Source: Sarcophilus harrisii (Eukaryota). Taken from it: a stretch of DNA of 64,000 nucleotides. The notes under the pieces are model-generated. The model did not search any database. It saw only the letters and a list, made by a program, of their open reading frames with translations, and was not told where the DNA came from. Shown in pieces: positions 1 to 64,000 of this stretch (the stretch's first letter is position 1; each line of letters starts with the position of its first letter). The stretch spans positions 125,747,754 through 125,811,753 of the forward strand of contig CM109174.1 in the NCBI GenBank assembly GCA_048593225.1, written 5' to 3'. Position numbers and translations under genes: made by a program.

Positions 1-451
1 TTCAGCCTCCCTTTCCCTTCTATCCCACTCTTCTCTGGCGTAGGGTTGATTATTGCCAGAACACACCCCATCCATTCCCACCCCAGCCTCAGACCTATCC
101 TAACTCAACCCATCCTTCAAGAACCACCCTCCATGAAACCTTGGAGAACAGGCTGGTCTAGCCCACTCTGCTTTCTCCCTTCCCTGAGCTCCTTTGGCAC
201 TTGAGAGTACCTCCCATTTGGCAATTATTTATGTCCCACCTCCTGAGATCTCTACTTTTATCACAGCCCTTGGCTAGTGTTTAATTTTTCTTGTATTTAT
301 ATTTTTCACTTCTGTCAACTAGATACTAGCCTCTGGAATTGGGGGCTAACTCATGTCCATAGAGAGTTGAATGTCAAGGGTTTGCCAAATAAGGTGTCTT
401 GGCTTCTCACACTTCACAGGCCCAAGCACCCAAACTTCTAGATTGCCTTAC

Positions 452-516
452 CTTCCTTTTCCGGCTGTCTTTCTGCAGGACATTGGTCTTGCTTTGAGAT
501 GTTGCCTGCTCCTGAA
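452..516 (-). CDS. KIF22: KIF22 exon 11 (65 nt)
   Basis: The acceptor is cctcacctttag|TTCAGGAG and the donor is AGGAAG|gtaaggc. The translation 'IQEQATSQSKTNVLQKDSRKRK' matches human '[23 protein letters not shown]'. I could not find further 3' exons below position 450, so the gene continues beyond the window. Confidence 0.55.
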
Positions 517-607
517 CTAAAGGTGAGGATTGGAGGCAATAATTGGGTCAAAGCAGTTCAGTTTCCCTTGCCCCATCCAGAACTTCCCCATCCAGAACAG
601 TTCTTAC

Positions 608-773
608 TTAGCCGGAAGGGTACAACCCTATTCAGAGGTTTAGTCACAGGCACTGTTTGGGTCCCCATGGGAAGAGGACCTGATGAGGCTGGGGAATCAT
701 TCTCTTCCTCCAGTTCTTTGGGCCTCTGATTCAGTCTGTTGGCTTCCAGTTCTTTATACTTTTCCTTCAGCCT
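608..773 (-). CDS. KIF22: KIF22 exon 10 (coiled-coil region)
   Basis: The acceptor is ttcccacag|AGGCTGAAGG and the donor is CGGCTAA|gtaagaa. The translation 'RLKEKYKELEANRLNQRPKELEEEN...TVPVTKPLNRVVPFRL' aligns to human '[23 protein letters not shown]...TVTGAKPLKKAVVMPLQL'. Confidence 0.6.
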
Positions 774-962
774 CTGTGGGAATAAATGAGGGATAAGGGA
801 CACCGGAAGGTCTGATGTAGGTTTGTTTTTCAAGGGACAGAAAAAATCTGTATCAAAAAAGGTCCAGGATGAGGGAGCCAATGAGGGCAAGATGGAAACA
901 CATAACAGGACACAGAGGTAAGGAAAGCTTTAACTCAATCTTGAATTTTCTCTGATCTGTAC

Positions 963-1131
963 CTGAATCTCTGAGTCCTTCTCTTTCAAAGCCTTTTCTA
1001 GGGCTGTTCGCTCTCTTCGTGGTGTGCTTAAAATTGAAGCTCCTTGGCTTCCCCGGGAATCCAGAATTCGGTCTAGGTTTAGCAGGCGCTCTTGCACAGC
1101 TGGTTCTAGAGTGTTCAGCTGCTTCAGGGGG
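963..1131 (-). CDS. KIF22: KIF22 exon 9
   Basis: The acceptor is tctcttag|CCCCCTGAAG and the donor is ATTCAG|gtacag. The translation '[57 protein letters not shown]' matches human '[57 protein letters not shown]'. Confidence 0.7.
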
Positions 1132-1933
1132 CTAAGAGAATAGAGGCTTCACTTTTCCCTTCTTTCTCTTTCATCATTTAATAGCCAACTACCGCCCACA
1201 GCTCAATTCTCCATTTTCTCACAATTCAATAGGTACAATAAATTCTAGTGTCAAAAACACTAGATCCAAGATTCTGAAGGCCTTCTGCAGTTTATTATGC
1301 AGGATTATTTTTTTTCCCTTTCATTTTTTTAAGTAAAAATTAAAACATGTCTTTTTCTAGTGTATATGCATTTCCCCCCAAATTCAATGTTCTCAAATTC
1401 TTCCTCTGTCCTTAAATAGCTCGTGTATCAGGATCAGATGCATCCTCAGCAAAGTCACATTCTGATGTATAATCTAGTCTAGATGACTTTGCCGTGTAGA
1501 TAAGCCATGGAAAAAGTTGTTAGATTTGATATCTTTAACTGCAAATTTGGATAGAACTTGTACCCAGACCAATCCCTGAATGCTTCTTGAGACAGCTGAC
1601 TTAAGAATGTTATTTTCAACATCTAGCTATCATGGCAGGGTAGGACAGAGATAAAGAAAGTTGGGGTAATTTTCCAAAGCCATAGCTCAAATCCCTTTTT
1701 GATGACAGAAAATGCAGATAGCCACAACATTGCACATGTTTTCTGAATATTTTGCACAGCTTTAGGAATTAAATATATTAAATATAAATAGTACATATTA
1801 AATATATGTACTAATTCTAATTGTATTGTTCTTATTTAGGAAGAAACTTGCCCTGAACACATCATTGATATGTGGGAGAGAGGATATTTGAAGGAGGGAG
1901 GACCAAATGGATGTCCCATCCCTTCTATCTCAC

Positions 1934-2051
1934 CTGAGTTTGGGACAACTAGGTGGGGGCTCTGGACTACTCGTCCCATCTTCCAATTCTTCCTGGCTTC
2001 TGGCCCTCTTCGCTTCTGGAGGGTCCATCAATTCTTTTTGGGCCAACTTCA
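1934..2051 (-). CDS. KIF22: KIF22 exon 8
   Basis: The acceptor is tatcccag|TGAAGTTGG and the donor is CTCAG|gtgagat. The translation '[39 protein letters not shown]' matches human '[30 protein letters not shown]'. Confidence 0.7.
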
Positions 2052-2183
2052 CTGGGATAAAAGTTACATGGTGAAAAGGATATCATATCCATCTATCTCT
2101 TTGCTTTCAACAGCCTCAGCAAGACCACAATACTTGCTCCTTAAGATCCATTTCCTTCCTTGTCCCCTTTTCTCCTACCATAC

Positions 2184-2346
2184 CTCTCTCACTAGAAGGC
2201 TGAAAACTCTTATGGGTGAATGGCCGATTGATCACTTCTTTGGACCTGGAGGCAAAGTTGAGTGATGTGACTGTATCAAGGTAGAAACGTCTCTCTGGAG
2301 CAATATTAGCAATTAGCACACTGTGGGCTGAACCTCCGAGAGAGTC
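2184..2346 (-). CDS. KIF22: KIF22 exon 7
   Basis: The acceptor is tttcatag|GACTCTCTC and the donor is GAGAGAG|gtatgg. The translation '[54 protein letters not shown]' matches human '[50 protein letters not shown]'. Confidence 0.8.
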
Positions 2347-2728
2347 CTATGAAAGACAGGGCATGTGAGTCAGGACTTAGGTATCCTACCTTCAACCACG
2401 GTTTACCCCTATTTCCAAAGATACAGCTGCCATTACTACACCTTGGTCATTCTCAGTCCTCAACTTGGTATAATGGAAAGAACACAGGCTTGCAAGTTAA
2501 AAGACTTGGTTGGGTTCTATTCTTGTTTTAGTGTTTACAACATACTTTTGACTTTGGACAAGTCACCTTATCTCTGAGGTTAGTTTTCTTCACTAAAATA
2601 GGGATGCTATTTGACCCACTTATCTTAATAGTTACTGTGAGCTTCAAGAAAGTAAAAATATAAAGTGCCATACAAATAAAAGGGGTTTTTAATACAACTG
2701 AGAAACTTTGATCCTCAAGAAGAAATCA

Positions 2729-3058
<330 letters not shown>

Positions 3059-3161
3059 TCAGACCTAGCTCTGGGTCATCTTTTTTCTATGCTGCCTCTA
3101 CTTCTTACCACCCATCCAAAACCCAGATGGATTCCCCATTCCCAACACAGTGATAGCACTA

Positions 3162-3398
<237 letters not shown>

Positions 3399-3588
3399 CT
3401 AGGAAACAAAGAAACAAAGCAGAATGCCTTATATGTAGCAATCTGACAGCTAGGTCTCACTGCCATCCTAACCCACTTTCTCTAACAAGATTTGAGTTTC
3501 CCCACTCACCCATTCCTTCTGTTCCCTTGAGAGCCTTCTTGAATTCTCCTATCTGTTCCAAAGGTTTAGGCCTCAAATTCCTACCTTA

Positions 3589-3813
<225 letters not shown>

Positions 3814-3871
3814 TTATTGTCTCTTCTTGCCATCTGCACAAAGCCCTGGATCCATTCTAGTCTTCCCTAAC

Positions 3872-3999
3872 CTGCGCCTGTTGGACCATAGGCAAGCACA
3901 CTGGCATTCTGTCCATTCATCAAGTGGCGCAGGATGGGCTGGACAAAGCCAACATAGATGTCCTGCTGAGTGCTTGTTTCTCCATAAAAGGCATCAAAC
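3872..3999 (-). CDS. KIF22: KIF22 exon 3 (contains the P-loop GPTGAGKT start)
   Basis: The acceptor is ctttacag|GTTTGATGCC and the donor is GGCGCAG|gttaggg. The translation is '[43 protein letters not shown]'. Confidence 0.8.
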
Positions 4000-4218
4000 C
4001 TGTAAAGCAGAAATATAGGAGTAGGATGAGCTAGTTAAAACTATAAAAGAAAGAGGGTATTGGATCTAGAGCACAGAGATGGGATATCATAGCAGGGACA
4101 TAGGCATGAAGAACAGCAATAAACATGGTCAGCGAAGCAGTCCCCTCAGTAGATGCCAATGTGAGGATACTAGGGATTCTGAAGCAGTGAGATAATGAAA
4201 GGGACCCAGGGCCATTAC

Positions 4219-4414
4219 TGGTATTTGAGTGTCTCCTGACTATTTCTTCCATTGGCAATTTCCAAGGAGCAGCTGTCTAGGCCCCGGACACAGGAGCTCT
4301 CACTGGTACTGCTGTCCTCTTCCACAAAAGGCCTAAGTCTCACAGCCACACGAACTCGTGCTGCGGCAGGGCGCCGGCTGGTTCTGCCTTTGCTCAGCTG
4401 GTTACGTGTAGCAC
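4219..4414 (-). CDS. KIF22: KIF22 exon 2 (N-terminus of motor domain)
   Basis: The acceptor is cttcttcag|GTGCT. The translation '(G)[33 protein letters not shown]...[25 protein letters not shown]' matches human '[20 protein letters not shown]...[25 protein letters not shown]'. The donor is CCA|gtaatgg. Confidence 0.75.
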
Positions 4415-6690
4415 CTGAAGAAGAGAATATATACTGGAATTTAATGTTTTCTCCTAGCACTTGCCTTTTGATCTTTTGCTGAATCACCATGTCCTCTTTG
4501 GGTCTGTTCCTGAGGGTTTACCCTGCGTGACCTCTAAGATTTCTCCATGTTCTGAAATTTAAACACATATGTGGAGTTTAGAGAATTGTAAGAGTATAAG
4601 ATACTTTTGGGGAATAGTCAATAGAAGTTTGCAGAGTAAAACAAATAGAGGCACAGTGGGAAATAAGGTGAGAAAGTTATGTTAAGATAAAAAAACAACC
4701 TAATTTGGGATAGCCTGGGGAAGCAGAATGCAGGATTTATTTACTTATTTTTTACTTTAAATTTTTTTTTGAAATATTTAGAATGAAGGAGGGGGAAAAA
4801 TCAAAGTTGATATTGAGGATTCAGGCCTGAGTAATTAGAAAGATATCAGTAACAGCAACAGAGGACGACAGGAAAATAAGCTGATTGTAGTTTTAGATAT
4901 GTTCAAATTGAGAAGCCACTGGGACATCCAGGTGAAGATGTCCAAAAGGCATTGAAGATATTTATCTAGGACTCAGGAGAGAGTCAGAACAAGAAATATA
5001 GATTTGGGAATTATATGAAAGGAAAGCAGTGGCTGAAATATATGAAACAGTTCAATTTTATATCCAATCCTCTTTTCTTTATACGCTGAAGTGTTTATCT
5101 TTGGTATTAAAATTCATAATAAAAAGGAGGCACTATAACTTAACAATGTATAGATGAGGAAACGGAGCAATTCGACAATGACTTGCCAACTGTCATACAA
5201 CTATGACAGTCAGCAGTCATGAGAGGTCTAGTCAGAAGATCTAGCAGTCTGGCTCTACAAATTGCTTCACTGTCCTACAGCATCTAACTCCAGTTTTCTT
5301 TCCAACACATCTATCTCCTTTCCTTGTGATTGCACAGAATGTTACTGGAATATACATGATTATTTTATATCATTCTCTGTTAGTTCTCTTGGTCAGAAGC
5401 TGGGCAGCATGGTGCAGTAGGGACACTGGATTGTGAGAACTAGGATAAGCCAGCAACAAAATAATCAAGTCTGACAACATTCCACATATTCCATATCCAC
5501 AACTTAGAACACATCTTTGTAAAAATGGTGATAACACTGAAATTCAAAGCTCATTCTAATTCTAAGATTCCATGACTACAAAAACATAAAAATTAGACTC
5601 CCTATCGATAAGTAAGTAAAATCAGAAATGCCTTCTCTCCAGTGGGTAACAATCTTTAAATAATGAAAAAAAGAAACATTTCAACAGCTGGGTAACAGAG
5701 ATGAGGACTAACAAGAGAAACATCACCATAAATTGTAACTTCTAGTGTGCAAGTGTATACTACAAATAATTATGGATGATAAATACTTAACACTATCTTC
5801 CTAACAATTACCAAATAAGCATTTACAAAGAATCCCATAGGTATACCACTCCATATTTCTGACTTCCAATGAAATGGCTTACAATATATTTATACAGCAT
5901 TTTGTAATCTAAAACATACTCTGATGCCTGTCATCTTATTAGAACTTTACTAGAATCTTGTGAGATAGGCAATGCAAATATTTTCATGTTTTCCATATTT
6001 ACAGGAATCAAAAATTATTAAGTATCAGAATTCAGACCGTTTTCTAATTTAGCATTTAATGCTTTTTCCACTAATTCACATTGCCCGAGAGTTAATAAGA
6101 AGGAATAAAATGGTCTGATATGTCTTTCACCTCTTAAAGATCCCAAGGATCCATGGGTGAGAAAGGATCTTGTATTTATACATTCATTTTGGTCATCTTT
6201 GGCTTCACCAGTCTCATCTTTTGACCCTTCCTCACCTTACTTTTCAACTTTGTTTTGTGTTTTGTCTTCCCATATTAGATTATAAACTCTTCGAGGGCAA
6301 GGTCTTCTCTCAGTATTTGTATATCCAGTGGTTAGCACATAGTTGGCACTTCCATGCAGTGTTTTAAAGTTAAAGTAGTATTTCTAACTTGAAAAATACA
6401 AAATTTAATTGACACAGGTAAATCTAAAGCAAATTATAAACATTCTGTAACATAACAAATGCTATATAAGATTACTGTGATCAAAATAAAATTTATCTTT
6501 CCTATGTCTCTCTGAATTTGGCTACATTGGTTGGGATATCCCATTTCACATATTAGCTTGGCAGAATCTATCAGAGTTTGTGTTCCAATTATGGAATTTG
6601 GTTAGAACTTTAGTGAAGTTTTATTGAATGTAGGTGTGATGTAGCAGAAAAATAGCATTTTGGAATCAGGACTAGATTTAAATATTTTTT

Positions 6691-6822
6691 CCCCTGAGAC
6701 AATTGGGGTTAAATGACTTGCCCAGGGCACACAGCCAGGAAGTGTTAAGTGACTGAGGCCAGATTTGAATTGGGGTTCTCCTGACTTCAGGGCTGGTGCT
6801 CTAACCAACTAGCTACCCCTAG
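6691..6822 (-). mobile_element. tRNA-derived SINE (marsupial type)
   Basis: The reverse complement reads 'ggggtagctagttggttagagcaccagccctgaagtcaggagaaccccaattcaaatctggcctcagtcacttaacacttcctggctgtgtgccctgggcaagtcatttaaccccaattg'. Confidence 0.8.
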
Positions 6823-7329
6823 ATTCAAATCTTGATTGACAGTAGCTATGTAACAAGCAATAATACCTCTTTTGAGTTTTACTCTCATCTAGAAAAAGGA
6901 AATCAAAACACACTGTATACATCATCATAGTGAAGAAACTGCTGTGTAAAACCATTAGACATTAATGTGTTAGGAAATGAAAAAGATATGGTTTGCCTTC
7001 TCTGAGCTAGTAAGCACCAAGAAGGATGGATTGATGGGTTCCTGAATGAAGCCCCTTATTCACCACAAATAGATGCTCAAAAGTTTGATTCATCCCAGCC
7101 CATTTGGGAAATTAAAAAAAAAAAAAAAAAGTAAACTTAGGCAAGTCACTTCCCCTCAGTTTCACCCTTCCACTTTGTGCCATGGTTATGGGGACAAAAT
7201 AAAAATAATATATCTGTAACTTCATTGGTACAAGAAATTCCTCTACCAAAACAGGCCTGTACCCCCTCTGCAAATTAATAGCTAAAAATAGCAAGCATTT
7301 AAAAGTTTGCCAAGTACTTAATCATCTTA

Positions 7330-7470
7330 TTTGGTCCACAAAACAATCTGGTGAAGCAGGTGCTATTACTACCCCTAATTTACAGATGAAAAAACTAGGA
7401 AGTGGCAGAAACAAGATTTGAAATCCAGTTTTGAAGTCCACTGCTCTATCCACCATACCTCTAGCTGGGT
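7330..7470 (-). mobile_element. MIR-core SINE fragment
   Basis: It contains 'ttacagatgaaaaaactaggaag...gatttgaaatccag' and ends 'ctctatccaccatacctctagctg'. Confidence 0.6.
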
Positions 7471-9059
7471 AGTGATTGAGATTTCTATTTTCTAGACTAG
7501 AACATTATCAGATTAAATCAATTGCCCAGGTTTACATAGTTGGTTTGTGTTATAGGTATGACTTTGAACTTAGGTTTTCCAAGCTTTGTAGATGGCTTAT
7601 CTTACTCTGCTGAACTGCCCCTTATGAACAACATAGGAAAACAAAGGGAAAAACTAATGAGAAAATATTAATGTAATTGTTAATTGACTCAAAGTGGTTA
7701 TTAAAAAATTGTTGTCCTCCTTGTCCATAACTTTAATCTCCTTATCTTTATTTTCTTCCTTTTCCAGAATCCAAACTACCAGTATTTTCACCTCCTTTTC
7801 TTCCAACATCCAAGAAAGTAGAAATTACAACCCCAAAGACTTTCTTCTGAAGCCTCTCATCATCAGGGGTCATGAAAAGAGGTCTTGGAATTAGTTTTGT
7901 TTTCTTGATTATCTTAAAAAACAAATGAAAAGTGAAGGGAAGAGTAATACAAGAAAGGGAAAAGGAAGGCAGGGAAAATTATCTTACATAATCAAGATGC
8001 ATAAATAGAACATACAAACAAGTAGGAAAGGATTGAAGGGAAGCCACTGACAACTTAAACTTCACTATTACTTAACTGGTCAAAGGAAAGAATGAATACA
8101 CATATACAGTTAGGTACAGGAGTACTTTTCACTCAAAAGGAAATAGATGGGAAAAGGGAGGAGGAGGCTAGATTAAGGGAAAGCTTAGTCCTGAACAAAA
8201 CAATCTTAGTAAGAATGCACAAAAAAACACATATCCCTTTTTTGTGGTGGTAAAGAAGTGGAAACTGAGGAAATTTCTCTCCATTCCCAAGATGATAGAC
8301 AAGTGATGGTATAAAAATATGATGAAAATCTATTGTGCTTTAAGAAATGATAAAAGGGATGATTGTTTGTTTTCTCTGTCTCCTTTTTAGTGAGGCAATT
8401 GGGGTTAAGGGATTTAAGTCACATTTGAATTCAGCTTCTCCTGACTTCAGGTTTTACTATTTAGCAACCTCCGAAATGGATGGTTTCAGAGAAACCTGGA
8501 GAGACATTTTGAATTGATGTTGATTGAAGTGAGCAACTAAATTTATACAAGGAAGACAACTCTGCAAGATTTAGAAAATGTGATCACCAGAACTCATGAA
8601 GAAACTTACTATCCACCTCTTGATAGATGAAGGACCCAAGATGCAGAATGAGACATATTTTCTTTTGGACACTGTCAGGGTCAAGTGTGGGGTTTTTTGT
8701 TTGTTTGTTTTTAAGAGATACAAGAAACTTTAAAGATTAAAAGCCTAGACTATAAAGCTAGTTTCTTGATGTTAAGCTAATCTATTATCCTTTTCATCAT
8801 GCCTTCAGGTCTCAAGATCAAGTTTTTAGAGTGGATAAGCATATACAAAGCCTGGAATATAGCAAGCACTTAACAAATGCTTGTCTACTGACAAAACCAC
8901 AAACACGTGATCGTAGAAATGGAAGGTTCAAGACAATCACCGGAAAAAGTCTTTCCCTACCTGAAAAGGTCTCCATTTCTGTGGTTTGCAGTCAGACTAG
9001 GAGACAGTACCCGAACCACCAGGAGTTTCTAAGAGAAACAGCAAAATCCTGACTGTCCC

Positions 9060-9420
9060 CGTTTGTGTTTGCTCAGATCCTTACCTCTAAAATGAAGGGG
9101 GTTTTAGTTTAGCTTATGTAAGGTTCCTTCCAATTTTTCTCACTCTGATCCGAAGCCTAACCCTCTAAAGTGACAACTTTAAACCCCGACGAATAAGCCA
9201 TTTTGCTTTATTCACAGAAGCAACAAAATTACCTGACCGTGCCTCGTTTTCGTTCACTGATTGTCAGTAGCTTTCCCCGTACTGATTATCTTCAGTTTAT
9301 CCCGCATGATGTCGTTTGTATACAATCTGCTGTCTCCCCTATCAGTGAGTTCTCAGGGGCTTCATCGGTCGGTGGGCCAGGCACTTGGTTCAGAGCTTGA
9401 TATACATAATAATGCTTCCT
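9060..9420. mobile_element. MIR-like fragments in KIF22 intron 1
   Basis: The MIR core 'cctctaaaatgaagggg' and the 3' region 'gcacttggttcagagcttgatatacataataatgc' are both present. Confidence 0.4.
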
Positions 9421-9835
9421 AACCGACCAGTACCTGCTGCTGCTTTGGGTACTTTCTCCCCCTCGGCCTCATTCCCAATTCCTTCATCTCGCTTCCTTTT
9501 TGGGGGGAAGGGGAGATATAAAGATCCCTCCCTTTGGGTTTCTGGGCAATGGAGAGGATCCGCCCCCCATTTCTCCTGCCTCCTGCTCCTCTCCCATCCC
9601 AGCAACTCCAAACCTTGACCCTTACTCCTCCTTAGCTCGGGGGAAAGGATCCGGGGACGCCGGAAGGAGCGCGCACCGCGCCTGCGCCTGCCCAGCGGGA
9701 CTGACCCCACCTTCCCATCCCCCATCCCGCCAGCTCACCCGCCTGGGAAACTGCAAAGAAATAACCTCGAGAGGCAAACCCCTGCTGAGATAAGGATGGT
9801 CATCCTTGTGCCGCAGCTGCCCCGAGCGTCCCTAC

Positions 9836-9872
9836 CTGCAGCAGCAGCAGCAGCAGCAGCCGCTACCGCCAT
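9836..9872 (-). CDS. KIF22: KIF22 exon 1, coding part (M-A-V-A9 then a split Gly codon); 5'UTR extends upstream (higher coordinates) into the CpG island
   Basis: The minus-strand ATG at 9872-9870 is the first in-frame ATG. The encoded 'EMAVAAAAAAAAAG' aligns to human KIF22 'EMAAASAAAISGAG'. A CAG|gtaggg donor ends the exon at 9836 in phase 1. The exon lies inside a CpG island. Confidence 0.5.
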
Positions 9873-10002
9873 CTCCCAGGGTTTCTGCTCCGACGTCCCA
9901 GCCGCCACGACCGCCCCCCCCACCCAACTTCTCTTCCAGAGATGGTCCCTCCCGGTGTTCGAATTCCCCGGCGGCTCCGCCTCCTCCGGTCCTTTCGACC
10001 AA

Positions 10003-10007
10003 TGGCG
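10003..10007 (+). promoter_or_regulatory. CCAAT box (candidate NF-Y site) about 130 nt upstream of the KIF22 ATG
   Basis: The literal 'gaccaatgg' lies inside the CpG island. Confidence 0.25.
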
Positions 10008-10489
10008 AGCGCCATACTGGTTGTGGCACCGGAAGGGGTGGAGCCACTCCGGCCACCTCCCAGCTGAGACGTATTCGGCTTGTCAAACGTTCCGGTATTG
10101 GTAAAGAAGCGCTCTTCCGCCCTTCGAGTCCCGGGGCCCTTTCAGACATCCTCCGGGGGACCCCTGAAGATGCCGGACCGCTGGAGCTGGCCCTGCTGTC
10201 CGCTCCTGACGCTTAAACTTCCGGCACCCGGGCCGGCTCCGGCCCAGACGCTCCTGTGGACATCGCTGCAGATCTCCCGGCTGTTATCTCCGTGTAGCGG
10301 CTGACTCTCGGGTCCGCTTACCCAGTCGCGACCTCCAGCTGCGTGTCCCGTGAACGCCTCATTTTCGGCAATTCCAAAGCAGGACTCCTCTTTCCCTCCC
10401 CCTCCTGTCCCTCCCTCTCTTCCAAACGCCCCCAGCAAAGTCGCAAGCGTTAACGTCCATCCTCCCAGTCCCCCAGGCTCAAAGCCCGC

Positions 10490-10540
10490 GGGTCCTCCCG
10501 GACTTCTTCCCCCCGCCCCGCCCCGCCCCGCCCCCCCGGC
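10490..10540 (+). promoter_or_regulatory. Tandem GC boxes (Sp1-like, on the opposite strand)
   Basis: The tract reads (ccccg)4-5, 'ccccccgccccgccccgccccgccccccc'. Confidence 0.3.
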
Positions 10541-11773
10541 CGGTCACTTGCCAAATCCTGCGGTTTCTGCCTTTGTAACTTAGCATCTCCTCTGCGCGGC
10601 CCCTCCTCTCTTTGGGCTCTGCCACCCCCGTGGAGTCCACCCTGAGCTGCTCACGCCTAGACTTTTGCAGTGCCCTTGCTGTCTGGTCTGCCTGCCTCGG
10701 GTCTCTCCTTACTTCTCTCCATCCTCCACGCATCTTTCAAAGTGCAAGTCTGGCTATGTCGTCATGCCCGGAGACTTCCTGTTACCCCCAGTGTCAAATA
10801 TAAAACACTCGGGCATTCCAAAGCCCTTCAAAAGCTGCCTTTCCCCTACCTTATCAGTCTTATTATACCTTACTGTTTCCCCCTTCCTTTCCTTACTCAA
10901 AATGACGTGGGCCTCTTTTCTGTTCCTCCCTAGGACTCTCCATCTCCTGACTCCACGCATTTTTATTGGTTGTCTCTTCCCCTAGCCTGGGATCCTCTCC
11001 ATGGTCTCCACCCCCTGGCTTCCTTCAAGTCCCACCTTCTGCAAGAAGCCATTCCTCCATCCTTCTTGTGGCTAGTGTCTGCCCTCTCTTAATTACCTCC
11101 AATTGATTCTGCCTTTATCTTATCGATACCTAGTTGCAATGCCTGCATAAGCACTTAGTAAATTACAACAACCAATAATAACGATACCCAAGATTTATAT
11201 ATCATTGTAAGGTTCGTAAAGCACTTGACAAATATCTCTTTTTATCTTCACAACAATCCTGGGAGATAAAGTGCTATTGTTATCACCCCCATTTTACACA
11301 TAAGAAAACCGAGGCAGAGGTTAAATGACTTGTTAGTAAGTGATAAACTAGCAAGTGATTAAGGCTTGATTTGAGTTTAGGTATTCCTAACTCCAGAGCT
11401 CTATTCACTACCCCCTTCTATTTCTGTCTAATTCTGGGTAAAATTGTGATTTTTAGATAGTAGTGCAAACGTGCAAGATAGGATACAGGTGAAGAGACAA
11501 TCCTGTACTAACTTTCTTCATTATTTTTTTCTTTTTTTAAACTTATTTAGTATTTTATTTTCCCTCAGTTACATATAAAAATATTTTTAACATTCTTTTT
11601 TTTTTTTAAATTTTGAATTCCAAATTCTCTACCTTTCTTCCTCTCAACCTCCCTTCACTGAGAAGTCAAGTACTTCTATATAGGTTATACACATGTAGTC
11701 ATTTGAAATATTTCCATAATAATCATGTAAAAAAAAATCTTAAGAAAAATAACATTTAAAAAGTGTGTTTCAA

Positions 11774-11921
11774 GGGGGCAGCTAGATGGTGCAGTGTAGA
11801 GCACCAGCCTTGAAGTCAGGAGGATCTGAGTTCAACTCTGACCTCAGACACTTAACACATTCTAGCTGTGTGACCCTGGGCAAATCACTTAACCCCAATT
11901 GCCTCAGCCAAAAAAAAAAAA
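11774..11921 (+). mobile_element. tRNA-derived SINE with A-tail
   Basis: The sequence reads 'gggggcagctagatggtgcagtgtagagcaccagccttgaagtcaggaggatctgagttcaactctgacctcagacacttaacacattctagctgtgtgaccctgggcaaatcacttaaccccaattgcctcagcc(a)13'. Confidence 0.9.
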
Positions 11922-11924
11922 AGT

Positions 11925-12790
11925 ATGCTTTGATATGCATTCAGACTCTATCAGTTCTTTCTCTGGAAATGGATAGTATGTTTTATCATAAGTCCTTCAG
12001 AATTGTCTTGCATCATTGTATTGCTGAGAAGAGCTGTCATCTACAACTAATCATCTTACAATATTGCTGTTACTGTTATTTTGTATATCATATATTTAAC
12101 TTTGCTTCAGCTCATATAGGTCTTTCCAGATTTTTTAGAACATCCTACTCATTTTTTTAATAGCACAATAGTATTTCACAATAACAGCGCAATTTGTTCA
12201 ACTATTCCCCAATTGATGGGCATCCCCTCAATTTTCAATTATTTGACACCAGAAAAGAGTTGCTATAAATATTTTTGTAATATAGATCTTTTCCTTTTAA
12301 AAATAATTTTTAATCTCCTTTTGGTATACAGATCTAATATTAGCCAATATAATTATTAGCCAATCTAATAATACTTAAGAATTTATTTAATTTGCATTTC
12401 TCCAATCAATAGTGAGAGTATTATTTCACATAGATAGCTTTGATGACAAAGTTCTCAGGAGTTACAAGTATCATCTTACCCTGTAGCAATGTTAACAGAT
12501 TAATCTTCTTAAATCCCAGATAATTTCTTTTTCCTGTTTGCCTTTTATGTTTCTCTTGAATCTTGTATTTGAAAGTCAAATTTTCTATTCAGCTCTGGTC
12601 TTTTCATCAATAATACTTTAAAGTCCTCTATTTCACTGAATACCCATTTTTTTCCCCTAGAAAGATTATAATCAGTTTTTTCTGGGTAAGCTTCTTGGTT
12701 GTAATCCTAGCTTCTTTGCCCTTTGGAATTTCATATTCTAAGGCCTCCAATTCTTTAACGTAGAAACTGCTAAATCTTGTATTATGGTAT
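11925..12790 (-). mobile_element. L1 ORF2 3' fragments
   Basis: Minus-sense L1 ORF2 C-terminal motifs are present ('...ccccaattgatgggcatcccctcaatt', 'ctgctaaatcttgt'). Related pieces recur at 14100-14480 and 15720-16270. Confidence 0.55.
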
Positions 12791-13202
12791 GGTATTGTAT
12801 ATTGTATTGCAGGCAGCCAGAAAGATGGCAGATAATTTATACCATTCCACTTTTCTCTTTCCCTTTCTCCCAGCATATTCTTCTCTTACCATTTAATTTC
12901 ATCTTTTTTTTTTTTTTTTTAAGATATTATCCCTTCATATTCAACACCAGGAGGGAACTGTTTCCTTTACTAAGCTGTATTTCTTTTTGATCTGTGATCT
13001 CGATCAGATTCTCAGCCCCTTCTGGGGAAGGCATATCCTCCCTAGACAAGTTATCTTTCCAGGATGCCAGAACCTTCGATTCAATTAGAAATCCTAGTCA
13101 AAAAGTACCCCTTTGAAGTGTGACAACCTAATCCATATATTTAGTATTTTTGCCCCAGTTCAAATAATTTCTTTTCATTTGTTTTAAAATTTTTTAGTTC
13201 TG

Positions 13203-13283
13203 AGGGCAGCTAGGTGGTACAGTGGATAGAGTACCAGGAGGTGCTCTCCTGAAGTCAGGAGGACCCGAGTTCAAATCTGGTCT
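13203..13283 (+). mobile_element. SINE 5' half, interrupted by the insertion at 13284
   Basis: The sequence is 'agggcagctaggtggtacagtggatagagtaccagg...gttcaaatctggtct'. Confidence 0.8.
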
Positions 13284-13827
13284 TGATGAGGTTTAGATTT
13301 CGGGTACCCAAATGAAATTAGGGTTTCTGGTGGTCAGAGAGTTAAATAAGGTCGAAATGAGGTCTAGTTACAGCGCAAGGGTAGGGAGTTCTGGGATTCC
13401 CTTCTGGGGTGCAAAAACCTAGATTGATAAAAGAGGTTTATTATGGGGATTGGAAGTAAGATTAAAGTCTAGTTAATAAAAGGTGTTAGGTAAAGAGAAG
13501 CAGGCATAGGAAACAGTATTCCAGTGGTCAGAGACTCTTGGGGTTGGAACCACTGCAAAGAAAGAGTTTTAGTTTGGCTCCTTTATAATAGGGGGTTATG
13601 GCTACAAGCTGAAGGGGGCTCATGGATGGAGTCCCAGGTTGGCTTCAGCTGGCTTTCAGCTGAAGGATTAGAATTTGAATTGAATTCAGTGGGTTTCTGG
13701 ACCGAGCCGATCCTACCCAGATAATAAAGATGAAACTGTTTGTGCTTGGGTTGGAGTCCCCTCACTGAGGCAGAGTTGAAGGAGGTTTTCTCCTTTAAGG
13801 AGTTTCAGTTTTGGGGTTCCCTCTTCA
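13284..13827 (+). mobile_element. Putative solo LTR (544 bp) inserted in a SINE
   Basis: It starts TG and ends CA and is flanked by a 4-bp TSD 'gtct' (13280-13283 and 13828-13831). It carries an internal TATA-like 'tataat' at about 13584 and AATAAA at 13723-13728. It splits an otherwise contiguous SINE. Confidence 0.45.
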
Positions 13828-13891
13828 GTCTCACACACTTGACGCTTCCTAGCTGTGTGACTCTGGGCAAATCACTTAACCCTAACTGCCT

Positions 13892-13925
<34 letters not shown>
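13828..13925 (+). mobile_element. SINE 3' half with (A)30 tail
   Basis: The sequence is 'gtctcacacacttgacgcttcctagctgtgtgactctgggcaaatcacttaaccctaactgcctcagc(a)30'. Confidence 0.8.
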
Positions 13926-13928
<3 letters not shown>

Positions 13929-14099
13929 TTCTTGGTTTTCTTCCTTTTCCTCACCCAAATTAAGAAAACTTGTGAAGTTATGCAAAATATTTCCATAAAA
14001 GTCATAGTGTGGAAAAAAAATAGATCTCCCATCCTAGTGAAAATAAAAACCTTCAAGAAAAATTAAGTTAAAAAAAAAGAGAGAGAGATGAGAGAAAGA

Positions 14100-14480
14100 G
14101 AGAATACTTCAATCTGTATTCAGCCATAATCAATTAATCAATTTCTTCTCTGGGAATGGGTAGGATTTTTCAATATAAATCCTTCACAATATTCATGGAT
14201 GATTGCACTGCTGAAAATGGCAGTCATTCACAGTTGGTTATCCCCAACTTATAGGTGGTATCCCCTATTACTTTGAAAACAGTACATTTCACTTTGCTTG
14301 AGTTCATGGAGGACTTTCCAGTTTTTTTTTTTCTGAGAGCATCTTCCTCATTATTTCCCATAGAATAATAATATTCTATCATAAACATATATCACAGCTT
14401 ATTGAACCATTTCCCAATTGATGGGCATCCCCTCAATTTCAATTTTTTTTTGCCCTGAGAAATGAGTTGCTATGAATATT
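14100..14480 (-). mobile_element. L1 3' fragment
   Basis: It is similar to 11925-12300 ('...ccatttcccaattgatgggcatcccctcaatttcaa'). Confidence 0.5.
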
Positions 14481-15719
14481 TTTTATGAACATAGAGGTCA
14501 TTTTCACTTTTTTCCCTCAAAAATCTCTTTTGGTATTCATGCCAAATAATAGTATTGTAAAGTCAAAGGATATACATAAATTTATAGCCCTTTGGGCACA
14601 TATCATTCCTTTTGATCATTTATCAATTGGAGCATGGCTATTTTTTGTAAATCTTATTCAATTCCCTCTGTGTTTAAGAAATGAAGGCTTATCAGAGAAA
14701 CCTGCTTCAAAATTCTTTTTGCAATTACTACTGCTAACTGTTTTTCCCCCCATCTCTTTGTCCTTTCACCCTATTAATCTTAAAAGTATTTTGGTACCAA
14801 CCACTTCCTCCCCCAGTATATCCTATCTTTTATTACCCCCCCCTTCCCATATCCCATTCCCCTTTTATTTTCCTGCAGGGTAAGATAGATTTCTATACCC
14901 CTATTGGGTATGTATGTTATTTCCTATTTAAGCTAATTCTGATGAGAGTAAGGTTCATTCACCCTCTCTCTCCTCTCTCTCTTCTCCTTTACTGTAAAAG
15001 CTTTTTCTTGCCTCTTTTTTATGGCAGATTATTTACACTATTCCACTTTTCTCTTTCCCTTTCTCCCATCATATTCTTCTCTCACCACTTAATTTCATCC
15101 TTTTTTTTTTTTTTAAGATATTATTCCTTCATATTCAAACTCCAGGAGGGAACTGCTTCCTTTACTAAACTATTTCCTTTTGATCTGTGATTCCTTTGAG
15201 ATTCTCAGCCCCTCTTGGGGAAGGCTTATCCTCCCTAGACAAGTTATCTTTCTAGGATGCCAGAACCTTTGATTCAATTAGAAATCCTGGTCAAAAAAGC
15301 ACCCCATTGAAGTTAATTCCAATAGGAGATCCAGGCTGTCCCAGCCTCCATCTGGTCTGATCTGCTCGGATTGTCCCAACCCCCACCAAGATACTCAATA
15401 TAACAGCTTCCTTCAACTAAGGTCTTTGCAGATGGGCCTACATAGTTTAAGATCTCTGTCACTCTCAGCTGCCAGGATCCTTCTGCCCACTGAGAAAGCA
15501 TTCTCAGTGCCCAAACTCCATTTCCCACTAGAAACTGATTTCTATCCAACAATAATCTTTCATTTTGCAATTAATAATTCAGGAATGAGTGAATTCTTTC
15601 ACTCTAAACCTGTGGCCGATTTAAAGGGAATTCTTAGCAACTCTCTTATTGCCATTATTAACCTCTTAACTACCAGGAATTGAGACCACTCAAACTGCAT
15701 CAAACTCATGTGTGCCCTC

Positions 15720-16270
15720 TGTCTATGTATACTCCTCCTAATAGCCATAATAATGAGAAAGTTCTAATGAGTTACAAGTATTTTCCCATGCGGGAATGTA
15801 AACAGATAAACCTTATTAAGTCCCTTATGATATCACTTTCCTGATTACCTCCTTATGCTTCTCCTGAGTCCTATATTTGAAAACAAAATTGTCTACTCAG
15901 CTCTCGTCTTTTCATCACAAGTTTAAAAATTCTCTATTTCATTGAATGAACACCTTTTCCTCTGAAGGATTATACTCAGTTTTGCTAGGTAGGTGATTTG
16001 GTTGTAATCCCACTCCATTGTTCTCCATAAAATCATATTCCAAGTCCCTTGGTTCTTTAAAGTAGAAGCTGCTAAATCTTGTGTTATTCCGTCTGTGGCT
16101 CCACTATACTTGAATTGTTTCTTTCTAGAGTTTGCAATATATTCTCCTTGACCTAGGGGTTCCAGAATTTGCCTAAAATATTTCTGGGAGTTTTCCTTTT
16201 GGGATCTCTTTCACAAGGTGATCTGTGGATTCTTTCAATTTCTATTTTACCCTCTGGTTCTAGAATATCA
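15720..16270 (-). mobile_element. L1 fragment (paralogous to 12400-12790)
   Basis: A long near-identical stretch is shared with 12400-12790 ('...ttgtaatcc...gctgctaaatcttgt'). Confidence 0.5.
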
Positions 16271-17039
16271 GGACAAGACAACCTATTCTAAACTACAGCC
16301 TGGAATAGGACACATCCGAAGTCATAACTTCAGGAGAACATGACTACATTTCCACAATACCTCATACTAATATCAAGAAATTGAGATATTAGATACTGGG
16401 AAGTAATGGCTGAGAGGATCTTGCTATCTGTCTTCATTCCTGCTCATACAGAAGTGGATTGATGTTTCTAAACTCAGATTTGTCAAGAGCCACCACGCCA
16501 CAGGATTTAGTGTCACCACCAGCAGCATTGTCTTGGTTATCAAGAAGTTCATTCTCCCTATTGTGGCACATTCACTGAACTGTTTTGTTGAATCAAACAT
16601 AAAACTGAACATTTTCTCTTCATGGTCAGTGTCAAGGTCACAAAGCAAGCTAGGAGCAGAGCCACAACTGTACCTCACTTATTTTCAGTCCCAAATCAGT
16701 GTTGTTTTTTTTTTCTATTACACTATACTTTTTTCATTATTAGAAATTTAATAAACAATTCATATAGCAATTTTAAAACTTAAAAAAAAAGATTTCCTCA
16801 AAACCATATGAGGTAAATTGTATAAATATGATTTAAATAATTTTCCAGAGGAGGAAACCAAGACTGAGAGAATTGTTTGCTCCTGATCATAAATTAATAA
16901 ATGCTTGTTGACCAATTAAATAGACAAAATTCATAGGGTTTAAAGCTAGAAAAGTTTAAAAAATTATCAATCCAGGGGTTTATCAAACTTTTTGTTTTTT
17001 TATCTCAGGTTCCCTTTACACTCTTAAAAATTAAGAACC

Positions 17040-17350
17040 TGGCAAGCAAATGCAAATTGAGGGGATGCTCATCAATTGTTAATTGGCTAAACAAGTTGTG
17101 GGCATATGATTGTAATAGAATCCTATTGTGTTATAAGAAATGGTAAGTAGGGTAGAAAGATTTACATAGGCAGGTACAAAGTGAAATTTACTATGTACAA
17201 AGTAACAGCAATATTGTAAGATGATCACCTGTGCATGACTTAGCTCTTCTCAACAATGCAATGATTCAAGACAGTTCTGAAGGACTCATGATAAAACATG
17301 CTGTCCATTTCCAGAGAAAGAACTAGTAGTCTGAATGCAGATTGAAGCAT
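17040..17350 (+). mobile_element. L1 3' end
   Basis: The plus sense reads '...caattgttaattggctaaacaagttgtgggcatatgattgtaatagaatcctattgtgttataagaaatg...'. Confidence 0.5.
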
Positions 17351-17989
17351 ATTTTTTCTTTATTTTTTCTCTTTCTTTTATAACATTGCTTAATTAATTA
17401 ATATGTTTTGTTCAGATATTGTTTGTCTTTTGTTCTCAAAGATTACCATGACATCAAGTAGGTGATGCCATGATATCTATGAGTAAAGCTGGCCTGGAAT
17501 TGGTTAATTGGAAAACTTCCTTGCTTCCTTCCTTCCTTCTATGTGGAATAGAGAGATAAGGTGAAGAACTTACAGAGTAAGCACATATTGATTAGGAGAC
17601 TATTAGCTAAAGTAGATCAAGCCTATAGGCCTCAGTTTCCGCTTCTCCAGTCACATGATTTTAGATAAGGCCTGGACTACATTCCATTGTCCAAAGAAGG
17701 GAGTGGCTGAAGAAGCTGTACAACACCTTATCTACTACATTCCATTGACCAACTAGGGGAACAGTAGACTTATGTGACCAATCACAACATATAGAGGACG
17801 AGATTTTGGAGGTTCTTTGTCTGAAATGTATAAAAGCTGTAAGCATTTTCAAGGCTCTGGCCCTATCCTGCTGTGAAATTTGGCTCTTGCACTAGGATGG
17901 GGTCCGCTTCTCAAAATTCTAACAAATAATTTTGCTTTCTATGAGTGATCTCTGTAGTAGTCAAATTGGCTAGGTCTTTTTGTCCCAAA

Positions 17990-18110
17990 CCCTTCCTTCC
18001 TTCCTTCCTTCCTTTCTTCTTCCCTTTCTCCCCCTTTTCCTTCCTTCTTCCTTCCTTTTCTCTCTCTCTTCCTTCCTTTTTTCCTTTCACATAGGGTATC
18101 ATCCCCTTAC
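17990..18110. repeat. (CCTT)n / polypyrimidine microsatellite
   Basis: Tandem repeats of 'ccttccttccttcc' are visible. Confidence 0.8.
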
Positions 18111-18971
18111 CTACAGATGCTCTTAAAAGCATTTATTTTTTCTTTTGCACTTTCTCCAAACTCTCCCAAGATACCTTGGAGTTTACTGGTAAGATTTCTT
18201 TCTGAAGAACCAGGCCTTAAATCAAAACCAATCTGACTCTAATTGGCCACCAAAAGATCCTAGGCCAAGCCCCATTTGGTCATTGTTTAGGTCCTGATTG
18301 ACTCAGGTTGAATGTAAACAATTATTTCTGCTTTGGCCAGAAAACTTGAGAGTCTTCCCCTCACAGATTCATTCATTCTTCATTCATTCATTTATTTATT
18401 TAGAATTTTTTTGGTCTAGGTGAAAGAGGAGATTCTTTGCCTCGATTGCTATCTAGTCTTAATCACTGAATGATCACTGAATGGGTACAGCCTCAATTAA
18501 ACTGAGATCTGTTGAAGATCTTAGCTTAAAAAGGCCATAGTCTCCCATTTTATCTAGGACCATCTCCAGGGATGTGGTAGAAACTCACAGTTGCTTTAAT
18601 GTACATTTCTTTATTAGTAATTTGGAATGTTTCTTTTTCTTTTTGACTGTTGATAACTTGAATTTCTTCCTTAGAAACTGACTATTCATATATTCTTTGT
18701 CCAATTGTCAGTTAGGGAGAGTTTGCAGGATTTCAAAACATTTTTTAGTTTTTCATCATAAAATCATGCTTACCATATTGAATGTTAAGTGTGCTGTTAT
18801 GAGTTTGTTGATCTTTTCTACCTAGCCTTGATTAGTTCCCTCTCTCCCTTTTAAAAAAATTATTTAAATCTAACTTTATCTGTATGAAAAGTATTTTGTA
18901 ATTGTGTTCATGTAGTTCCTGAGTTTGTCTTAGTAGATAGACTCCTAGAATATTTTATATTGTCTGCATTA

Positions 18972-20255
18972 TTTTGTTTATTTTTTATTTTTTTTTTATT
19001 TAATAGCCTTTTATTTACAGGTTATATGTATGGGTAACTTTACAGCATTGACAATTGCCAAACCTCTTGTTCCAATTTTTCCCCTCCTTCCCCCCACCCC
19101 CTCCCCCAGATGGCAGGATGACAGTAGATGTTAAATATATTAAAATATAAATTAGATACACAATAAGTATACATGACCAAAACGTTATTTTGCTGTACAA
19201 AAAGAATCGGACTCTGAAATATTGTACAATTAGCTTGTGAAGGAAATCCAAAATGCAGGTGGGCAAAAATTTAGGGATTGGGAATTCAATGTAATGGTTT
19301 TTACTCATCTCCCAGAGTTCTTTCGCTGCGCGTAGCTGGTTCAGTTCATTACTGCTCCATTGGAAATGATTTGGTTGATCTCCTTGCTGAGGATAGCCAG
19401 GTCCATCAGAATTGGTCATCATATAGTATTGTTGTTGAAGTATATAATGACCTCTTGGCCCTGCTCGTTTCACTCAGCATCAGTTCGTGTAAGTCTCTCC
19501 AGGCCTTTCTGAAATCATCCTGTTGGTCACTTCTTACAGAACAGTAATATTCCATAATATTCATATACCACAATTTATTCAGTTATTCTCCAATTGATGG
19601 GCATCCACTCAGTTTCCAGTTTCTGGCCACTACAAAGAGGGCTGCCACAAACATTCTTGCACATACAGTTCCCTTTCCCTTCTTTAAGATCTCTTTGGGA
19701 TATAAGCCCAGTAGTAACACTGCTGGATCAAAGGGTATGCACAATTTGATAACTTTTTGAGCATAGTTCCAAATTGTCTGCATTATTTTGAACGGAATTT
19801 TTCTTTCTATCTGTTGCTGCTGGACTTTGTTGGTCATATACAGAAATACTGGCGATGTGGGATTTTAAATCCTGCAACTTTGCTAAAGTTATTAATCATT
19901 TCAACTAGTTTTTTGGTTGCTTCTTTGGGATTCTCCACATATATCAGCACATTATCTTCAAAGAAAGATAGTTTTTTTTTTTCTCATTGCCTATTCTAGT
20001 TCTTTCAATTTCTTTCCCCCCTTCTTATTATTAAATAGCTAACATTTCTACTAGAATATTGAACAATTGTGTTGATAATGTGCATCCTTGCTTTATCGCT
20101 GATGTATATATGAAAGGCTTCTATGTTGTCCTCATAATAATTGCTGTTAGTGAAGGAAAATGCCATTCTTATGCTCTCTAGTGTTTTTAATAAGAAAAGA
20201 TGTTGTACTTTGTCCAAAAGCTTTTTCTTCATCTGTTGAGATAATTTTATGATTT
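18972..20255 (-). mobile_element. L1, 5'-truncated (ORF2 C-terminus plus 3'UTR, T-rich tail at 18972-19010)
   Basis: Track ORFs 19583..19837(-) and 20005..20232(-) are L1 ORF2-like ('FVAALFVVARNWKLSGCPSIGE'). Confidence 0.7.
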
Positions 20256-20322
20256 CTGGTGGTTTTGCTATGATATGTTTAATTATGATGATAGTTTTCC
20301 TAATATTAAAACATCCTGTATA

Positions 20323-20794
20323 TACTAGATGATGACCAGTTCTGATGGATCAGGCCATCCTCAGCAACAAGATCAACCAAATCATTTCTAATGGAGCAGT
20401 AATGAACTGAACTAGCTATACCCAGAAAAAGAACTCTGGGAGATGACTAAAAACCATTACATTGAATTCCCAATCCCTATATTTATGCACACCTGCATTT
20501 TTGATTTCCTTCACAAGCTAATTGTACAATAATTCAGAGTCTGATTCTTTTTGTACAGCAAAATAATGTTTTGGTCATGTATACTTATTGTGTATCTAAG
20601 TTATATTTTAATATATTTAACATCTACTGGTCATCCTGCCATTTAGGGGAGGGGGTGGGGGGGTAAGAGGTGAAAAATTGGAACAAGAGGTTTGGCAATT
20701 GTTAATGCTGTAAAGTTACCCATGTATATATCCTGTAAATAAAAGGCTATTAAATAAATAAAAATAAAATAAAATAAAATATCACTCAAAAAAA
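20323..20794 (+). mobile_element. L1 3' end insertion with poly(A)-like tail and a 15-bp TSD
   Basis: The TSD 'aaaacatcctgtata' lies at 20308-20322 and again at 20796-20810. The body is about 90% identical to the reverse complement of 19270-19480. Confidence 0.75.
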
Positions 20795-21829
20795 AAAAAC
20801 ATCCTGTATAAACAGCATCTGCTCATAGTGTATGATATTAGTAATATATTACTGTAACATCCATGTTAATATTTAAATTTCAAACCTATATCAAATTGCT
20901 TGCTCACTCAATTAAGGGGAAGAAAGATAGTGAGGGAGAAAGTTTGGAACTCAAAAATTAAAAAAAAATGTTTAAATTATCTTTATACCGTAATTATACA
21001 GTAATTTACAGGGTAAATAAAATATTACCTTAAAATTTTTGAGGAGCTTTTGTTTATAAGGTTATTTCTATTGATATTTACCATATTAGAAATGAAAAAA
21101 ATCTTATTATTATAAACCTAATTTTGACCTCAAGAACTCTGTGAAAGACTTTCAAGGAGCCATCAGCGATTTTCTGATCACACTTTGAGAATCTCTGATA
21201 ATTCATTTACATCCTCATTTTACATAATTAGAAAATAAGACCCAGAGAAACTAAGTTGCCCAAGATCACCCAGGAGGTAAGATGTAGTAGTATTGTGAAT
21301 TTAAGCCCAGCATTTTGTTACAGCATTTTTGCTGGAAGTTGGGGAACAAGGGCATGACTGATGAAATTTTTAAAAAATAGTTGTCTTTATATGTGCTTTA
21401 AGGTTTACAAACCATTTTACATATATTGTTCTATCTTATCCTCACCACAACCTATAAGGTTCTCTTAGTTATGTGATTTGATGCTGCTTTCCATAAGGCT
21501 ACAGAAAGGAAGTGTCTCAGTGTGCTAATTATCTAGCAAGAGAATATAATAGTTAAATTATCAATAGATGGCATCCGACCTGAGCTACTCAGCCAGCCTT
21601 CTCAGATTCTCCCTTGGGTTTGGTAGCTATACTAAAAGGCTGCAATAACCACATGGGTCACTACATGGACAGCAGCCTTCAAACAACAGGGATGCTCAAT
21701 CCTTGCCACCCTTCTCCCCACCTCAAGAAAGTTCATACTATAGCAGGGCCTTTTTTTTTGTTCAGTGGTTTGGGTTAACTCCTCATTAGCTAGTCTAATA
21801 ATAATCTAGAGAATGAAATGGGGTTTTTG

Positions 21830-22035
21830 TTGTTCAGTCACGTCCCTGTTTAGGATTTTCCTTGGCAAAGATACTGAAGTGGTTTACCATTTCCTTCTCC
21901 AACTCAGTTTACAGATGAAGAAACTGAGTTAAGTGACTTATCCACAGTCATATAACTACTAAATATGTGAGGCCAGATTTGAACTCAGTTCTTCCTGACT
22001 CCAGGCTCAATACTCTATTCATTAAGCCATCTAGG
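21830..22035 (-). mobile_element. SINE (tRNA head plus MIR-like core), long form
   Basis: It contains 'gtcacgtccctgtttaggattttccttggcaaagatactgaagtggtttaccatttccttctccaactcagtttacagatgaagaaactgag...ccatctag'. Confidence 0.75.
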
Positions 22036-23399
22036 TTTCCACTTCCCATTTTACTGCAGACTACATCCATAGATTTAGAGACATGTTATGATCTTATAGT
22101 TTGTTATTCATAATAGAGTAAACTGAAAAAGAGCTAGATAACATACTCCTGAATGGTAGCATCCTTTTCCTGATGATTTCTAAAATGTCTCCCAGTTGTC
22201 TTTCCAGATGTGGCTCAAAGATGAATCCTGATCATCCTAGTCTGTGGCTCATGAGAAATGAATCAGATTCTTATTCTTCTCTCAGGAATTATAATTAGAG
22301 ACAGTGAAAACAGTGGTCGAAATCAGTTTCCTATCTTACCACTCCAAATGGGATACATAATGGCTGCTAGTTTCTGCTACTCTGGATCTTTATTCTTCTC
22401 AGGACACTCAGCTCTTGTCTCTGCTGTTGCTTTTTCAGATGTGCTGGACTCTAGTCACTTTATCTTCTGGGTCTGCTGACTCTGCTAATTGTTATCTCTA
22501 TACATTTGCCTTCTCTCCTCTCACTCTGGAAGCTTGCAAAAGAAAAGTCTTTGGAAAAAAGAGAGGAAGTAAACACCATTGTGTACATATAGTGCTTTCA
22601 CTTTTTCCTCATCCAATCATATATCTTTCTACTCCAGAACATATCTGTGCAGAACACTTTACCCTAATCTCTGTGACAGCCTCAATTCTGATGGTGTTTC
22701 ACAAATTCTTCTCTCTCTCTCTTTGTCTATAAAAGACTCCAGGACTGCAATCTCCTCAGAGACGAGAAACAGTGCAAAAGTCGTGGTGCTCATTCACAGA
22801 TTTGTTGCTTATTTGGTCAGAGGGAAGAATTTCTGAAAGCAGACTTTCCCAATCCAAGACATGGAAGCATCTGGGGCCATAGTGGAGTGTCAAGAATTCT
22901 TGCAGAAATAATTATAAGTTTGCCTATATATACCAAGAAGGAAGGGCAAGGACAATGTTCCTGAAGCTCATCTTGTTAGTGTATGCTCCTTTAACTTTCT
23001 AGTTGGCAGGTATATTTCTTGAGTATCATCAGTCTTGGAAGTTACCTTCAGAGTATTACCAGATTCAAATATTGAAAATCAGACCTTCTGGAAAGAACAA
23101 AGGAGATTTTCCAGAAAGGGATTCTTTTGGAGAAAGAACAGGAACATTCACATGATCTATATTATACAGAGAGCGTCTACTACAGAAGTTTTACTTCTAT
23201 GTTTTACTCCCCATTTAAATAGCAAATTTTGGAGCTTAGGTTTGATGAAAAGAGGATTATCTACATAGAAGTCCTAAAGTGTGTTTGCCTTCCAGGAAGA
23301 GTCCAGATCATATGGTGGCACTATATATATGGAAGGGAATGCTTAGCATTCTGGGATTCTTTGAATTGCCTGATGGTAGCAAGTTTATTTTACTCTGAA

Positions 23400-23990
23400 A
23401 GAGCTTATAGGCTACTTTGAATACTTTTTGCATTTTCTGCTTATTTATGGACTCCTGCTAGACTTTTATATTTTCATATATATGAAATGGCTTTATTTCA
23501 TCATCTGAAAATTGTCTGTTCTTATCCTTTGACCATTTATCAATTGGGGAATGACTTGTATTCTTATAAATTTAACACAGTTCTTTATATATTTTAGAAA
23601 TGAGACCTTTTTCAAAAATACTGACAATAAAGATTTTTCCCCAGATTTGTACTTCCATTTTAATCTTGTTTCTGATGGTTTTGTTTGTGCAAAAACCTTT
23701 TAATTTAATGTAATCAAAATTGCTCATTTTGCTTTTTATAATGTTCTCTAGTTCTTCTTTGGTCATAAATTTTTCCCTTCTCCAAAGATCTGATAGGTAA
23801 ATTATCCATTGTTCTGCAAATTTGTTTATTGTACCATCCTTTATTCTCAAATCATGTTTCCATTTTGACCTTATGGTATGAGGTGTGAGATGTATGTCAA
23901 TGCCTATTTTCTGACATATTTCCCAGTTTTCCCAGCAATTTTTGTCAAATAGTGACTTCTTATTTCAGAAGCTGGAGTGACGTTTATATT
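23400..23990 (-). mobile_element. L1 ORF2 C-terminal fragment
   Basis: Track ORF 23572..23850(-) reads 'IYLSDLWRREKFMTKEELENII...IKLKGFCTNKT'. Confidence 0.65.
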
Positions 23991-26223
23991 TTCTATGTGA
24001 TAACATAAATACTATCCTGTACCAAACATGGATTTATTACTTTGAATGTTTATATAATACTTAGGGATTTGGTTATTTCCCTCTGAAGAAACCTAGACAT
24101 ATTCTATATTTAAACTACATATGGTGACTCAGAAAAAATCTGGGTAGGAGCAAATGAATCAAAAGTGAAAATTGCCTTTAGGGCCCAGATCCTAAATTAG
24201 ATTTAGTCTTTGTCAATCTGGAATTTGGAGATCCTTAAGCCATGGATTACAAAATTACAAAATTCTCTTCATGGGTCAGGGGGTTACCCTCAGTCATCCT
24301 TCTCTTCTGAGATGAAGATGACTGAATTCTGGAGATTGATCTTAGGGACCCAGTTCTGGGAAGGATAATCATAGGCGCATATAATGTTAGATTTGTAAAG
24401 AACCATTGAGATAATCTAATCTAATCTCCCTATTTTATATATGAAGAAACTGAGACTCAGTGTGGAGAAGTACCTTGTCCAAGATTGGAACTGGTACTAC
24501 AATTGGTTGCTCTTGGTTGCTCTTTCTAGTAAAACCCACTGCTGTCAAGATTGGGGGTTCAGAACATCCAGGATTCAGAACAGAGAAGAGAGGATAAAGT
24601 TAGAGGTCTATCAGAGAAGTCACATAGTCTCTTAAAGGTTGTAGGTGGCAGCAGGTGTGGACCAAGAAATCCTAATAATAGTTGATAATTTATATGGCAC
24701 TATATGGTTTACAAAGGTCTTTATATAATCTAACTCATTCAAGCATTATCCCAATCTTCTGTGATACTACAATGGGGAGGATTATTTTCATTCTTTAATA
24801 GAGAAAAATGGATCTCTAGTTTAGGTGACTTGCTCATGGTCACACAAATAGTTAATGTTAGAAGTGGGATTTGAATCTCTATTATCTGACTATCCATCTC
24901 AAGGATGAACAAGCAAGGGGAAAAAACAAGCAAACATGTTTTAGGATGAGGAGGAGAGTAGTAAAGTGTGGGGGAGCAGGATTCTTGGAGAGGAGCTGAA
25001 GGAAGGTACTTCCTCTATATCAACCAACCTGTATAACAAGATTACAGGTTTGGTAAACACTTCTATCACTTCATTCTTGGGGAAAAGGTGGTCCTTGTTG
25101 GTCCTTATTTGCTCTTAAGAAAATATCTTGGCTAATTTCTAATAAGGAACTAGTCCACTGAGGGAATTTCTCAGTATAATAAACCCATTTTGCCAAAAAC
25201 TTCCCTTGGAGATTGGGACTGTGAATTCTTTTGCAAAACTTGTGACACCAGCCTGGGGACTCCCATTGCTGTTAGGGTATCTCTTACCTCTCAACACTTC
25301 GATATCTCTAGCTATTGCCAAAACTGGTTGACTGCTTCCAAGTGCCAGAAATTCCTAATGACCATATAGAGTGTAGCTAGAAGATCAACTAATTGGTTGA
25401 TCTTATAGCCCCTTTCTATTTTCAGAACCACTTCATTTAGGGATAATCTCCGATAAGGCACTGAGCTCCAAGGAAAAGATTTCCCAAAGGGTGGACAATT
25501 AATAAAAATTTATTAAGCACCAACTAGGTACCAGGAACTGTGCTAAAAGCTGAGGATACAAAAAGAAATAAAAGGGCCTGCCCTCAAGGAGCCTGAAATT
25601 CAATGGGAAACAACAAGTAAGCAAATATGTAAAATAAGCATAAGTAAGAAATAGATTAAAGAGGGGCAGCACCAGATTTGAAAAAGAATTCCTGTAAAAA
25701 GTGAGATTTTAGCTGGGATTCAAAAAAAGCCAGGGAATGTGGTAGATGGAGATGAGGAGGGAAAGCATTCCAGGCATAACTGACACTGAAGAAAATGCAG
25801 GGGAAAAAGAACGGGATAGAGGTGGGAAAGGGAGAGGTGGGAGCTAAGATGACAGAGTAAAAGAATTTTTGCCAGTGTGCTCTCAACACAGCCCTCCAAA
25901 CAACTTTAAAAAGCACAGTCAAACTGAATTCGAGTAAAAAAGCCAAAACAACAACAAAAAGAAAGAAAATATTCTCTGTATTAGCTCACCTGAGCCCAAC
26001 CACAGCCCTATAAAATTAAGAGAGATGTTATCTTCATTTTATTGAAAAGAAAACCGGCTCAGAGAGGTTAAGACTGTTTGAGATACTCCCAAGTGTCCTT
26101 CGGCCTGATATCAGAAAGAATTACTGCACTTTGAGATGGACACAAACATAGGGACGCTTGCTCTGGGTTAGAGACATACAACAGAAGCATACTCCCACAC
26201 ACTGGCTTTAGCAACATCCTTTT

Positions 26224-26229
26224 ATTTGA
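26224..26229 (-). terminator. ZG16: ZG16 polyadenylation signal AATAAA (minus strand)
   Basis: The plus strand reads 'cttttatttg' about 100 nt downstream of the stop codon. Confidence 0.5.
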
Positions 26230-26329
26230 ACCCGTTAGTGGTGGGGGGTGGCGGGGAGGGAGAGGCTCAGGGGTGACAGGGACTTCTTTGTTCAGGAGAG
26301 GCCCTCCTGGGTCGGCTGCGTCTGGATGT

Positions 26330-26645
26330 TTAGCAGCTGCTGCATTCACTGGGGTAAACATCCCAGTGCAGACCAATTGCGTTGATGAGGGAGCCCGAGC
26401 GGCCACTGAAGAATCGCAGAACTGTGTTGGGGTACAGTGGGGCAGCATTGAAGCTGGTGCCCGTGTCCTTGCCAAAAGGCAGATAGCGGCCCTTGTCTGT
26501 CACAAAGACCAGCTTCCGAACATAGTACTTATATTTGCCAGACACTTGGATGATTGACTCCCCGGGGTACAGGAAAATCTCCTCCAGGTCACCCTGAGAA
26601 CCCCCAACATAGTTGCTCCATTCCTTGCCGTATCGGACCTGGAGG
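26330..26645 (-). CDS. ZG16: ZG16 exon 3 (jacalin-like lectin domain, stop TAA at 26332-26330)
   Basis: The acceptor is ccccag|CCTCCAGG. The translation '(G)LQVRYGKEWSNYVGGSQGDLEEIFLYPGESIIQVSGKYKYYVRKLVFVTDKGRYLPFGKDTGTSFNAAPLYPNTVLRFFSGRSGSLINAIGLHWDVYPSECSSC*' is close to human ZG16. Confidence 0.85.
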
Positions 26646-27429
26646 CTGGGGTTGGGGGAGGAAGGAGAAAAGAAAAAGGGAGGGAGGTATTTAGCGTCCT
26701 GCCAGCAAGAAAAGCAGAATAATGTGCTGGCTGGGAGACTGAATATTATATATTATAAACATGGCAGACATCTATCAAGCACCTATTCTATATAAAACAC
26801 TGTGCCAGATAGAGAGGAGATATGTATTTAGATAGAATATTATACCCTTAATAATAATAAGCAAGCACCTAAATAGCGCCTTAAAGTTTGCAAAGTTCTT
26901 TACTAATATTATCTTATCCTTGCAGCAATCCTGGGAGAAGATGCTATTATGTCACATAGTATTTCCTGATTCTAGTTTCCTAGCCCTGGATTCCAGTCCC
27001 AGCTCTGTGACATACTAGCTGTGTGACCTTGGGGCAGGTCACCTCTCTAAGATTTAGTTTTCCTATCAGTTGAAGGCGTTGGGACTGATGATATCTAAGC
27101 ATCTCCTTCCTCCAACTGAAAGAGGCTGTTTTCTGGTTCGCTTTCTTACCTGTAAGTAGTTAAATATCAAATAGCCTCTAAGATGCTGGCAAACTCTAAA
27201 TCTAGAGTCCTATGATATGACAACAGCCAATATTTATATAATTTTATATATCAATATTATATATTGATTTCCCTGATAGGCCTCTAACTTTATCCTCTTC
27301 TCTGTTCTAAATCCTGGATGTTCTGAACCTCAAATCTTGACAGCAATATGTCTTACTAGAAAGAACATTTATATGTTAAAATTTGTCGAGTCTTTCAAAT
27401 AATGTTATAGCATTTATAACACACAATAT

Positions 27430-27720
27430 AGGTGAAAGTGCTATTATTGTGCTTATTTTACAGATAAGGAAACTGAGGCAAAGAAATGTTAGCCTAGGCA
27501 CACAGTGTCTTAGGCAGAATTTGAACTCAGGTTTTCCTGACTCCAGATCCAGAACTCCCTCTATTACATCAACTAGCTGCCTCTTTAAATCTCTATTTTG
27601 TTTGTTTAGTCATTTCAGTCATGTGTGACTGTTTATGACTCCATTTGAAGTTTTGCTTTCAAAGATAATGGCATGATTTATCATTTCCTTCTCCAACAAA
27701 CCTATATAAACCCCATTCAA
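27430..27720 (-). mobile_element. MIR-type SINE copies
   Basis: They contain 'ttttacagataaggaaactgaggcaaag...gaatttgaactcaggttttcctgactccag' and 'gtcatgtgtgactgtttatgactccatttg'. Confidence 0.6.
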
Positions 27721-28996
27721 GAAAAGAAGATGAAATTGATCACAGCGAATGAAATGTTCCTTGCAGAATAAAAAAAGGGAATCAATGTGAAAGTGAAGAA
27801 GGAAAAAGGATCTGAGGAGAGGAATCTTGATCTGTATCTGAAAGCAGGAGAGCAGAAGAAAGTGGCAGAAGAGAAAGGGAAAAGGACCTTTGAACAACTG
27901 GGAGCAAAGTCATTAAAAAAGAGGGGTCTCCTGATGGGGAGGGTATTGTGCTGTCTAAGGAGGAAGCAGCTGCTTGTCTTCCAAGGATCCCTCTTTGGAG
28001 GGATCCACTGCTGCTATCAGGAGAGAAATCTTCAGGTCAGGGTTGGAGGAGAAAGAAATGAATAATCTTGGTTTCTGATTCCTTGGTAGTGAAATTTTGA
28101 GGCAGTTCTTTGTTAACTTGGCACTAAAAATAAGGAGAACAAGCCAAGGTATGAATCCAGGAGGCTACAGAGAAACTCCAAAGACTTTTCAAACCCACTG
28201 ACTGCTAACTATTTCTTATGATGCATGTGGGCACCAATGATAAAACCAGAAGGAATCTCAAAGCATTGTCAGGGTTAATGAAGTTTGGGGAAAAAAAATT
28301 GAAGGTTCTCAGTGCTGTCAATCAAAGGCAAAAGTTTCAGAAGAAAAAGGCCATTCTGGGAAGTAAACACTTGATCCAGCATTTAGCACAGTACCTGGCA
28401 CACAGTAGGACCTTAACTAATATTTAATTTTTGTTTGGGTGACTGGTTGGGAAGATGTTAGGCAATCACCTTTGTTTTCTGGAAGATATTAGGCAATAGG
28501 CTTTGTTTTCTGGACCCTAGCCTAAAATATATGAAAGATGTGATTTTGGCCAGGGATAAAGAATATCTAATAAGGACTGGTAAGGTTTTTGACTGGAAGC
28601 TTTCAAATATAATCAAAAGGGATTAAAGCTGAAAATAAAGTAGGAAAATAAAACTGCCTACCAGTCTTTATAGAACTAGCTAATGTAAAAAATAGTGCCA
28701 ATGTAGGAAATATAGCAATAGAGATTCCAGAGATTCACAGGAGACAAACCTGGTAGAAGCCAGTGATAGGCATTTACACATAAATGCCCCAAATATTGGC
28801 AACAAGTAAAACGAAGGATTCTAAAGCAAGGAATCTGACTATGCCCTGAGACTTGGTAGAGGGGGACTCATGATTGGAATATGTCCTTGGAAGGAGATGC
28901 TTTATTAAAAAACAACACAACAGGAAAGATAAATGAGAGGGTAGAAGATTAACTGAGGGATGAGTAGTGAGGGCCAGCCCCACTGGGGATCCTCAC

Positions 28997-29129
28997 CCAA
29001 CAATGTAGTATCTGTTGACCCGGATTCGGATGGCAGTGATGGGGCCATCTAGCTGATTGCCTGAGTGGGAGAAGCGTTCTCCTCCGCCTCCTCCGTACTC
29101 CCCATTGTAGGAGGATGATCGTGGCTGAA
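28997..29129 (-). CDS. ZG16: ZG16 exon 2
   Basis: The acceptor is tctccag|TTCAGCC and the donor is TTGTTGG|gtgagg. The translation 'VQPRSSSYNGEYGGGGGERFSHSGNQLDGPITAIRIRVNRYYIVG' matches human 'IQARSSSYSGEYGSGGGKRFSHSGNQLDGPITALRVRVNTYYIVG'. Confidence 0.85.
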
Positions 29130-29321
29130 CTGGAGACAAAACAAGTGATAAAGGGGATAAAGAAAGTGGCAATTCTACTAAGACTCTGTCACCATCCCTA
29201 GGAGTTCTTCCACAGATCTGCATCCTCTCCAGACCCAAGCTTGAATGTCTATTCCATACACCTCTCACAGTACCAGGTTCTTTCTCTGATATTAGGCATC
29301 CTATACCTACAGATCACTTAC

Positions 29322-29370
29322 CGGATTCAGCTGAGACACAGAACAGGGCGAGGAGAACCAAAGCCAACAT
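29322..29370 (-). CDS. ZG16: ZG16 exon 1, coding part (signal peptide)
   Basis: The minus-strand ATG is at 29370. The translation 'MLALVLLALFCVSAES' plus a split G matches the human ZG16 'MLTVALLALLCASASG' signal peptide. The donor is CCG|gtaagtg. Confidence 0.75.
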
Positions 29371-30559
29371 CCTAGGAGTCAAGAAGAAAGGAATTAACAT
29401 CCGATCCAATCACCCTGCTTACCTAATTCAGTCCTAGGCCTCCTAACCAGCTACCCCAGACCCTGGCACCCCCACACCCTGACTCAGAGCCCTTCAAGTC
29501 TGCCTTCCTAACTCTGGTATCCTCATTCCCTAACTCATGGCTCTAACAAATCTACAGCGACTACTCATCCTCCTAATTTAGGACCTGGCATCCCCTACCC
29601 CCTCACCTGGCAGATCTTGGTATAGTGGAAACTTAGTGAAAAGCCAAGTCCTTTTTATCTCAGGCCCAGACCCTCCCCTATTTCTTATCGTGCGAACTTC
29701 ACCTCCTGAACAAATACTATAAAGTCATTAGGGTCAGGTGTGGCATAGAGAGGGGGATATCTCTCACTGGTCCCCTCCCAATTTGGGGTTTCTTCCAGGA
29801 TTGTAGCTGGCTGAACCAGGATCCCAGATCAAAAAGAGTCAAGATGATGGGGTGGGGTAGTCATGGGCAGCAGAGGGAGAGATCTAAGAGAAGGGGCAGC
29901 CTGAACAGCATGACATTGAAAGTATTGGAAAAGGTTACCCTGTCCAAAATTTCTCTTATGCTGCTTTTTACAATGCCTGAAATTCTACCATTAGTGATCT
30001 CTTTCTTTACATCAATCACTTTTCTCTATAGGCTTTTAAAAGTCCCAGAAGATATTCAGTTTTTCTCACCTCAATGTAAATGAATTGTTCAGGGACTCAA
30101 TACAGCAAGAGAAGAGGTCAAGGCTGACAAAAGAGAAATGAGATTAGACAGGAGGAGGACTGTATCAACTTCATTTCCTTCACTCTTATTTTGTTTACTA
30201 GCCTTTAGGACAGACACAGTCCAGTCAAAGAGAGAACGTAGCCTAGATCCCTTCAGAGAAAATGCATTAACCTACACTTGAGCTGATAAAAACAATTTGA
30301 ATTTTTATAATCCTGTAATTGTAATCCCGTTGTTATAACCTTCCTATGAGGTAGCTGGAACAAGCATTAACAACATTTTGCAGATAAGGAAACTGAAGCT
30401 TTAAAAATTGGATTGCCTTGCCTAAGATCATGCATCAGTATTAGAGTTATGATTTAATTCCATGTCACCCAATTCCAAATCTAGCTCTGCTTCTACTATA
30501 CCACTGGCCTAAAGTTCTTTGTGAGTGGGCCTCAGATAGGGGCTTGGGCTAGAATTATT

Positions 30560-30800
30560 TTCTTCCTCTTCCTGGCCCCTTTTCTCTGTCTACTTCTTTC
30601 TCCCTCCTATTTCTACTTTCTGTCTACTTCACTGTCACTTCTCTCTTCTTCATTTTTCCTGCCTCTCTCTTTCCTTTTGTTTTTCTCTCTATAGCTCTTT
30701 CCTTACCCCTTCTCTTTTCCTGAGTGTCCATCTTCCTTTCTCTTCCTGTACCTCCCTAATCTCTCTCTCTCTCTCTCTCATCTCCTCCATCCCTGCTCCT
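30560..30800. repeat. CT-rich polypyrimidine tract ending in (TC)n
   Basis: The stretch is visibly more than 90% pyrimidine and ends with (ct)11 at about 30768-30790. Confidence 0.7.
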
Positions 30801-32789
30801 AGAGACTTATGTACCCCCTCAAATATTCCCTCTTCCTAACCCACCCCACCTGTCTGGGCTTAGTCGATATCTGGGAGAAGAGTTCATCCCAATATCCAAT
30901 CCGTTGTCAAGTCTTGTCATCTTTCTCTTATTAAATCCCCTTCTCTTCCTTAACACAGCCGCAACACTAGATAGATTCTCATACCCTCTCACCCAGACTC
31001 TTGCTATAAGTCTAATGGGTCTCCTTGCCTTGCTCCAGTCCATCCTGTGCTCAGCTGCTAAGGTGTTGTGTTATTTATTTTATTTTTTCTAGAATGTACA
31101 TCTAGCCCTGTCAAGCTCCAGTGGCTCGCTGTGACCTTCAGAATCAAATATAAACCACACTTTTTGGCATTTAAAGCTCTTTATAACTTGGCTGCTTCCT
31201 ATCTTTCCAGTTTTTCAGTTGACTCATTTCCACATGCTCTCTGATCCACGTAAACTGGCCTATTTCCATTGATAAACACAGCACTACATCTCCTATGCTC
31301 TGTCCCCCGGGGTCCTACTGCTCTGCTACCTATCTTCTTCCTCTTAGTTTTCCTGGATTCCTTCAAAATTAAGCTCAAATAAAACCTTCTATTTGAGGCC
31401 TTTCCTGTTTCTCCAGCCTTGAGTGCTTTTCCCTCCTCAATTACCTTTCATTTATTCAATATAAATACAAACTAGGTCCCAAAGTTTGAATAATGAAGGA
31501 AGAAAATAGCATTTATTAAGTATCTACTATGTGCTAAACACTGTGTTAAGTACTTTAAAAATATCATTTCACTTGATCATCACAACAGCCCTGAGAAACG
31601 GGTACTATTATTATCCCTATTTCACTATGGCAGGAGATTGGCATGGAAGGTTAGAGTGTGGGGACACCCAACTTGGAAGACAAGTAGATGTGTGGAAGAG
31701 ATTCATAAAAGTCCTGGCTCTAAAACTCTCATACATGTTATACAGTTTAATGATCTCTACTTGTTGTTTGGGGTAGGTAGTGTGAGAGCTGGTTCCTAAA
31801 TGCTTAAGATAGAACAGTAAGAGCAATTAAGTATAGTCCTGAGAAGAGGACCATGACAAGAGGTACATGGTAATTTGAAACTGTGATGAGATGCAGAGGG
31901 TGATTAGAGTATTCAGTAGTTTCCAGACTTTGTGTAGCAATACCTCATTTTACAAAAATTACTGTGCCCCATTCCCATCTTACAAAATAATCCATGCAGA
32001 TAATTTTCTTAGATCATATTATATTTAATAACATTAATAATTTATTATGTTTTTCTAACTATACAAATACTAAATCTGAATGTACAATAAAAATAAAATA
32101 TTTAATAATATAAATTATCTCTACATTGTGTTCATAGGAACATAGATTTAGAGATGGAAATGGCCTTTCAAATCAGGGATACTTAGCCTTTATTGTATCA
32201 TGGATCCCTTTGGTGGGCCTATGAAGCCTTCTTCTCAGAAGAATGTTTTTATATGCATTTAAAAAAAGACAAAGGATTACAAAGGAAACCCAATTTTATT
32301 GAAATAAAGATAGTTTTTTTTCCCCACCCAAGTCTATGAATCTATCCACTCACCAAGTTAAGAATCCTTATTCTTAGCCATCTAATCCCCTCATTTTTCA
32401 GTTGAGGAATTCAAGGCTCAGAGAGGTTAATTACTTGCCTAAGGTCCCACAGATAGTAAGTAGCAGAACATAACTTTAAACCCTCTCTTCTGATTCCAAA
32501 TCTAGTACTCTTTCTTTAAAAACAATTGATGATGTACTTGTTTTTTCTTAAACATCACCATAATTTCCCCAGTATTCCTACCCAAGCCTCTTCTAGAGAT
32601 ACATTCCATACAATAAATAACATTTTTTAAAAATAAAAAAAGAAAAGGAAAAGAGTTGATGCTGTAAGTAAATGAATAAATCAGATCAATACATTGAAAA
32701 ACTCTGAAAATATGTGCAATATATACATTTGCAAGGGAGTGGTTGGGGGATTTCTTTTCGTTATCTCATGATAGTTCTTTGTAATTTGC

Positions 32790-35600
32790 AACATTCTTTT
32801 TTTTTTTTTTTTTTTTTTTTTTCTTTAAGGTAGTTCTTTCCACTTACATTTTCTGGCCTGTTTATAATTGTTTTCTTGACTCTGCTTGTTTCATTCTGCC
32901 TCAATTCATGTAGATTTTTACATATTTCTCTATATTCATTGTTTTTATAATATTATTATATTCCTGTCCACAACTTGTTTTTTAACTCTTTAGTTGACAA
33001 GCATCTATTTTATTTCCAGTTATTTTTGCTATCACAAAAAAATGTGACTATAAATGCTTTGGTGCATATATGGACTTTCTTTTTAACAATAGCTTTCTTG
33101 GATCATGAACTTAGAGATGGAATCTTACAGTCAAGGAGTATGGACATTTTAGTCACTTCATTTACACAACTCAAAATTATTTTTTAATAATTGTATTGAT
33201 TCACAGCTCTATCAACAATATATGGTGAGCTTTTTACCCCACAATTTCTTAATCATAGACTGTTCCCATCTTTTGCCATCTTTGGCACTTTGCAAGATCT
33301 AAGGTGAAATCTCAGGGTTGTTTTGGTTTATATTTCTTTTATTATTAGTGATTTGATACATTCTTTCATATGTTTATTAATTTGTGATTTTTCTTTTGAG
33401 AACTATTTGTTCATACTCTTTGGTTGGTTGTTGACAGGGAAATAGAAACATTTTGTGGTCTTATACATTATAAGTTAATTGTCTATATAGCTTGGATACC
33501 ATAAACCTTTATCAGGGAAATTCGATTCAAAGATTTTCCCCACTTGACCACTTCCCTTCTTATGTTAAGTGCATTATTTTTGTGTTTATAGAAGTTTTTG
33601 ATTTCATGTAATCAAAATTATCTATTTTATCTTTTGTAATTGTCTCTATTCTTTCTTTGTTTAAGAAACATCTAGCCATAGCTGTGAGAAATATATAATC
33701 TGTTTTTCTTCTAATTTTTTTATAGTATGATCTTTAATCTTAAAGTAATTGTAAATTTGATAATATCACCTTTTTTTTGTTATACTGACAGTCATAAGCA
33801 ATGAATATTCCTAGTTACTTAAGTTGCTCTTTATTTAAAGAGTACTTTGGAATGGAATCTGAGTATTTTATGGGGTTTGTTAGATTGATCCCCAGATATC
33901 TTATGCATTTTGTGGTGGTGGTTGTTGTTTTGCTTGGGATTTCCCTTTCTATTATTGCTTCTTAGATTTTATTATTATCATCTAGAAATACTATTGAATT
34001 TTGAGGGTTTCTTTTTTAGATTGTAAATTTGATAAAGTTATTATCCTAATTAGTATCTTTGTTAATAACCTAAGATTTTCTTGTACATTATTATGTCATC
34101 AGCAAATAAAGATAGCTCTTCTTTAGTCTCTCTTTACCTCTTTTTATATTTGTAATTGCTTTCTTTTGAATACTGTTATTTCACTATTCTATTGCCAGTT
34201 AAAAGAAAAAAAAAACACAAAATATGAGCAGGCCTCTATCTTTAAATTTCCATGCTCTGATGTGCTAGATACCTAGGGCCAAGGGTTGAGGAAAGGTGTA
34301 GATAAAGAAGGAACAATGAGAAAACTGATTTGATGATGATTCCAGAATTGAGGGAGGGAGGAAGGAAGAGAAAAAAATATTGAAGAGAGAACAAGGAGAC
34401 TGGTGGGAAGAAGTATTGGGAATGAAGTGACATAGCTAGGGCTTTTCTTGAAATAGTAGTTTGGGAAAAGTAGTCACCAATCAAGAAGTAGATTCCAGGG
34501 AAAAAATTTTTCTGTGACAGAAAAGCACATGGTAAGGAAGACATGGTTGTGAAAGTGAAATGTAAAGTTAGAGTAGAATATGAGAATAATAATAGAATAT
34601 TTGAACTGAAAAAGATTTTGGATATCTCTTCATTTTGGGACTCTCCTTTCAATTAATTAACAATCATTTATTAAATCTCTACTCTGTGCATGGTGCTGTG
34701 CTTCTAGAAATACAAACTCTAAAATAAAACAGATCCTATACTCAAGGAATTTATGAAGTAAAGATAAGATATTTTAGGGATTTAATGGTCATTTTTTAAA
34801 AGAATAATTTTTATTTTGAATTTAACAAACACCAAAATAAGTAAGTATTTTCATATAACAGTGAAAGAGAAAAAAGAAGATTGCACACAAAATGGTACCA
34901 ATTTCTTTTAAAATACATAGCAATTCAACATGTGGCTTTCAAAGCTGTCTTGCTGGACTAATTATTTCTGTGACTCTTTCTGTACTCCATTGTGCATTAA
35001 AATAAATGGTCCAATTTTTCTTTGAACTGGAAGCACTGGCTTTTGGCTGTGATGTTTCTGGAAGTGTTCCTTTTGAGGTTTCCTTCAGGAGGTAACTGAT
35101 GGATTCTTTCTATCTAAATTTTTGCTATTGTTGTTGTTGCTTCACTCTAGTGAATAGTCCTAATAGATTTGCGTTGTTTTCATTTATGATGTTTTTTGAA
35201 ACAAGATAGCCAGGATTTTTTAGGTATGATTTTCAGATAATTTGTTGATTCTAAGAACTCTAAGTTCTCTCCTTGAACTGTTTTCTATCCTACCTTATGT
35301 CTGATTTTTGCTTTAATATTTCTCACATGAAGAAGGCATTGCTTTCTGTCAGACCCATTCTAATTTTCAGGGAATTAAAATCTTAAGTAATGTTGATCAT
35401 TTGTTCTAAGCTATTAATTCTCTTTGTCATCTTGCCTTCCCAGATTTTCCTTTAACATTGTATCTCCTATTTGTTTCTAACTTTCATCCAGATCATTCTT
35501 TTGTTTGAGATTCTACTTGGACTTGCTTTTTAGTTATTCTTTTTTTTTTTTTTTTGGTTTTAACACGGCCTCTCCAGTCCAAGATATTTCTTAATTGTAT
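32790..35600 (-). mobile_element. L1, internally deleted (poly-T at 32790-32825, ORF2 C-terminal part 32830-34230, ORF1-like part about 34860-35560)
   Basis: Minus-sense translation of 32990-33060 gives 'FFVIAKITGNKIDACQLK', which resembles L1 ORF2 'FTIAKTWNQPKCPSMIDWIKK'. Motifs such as 'ccatataaacctttatcagggaaattcg' are typical of L1 ORF2. Confidence 0.45.
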
Positions 35601-37639
35601 TTGGTTTTTTTTAAGTGTATTTATATTTCTAGCCTTAGTTTTTGAATTAACTTTGTGTATCAGCAGTGTTCAGACTCTGCTTCTTCCATTTTCTTGGATT
35701 GTGTGGGTAGGTCCTCCTGGGTTCTGGAGATGGTGGATAAGGCTAGACCCTTCCTTCTGCAGAAATGATTGGATTTTGTCTCAGTCTCCGTAGACTTAGG
35801 TTTTGGCCTTGGCCATGTGAACACTGGTTTGACTCAGTTTCCTTGTTATGCTCCTGATTGGCTCTGAAGGCTGAGCTGGGGATGTGGGATGAGGATAATA
35901 GTCTAAGCATTTGCAGATTATCTGATGGCCAGTAGGATTGCAGCAGCCTTTTGAGAGGCCATATTACTTTATGTACCAAAGATGGCTATTGAATTAGTGG
36001 TTCAAGGAAAATACCACCTTGTAGATATGTCAGATATTGCATTCCTCGTTGGGTAATTAAATACAATCAGTTTTTTGTCTTGGGCAGCATCCAAGTTGAT
36101 TTGAACTGTTCACACTGCTATGCCTCTGTTGCAGTGATCCATGTCCCTCGCAGTGTACACACACAAGGGCATATACATACCTTCGTATTACATCTGGATA
36201 GAAGCTATAAATTTATTTTCTCTTCTTGGTTCCTCCTTACCTCTATCTACAGGCTGCTTAGCTTATCTCTTTCAGCCACTCCCTTCCTCTTCCTTTTGGT
36301 CCCAGGTCTTGGAGAAAATAAGGACTATTGGTTCTTTTTCCAGCTACAGTCCCACTGAGTCAAGACAATACTGCTTTTTTGGCAGGCCCAAGACACCTCA
36401 GAGTTTGTTCTTCTCTTTTCATCTGGTAGTTCTCTTTCCTGGGAGCCTACCTTCACAAGTCACTTTGTATAAGTTTCTAGCTGAGGATGACTTCCCCTAC
36501 ATTCTCTTTCCAGCTCCCTTAAATTCCCATGGAATTTTTAGAAGGGTCCATGTATTAGAACCATTGAAGAAAAATTACTAGTACTGAATTCTGAATTTTA
36601 GACACATATCTGACAGAAACAATTTAATTTATTTTTTAATATTAACTGAATATACAAACCACTTCTGGTTTGAGAAAGAGAGGACGAGAGGTTCAAACTG
36701 ACTCAGTTCCTCCATGATCTCCAACATAATTATCAACATATCTCCAAGATAATTAGAGTTAACATTTATTTATAGGAATCTTGAATAAAAAAAAAGATAA
36801 TGTTAAAATACAAATTGGAGGTTAACATTCCAAAATAACAGTGACTATTAGAGGATCAACTGTTATAATAATCAAAGGGATTTTTTTCCCCTTTTATCTC
36901 TTAATTTTTTGTTATTAGAGAAGGGAGGGCCATAGCACCAATCATTTCAAAAGCAGGGAAAGTCAATGATTTCAACAAAACCATAAATATTCTAAGTTTT
37001 GAGAGAGAAGTATCTTCCCTCCTAAATATATATCCCATTTCCCTAGCAACGATCTTTTGACCTATAACTTATCCTTCTTCAAATAGGAAAATTTAAAAAG
37101 ATGTTTTTGTTTTAAGGATATATTAAGAAAAACTATTTCTTAATATTTGTAACTTTGCTTAAAAGAGTTTTTAAAATATGCTTTGACAATGTTTTTCTCT
37201 ACTTTCTAAAAGAGTTTCAGTTTCTTTTGAGACTCATAGAAAGTAATTGAAAAGGAAGATGAATCAATCAAGATCCTCCTATTCACATTGTTTCTACATT
37301 TAACAGCAATTGCTATCTAAATGGAGTAAACAATCGTTATCTAAATTTCTGATAGTCTAACCACTATACCAATGGACTATATGCATAAAATTTTAATCCA
37401 TTAACAAGTACTATTAAGCTCCTACTATGTGTCAAGTGCTGTCTTAGCTTCTGAGAATATAAAATACAAGTAGCCAGGAGTTTCTGGACAGATGGAGATG
37501 AGATGCTCCCTTCTTTCAGACCTGGTTTCTTATTTGGTTTTCTACCAGCTCTCTGAGACTATAGGCATGTTGTAATGGAAGTAAGGGAGTGGAAAAGGGG
37601 AAATGGCATTAGCTAGTAGAGGTGGTGGTAGTTGTTTAG

Positions 37640-37868
37640 ACATTTTTTCTTCCTGACTCTTTGTGACCCCATTTGAGGTTTTCTTGGCAAAGATACTGAA
37701 GTGGTTTGCCATTTCCTTCTTTTGTTCATTCTGAGGAGGAAACTGAGACAAGCAAGGTTAAGTGAGTTGTTCAGGGTCACCTGGCTGGTGAGTGTCTTAG
37801 GATGGATTTAAACTCAGGTTTTCTTGATCCTAAGATCAGTGATCTATCTACTGTGCTACCTAGCTGTT
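37640..37868 (-). mobile_element. SINE (long form, tRNA head plus MIR core)
   Basis: It contains '...cctgactctttgtgaccccatttgaggttttcttggcaaagatactgaagtggtttgccatttcc...ctactgtgctacctagctg'. Confidence 0.8.
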
Positions 37869-38743
37869 TAGGCAATATAAGGTCTACTATCTCTAATACT
37901 ACCTAGTGATAGGGGTGAGGGATAGTGGCAGCTCAAAATCCCTTCTAAAATGGCTCACAAGTTTTTCTTTTTAATGCTAAAAGAAGGCCCCATCTCTGAT
38001 GTAATTTAGAGTTATTTTAATTTTTTTTCAACTCTTCAAACATTTCAAGGCAGTGAATGGCTATGTGAAATTGGGGCTCATCTTCCCCCCCCCTTTTAAT
38101 CTCTGTCTCTTCTTAGAATGAGAAACCTGTTATTTATGAGAATTAGAAAACTACAGAAATTTGCTTCAATTGAGCAGAGTTGAGCATTATTACAATTTTG
38201 GAAACAGGGACAGTTGTTCTCTACAAAATGGGAGATAAGGTAAAATAGTGAAATCTTGTCTCTGACTAGTTTGACCAAGGTCGAGTGGGTCTTGATTTTC
38301 CAGGAGAAAAATAATATCCTCTTTTTGAGGAGTTACAGCTTTTCCCCTTTCCCTTTCCCATGTATATATGAATGTTGACCTGGATAGCAAAGTGTGGGAA
38401 AGGAAACTTTCATTAGTATTCTAATGTTGAAGAATAATAATAACTGAGAATAACTATCACTACCATCACAATAATAATAGTAATAATAATAATAAGGGAA
38501 GATTGATATTTGAAGTTGTAAAATTCTAAATGACAAATTCATCTCTTTATACCTTTTTGACAGGAATATTGAACTATGGAGACCAAATATGAACAGCATT
38601 GTAATATTTTGCACTTTTATTGACTCACCCCAGTCCTTGAATGCATTGGAAATTTTAGTGTTTCAATTTTTTAGCAAGACAAACATCTGGAAACAAAATA
38701 GATAATATTTCTCACAAATACATGTATTACATGTGCATGATGT

Positions 38744-38772
38744 ATGTGTGTGTGTGTGAGTGTGTGTGTGTA
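38744..38772. repeat. (TG)n microsatellite
   Basis: The sequence is 'tgtatgtgtgtgtgtgtgagtgtgtgtgtgtag'. Confidence 0.85.
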
Positions 38773-41700
38773 GCAGACAGAAAGCTGGACTGAAAACCAA
38801 CCCAGATTTGAGTTCAGTTTCTGTTTCTGACATATGCTATTTATATGATGTTAGATAGGTTACTGGACCACTAAATATTACAGGAAACTTTCTAAACTTT
38901 CTTTTTTGATAAATTGCTGATTTGTTGAGAAATGGTAAAATCACCATAGGTCCAGTCTCTGCCCCTTTAGATATTATTATGATTAATCAAATTCATCTGA
39001 AATTATTACTTAATGTGTAGTAGTTTGGATTTTTTTTATCATTAATATGAATTTTCTCAGACTAATGGATGTTAATTGTACAAACTGCTATCCCATGGAG
39101 GTAAATGACACTTTCTTTTTTTGACATGAAAACTGAGTTGTATTAAAAACAGTTGGGAGTCTTTTGTCAGGACCTTAGCAACTGATGATGAAAAGTCAGT
39201 GTGGACTCTAATTGGCAGCATGTATGAACGTGGGTTTTCAGAAGTAAAACTGAAGGAAAAAGGGTAAGAGGAGGATGGATGGAGAAGATCAGGTGTCATA
39301 TGTTCTGCCAAGCTTAGGATGAGGAAGCTTTGGGAGGTCTCCTTCCCTCCTCCTAAAGTTCAGTGTTGCATGTTGGTATTTTCCCAGTTTCTTCATTCCT
39401 GCTGATGCATGGCTTGCAGACAATGCAGTTGGTGCTCTTGCAGACCCCTGGACAGATTTTCTTCCTCTTATGCAGGGGGGAAGAGAGGGATGTTCTGGAA
39501 GACTATAAAGATGCCTATGCCCCCCAAATAATGGGCAAGGTCTACTCTCCCATCTACTCCATTCCTCTGGATTAAAGTCCCTCTGAGACTATGGGACCCT
39601 GGATCAGAAGACCCTGGACTCTCAGCAACCCAGCCATTTGAGTGCCAGAGTGGAGGTGAGATAAGAAGAACCTTGACCTTGGGAGCTGATTATGTGTTCT
39701 ATGTTACCTGTACCTGATGTTTTTTTTTTTTTTAATATTGTGTTTTCCTATCTAATCTAAGTAAAACGTTTGCTTTTCTACAATATGTTATAAAAATATT
39801 TTAATGACTTTATAAGACAAGGGAATTTCCAGTGGGGTGAGGGGGTTAGGCTAATTTACAGGATCCTGAATCTGGGCTCTGACTAGAGTCTCAGGGAGTA
39901 ACTGGTTAAAAAAGAGCTTGCCCAGAGACCCTTAAAGAATTGATTACCTTGATGTGACAGCTTTTTCCTGGATTCAGTTTGAATTTTTTAGATTTTTTTT
40001 TTTTTGGCAAAACTATTTGATCATTGAGTTAGATTAAAGTTGCAAGGGCCATTTATCTATATCAATTTATATCAATATCAACATCTTTCTCAGTATATAT
40101 CTGTTTATTTCTCTTCCCTGGGCAGTAATTGATTAAGAGTTTTTTTTTTTTTCCTCACTAAAATCCTTTCTGTTCAGGTGAGTTGCTGTTTCACCATATC
40201 TCTTTATTCTATGGGCATGTAAAGAATCAATTTGGTACATAACACTATTTGGTGTGTACAGTTGCTATTTGGTATATAACATATGTCACTGCATTTCTGT
40301 ATCATAGTAATTGCTGTTTTTGTTGAACATTGCTGTATTGTTGCCGCGTATTCTGATTGAGATCGAACTAAGAATGATGACTGTGCTTGAGATCACAGAA
40401 CTATTGAATTTCAGAGTTGGAAGGGACTGCAGTGGACCTTCAGTACAACCCTTCCCTATCCTGAATGAATCTCCACTATAATTTCCCCTTTCCAAGGGGC
40501 AGAACCTACTCACCACCTATTGAGGTAATCTTTGACTCTTTGAATCTGAGTGTCTTTTGGATAATATTAATTGTTAGGACATTTTCCCTTCCACCAAACT
40601 AAATCTGTCTCTCCCCCTTCCTTCTCATTTCTCCTGGATCTGCCCTCTGGAGTTCAATAAAACAAGTCTGATTTCTCCACTATGTGATAGACTTGTAAAT
40701 CCTGAAACACAGAAATCATATCCATGATGAGATTTCTCTTCTTCAGCCCCTTCAACTGACCACTGCATTACAGACTTTGGGGTCTTCATCAATTGCCTGA
40801 TCTGCTTCAGACATTCAACAATTTAATCAATTTTCTTCCTAAAAGATCACCTCTAAAACTTCAGTTATGGTCCTATCAAGGCAGAATACAGATGAATTAT
40901 CACCCCTTTATTTCTGGAAGCCATGCCTTTTCGTATAGCACAATAACATCAACGTTTTGGTCTCTGATCTTATACTATTTCATATTGAGCTTATAATCCA
41001 CTACAGCCTCTAGATCTTTTTCAGATAAGCTGCTGTTCAGTTATGCCTTCCCCATCTTGTGCTTTTGAAGTTGAACTCAAGTTTAAGACATTTATTCCAT
41101 GAATTTCATTTGCTTGCATTCAGTCCAAAGTTTTAGCTTTGTCAAAATATATTTTTTGGATCTTGATCATTATCCAGGGTGATATAGTTATCCTTCCTAC
41201 GTGTCATCTGCAAATCTGATAAGATTATCATCTGTATTTCTAAGTAATTGATAAGGTATTAAGCAGCCCAGATCAAAGCACATCTTTGGGCATTCTATTG
41301 AAAACCTTCTGACATTTTGACATATAATTCTTAGTGATTACTGTCTAGTCAACAAATTCTGAATCCACCTAATTTTATTACCATGTAGCCCATATTTTTC
41401 TGTCTTTAACTTAAGAATGGTATGGGATAATTGATCAAATACTTGGTTAAAATATAGAGAAGATATGTTTACAAAATCTCCTGGTTTTGACAATGACATT
41501 ATTAAAAAAAAGAAAGGAAAAAAGTTCATCTGGCATAATCACTCTTTGTGGCAATTTGTGGCTGCTATTTCCTTTTCTAGATGTTTAATAATCTACCCTA
41601 ATGACTTGTTATAAAATTTTCTCAAAAATAAAAAGTAAAATTTTCTTTAATATAGTTCATAGATGCTATAGTTTATAAGTTATTTCCTTCACTTTTTTTT

Positions 41701-42419
41701 GAAGATTGGAATATTTTCCCTTTTGCAATATTGTATTATCTCCTTTGTTTCCTATGATCTTAAATTTTTAAAAATTGTATTTCTATTTTTATATCACTTT
41801 CATTTCTGAATATATCCTTCTTCCCTCTCTTGCTCAATGGGTCTTTTTTTTTAAACAAAGAATTAAAAAGAAACAGAAAAAACACAGTACAGCAGAACTA
41901 AACAACAGTAAACATCAACCAAGACCGATAGCATGTTCTACACCTATTTTCTCCTACTTCTGCAAATAAGGGAGGGAAGTGAATTTTTGCATTTCTCTGG
42001 GTCCAAGCCTGGTCATTATAATTATATAACTTTTCATTACAAGTCCATTTGTTGTCCCTCTTTCTGACCCTTATCACACTTCACCTCAACTATTGTAATA
42101 GCTTCCTAATTGGCCTTCTTAACTCCAGTGTCTCTCACCTCCAATTTACTAGATACAGATTAATTTTGCTGGCATATAGTTCTGAGCTTGTTGGTCCTTA
42201 TTCACATATCTTCAGTAACTCCCCTTTTCTTTTTTAAAAAATATTATTGATACTTCAAAAAAAATCAAATTATGTCATTTCCTGTCTACCCATTCTCCTT
42301 ATCCATTCCTAGTGGATAAAATTATGGAAGACCTTGAATGCCAAGCTGAGAAGTTTATATTTTTTCCTGTATGAAAAAAGGGTCTGTAATTAGTGAGGGT
42401 TCTACTAGGAGTGAATGTT

Positions 42420-43040
42420 TTTTTTGATTTTGCTCATTCTAATTTTCATTATTTTGTGCAAATCTTTCCATGTTTTTTAAAAATCATCAAGCTCATTATT
42501 TCTTTTTAATTGTGGTAAGTTTATTTTTATTAATACATTGCTTTATGAATCATGTTGGGAGAGAAAAAAATCAGAACAAAAGGGAAAAACCATGGGAGAA
42601 ATAAAAAAAGAAATGAACATAGTATGTGTTGGTTTACATTTAGTCTCCACAGTTCTTTTTCTGTATGTAGATGGAATTTTCTGTCCAAAGTCTATTGGGA
42701 TTGCTTTGGATCACTGAACCACTGAGAAGAACCAAGTCTTTCATAGTTGATCATTGCATATTCTTGCTGTTACTGTGTACAATGTATTCCTGGTTCTGCT
42801 TGTTTTGCTCAAAATCAATTCATGTGAATCTTTCCAGGCCTTTCTATAATCAGCTTGTTCATCATTTTTTATAGAACAATAATATTCCATTACCTTCATG
42901 TACCACAACTTGTTCAGCCTTTCTCCAATTTAAGGGCATCTACTCATTTTCCAATTCTTTGCTACCACAAAAAAATCTTTGTTGCCAATGGCACAAAAAG
43001 AGCTATTATAAATATTTTCATATATTTAGGCACTTTTCTC
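42420..43040 (-). mobile_element. L1 3' end fragment
   Basis: It contains '...tttctccaatttaagggcatctactcattttccaattctttgctaccacaaaaaaatc' (L1 ORF2 end, minus sense). Confidence 0.6.
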
Positions 43041-43059
43041 CTTTATGATCTTTTTTTTT

Positions 43060-45520
43060 TATTATAGTAATTTTTTATTGACAGAATCCATGCCAGGGTA
43101 ATTTTTTTTGCAACATTATCCCTTGTACTCACTTCTGTTCTGATTTTTCCCTCCCACCCTCCACCCCCTCCCCTAGATGGCAAGCAGTCCTATATATGTT
43201 GAATATGTCCTAGTATATCCTAGATACAATGTATGTGTGCAGATCCAAACAGTTTTCTTGTTGCACAGGGAGAATTGGATTCAGAAGGTAGAAATAACCC
43301 GGGAAGAAAAACAAAAATGCAAACAGTTTACATTCATTTCCCAGTGTTTTTTTTCTTTGGGTGTAGCTGCTTCTGTCCATCATTGATCAATTGAAACTGA
43401 ATTAGGTCTCTTTGTCAAAGAAATCCACTTCCATCAGATTACATCTTCATACAGTATCGTTGTTGACATATATAATGATCTCTTGGTTCTGCTCATTTCA
43501 CTTAGCATCAGTTCATGTAATTCTCTCCAAGCTTCTCTGTATTCATCTTGCTGGTCGTTTCTTACAGAACAATAATATTCCATAACATTCATATACCACA
43601 ATTTACCCAACCATTCTCCAATTGATGGGCATCCATTCAGTTTCCAGCTTCTAGCCACTACAAACAGGGCTGCCACAAACATTTTGGCACATACTGGTCC
43701 CTTTCCCTTCTTTAGTATCTCCTTGGGGATAAGCCCAGTAGAAACACTGCTGGATCAAAGGGTATGCACAGTTTGATAACTTTTTGGGCATAATTCCAGA
43801 TTGCTCTCCAGAATGGTTGGATTCGTTCACAGCTCCACCAACAATGTACCAGTGTCCCAGTTTTCCCACATCCCCTCTAACACTCATCATTATTTTTTCC
43901 TGTCATCTTAGCCAATCTGACAGGTGTGTAGTGGTATCTCAGAGTTGTCTTAATTTGCATTTCTCTGATTAATAATGATTTGGAACTCTTTCATATGAGT
44001 GGTAATGATTTCAATTTCATCATCTGAAAATTGTCTGTTCATATCCTTTGACCATTTATCAACTGGAGAATGACTTGGTTTCTTATAAATTAGAGTCAGC
44101 TCTCTATATATTTTGGAAATGAGGCCTTTATCAGAACCTTTAACTGTGAAGATGTTTTCCCAGTTTGTTGCTTCCCTTCTAATCTTGTTTACATTAGTTT
44201 TGTTTGTACAGAAGCTTTTTAATTTGATGTAATCAAAATTTTCTATTTTGTGATCAATAATGGTCTCTAGTTCGTCTTTAGTCACAAATTTCTTCCTCTT
44301 CCACAAGTCTGAGAGATAAACTATCCTATGTTCCTCCAATTTGTTTATAATCTCGTTCTTTATGTCTAAATCATGGACCCATTTTGATCTTATCTTGGTA
44401 TACGGTGTTAAGTGTGGGTCCATGCCTAATTTCTGCCATACTAATTTCCAGTTATCCCAGCAGTTTTTGTCAAATAATGAATTCTTATCCCAAAAGTGAG
44501 GATCTTTGGGTTTGTCAAACACTAAATTGCTATAGTTGACTTTTCTGTCTTGTGAACCTAACCTGTTCCACTGATCAACTAATCTATTTCTTAGCCAATA
44601 CCAAATGGTTTTGGTGACTGCTGCTTTATAATATAGTTTTAGATCAGGTACAGCTAGGCCACCTTCATTTGATTTTTTTTTTCATTAATTTTTTTGAGAT
44701 TCTTGACCTTTTATTATTCCATATGAATTTTGTTGTTATTTTTTCTAGATCATTAAAATATTTTCTTGGAAGTCTGATTGGTATAGCACTAAATAAATAG
44801 ATTAGTTTAGGGAGTATTGTCATCTTTATTATATTTGCTCGACCTATCCAGGAGCACTTGATATTTTTCCAATTGTTTAAGTCTGACTTTTATTTGTGTG
44901 GAAAGTTTTTTGTAATTTAGCTCATAGAATTCCTGACTTTCCTTTGGTAGATAGATTCCCAAATATTTTATGCTGTCGACAGTTATTCTGAATGGAATTT
45001 CTCTTTGTATCTCTTGCTGTTGGATTTTGTTGGTGATGTATAAAAATGCTGAGGATTTATGGGGATTTATTTTATAACCTGCAACTTTGCTAAAGTTATA
45101 GATTATTTCTAATAGCTTTTTCGTAGAATCTCTAGGGTTCTCTAAGTATACCATCATATCATCTGCAAAGAGTGATAGTTTGGTTTCCTCACTGCCTGTT
45201 CTGATTCCTTTAATCTCTTTCTCAACTCTTATTGCCGAGGCTAGTGTTTCTAATACAATATTGAATAATAATGGTGACAGTGGGCAACCTTGCTTCACTC
45301 CAGATCTTACTGGGAAAGATTCCAGTTTTTCCCCATTGCATATGATGCTTACTGATGGTTTTAAATATATGCTCCTGACTATTTTAAGAAAAAGTCCATT
45401 TATTCCTATACTCTCAAGTGTTTTTATTAGGAATGGATGTTGGATTTTATCAAATGCTTTTTCTGCATCTATTGAGATGATCATATGGTTTTTGTTATTT
45501 TGCTTATTGATGTAGTCAAT
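43060..45520 (-). mobile_element. L1, 5'-truncated about 2.5 kb, with long residual ORF2 reading frames (RT domain with FADD motif)
   Basis: Track ORF 44807..45484(-) is 225 aa ('...[14 protein letters not shown]...[13 protein letters not shown]...') and 43950..44522(-) is 190 aa of ORF2 C-terminus. There is a T-rich tail at 43040-43065. Confidence 0.85.
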
Positions 45521-45529
45521 CCTTTATGA

Positions 45530-46330
45530 ACTTTTGGGGATAGTATTGCTGAATCAAAAGTTATGCACAATTTTATTGACTTTTGTTTCCAAATTGGTCT
45601 CCAGAATGGTTGGATAAGTTCACAATTCCACTAACAATGTATTGATATCTCATTTTCCTCACATTTTTCTTCTTCAACATTTATCATTTTTCCTTTTCTG
45701 TCATATTAGTCAATCTGATGGGCATCAGGTAGTACTTTGGAGTTTTCATTTTATAAAATTATAAAAAATTATAAATATAAATTATAAAATATAAATATAA
45801 ACAAATATATATAAATAAAATATAAATATAAAATATAATAAAATATAAAAAATAAAAATAAAATAAAAATATAAATAAAATATAATAAATAAATATAAAT
45901 ATAAATATAAAATAAAATATAAATTAAAAAAATTATTAAAAATTATAAAATTTCATTTTATAAATTGTGGAATAACTTGTGTCCTTAAAAATTTGACTCA
46001 GTTCTCTATGAGCTTGAGAAATCAGGCCTTTATCAGAGTCATTTGCTATAAAAATTATTTTCCAGCTTTCCACATTCCTTCTAAGGTTGTATTGGTTTTG
46101 TGTGTGCAAAACCTCTTTAATGTAACCAAAATTATACATTTTACATTTCATAATGTTCTCTCTGGTTTGATCATCAATTCTTCCCTTCTCCATAGATTTG
46201 ACAGGTCAAATAAATATTCCTTGCTCTCTTAATTTGCTTATGGCACCACCTTTTACATGAAAATGGATACATCGAAGTCATTTTGACTTTATCTTGGTAC
46301 ATGCAGTTACATGGTGGTCTATGCCTAGTT
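45530..46330 (-). mobile_element. Additional L1 ORF2 C-terminal fragments flanking an A/T simple repeat
   Basis: It contains 'ccaaattggtctccagaatggttggataagttcacaattccactaacaatg', and track ORF 45936..46193(-) is L1-like. Confidence 0.55.
45752..45968. repeat. (AAATA/ATAAA)n simple repeat
   Basis: The sequence is 'ataaaattataaaaaattataaatataaattataaaatataaatataaa...'. Confidence 0.85.
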
Positions 46331-46879
46331 TCTGCCAATGGCACCTTATTAAAAGTTCCTTACTCTAAGTATATGATCTTATGCCTTTTATTTAAGCTGA
46401 ATCCTGGCATTTCCCAGAAGCCTGAACATTCAGCCCCGAAAGCATTAGACCTTGCTCCAGGGCTCAGGGCACAAGAGGAAGAGGGGTGGGAATTGAAGAT
46501 TGGGGTCAGGCTTTAGAGAAGAATTTGTGGGAGTGGGAGAAGCTTGGAGATGGGAAGGGTAGGGCCTGCATAGACAAAACCATACATAGCCGAACATTAA
46601 GTGGGTGAGCCAAATTCTCCTGATGCCCTTGGATTTCCAAGGTGTAGGAAGGGTTTGATTGCTATCCCTCCCTGGCATCTGAGAAACTATCCAGAGTCTG
46701 CACCCAGAAAGAAGACAGGCGGTTTTAGCCGCTGGAAACTGAGAATAAAGGGAAGAGCTACAAAGGCTAAAAAACAAAAACAAAACCTTTCCTGCTGGGG
46801 AGCAGAGAAGAACTACTCCCTTTTCCGGTACCTCACCCCAGGAAATGGTTCTTTACCACGGGTGACCACATCCACCCTG

Positions 46880-47077
46880 TTTCCATAGAAACACCTGGGA
46901 GGAAGAGGGTGGCAGGGGCAGTTGAGTCACAGTTGCTTAACTGCCTGCCCCAAATGGGCCCTGTTTATACCCTTCTGGGAATCCCACCCTATTCAGTGCC
47001 CTCCCAGGATGCACTGAAGCGATCATCCCTCAAATTGGATGAGAACAGAAACTGCTGGACTATCTGAAGAGACCAAG
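46880..47077 (+). promoter_or_regulatory. C16orf54: Candidate C16orf54 promoter and non-coding exon 1
   Basis: This is a unique, moderately GC-rich block. An AP-1 consensus TGAGTCA lies at 46923-46929. A 'tttata' lies at 46964-46969. A good donor 'accaag|gtgagaag' ends the candidate exon at 47077. Confidence 0.25.
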
Positions 47078-47099
47078 GTGAGAAGCATGAGTAAGAAAG

Positions 47100-47136
47100 A
47101 GAGCTGGGGGGTATAGAAATAAAGAACTAGAGATTC

Positions 47137-47173
<37 letters not shown>

Positions 47174-47900
47174 CAGAGATGGAGAGAGACACACACACGG
47201 AGACAAAGACAGAGACAGAAAGAGGGCAAAGTGGGGGAGACATTCAGACAGACAGATAGCGAGAGAGTTTGGAAGATGGTAAATCAGAGAGAAACAGGCC
47301 TGGGGAAACAGAAAGACCTGGAAGCATAGAAATGGGGACAGAGAGACAGAGGAACTCAACGAGACACACAGAAAGAGACTGATTAAGACCTCAAGAGATA
47401 TGGAGATAGGAAGAAAAAGAGGGAGAAAGAACTTGGGATGGAGAGAAAAAGAGGTAGAGAAAGAGATAACGAAACCTAGAGAAAGGCAACTAGGTCATCT
47501 GAGCACGACAGTAAAAACTCAGAGAAACAAAAGCAGAGGTACAGAGATTGGAAATCAGACTTAAAAAACCAATCTTTGCTCCAGAAAGACAGACTTAGAG
47601 AAAGACTAGGGGAAAAAAGACAAGGGAATAAATTTAGAGAGATAATGAGAAAGAGAGAGAGACCCCAAAGCAACCAGGAAAAAAACAACAAAAAACAAAA
47701 ACAAGAAAAGCAGCAGGAAAAAGGAGCAGGAACTACTGTAAGTAATGGGAAGAACAAGAGTGACTGGGCCCCTGGGGTGGAAGGATATTTCTGTCCTTTG
47801 CTCCCCCGCCATTTCCTCTTAAGCAAAATGGAGGGGGAGAGACTCCCTGGGGGAGAAGACTCCAGCTGGCTCTTTAAATGCCAGGGCTAGGGACATCTCA
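47100..47900 (+). repeat. Purine-rich (GA)n/(CAGA)n low-complexity block
   Basis: It contains (ga)9 at 47136-47152 and (caga)5 at 47153-47172, followed by A/G-rich sequence out to about 47900. Confidence 0.7.
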
Positions 47901-47929
47901 GTTCTGCAATAGAAGTGGAGCCCCAGATA

Positions 47930-48145
47930 CTGAAGAATTTTCTTTCTCTCTCATTCTCTCTGTCCCTGTATTTCTCCCCTTTCTCCCACCTTTTCCATTT
48001 TCCCCATTCTCCCTTTCTCCCCCCTCTTTTCTGGCTCTGTTCATGCGTCTGCAATAGACTCCTTTTCCCTCGTTTTCTTTCCGTTCCTTTTTTCCTCTCT
48101 GTTTTTCTCTCCCATCTTGGTCCTTCCATTTCCCTCTCCCACTCC
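47930..48145 (+). repeat. Polypyrimidine (CT-rich) tract running into the C16orf54 ATG
   Basis: The stretch is more than 90% C/T. Confidence 0.7.
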
Positions 48146-48165
48146 CAGATGTCTGCAGCTCTGGA
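47972..48165 (+). repeat. Left arm of a perfect 194-bp inverted repeat (C16orf54 exon-2 acceptor, ATG and codons 1-5)
   Basis: Base-by-base comparison shows it is identical to the reverse complement of 51127-51320. Confidence 0.9.
48100..48148 (+). promoter_or_regulatory. C16orf54: 3' splice acceptor (polypyrimidine tract plus cag) immediately 5' of the C16orf54 ATG, implying an upstream non-coding exon
   Basis: The sequence is 'tctctcccatcttggtccttccatttccctctcccactcccag|ATG'. Confidence 0.45.
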
Positions 48166-48823
48166 ACAGCCTCCTGAGGATCCAGGCCTGCCCCAATCCT
48201 CCCCATGGCCCCCCCTCCTGTGCGGACCCTGCATCCCCATCATGCTGGGCCTGGCCTTGGTGGCCGCCATCTTCCTCCTGGCCACAGCTGTGCTGGCCGA
48301 GCGTCTTTACCGCCGTTCTCTGGAATCAGACCCTAGAGTCCAGGGGCCCAGCCTGGTCTGGCGCCCAGGAGGGGAGCTGTGGATTGAGCCTGTGGGGACA
48401 CCCCACGAACGATCCGAGGATTGGTATGGTTCAACAGCCCCTCTTCTGCACTCCCAGGCTCCTGAGCCCCCAATTCTTGGGGGCACTTTGGAAATGCGGG
48501 CCACAGCACCCCCCCTTCCAGATTCTTCTCTCTGTCCTTTAGTTTCCCCCCAGGCCCCCGAGTCTCCTGGCAGCACGTTCTGCACAGCAAACCCTTGGGA
48601 AGAAAGGCCTCGGACCACTGGTCTGGTGGGCTGGTTTGAACCCCAGCCAGGGCCAGAACCCTCACCCCCCCCACTTTATAGCATCCGAAGGCCTGGGAGC
48701 CCTGAGCCTGACTGGAGCCTTCAGCCACGGGTGACCCTGGAGCAGATCTCAGCTTTTTGGAGAAGAGAGAGCAGGGTACATGGAGGTAAAACTGAGGTTT
48801 TACCCAGGTTAAGCTTCCCATAG
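48149..48823 (+). CDS. C16orf54: C16orf54 orthologue (single-pass transmembrane protein, 224 aa), uninterrupted CDS
   Basis: The ATG is at 48149. The translation 'MSAALEQPPEDPGLPQSSPWPPLLCGPCIPIMLGLALVAAIFLLATAVLAERLYRRSLESDPRVQGPSLVWRPGGELWIEPVGTPHERSEDWYGS...LQPRVTLEQISAFWRRESR' matches human C16orf54 as recalled ('CGPCIPIMLVLATLAALFILTTAVLAERLFRR...LVWRPGGELWIEPMGTARERSEDWYGS...LQPRVTLEQISAFWKREGR'). Gene order next to ZG16 is syntenic. The longer track ORF starting at 47915 is a non-ATG artefact. Confidence 0.8.
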   Translation: MSAALEQPPEDPGLPQSSPWPPLLCGPCIPIMLGLALVAAIFLLATAVLAERLYRRSLESDPRVQGPSLVWRPGGELWIEPVGTPHERSEDWYGSTAPLLHSQAPEPPILGGTLEMRATAPPLPDSSLCPLVSPQAPESPGSTFCTANPWEERPRTTGLVGWFEPQPGPEPSPPPLYSIRRPGSPEPDWSLQPRVTLEQISAFWRRESRVHGGKTEVLPRLSFP

Positions 48824-49297
48824 AGAACTTCCTCCATATTGAAGGCCTAGGGGAAGGTGGGCTTCCTGAGGGTCACGAGACATTGGGGCCTATGGACACA
48901 GGACCCTGTTCCTCACCTTTGGATCCTGGACTATCCTCAGAGAAGAGAGGTAGGATCCGGAAGGGACCCGCAAGGACAGAATGCTGAGCACTTTAAAAAA
49001 AAATCAAGACTCTTTTCTTCTGGACTCTGGAGGTCAGACTGGACGGGGATGAAGCGGTCACTCCTGCAGAGCCAAATGGATCCCTAGCTCACCCTGTGAT
49101 AAGGTGCCATCTCTCTTTAGAATGGCCTAACGGAGGTGGGGCAAATGGGGATGTTAGTATAACCGTAAAGTCACCCGAGCAAGAACATCAGGGGTGTGAA
49201 ATGGAGGAAATGAACAATTCTCTTTCCCACCCTTCAGCTGCTCTCAGTCTCCCACCTGCTGTTCCCTCCCGAGCTCCCAATCCCCTCACCTGTGGCA

Positions 49298-49303
49298 AAT
49301 AAA
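49298..49303 (+). terminator. C16orf54: C16orf54 polyadenylation signal AATAAA
   Basis: The literal 'ggcaaataaacctgc' lies about 475 nt after the stop, and no AATAAA occurs earlier. Confidence 0.5.
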
Positions 49304-49329
49304 CCTGCTTCCAAGCTCTTAACTCCTGT

Positions 49330-49620
49330 AGACAAAAACAATTTTATCTTTATAACTTGTAAATATGCATACAAGTATATATATATAATTTAATTATATA
49401 TGTATAACTTGCATATATGTATAAAGTACATATACATATAGTAAATATGCATACAAGTATAAATACATATCACATATATGTATACAAGTATATATGCTTA
49501 TATACATATATTCAAGTATATATATAACTTGTATATATGTATACATAATATGTATATGTGCTATATGTAACTTGTATGTGTGTTTATATATATATATATA
49601 CACACAAGTATATGTGGATA
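49330..49620. repeat. TA/CA-rich degenerate minisatellite (about 20-25-bp unit, 'acaagtatatatgtatac...')
   Basis: The same motif recurs visibly, for example 'taaatatgcatacaagtatatatatat...tatatgtatacaagtatatatgc...'. Confidence 0.7.
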
Positions 49621-50254
49621 CTTGTCTGTGTCCCTCTATGACAGAAGACAAATGCTCTGTTGCAGTTCTTAGGGCTGGAAGGGACTGCTTCATGTCCACC
49701 CCTTTGGTTTCATAGATGAATTAATTGCAGCCTGAGGGCGAGGGAATTTCTTTAGTTTACATGACCAGCTTGCATCAGGCCCCCGGTCTCCTAACTTCTG
49801 CATCCGACATCCTTCCACCCCATCTTCATGAGGGAGAGATGAAGGAAGGCCTGTACAAGCTAAGATCAAGGTGGAGTTCCATGGGAAGGTGGAGCCTGAG
49901 AAGGCTAGTTCAGGAAATGGTGGTTGGAATTCCAAGCTGAGGGACCCTTCCAGAGAGGACTTTCTTTCTTGGGGGAACAGGCAAGTGGAGATGATAAGGC
50001 ATCTGATCTGGTCTTGGAGGAAGGGAAGGCTTTCAACCTTTGGAAGTGTGGAGGGACTTTTGGGCAAAAGTGTTCTGTATTCTAAAGGGAAATTAAAGTA
50101 GAAAGGAGATTTCTTCAATTTGGCAAAATACTTACTCATTGCCTACTATGTATGTAATGTGCTGTGTATTGGGGTCAGTACATAAATAAGATGTGTGTAA
50201 TTTGTATCCAAATAGCTTACAATCTAATAGAAGGGATTCAATCTCAAAAAACGA

Positions 50255-50460
50255 TGATAGTTGGTTGTCAGTCATGTATGACTCTTCATGACCCCATTTG
50301 GGGTTTTCTTAGCAAAGATCCTGGAAGGGTTGGCCATTTCCTTCTCCGGCTCATTTGACTGATGAGGAAACTGAGGCAGACAGGATTACATGACTTGCCC
50401 AGGATCACACAGATGGTAAGTGTCTGAGCCTGGATTTGAACTCATGAAGATGAGCCTTCA
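50255..50460 (-). mobile_element. SINE (MIR-core form)
   Basis: It contains 'gtcatgtatgactcttcatgaccccatttggggttttcttagcaaagatcctggaagggttggccatttccttctccggctcatttgactgatgaggaaactgaggcagacagg...'. Confidence 0.75.
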
Positions 50461-51126
50461 AATTACAGAATAATTAAGTCAGTAGGTGTACTCAGAGCAC
50501 CAGAAAAATTCTAGGAGTGAATTCTGCCTGGGGGGAATCAAAAAGGTTGGGGGGCATCTGATCTGGCCTTGGAGGAAGGGAAGGGTTTCGACCTTTGGAA
50601 GTGTGGAGGGACTTTGGTCAAATGCCTAGAAATGGGAGAGGGGTTGGGGAGTGCAGCCAGAGTACAGGATGGGTAAGTCGAGTCAAGTCAGTAAGCGTAT
50701 GATGATACCGTATATCATTGTGTGGTAACCTGTTTATGACTATATTTCAGATCCATCACATGGGGGAGGGGGTGTTAATTATTTACTGATTAGACAGTGG
50801 GCTGGATGTGATATGACTGTCAAGTTATTCTGGTGCAGAAGGGAAACCATAGAGGCCTTAGAGGAGCTCCTCCATGCCTTGACGGTTCAGGGAGTGACCA
50901 CAGGCCAGATCGGTGGAGAGCTCATTCGGACTGGTCAGTGGGACCCAGGATGTTTCACCCTCAGGGTCCAGCGCAGACCCCACACTGGAGTTATGTTTAT
51001 CTTCATAGGTTAGCATTTATTGAGCACCTATTATGTGCAGGATCTAGCATTAGCACTCTGAGGAATGCAGGAGATGTCCTTGGCAATGGTCCTTGTCCTC
51101 CCCCTCCAAGGAGACTGGACTCAGCC

Positions 51127-51320
51127 TCCAGAGCTGCAGACATCTGGGAGTGGGAGAGGGAAATGGAAGGACCAAGATGGGAGAGAAAAACAGAGAGGAA
51201 AAAAGGAACGGAAAGAAAACGAGGGAAAAGGAGTCTATTGCAGACGCATGAACAGAGCCAGAAAAGAGGGGGGAGAAAGGGAGAATGGGGAAAATGGAAA
51301 AGGTGGGAGAAAGGGGAGAA
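51127..51320 (-). repeat. Right arm of the 194-bp inverted repeat
   Basis: The reverse complement reads 'ttctcccctttctcccacct...cccagatgtctgcagctctgga', which equals 47972-48165 exactly. Confidence 0.9.
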
Positions 51321-53389
51321 CAATCCTCAGTTGTTAATGATCTTTAGAACTATTTTGCATGTACTTTTTATTTGCTTCTCTAACTGAGTAGTAAGCAGGC
51401 TATAATTACATCTAGATTTTAAAAATCCTCAAATTTTTAATATTTAATCTCACATATATATTGTGGGCAGGAGTCATTTTAGTATATTTTTTGTATTACT
51501 AATGTCTAGAACAATATCTTGCATGAAATAATTTCTGTGTAAATTCAATTAATTGTATAATTATTATTTATTAACTAATTTTTACTAAGTTGATTATTGC
51601 ATATGAAAATTAAATTTAAATGTATATAGTTAAAATGATATATTTAGTAGATTTTTTCCCTTAAAATAATGGATGACAATCAAAAAAGAAAGCAGCTTAT
51701 GTATCTACCATTGAAGTAAAGAAGAAAGACTAGTCAAGGTCAAAGAGTTCCTGAAACAAGGCCACACAGAAGTGCCCAAAACAAAAAGGTTTGGTGTGGA
51801 AGAGTGGAAAGAGCCCCAGACTGAGGGGCAGGTTTCAAATGCCATCTCTGCTACTTGCTAGCTGTTTGGCTCTGGGTAAATCACATAAGCTTTCTGAGCC
51901 TCAGTTACCTTATCTATTAAATGGGGTTATCTTTATTACTTCTCTCACAGAGTTGTTTTAAGGAGATCAAAATGCTAATTGTTATTAGGATGAAGACTTC
52001 GGATAAGGCATTTGCTCATTCTGGAATTCAGTTTCCCACAGAAAATTCAGGCATTGAAGATCCTCATTTCCCATTACTCCCTCCAAGTTCCTCGTGTTCT
52101 CACCAAACTCTGTTCCCAAATGTACTCCATGGTTTCCAGGTTCTGAGGGAAAAGGCTCTGCAGACCTTGCCCATGATACCTGAAATGTCCTCTCTCCCCC
52201 TCTTTGAAGAATTCTGACCTCTCTTTGAATCCCAAGTCAAACGGCACCAACCTTCCCTGATTTCCCTTCAGTCAGTCACAAAGATCTCTTTTCCTAAGCA
52301 CTTAAGTGTTATTGTATATTATTCAATTTAATGAACATTTGTCAAGTGTCTATACATGCTCAGAGCATTAGAGATACAGAAGCAAAAATGAAAAAAATAA
52401 TCCATGTCCTCAAGGGCTTAAATTCTATTTTAGTGACCACAGACACACAAGTACACATTAGATAATTTGATCCCTTACTGTTGACTTCAGAGAAGGCCTC
52501 ATGGAGGAGCCTGAGCCTTGAATGAAGACGGATTTAGAGTCGGAGCTGAAAAGAAAGTGAATGGATGGTGTGGAATGCTGAGGTCAAAAAACAGCTCCTA
52601 GTCCAGCTTAGCCGGAATTTTGTGGGCACAAATCCCTGGGAAGGGAAAAGGAACAAACATGAATAAGAGCTTGCTTTGTATCAGACCCTGTGCTCCTGCT
52701 TTACTAGCAGATTATCTCATTTGATTCTCACAACAAATTCTCACAACAACCTTGGGAGAGAGATGCTATTATTATATACATTTTACAATTGAGGAAACCG
52801 CCAAGTAGCAATTAATGCTAAGTAATGAAAGTGAAACCACTGAAGGTTTCTGAGAAGAATCAAACATTACCCAAATTAATCGAATACTTTTCCATTGTGA
52901 CGCTCCTCTGAATTCTCAGAGTTTACCACAAGGACACTGTCTAATGTGCTGAATGTCTTCCTTACATTTAGGCTCTTAAGAGAAGGTCAGATTTTAAGAT
53001 TATTTTGGCAGCTGTGGGGAGGATTTGCTGGAGGGGAGAATTTGGGAGCGGAGATGCCAGTTAGAAAAATGGTATAATGGTGAAGACAAAAGGCCACAAG
53101 GGCCTAAACTAAGTGGTACCTGTGTAAATGGAAAGATGAAAACAGATTGAGATATGGGAAACTACAACCAATAAGAGTGGTCAATAGTTTGATTATGGGA
53201 AATTGAAGGAGTGAGAAAAACCAGGGATGATTCAGAGGCTGAGAATCTGGGTGATTGGTTTCCTTAACTGTAATACGGAACTTAGGAGAAAAGGCATTTT
53301 TAGGGGGAAAGATAGTGAGTTCTGCTTTGGACAATTTGAGATACTAATGGAATATCCAAGTAGTTTTAGATAACTATTCATCATTTTAA

Positions 53390-53650
53390 AGGTTCATTCT
53401 TGTACTTTTTAGTGTTTTTAACAGAAATGAGCATTTTATTTTGTCAAGATATTTTTCTGCATCTATTGTAACAATCATATGATTTTTGTTCTTTTGTTAT
53501 TAAGATAGTCAATTATGTTTAGAGTTTTCCAATTACTGAACCAGTCCAGCATTCTTGGTATAAGTTAAGCCTTGTCATAGTATGTATATCTTTGTGATTT
53601 TTTTTTTTGTTAATCTTCTGCTTGTATTTTATTTAAAATTTTTGCATTAC
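53390..53650 (-). mobile_element. L1 ORF2 fragment
   Basis: It contains 'tatttttctgcatctattgtaacaatcatatgatttttgttcttttgttattaagatagtcaattatg'. Confidence 0.5.
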
Positions 53651-53989
53651 TATTCATTAGGGAAATTTGTCTGTAGTTTTCTTTCTCTGTTTTGACTCAT
53701 CCCAGTTTAGAAATCAAGTCCATGTTTGTATCAGGAAGGAATTTGGTAGGACTCTTACTTTTTTTTTTTTTTTTCCAAACAGTTTATGTAACATTGGAAT
53801 CCGGGGACTGAAGCTCTGGAGAGAAGTTAGAGGTGGATGTGTATATTTAGGAAAAGTCTACATAGAGATAATGCTGATGAGATCAACAAGGGAGAGACTG
53901 AGACAAAAAAAGAGGGTTCAAAAAACCTTGAGGGAATCTTATATTTTGGTGTGAGAGAGCAGGAAATGGAAGATAAATCAAATCAATAG

Positions 53990-54190
53990 GATGGAAAAAG
54001 AATGGTCACATAATTTAATTTATACTTTAACATATTTAACATGTATTGGTCTACCTGCCATCTGGGGGAAGGGATGGGAGGAAGAAGGGGAAAAATTGGA
54101 ACAAAAGGTTTGGCAATTGTCAATGCTGTAAAATTACCCATGCATATAACTTGTAAATAAAAAGCTATAATTTAAAAAAATTGTTTTTTG
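53990..54190 (+). mobile_element. L1 3' end
   Basis: It contains 'gggatgggaggaagaaggggaaaaattggaacaaaaggtttggcaattgtcaatgctgtaaaattacccatgcatataacttgtaaataaaaagctataatttaaaaaaa', which is the same 3' terminus as 20640-20790. Confidence 0.7.
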
Positions 54191-56424
54191 CATGTAACTG
54201 GAGGAAATAAAAAGAAATGATAAATTGTAGAAATAAAAATTACTGTGAAATTTCAAAAAAAAAAAAAAAAAAGAATGGTCTCATAGAAGAGGAGGAGGAA
54301 GCAGTCAGTTGGTCAACCAGATGGACTTCTTTAAACTTCAGATTATTCTTCTGTAAAAAACGAAGGGTTGGATAAAATGGTGTCTGAAATCCCTTTAATG
54401 GCTAAGGATAGGGGGTTGGTGGTAGGTTGTAGCTAAGCCTAAATAAGGACCTTGCCCTTCCAGAATCTATAATCTAGAAATAATAAATACTAAAGATGGG
54501 TGGACATATTTATAAGATCATCAGGGAAAAGTCAATATTGACAATAGGATTATAAAGAGGGAGAGGGCCTTAACCCTTTCATGTTTAGATTAGATTAAGA
54601 AGCCTTAATGAAAGAAGTGGGATTCTAAGAGGGAAAGGAAGGAAGGAAGGAAGGAACCCGTGAAGAAATATAAATAGTATGAATGGAAGAAAAGCAAGAT
54701 ATGTTGGGAGATGATTCCAATTTGGAGAGGATGACAACTGGACCTTTGATCTGGAAAAGCAAAAGAACAGTAGCATGAGATGTTGTGGACATCATTCCTG
54801 AGAACATAAAAATGGAGTGAATAGACTATCAGACCTGATTCACAAATCCCATTGATTTTTCTTTTCTGAGATCCCCCTTTCATCATTGTATTCCTTTCTG
54901 ACCCTCATATTTCACCTCAACTACTATCATAGCTTCCTAATTGACCTCTCTGCTTGAATCCAATGATTCCCCACCTCCAATTTACTGGACACAGATTAAT
55001 CTTGTTGGCACATAGTTTCTGAGCTTGTGGGCCCCTTTAGTAATTCCTCTTTTCTTAAAAAAAAGTTATTGATAATAAAAAATATCTACTGATGTCATTT
55101 TCCAATGTCCATCCATTCTCCTTATATACCTTATATACTCCTTATATACTTCTAGTGGAACTCTCACTAATTACAGATTCCTTTTTTCCTGCTGAAAAAA
55201 ATACAAACTTTACAATTTGACATTCAAGGTCTTCCATGATCTGCCTCCTGTCTTTTTATGACCTTTCACACACTTCAAAACATTTATTCATCCTATACTA
55301 GGATCCTATACCAATAAGGAGGGGTAGGAGGTATAGTCCTATTAACATATGTTCTCGGTGAAAGTTGGTTTAATAGGGTATATATGGTGGGTAAATTTAC
55401 CTCAATGGGAGTGAATAAAGGGCAGTAATTACTGTATTGACACCTAGAAGGATGAGTGAGAAATTAGATCAAGAGAATGTGGTTATAATTACTATTAGTT
55501 CTCCTAAAAGGTTGATGGAAGGGGATTGTCCTCCTTTCTATTCTTTCTGGAGTATTCTGTAATCCTGGCTAAATTTGTCTTCTACTATCCTCTGAATAGA
55601 CCACAATAATTTCTTTTGGCTAGAGTGTTTTCCTTGTTTCTGCCTATGCAATTCCTATCCCTGTATTTTTTTTTTTTAAAACAATAGTTTTTTATTTTTA
55701 AAATACATACAAAGATAGTTTTCAACATTCACTGTTGCAAAATCTGTTCCAAATTTTTCTCCCTCCCTTTCCCCCACCCTGCCACAGACAGCAAATAATC
55801 CAATATATGTTAAACAAGTACAATTCTTCTACCTGTATTTTTTTTTTAAATAACTGATTATAAACTTAATATTGATCATCAATAAAACAGAACCTGTCCT
55901 AGGTCACACATTCTGTCTGTTACTTATTATTCACAAAAGCCTCATCTCCTATCGCCATGTCATGAATATCTAGGACTTCCAGACCTTCTGTCTCCCCTGC
56001 TGAAGCGCTTTAAGGGTCTTTGGGCTTTGTAATCTGTTTTCCTGTTGAACTATTGGGACTCCTGAGTTTTTCCAACTACATTGTAGCTGAACTTTTTTAT
56101 TTATTGTCTCCTCCAATTAGAGTGTGCGAACTCTCTCTAAGAACTTTTTGGTTTGTTTATCTAAATGCTATTTTATTCATTCCACTATGTATTGACTGGG
56201 GGCAACTCCAAGCATCCTGATCTATATTTTGTCATTGGGCCTAGATGGTTCTGGAGGAAAGAAAGAGGCTGGTGACTTTGCACAACCCTCTCTTAAATCT
56301 GATTCACTTACAAGATCTGACATCTCCTTCCAGATGTCATGGTACTTTTTGAGAATGAAGGACAAGCAATTTTTAAATAGTAGTAGCTGCCCCATTGGGG
56401 ACCCAACTGGCCAGTTGTAGAAGT

Positions 56425-56512
56425 TTCCTTCCTTCCTTCCTTCCTTCCTTCCTTCCTTCCTTCCTTCCTTCCTTCCTTCCTTCCTTCCTTCCTTCCTTCC
56501 TTCCTTCCTTCC
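56425..56512. repeat. (TTCC)22 perfect microsatellite
   Basis: The tetranucleotide tandem run is visible directly. Confidence 0.95.
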
Positions 56513-58409
56513 TCTCTCCTGCTCTCTCCCTCTCTTCTTTCCTTCCTAATAATTTATTTATTAATAAATTAATTAATACTCAATAAATTGTTAGTAGTTT
56601 CTCTCAGTAATCAAAGACATGGAGATCCTGAAAGCTTAAATGCTTTTGGAAAAGATGACAGGTAAAAAAAATCAAACCTGACTGGTAAACATTTAATAAG
56701 GGGATGGATAAATAATAAGGAAGCAAGACTAAAAGCTGTTTTTCTCCTTCATAAACTGGGTTACCTTAGATCACAATGGCAAATCAAAGTTGGGGGATGT
56801 TACTGGTGCATTTCCATTGATTTTAGTTTTTTTCCCTCCTCATTGGGATGATTGCCACATGTGTTTTTAGAATTTAGCTTCTCTTTTGGTTTCAATTCAT
56901 CTTTGAATGTTCAACTCAAATTCCCCTTTGTGAGTCCTTCCTTGAGCCTCTCCGTAATGACCTCAGACATCACATAACATTATGATATTTTATACATCGT
57001 TAATGTGTGTATTATGTGAGTGTTTCCCCTACGGTTTCTAGAATATAAGCTCTATGAAGGCAGGAAAAGTCTCTTCCAGAACCTAACTCAATGTTCTGTA
57101 CATCTGTCCCCGTTTTGCTATAACAGTCTCCTCTACTGTTGGTGATTTCCCTCTGAAACTACCTTTCGTTTACAATGTATATATCTTACAATGTATCTAC
57201 TGTATCTACTACAATCTGGTTTTCTTACTGTCGCCTCCTTGAGGCAGGATCGGTGTTCTTGCCTTTCTTTGTATCCCCAGCACTCCTGTCACATGTAGGC
57301 GATTAATAAAATTCTTGTTGATTAATTGACCATGACTACTCAAAGGATTATTGGAAGTTATCTTAAGCCAACATTGCCCTCTAATGGCCAAGGTTGAGAA
57401 CCATTTAACTGATTGGCTCTTCCTTTTTCAAAGGGAATTAATTGTATCACTACAGTCTGTGTCCCATGTCTCTTTTCCTTATCTTTCACCATTCATACCA
57501 AATTCCATTTCAGGCAATCTCTTTATAAAGTTACGTAGTCTTTTCACCATTTTCTTATTCTTCTTTTACTTAAGATTACCTTGGGAAAAACCTCTCTTCC
57601 TCATATCACTTCAAATGTGAGTCAAAAAAGCTATGTCCACTTTGCTTAGATACAGACATATCTTATTCAGAAAATGCCAATGGTGACCAGCAGTTGTCCA
57701 TAGCTGAAATCCTATGATCCAGTGGAGTTCATTCAGAGGCATGAAGTACATCCTCATGTATCTCCCCATGAACTGCTGCTTTGGTCAGAGTAGTCATGGA
57801 AGCTTCTTAAGAGCAGGCAAGGACTATTTCATATTTATCTTTATAGTTTTAGACTTTTGGAACATCTTATATATAAAACCCTTTGTAGTTCTTAAAGCAG
57901 CATATAATGGGAGTTACTGTTACTACTGGAACTTCAAGGTCTCTGTACTTCTTTTGGCTCTATCGTTTAAGGGATCTATTGTAGTTGATTCTTGCTAATA
58001 TATTTCCTTCTACTCCTACTGTAACTGAGTACCCTGATCTAAGTATTTCTCCCTTCTCTTTATACCCTGGTGTTTACATATTTTGGATCATAAAATGTGC
58101 TTTCTCAGCTTTATTAACAGAGGAAAAAGGAATACACATATTTAAATGGAGACAACAACAAATAAATAGGCTTCCTGTTCTTTGCAAATCCATTTTTAGA
58201 TCTGTATCAGGTGATTAGGTTTTTTTTTTATATCTGGGGAAATTCAGCACATTCATCACAAGTGCTGAATCATTCAATAGAGACAGAGAAGTAAGGATAC
58301 ACAGGTGTTTTGAGTGACATCAGTTATTCATCAGTCACTGGACTTCAAGAGATATCTTTTCCATCCAAACAATGTTAGAATTTTTCATCCCAAAGTCTAA
58401 AGTGGGGTA

Positions 58410-60420
58410 GAGTCAAGATGGCAGAGAAAACACAGGGACTCATATATGAGCTCTCCTAAATTCCCTGCCAAATAACTTTATATAATGCCCCCAAACAAAT
58501 TATGGACTAGCAGAACCCATAAAAGGAAGGGTTAAACAATCTCTAGCCCAAGACAACTTAGAAAGTCAGCAGGAAAGTTTTGTTGTACTAAGATGAGAGT
58601 GGAGTGAAATCTAGTCCATGCAGCAAACCAGCAGCAAGCCTTATGAGCAACTGATGATGATGTGTGTGTGTGTGTGGGGTGACATTCAGAGTTCTCAGAT
58701 GAAAAGGGAGTCAGGCAGTTTGTCAGAAGGGGATTGCAGAACCCTTGCTGGCATTGGGGGCAGGACTCTTGCTGTATGGCCAATATTTAGATGTGGATTG
58801 TAGTCCTGAGATGAAAAGGAGCATTAGAACACCTGAGCTTGTGGCTATAGGGGACTGGGCACCTTGGTCACAGTTCCAGGAGAGAAAAGAGTGCTTGGGG
58901 TTACTCACAGACCAAACCATAGTCCAGGAAAGTAGTAAACACGACTCTCTTTAGATCATAACATACAGACCCTCAGAACTAGTTCTGAGAACGGATGCAA
59001 AAAACCCCTGAAGCTTGGGACAGTGTTCTCTCCAGTCCTGGAGTAGAGCCCATTTTTAACATAAAGTTAAAAGTCAAGAAATAGGTTAGAAAAATGAACA
59101 GAAAAAAATCCTAACCATAGAAAGTTACTACGGTGATGGGGAAGTTCAAAATACAAACTCTGAAAACATCAAAATCAAAATTGCTCCATCCATAGCCTCA
59201 AAGAATACTGTGAATTGATCTTAGGCCAAAATGAATTCGTGGAAGAACTAAGAAAGGATTTTAAAAATCAAATAAAAGCAGTATAAGAAAAATTGGAGGG
59301 GGAAATGACTGATGCAAGAAAGCTATAAAAAAAATCAACATAAAAATTGAATAGAAAAAGAATCCACACTGATCACCTCCTGAAAGAGATCCTCCAAAGA
59401 AAAATTCCCAGGAATATTATAGCCAAATCCCAAATTCAATTCATGGAGAAAATTTTGCAAGTAGCCAGAGAGAAACAGCCAAAATATCATGGAGCCATCT
59501 GATTACACAAGTTTTAGCAGCTTATATATTAAAGGATCAGAGGAGATCATATAATATGATATTCTGGAGGGTAAAAGAACTAGGATTACAATCAAGAATC
59601 ATTTACTCAGCAAAACTTAGTAATAAGCGTTCAGGAAGGAAAATGGATATTGAATGAAATAGAAGACTTTTAAACATTCCAGATGAAAAGGCCAAAGTTG
59701 ATTGAATAGGAGATTCAATTAAAAAAAAAATAATCTAGAGAAGCCCCAAAAGATCAACAAGAAAGAGAAATTATAAGGGATTCAATAAGGTTAAATTGTT
59801 TACATTCCTACTTGGGAAAATGATACTTGAAATGGTCAAAGGATTCGAACAGACAGTTTTCAGATAAAAAAAAAAAAGCTGAAAAAAATGCTCTAAATCA
59901 CTATTCACTAGAGAAATGCAAATTAAAACAACTTTGAGGTGCTTTCACCAATACCTTATACCAATCAGACTGACTAATACAACAGAAAAGGAAAATGACA
60001 AAATGTTGGAGGGGAGGTAGGAAAATTGTGACACTAATGCACTATAGGTGGAATTATGAACTGATTCAACTATTATGTAGAACAATTTGGAACTATACCC
60101 AAAGGGTTATAAAACTCTGCTCTTTGACCTAGCAATAGTCCTACGAGGTCTGTATCCCAAAGAAATTAAAAAACAAAACAAAAAGAAAAAGGAGCTCCCT
60201 ATACACAAATATTTGTAGCAGCTTTTTTAGTGATGACAAATAACTGAAGGGATGCCCCTCAAGTGGGGAATGCCTAACATGTTGTGGTATTTCATTGTGA
60301 TGGATATTATTGTGCATAAGAAATGAGGGGGATAGTTTCAGCAAAATCATGAATGACTTATATGAATTGATACAAAGTGAAGTGATCAGAATCAAAAGAA
60401 CTCAAAAAGACTCAAAAGGC
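58410..60420 (+). mobile_element. Degenerate L1 (5' region 'aagatggcagag', then ORF1-like and ORF2 C-terminal remnants)
   Basis: 59740-60400 translates to L1 ORF2 tail-like peptides with stops. The sequence 'ctattcactagagaaatgcaaattaaaacaactttgaggtgc' is a classic L1 ORF2 motif. Confidence 0.5.
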
Positions 60421-62514
60421 TTTTTTTTTTTTAAAGCATTGGAAATTGTTTTTTTACATGTAATTGAGGGGAAAACAAATATTAAATAATTTTTCTAAAA
60501 AATCATCCAAAAAAGAATGAGGGGAAAAAAAGGAATTAGTAATAAAGAATGTCACAAAGATAATTTTTCATCTTTGAATTTTAGTAACTTAAAAGGGCTA
60601 TAAAGGCTTGAAACTACACTGAGACTTTGGGACATTATGGCAAGGGTGTATAATGGAATGAAAATATTGCCAGCCAATAAATTAGTAATCATTTTCTAAT
60701 GTCTAGGAGGAGGGGCAGGAATAGAGAGAGCCTTATGTAAAGATATGAAATAGATGGATCTTGTTCCCTTCTCACTTTGATTCTTCTTTATGAAAAATTT
60801 CCTTCCATCACAGTGCTGCATGTTTTGACCAGCTTTCCCTGCTCTGCCCCAGCCCTTCCTTTGAATGGGTAGCAATATGTGAGCCTTTGGTTCCATTCTG
60901 CTTATCGTTCTTAATTTTGGATGGTTCCATTTTGCTCCTCTCTCTAAATTGGATATTGCGGGAACCGTCCAGAACTGCGTTCGGTTTCACCTGCCTGTCT
61001 CTGGGGGGAGATTGGTGGGAAACCAGGCAGCTGGGAATTTTGGAAGAGCAAGATCTCAGTTCAGTTCATGGGAGCCATGTCAAGAACCAATGGTTATGGC
61101 AATGTCACCATCTGCCGGCGGCTACTAGGAACCACAAGGAGGGTGGCGAGCTACCTTGAGTGGAGGGCCGTAGAATACTGAAGGGGAATTCACCCATGAG
61201 AAAAGGGCAGGAAAACAGAATTTCAGATTTGACAAGGACCCCTGTGGCCTTCTAGTGCTAGAAAGGGGTCCTTGGCTTTAGCGTACCTGACAAATAGTGT
61301 TTGCTTGGAGGAGGAGGAACCCAATCAACTCATTCCACTCTTGGAGATGTTAGCAGTCTCTCCTGGCATGAAGTCAAAATTTAATCCTTTGCTCCTTCAG
61401 TCTGCTTCTGTTGGGTCTTCCTCTGGAGCCAAGCAGAACAGGTAAAAAAAATATCTCAAGACAGATGTCCTGAAGTGCCCCTGGAGTTGCAGTTGGGAGT
61501 TCTGTCCAGTGTATGGGTTTTAAGTGGCTGAGGGTTCTAGGGTATTTTTGTGGTTCCCTATTCCTAAAATTATAATTCAAGGATTATTATCACTGTTGAG
61601 TTTACCACTGTTAGCCAATGAACACAATTAACTCAAAGAAAAGGCATTTACTAAGATGGTACACCCTTCCATAAACCAAGGTTCACTTCTCCACAAATAC
61701 ACAGACTCTCTTGGAAGAGTGGGCACAAAGTTAGAATACACTAGTAACAAGGTGACACAATGACAAAGCAACATATGGCTGTAGTACTGCAGGGCTCCCA
61801 TATCTTTTCTCTTTCTGTGATACTCTCGGCTCAGTGTCTCTGCTGGATTGGTTACTCAGTGGGGCTCTATAGCCCTTATTAAATTATATGACCATCAGGA
61901 GTCAAACTCTTCTCTGCAGCTCAACTCTTTTTTTTTTAAATAGTATTTTATTTTTTTCCAATTACTTGTAAAGATTGCCTTTACAATCTCCCCCCAATTA
62001 AATGTTTGCTTTCCCCAACAGATTAACCATTGTGATTTATGGCAAAGTATATATTCCTAGTTCTGGACAGCTCTCTTAAAATCCATGCAGCATATTTTTT
62101 ACAACCATACAGATATTAACATTCTTGCATGAGGGTCTGTGTTTATCAAACCTAATAGGCCTGGAAATCACATTCTCCCTTAAATATTTTGAAAAATTCT
62201 TATAGGTTACAATTTGAATGAATGCTGCTAGTAGAAGCCTGCCCCAAAACAAAGATAATAAAGCAGATTAAAAAAAAATCAAACTTTCTCCCTTAAAAGC
62301 AAAGTTTGGTCTCAAAGGAGTTTCCAGCAGTGATGGGGGAATCCTAGAGTTGAATGAAAATCACTCCCTTGGCTTCAGGTGAGAAACTAAGTTCCCTCAA
62401 TTGAAAATTCCTCAAAGTTCCAGCAATATATTAGTCACTCCCAGGGATCCTCATATTGCATTTCAGTTGGGGTCCAAATAAAAATTTCCTTTAACACATA
62501 GGGTAATCTGAATG

Positions 62515-62700
62515 GACTGTAGGTAGAAGCAGTGGATAGAGAATACTGGCCCTGGAGTCAGGAGGACTCGAGTTCAAATATGTTCTCAGACACTATATTA
62601 GCTCTGTAAGGCTGAGCAAGTCACTTAATCTCATCTATAAAATGAGTTGGAGAAGAAAATGGGAAATCGCTCCAGTATCTTTGTCAAGAAAACCTCAAAT
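62515..62700 (+). mobile_element. SINE (tRNA head plus MIR core)
   Basis: The sequence reads 'gtagaagcagtggatagagaatactggccctggagtcaggaggactcgagttcaaatatgttctcagacact...caagtcacttaatctcatctataaaatgag'. Confidence 0.75.
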
Positions 62701-64000
62701 GGGGTCATGAAGATTAATCGACTAAACAATAAATCTGAATGGTAGTCCAAATTTCCCCTCACTCAATCAGGTAAGCTAGGTTAAAACATGAAATGATCAG
62801 AAAGTTCTTTAAAGACATGTGGGACTCCCCTCAAAAGAATTAATCATTTAGGGTAAATTATTCCATTTCTAGGTCATTAGGCAAATTTTATCCTGTGGTA
62901 GTTTATATGCACCTCAAGACAAATTGTTCAGTTTCATGTCAAGTATTATTATTATTTTAAGAACTAATTTGAATAAGTTATTTGGTCTGTTATAAATACC
63001 CAAATTAACTCTAAAGGACATATAAAGAAAGTTGCTATTTGAATCCAGAGAAAGAACGGATAGATGTATAATTTTACATTTACATACCTATCTGCATCTA
63101 AAGATAACCAGGGGTGAGAGGGAAGGGAAAAATTTACATGATAATTTTGTTAAATATTTTAAAGGTCTAGCACAGTAGATTTACAGTTTCATATACAATA
63201 ATCTTTTTAGTTATATTGTTATGGAAATGCTTGTTTTATTCCATAAATTAAAAAAGTCTATATTTGCTTAAAACAAAAAAAACCCAAAATGGATGTGTTC
63301 CCACAATATGCTTCAGATAAAAGTGCTAGGCAACAGTATTCTAGAGACACCATACTGATGCTGTTCCTAACATCTTTCATACTTATCTTGGAAAAACTTC
63401 CCAATAAATCTTTATTCATTTAAACAAATTTAAAGCTATTTAAAAGTGGAATCAGGCCGAGAAGCAAGGGTTTCACCAAATTGGGAGCTGGATGACCACT
63501 TGTTTGGTATATTGTAAGAGGGATTCTTTTTCTGATGTGATTTAGATTATAGATGATTGCCGAGTTCCTTTCCAAGTCTGAAATTCTAAAATTCAGGGCC
63601 TCCTTAATCTCCTGAGACCAAGAACCTAACTGGTGGGCAGCATGAGTTGGCAGCGTGATGCAGCAGCTAGTCCAGTGTGAGTACAGCAGGAGAAAATCAC
63701 CAAGTACTGCACCCCGCCCTTGTCAGACCTAATGGAACATTATGCTTATTTCTGGGCACCATAACTTAAAGTTGATAAGCTGGGCAAGGCTTGGGGAGAG
63801 CAGTCGGGATGGTTAAGGGCCTTGAGTTCGTGGCATTTGAGAACTAGGTGAAGGACTTAGACAAGTTTAGCCTGTAAAAGACAAGGTTCAGGATATACAT
63901 GATATCTGTGCTCAGGTATCTGAAGGGCTGTTGGGTGGAGGAGGGATTAGGCTTATTTTTGGGGGGAGCCAGTAGTGGGTGGGAATTACAAATGGACCAA

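Follow-up and report, generated by a model that had tools for sequence, protein, structure and literature searches.

The window analysed here, i.e., the whole 64-kb stretch of DNA from the devil, Sarcophilus harrisii, contains the gene C16orf54 (Table 1). The product of its coding sequence matches PF15755/DUF4689 over residues 1-213 in a Pfam search (E=5.5e-107) and is 100% identical to S. harrisii C16orf54 (XP_031819615/XP_031819629), confirming the preliminary description of this DNA, which had recognised a marsupial C16orf54. The pyrimidine fraction of intron 1 is 0.19-0.33 across 47101-47800 and 0.70-0.85 across 47901-48200. The intron ends with the acceptor AG at 48147-48148, followed by the ATG at 48149. 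This acceptor is backed by NCBI isoform X1, for which 13 residues are encoded upstream, at 47039-47077, with a GT donor at 47078 directly after this coding part. A literature search on C16orf54 returned no mention of a marsupial structure or of a 194-bp repeat.

Table 1. Features of the C16orf54 locus and of the neighbouring insertion (positions in the window)
Feature	Position	Strand	Remark
C16orf54 isoform X1 exon 1, coding part (MRTETAGLSEETK)	47039..47077	+	Translation equals the first 13 residues of XP_031819615.1
Intron 1	47078..48148	+	~800 nt polypurine-rich, then ~250 nt polypyrimidine tract, acceptor AG at the end
Left arm, ancestral source copy	47972..48165	+	Collinear with Antechinus and wombat over both arm edges
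C16orf54 CDS, exon 2, DUF4689	48149..48823	+	224 aa and stop
Spacer (CDS remainder, 3′ UTR, downstream DNA)	48166..51126	+	Orientation as in the outgroups
Candidate poly(A) signal AATAAA	49298..49303	+	475 nt past the stop codon; kept in Antechinus
Candidate poly(A) signal ATTAAA	50092..50097	+	Kept in Antechinus and wombat
46-codon ORF from the duplicated ATG (MSAALE and 40 new codons)	51003..51143	-	By-product of the copy
Devil-lineage composite insertion, 620 bp	51124..51743	.	Replaces 13 nt of the Antechinus empty site (CATGTGGAAAAAC)
Orphan bases GCC, left junction	51124..51126	.	Unlike both the source and the Antechinus target
Right arm, derived inverted copy of 47972-48165	51127..51320	-	Shares the devil-derived substitutions of the left arm
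Filler X, 423 bp, 76% A+T	51321..51743	.	No clear match in the window or the Antechinus locus

The two arms of the table are exact reverse complements of one another (194 nt, 100% identical) separated by 2,961 nt, and the perfect inverted repeat reported earlier was reproduced in its coordinates, length and identity. All four arm edges are sharp, the adjoining 12-20 nt being without similarity. The left arm comprises the final 177 nt of intron 1 and the initial 17 nt of exon 2, which read ATG TCT GCA GCT CTG GA (ATG and five codons), and all the elements that had been ascribed to it, namely the polypyrimidine tract, the acceptor, the ATG and MSAAL, are present. Despite an arm pyrimidine content of 83%, a chance origin of the repeat is ruled out, because, when the whole window is compared with itself, no pair other than the arms matches over 40 bp or more with an identity of 95% or higher. 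Identity is 73-89% among the remaining repeats of at least 100 bp and 93% for one pair of 71 bp. The window is otherwise repeat-rich and includes an L1 reverse-transcriptase fragment at 44810-45523.

The preliminary description had proposed a comparison with other marsupial assemblies, which revealed that the 620-bp block is missing from both Antechinus and wombat. In Antechinus flavipes (L002), positions 10147-14226 align to 47129-51123 of the window in plus orientation with 90.8% identity; the alignment stops at 51123 and restarts at 51744, the two ends being joined by a 13-nt bridge as against 620 bp in the devil. The same site is empty in the wombat (L003), where the bridging sequence is related to that of Antechinus. 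The empty site is thus intact in both outgroups, with 13-15 nt of bridging sequence, and each outgroup has one arm copy, in the left position. The right arm is one part of a larger composite insertion, which had gone unnoticed in the earlier account. From these alignments, the insertion appears to have arisen on the devil lineage, and it may be devil-specific or common to Dasyurini. The wombat blocks are collinear with the devil spacer and both devil assemblies display the ancestral spacer orientation; collinearity with the two outgroups indicates that the spacer is not inverted in the devil. An inversion with staggered-break inverted duplications was rejected, since the spacer lies in plus orientation relative to Antechinus and wombat.

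At the insertion site, approximately 13 ancestral bases are replaced and the target reads GGACTCA/CATGTGG. The signature of transposition is not seen at the 620-bp block. A search for a target-site duplication gave a 5-mer as the best flank alignment, a score equalled by 72% of shuffles, and neither end of the block carries a poly(A) or A-tract. The two ends, AGACTGGACTCAG and AGACTAGTCAAG, look vaguely alike by eye, but a target-site duplication was dismissed because their alignment is no better than that of shuffles. No terminal microhomology was found at the junction 51126/51127. A weak inverted microhomology existed beforehand between the inner flank of the source and the target (CAGCCTCCT--GAGG versus CAGTCTCCTTGGAGG; reached by 80 out of 5000 shuffles), but this 13/15 inverted match sits 9 nt inside the junction and not at its end. 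An 8-mer, CAGCCTCC, is common to 48167 and 51122. Simple priming from the CTCAG or CAGCCTCC microhomology was rejected, as the junction that it predicts differs from the observed sequence.

Regarding the filler X, sensitive BLAST searches of the window (~64 kb of devil DNA) and of the Antechinus locus (~22 kb) returned only AT-rich noise, scanning the JGI metagenomes for its exact 21-mers gave no match, and Rfam yielded no family, only sub-threshold low-complexity matches. No internal repeat structure or terminal repeats were found within X. Hence a donor is known for the 194 bp (47972-48165, 100%), and none was found for the 423 bp of X in the window, the Antechinus locus or the JGI metagenomes. 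Judging by sequence identity, a templated origin can be regarded as demonstrated for one of the two insert pieces, the 194-bp copy.

The right arm carries 8 out of 8 left-arm substitutions that the wombat polarises as devil-derived, with zero differences between the arms since. Zero differences in 2 x 194 bp correspond to a 95% bound of ~2.6 Myr at the dasyurid substitution rate quoted in PMC11128018, assuming no inter-arm gene conversion. The event would consequently be younger than ~2.6 Myr unless gene conversion acted. The earlier suggestion of a very recent duplication is therefore borne out by the presence of all eight devil-derived substitutions in an arm that lies within a block missing from both outgroups. 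Gene conversion of an old copy, put forward as another origin of the perfect identity, is excluded because the ancestral site is empty; its only possible role could be to have kept the arms identical after insertion.

The best explanation, to which we assign a probability of about 70%, is a templated patch acquired on the devil lineage by break repair or template switching, as a single structural mutation. A break or a stalled replication fork would have arisen ~2.3 kb beyond the stop codon of C16orf54, and its repair would have filled in 620 bp of copied DNA, at the cost of ~13 ancestral bases. The patch would have been assembled from three orphan bases, an inverted 194-bp copy of the intron-1/exon-2 boundary taken from 2.96 kb upstream, and 423 bp copied from a source outside the window. 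We infer that the repair proceeded by end joining or template switching (templated filler DNA; class-2 templated insertion or MMBIR/FoSTeS type).

Several known systems resemble this patch in part. Polymerase-theta end joining produces snap-back or in-trans templated insertions, in which the filler is often an inverted copy of nearby sequence. The devil patch likewise consists of templated filler from nearby, in inverted orientation, plus a few non-templated bases; however, polymerase-theta insertions typically span a few to tens of bases, and the 194 and 423 bp seen here are far longer. In Drosophila, staggered-break inversions leave short perfect inverted duplicates flanking a unique segment, and such duplicates also bracket a unique segment in the devil, but this segment is not inverted relative to Antechinus and wombat, and the right arm is joined to 423 bp of foreign DNA. 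Class-2 templated sequence insertions arise when copied DNA or RNA is used to patch a double-strand break (Onozawa & Aplan, PMC5110952), with a microdeletion, non-templated bases and the lack of both a target-site duplication and poly(A) as hallmarks (PMC5110952). The 620-bp block displays the same combination, with an empty ancestral site, no target-site duplication or poly(A), 13 nt replaced and the orphan triplet GCC, and is similarly an insert of a few hundred bp, of which the 194-bp part is demonstrably copied from elsewhere. It differs in that the donors of the class are distant and often RNA, while the donor of the 194 bp is 2.96 kb away on the same chromosome and is copied in inverted orientation. 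In addition, the devil patch is a chimera of two donors, and its template may be DNA or unspliced pre-mRNA. FoSTeS/MMBIR (Hastings et al. 2009, PMC2621351) and short-range template switching (PMC7954356) generate complex multi-segment insertions in which a nearby segment is inverted, as in the devil, creating an inverted repeat where none existed. However, with microhomology of at least 2 nt exactly at each switch junction taken as the criterion for MMBIR/FoSTeS, clean terminal microhomology was not found in the devil, as judged at the junction 51126/51127, and MMBIR rearrangements usually extend over kilobases to megabases. Short-range template switches, for their part, are usually below 100 bp and rejoin the original template nearby.

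The preliminary description had raised an assembly artefact, in which the animal would have a single arm and the right arm would stem from misassembly, a chimeric read or gap filling. Perfect identity and razor-sharp edges are what such an artefact would yield. This alternative is nevertheless very unlikely, since the assembly mSarHar1.11 (L001) contains the identical inverted repeat and the same structure even though 17 sites or indels set it apart from the window across 21.8 kb. We infer that the two assembly texts derive from independent read sets, given these sequence differences and a published mention that another animal was the source of a second devil assembly. The 224-aa and 255-aa products were also looked up as exact proteins in search of a third devil assembly or read-derived contigs, without a match, and no devil read-derived proteins were among the matches to the C16orf54 ORF. 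The layout is also unlike fold-back or scaffolding errors: fold-back chimeras are adjacent palindromes, whereas the copy lies 2.96 kb away and is joined to 423 bp of unrelated DNA. Furthermore, the block sits between orthologous flanks in the correct order, the window is free of N runs, and the 64 kb hold no second high-identity self-duplicate. An older date for the same insertion, with arms homogenised by repeated gene conversion and an identity that is uninformative on age, is unlikely, although less so than an artefact. Inverted repeats are known to undergo gene conversion, and there is a loose resemblance between AGACTAGTCAAGG, at the right end of the block, and AGACTGGACTCAG, the left target flank, which would imply age if it were a decayed target-site duplication. 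However, this resemblance is not significant, repeats usually have to be as long as these 194-bp arms, or longer, for homologous exchange to be efficient in mammals, and the empty Antechinus site caps the age at the split of the devil and Antechinus lineages.

Transposition is improbable as well, the probability falling between those of an artefact and of an older insertion. Either the arms would be the terminal inverted repeats bounding a DNA transposon of 3.3 kb, or the block would be a retrocopy or chimera that L1 activity made from an unspliced C16orf54 transcript. Transposition would fit a repeat-rich window that holds an L1 reverse-transcriptase fragment, an arm made of unspliced intron plus exon, like a pre-mRNA, and an AT-rich X for which no source was found in the window or the Antechinus locus. 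Against it, the left arm and the entire spacer are ancestral and collinear in Antechinus and wombat, and the 3.3-kb unit therefore never moved as one element. A DNA transposon with terminal inverted repeats was rejected, as only the right arm and X are new and the arms have no flanking direct repeat (CCCTGTAT on the left, CAATCCTC on the right). An L1 retrocopy or class-1 templated insertion was assessed by whether the insertion site reads TTTT/A, whether a poly(A) tail is present and whether 5 bp or more of the target are duplicated; it was rejected on the target sequence given above and on the lack of an A-tail and a target-site duplication, a small target deletion being found instead. Moreover, X has no second copy in ~64 kb of devil and ~22 kb of Antechinus DNA. 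An RNA lariat as template, with the outer arm edge as the branch point, was likewise discarded: the AG at ~48057 makes a branch point well within the arm likely and, on inspection, 47966-47971 are not branch-point-like. The least probable alternative is that the repeat is a functional element regulating C16orf54, whether through an RNA hairpin over the 3′ splice site and start codon, through an antisense acceptor or ORF, or as an exon-flipping recombination switch. In its favour, the minimum-energy fold predicted for a single transcript spanning both arms pairs 193 out of 194 arm positions (duplex of -409 kcal/mol), and the copy has a full polypyrimidine tract, an AG and an ATG opening a 46-codon ORF. 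This minus-strand frame, which had been said to run past MSAALE into about 40 new codons, is indeed present from 51143 down to 51003, but it has no Pfam match. An RNA hairpin would further require transcription beyond both candidate poly(A) signals (49298 and 50092), which precede the right arm by 1-1.8 kb and are conserved in Antechinus. In addition, the insertion is missing from the other marsupials compared (Antechinus and wombat), the orientation is ancestral in both devil assemblies, and a repeat so young looks perfect without selection.

For a repair patch of this kind, the duplicated acceptor and ATG would most likely be inert passengers and the insertion would be neutral, and the analysis offers no sign that it alters the working of C16orf54. 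Cruciform extrusion is implausible across a 2.96-kb spacer, while inversion between the arms is possible in principle, and the C16orf54 coding exon could on rare occasions be inverted by way of the repeat. It is highly doubtful that the only coding exon of this immune-cell membrane protein gene was enclosed in an accidental flip cassette or hairpin that altered C16orf54 expression specifically in devils. If it did, recombination between the arms of a flip cassette would invert the exon, and exon 1 would splice to MSAALE and 40 nonsense codons, a knock-out; with a hairpin, read-through RNA would form a 194-bp dsRNA masking the 3′ splice site and start codon and attracting editing or silencing. 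What was suspected to be an assembly error thus becomes, on the favoured reading, a real and young repair scar. The locus provides a worked example in which comparison with two outgroups directly shows how old a perfect inverted repeat is, which of its arms is derived and how it is built, and the insertion could be used as a presence/absence marker in dasyurid phylogeny or devil population genetics.

Positions 47972-48165 are the exact reverse complement of 51127-51320 (194 nt, 100% identity), and 2,961 nt separate the two copies. The perfect inverted repeat of the preliminary description was thus re-found base for base at the same coordinates. Identity breaks off sharply at all four edges, where the adjoining 12-20 bases are unrelated. 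The arm is rich in pyrimidine (83%), and low complexity was therefore weighed as an explanation. Self-comparison of the whole 64 kb returned no second match of at least 95% identity over at least 40 bp; the remaining self-repeats of at least 100 bp range from 73% to ~89% identity, and a single 71-bp pair reaches 93%. The repeat is well past chance expectation, and the window contains no runs of N. The second-best self-match near C16orf54 is a direct repeat in the spacer, 49998-50068 / 50553-50622 (~63-71 nt, 93-95% identity, 555 bp apart).

Translation from 48149 gives a 224-aa protein that matches Pfam DUF4689 end to end (PF15755, E=5.5e-107) and is 100% identical to the Sarcophilus harrisii 'transmembrane protein C16orf54 homolog'. 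The NCBI isoform X1 has 13 extra N-terminal residues, which map to 47039-47077 and are followed by a GT donor, placing intron 1 at 47078-48148 and making the AG at 48147-48148 the used acceptor. Hence, the left arm comprises the final 177 nt of intron 1 and the initial 17 nt of exon 2 (the ATG and five codons), which fits the earlier claim that it spans this boundary. The minus-strand frame said to run past MSAALE into ~40 new codons was also found: the duplicated ATG (51143, minus strand) begins a 46-codon ORF made of MSAALE and 40 new codons, with no family match in Pfam. Intron 1 (47100-48150) is strongly strand-asymmetric, with ~800 nt of purine-rich sequence (pyrimidine fraction 0.19-0.33, GA/GACA repeats) followed by a polypyrimidine tract of ~250 nt reaching the acceptor. 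The duplicated arm was copied from this tract, which is of unusual length and liable to form triplexes.

Comparison with other marsupials, proposed in the preliminary description, found the right arm absent and the site empty in both Antechinus and wombat. The Antechinus flavipes locus aligns in plus orientation to 47129-51123 at 90.8% and picks up again at 51744, leaving only 13 nt (CATGTGGAAAAAC) in place of the 620 bp of the devil; the wombat has the same empty site with related bridging sequence. Each outgroup carries one arm copy, in the left position, and both are collinear with the devil across the two left-arm edges. The left arm and spacer are therefore ancestral, the spacer has not been inverted, and the right arm belongs to a derived insertion of three components. 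No donor of its 423-bp segment X was found in the window, the Antechinus locus, JGI metagenomes or Rfam, and X has no internal repeat structure.

Features of the C16orf54 locus and of the devil-lineage insertion (window positions)
Feature	Position	Strand	Remarks
Candidate poly(A) signal AATAAA	49298		After stop codon; conserved in Antechinus
Candidate poly(A) signal ATTAAA	50092		After stop codon; conserved in Antechinus and wombat
Devil-lineage insertion, 620 bp	51124-51743		Absent from Antechinus and wombat
Orphan bases GCC, 3 nt	Left end of insertion		First component of insertion
Inverted arm copy, 194 bp	51127-51320	minus	Second component of insertion
Segment X, 423 bp	51321-51743		Third component of insertion; 76% A+T

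Between Antechinus and the devil left arm there are 16 differences, which, when polarised with the wombat, are 8 devil-derived, 4 Antechinus-derived and 4 ambiguous. The right arm has the devil state at 16/16, and no arm-versus-arm difference has arisen since copying. Hence, the duplication was rightly called very recent. With the dasyurid rate of 5.95e-9 per site per generation and 2-year generations (PMC11128018), ~1.15 differences per Myr are expected over 2 x 194 bp, so that zero differences give a 95% upper bound of ~2.6 Myr. A rough calculation from the substitution counts dates the event to approximately the most recent sixth of the interval after the Antechinus split. The date could be older if gene conversion has since acted between the arms; the empty Antechinus site is an age ceiling regardless of gene conversion.

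The suggestion that the repeat is an assembly artefact is unlikely to be correct. The corresponding locus of mSarHar1.11 (GCA_902635505.1, chromosome LR735554.1), retrieved by exact-protein look-up, aligns to 37037-58839 at 99.84% identity and contains the same perfect 194-bp inverted repeat, the 47-52 kb region being identical, although the two texts differ nearby. Sixteen small differences (substitutions and 1-2-bp indels) all lie within 1.8 kb (43110-44927), overlapping L1-derived ORFs at 43953-45523 (RVT_1 match 44810-45523), and could reflect a haplotype difference or a repeat-driven polishing error. The other ~20 kb aligned are identical except for a TTCC microsatellite (56425-56440), which is four units (16 bp) longer in the window. 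A second devil assembly from another animal has been noted (PMC11128018), and the window probably belongs to an assembly other than mSarHar1.11, whose read set may be independent. Moreover, source and copy are 2.96 kb apart, and the copy is joined to unrelated DNA between correctly ordered flanks, a layout that fold-back chimeric reads or misoriented contigs do not produce.

Among mechanisms for a genuine repeat, a DNA transposon whose terminal repeats are the two arms is ruled out, since the right arm alone is new. The collinearity of the spacer with the outgroups likewise rules out inversion by staggered breaks. Class-2 templated sequence insertions are patches put in at double-strand breaks by end joining, with published criteria of no target-site duplication (TSD), no poly(A), loss of target bases and untemplated junction bases, whereas class-1 events, mediated by L1, are marked by a TSD, poly(A) and a TTTT/A site (PMC5110952). 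The devil block matches class 2 in these respects and lacks the TSD and poly(A) of class 1: no TSD was found at the insertion (a by-eye likeness was equalled by 72% of shuffles) and no poly(A) at either end of the block, while ~13 ancestral bases were replaced and three left-junction bases are untemplated. Template switching in several steps, as in MMBIR/FoSTeS (PMC2621351), is possible, and the template may have been either DNA or unspliced pre-mRNA. The inner flank of the source and the target share a pre-existing inverted similarity (CAGCCTCCT--GAGG / CAGTCTCCTTGGAGG; 80/5000 shuffles as good), and the 8-mer CAGCCTCC, found in direct orientation at 48167-48174 and 51122-51129, may be a trace of template switching or a coincidence; neither gives a clean primer-template junction. 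The first 8-mer copy lies one base inside the inner edge of the left arm and the second straddles that of the right arm. The source of the copy is located in the long polypurine-then-polypyrimidine tract. Such tracts adopt unusual DNA structures and stall forks, and a replication or repair accident would be in keeping with one at the source. The repeat is real and young and its mechanism ordinary: it is most probably a new case of a known kind of repair-generated templated insertion, which by chance duplicated a splice acceptor and start codon.

With both candidate poly(A) signals 1-1.8 kb ahead of the right arm, the two arms are not expected together in the mature mRNA. In a hypothetical read-through transcript containing both, the predicted minimum-energy fold would pair 193 of the 194 arm positions (duplex of -409 kcal/mol). 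With a spacer of 3 kb, duplex DNA is not expected to extrude a cruciform. An arm of 194 bp is close to the minimum length for homologous exchange in mammals, and inversion between the arms would therefore be rare; if it happened, the coding exon would be cut off from exon 1. Both devil assemblies have the ancestral orientation, and sequence analysis of the locus found no evidence for a function of the repeat.

Devil C16orf54 also has a lineage-specific 10-residue C-terminal extension, ending ...GGKTEVLPRLSFP (48780-48823) and identical in both assembly texts, where Antechinus, koala, Dromiciops and Gracilinanus end in ...GGP and elephant in ...VGF at the same position; the ancestral TGA stop was removed by a 4-bp deletion (CCCC) and a 1-bp indel. 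Directly after the first AATAAA lies an AT-rich, TA/CA-type imperfect palindromic microsatellite block (49350-49620), where sub-threshold Rfam matches to mir-297/mir-1277 were rejected as low-complexity noise. Elsewhere in the window, a kinesin motor-domain exon on the minus strand (2729-3058; PF00225, E=6.5e-26) probably belongs to KIF22, given the synteny of 16p11.2. At ~9.4-10.5 kb (9400-10500), long ORFs on both strands have many Gly, Pro, Ala and Arg codons; this codon content suggests a GC-rich, CpG-island-like region, which is possibly the promoter of the kinesin gene.
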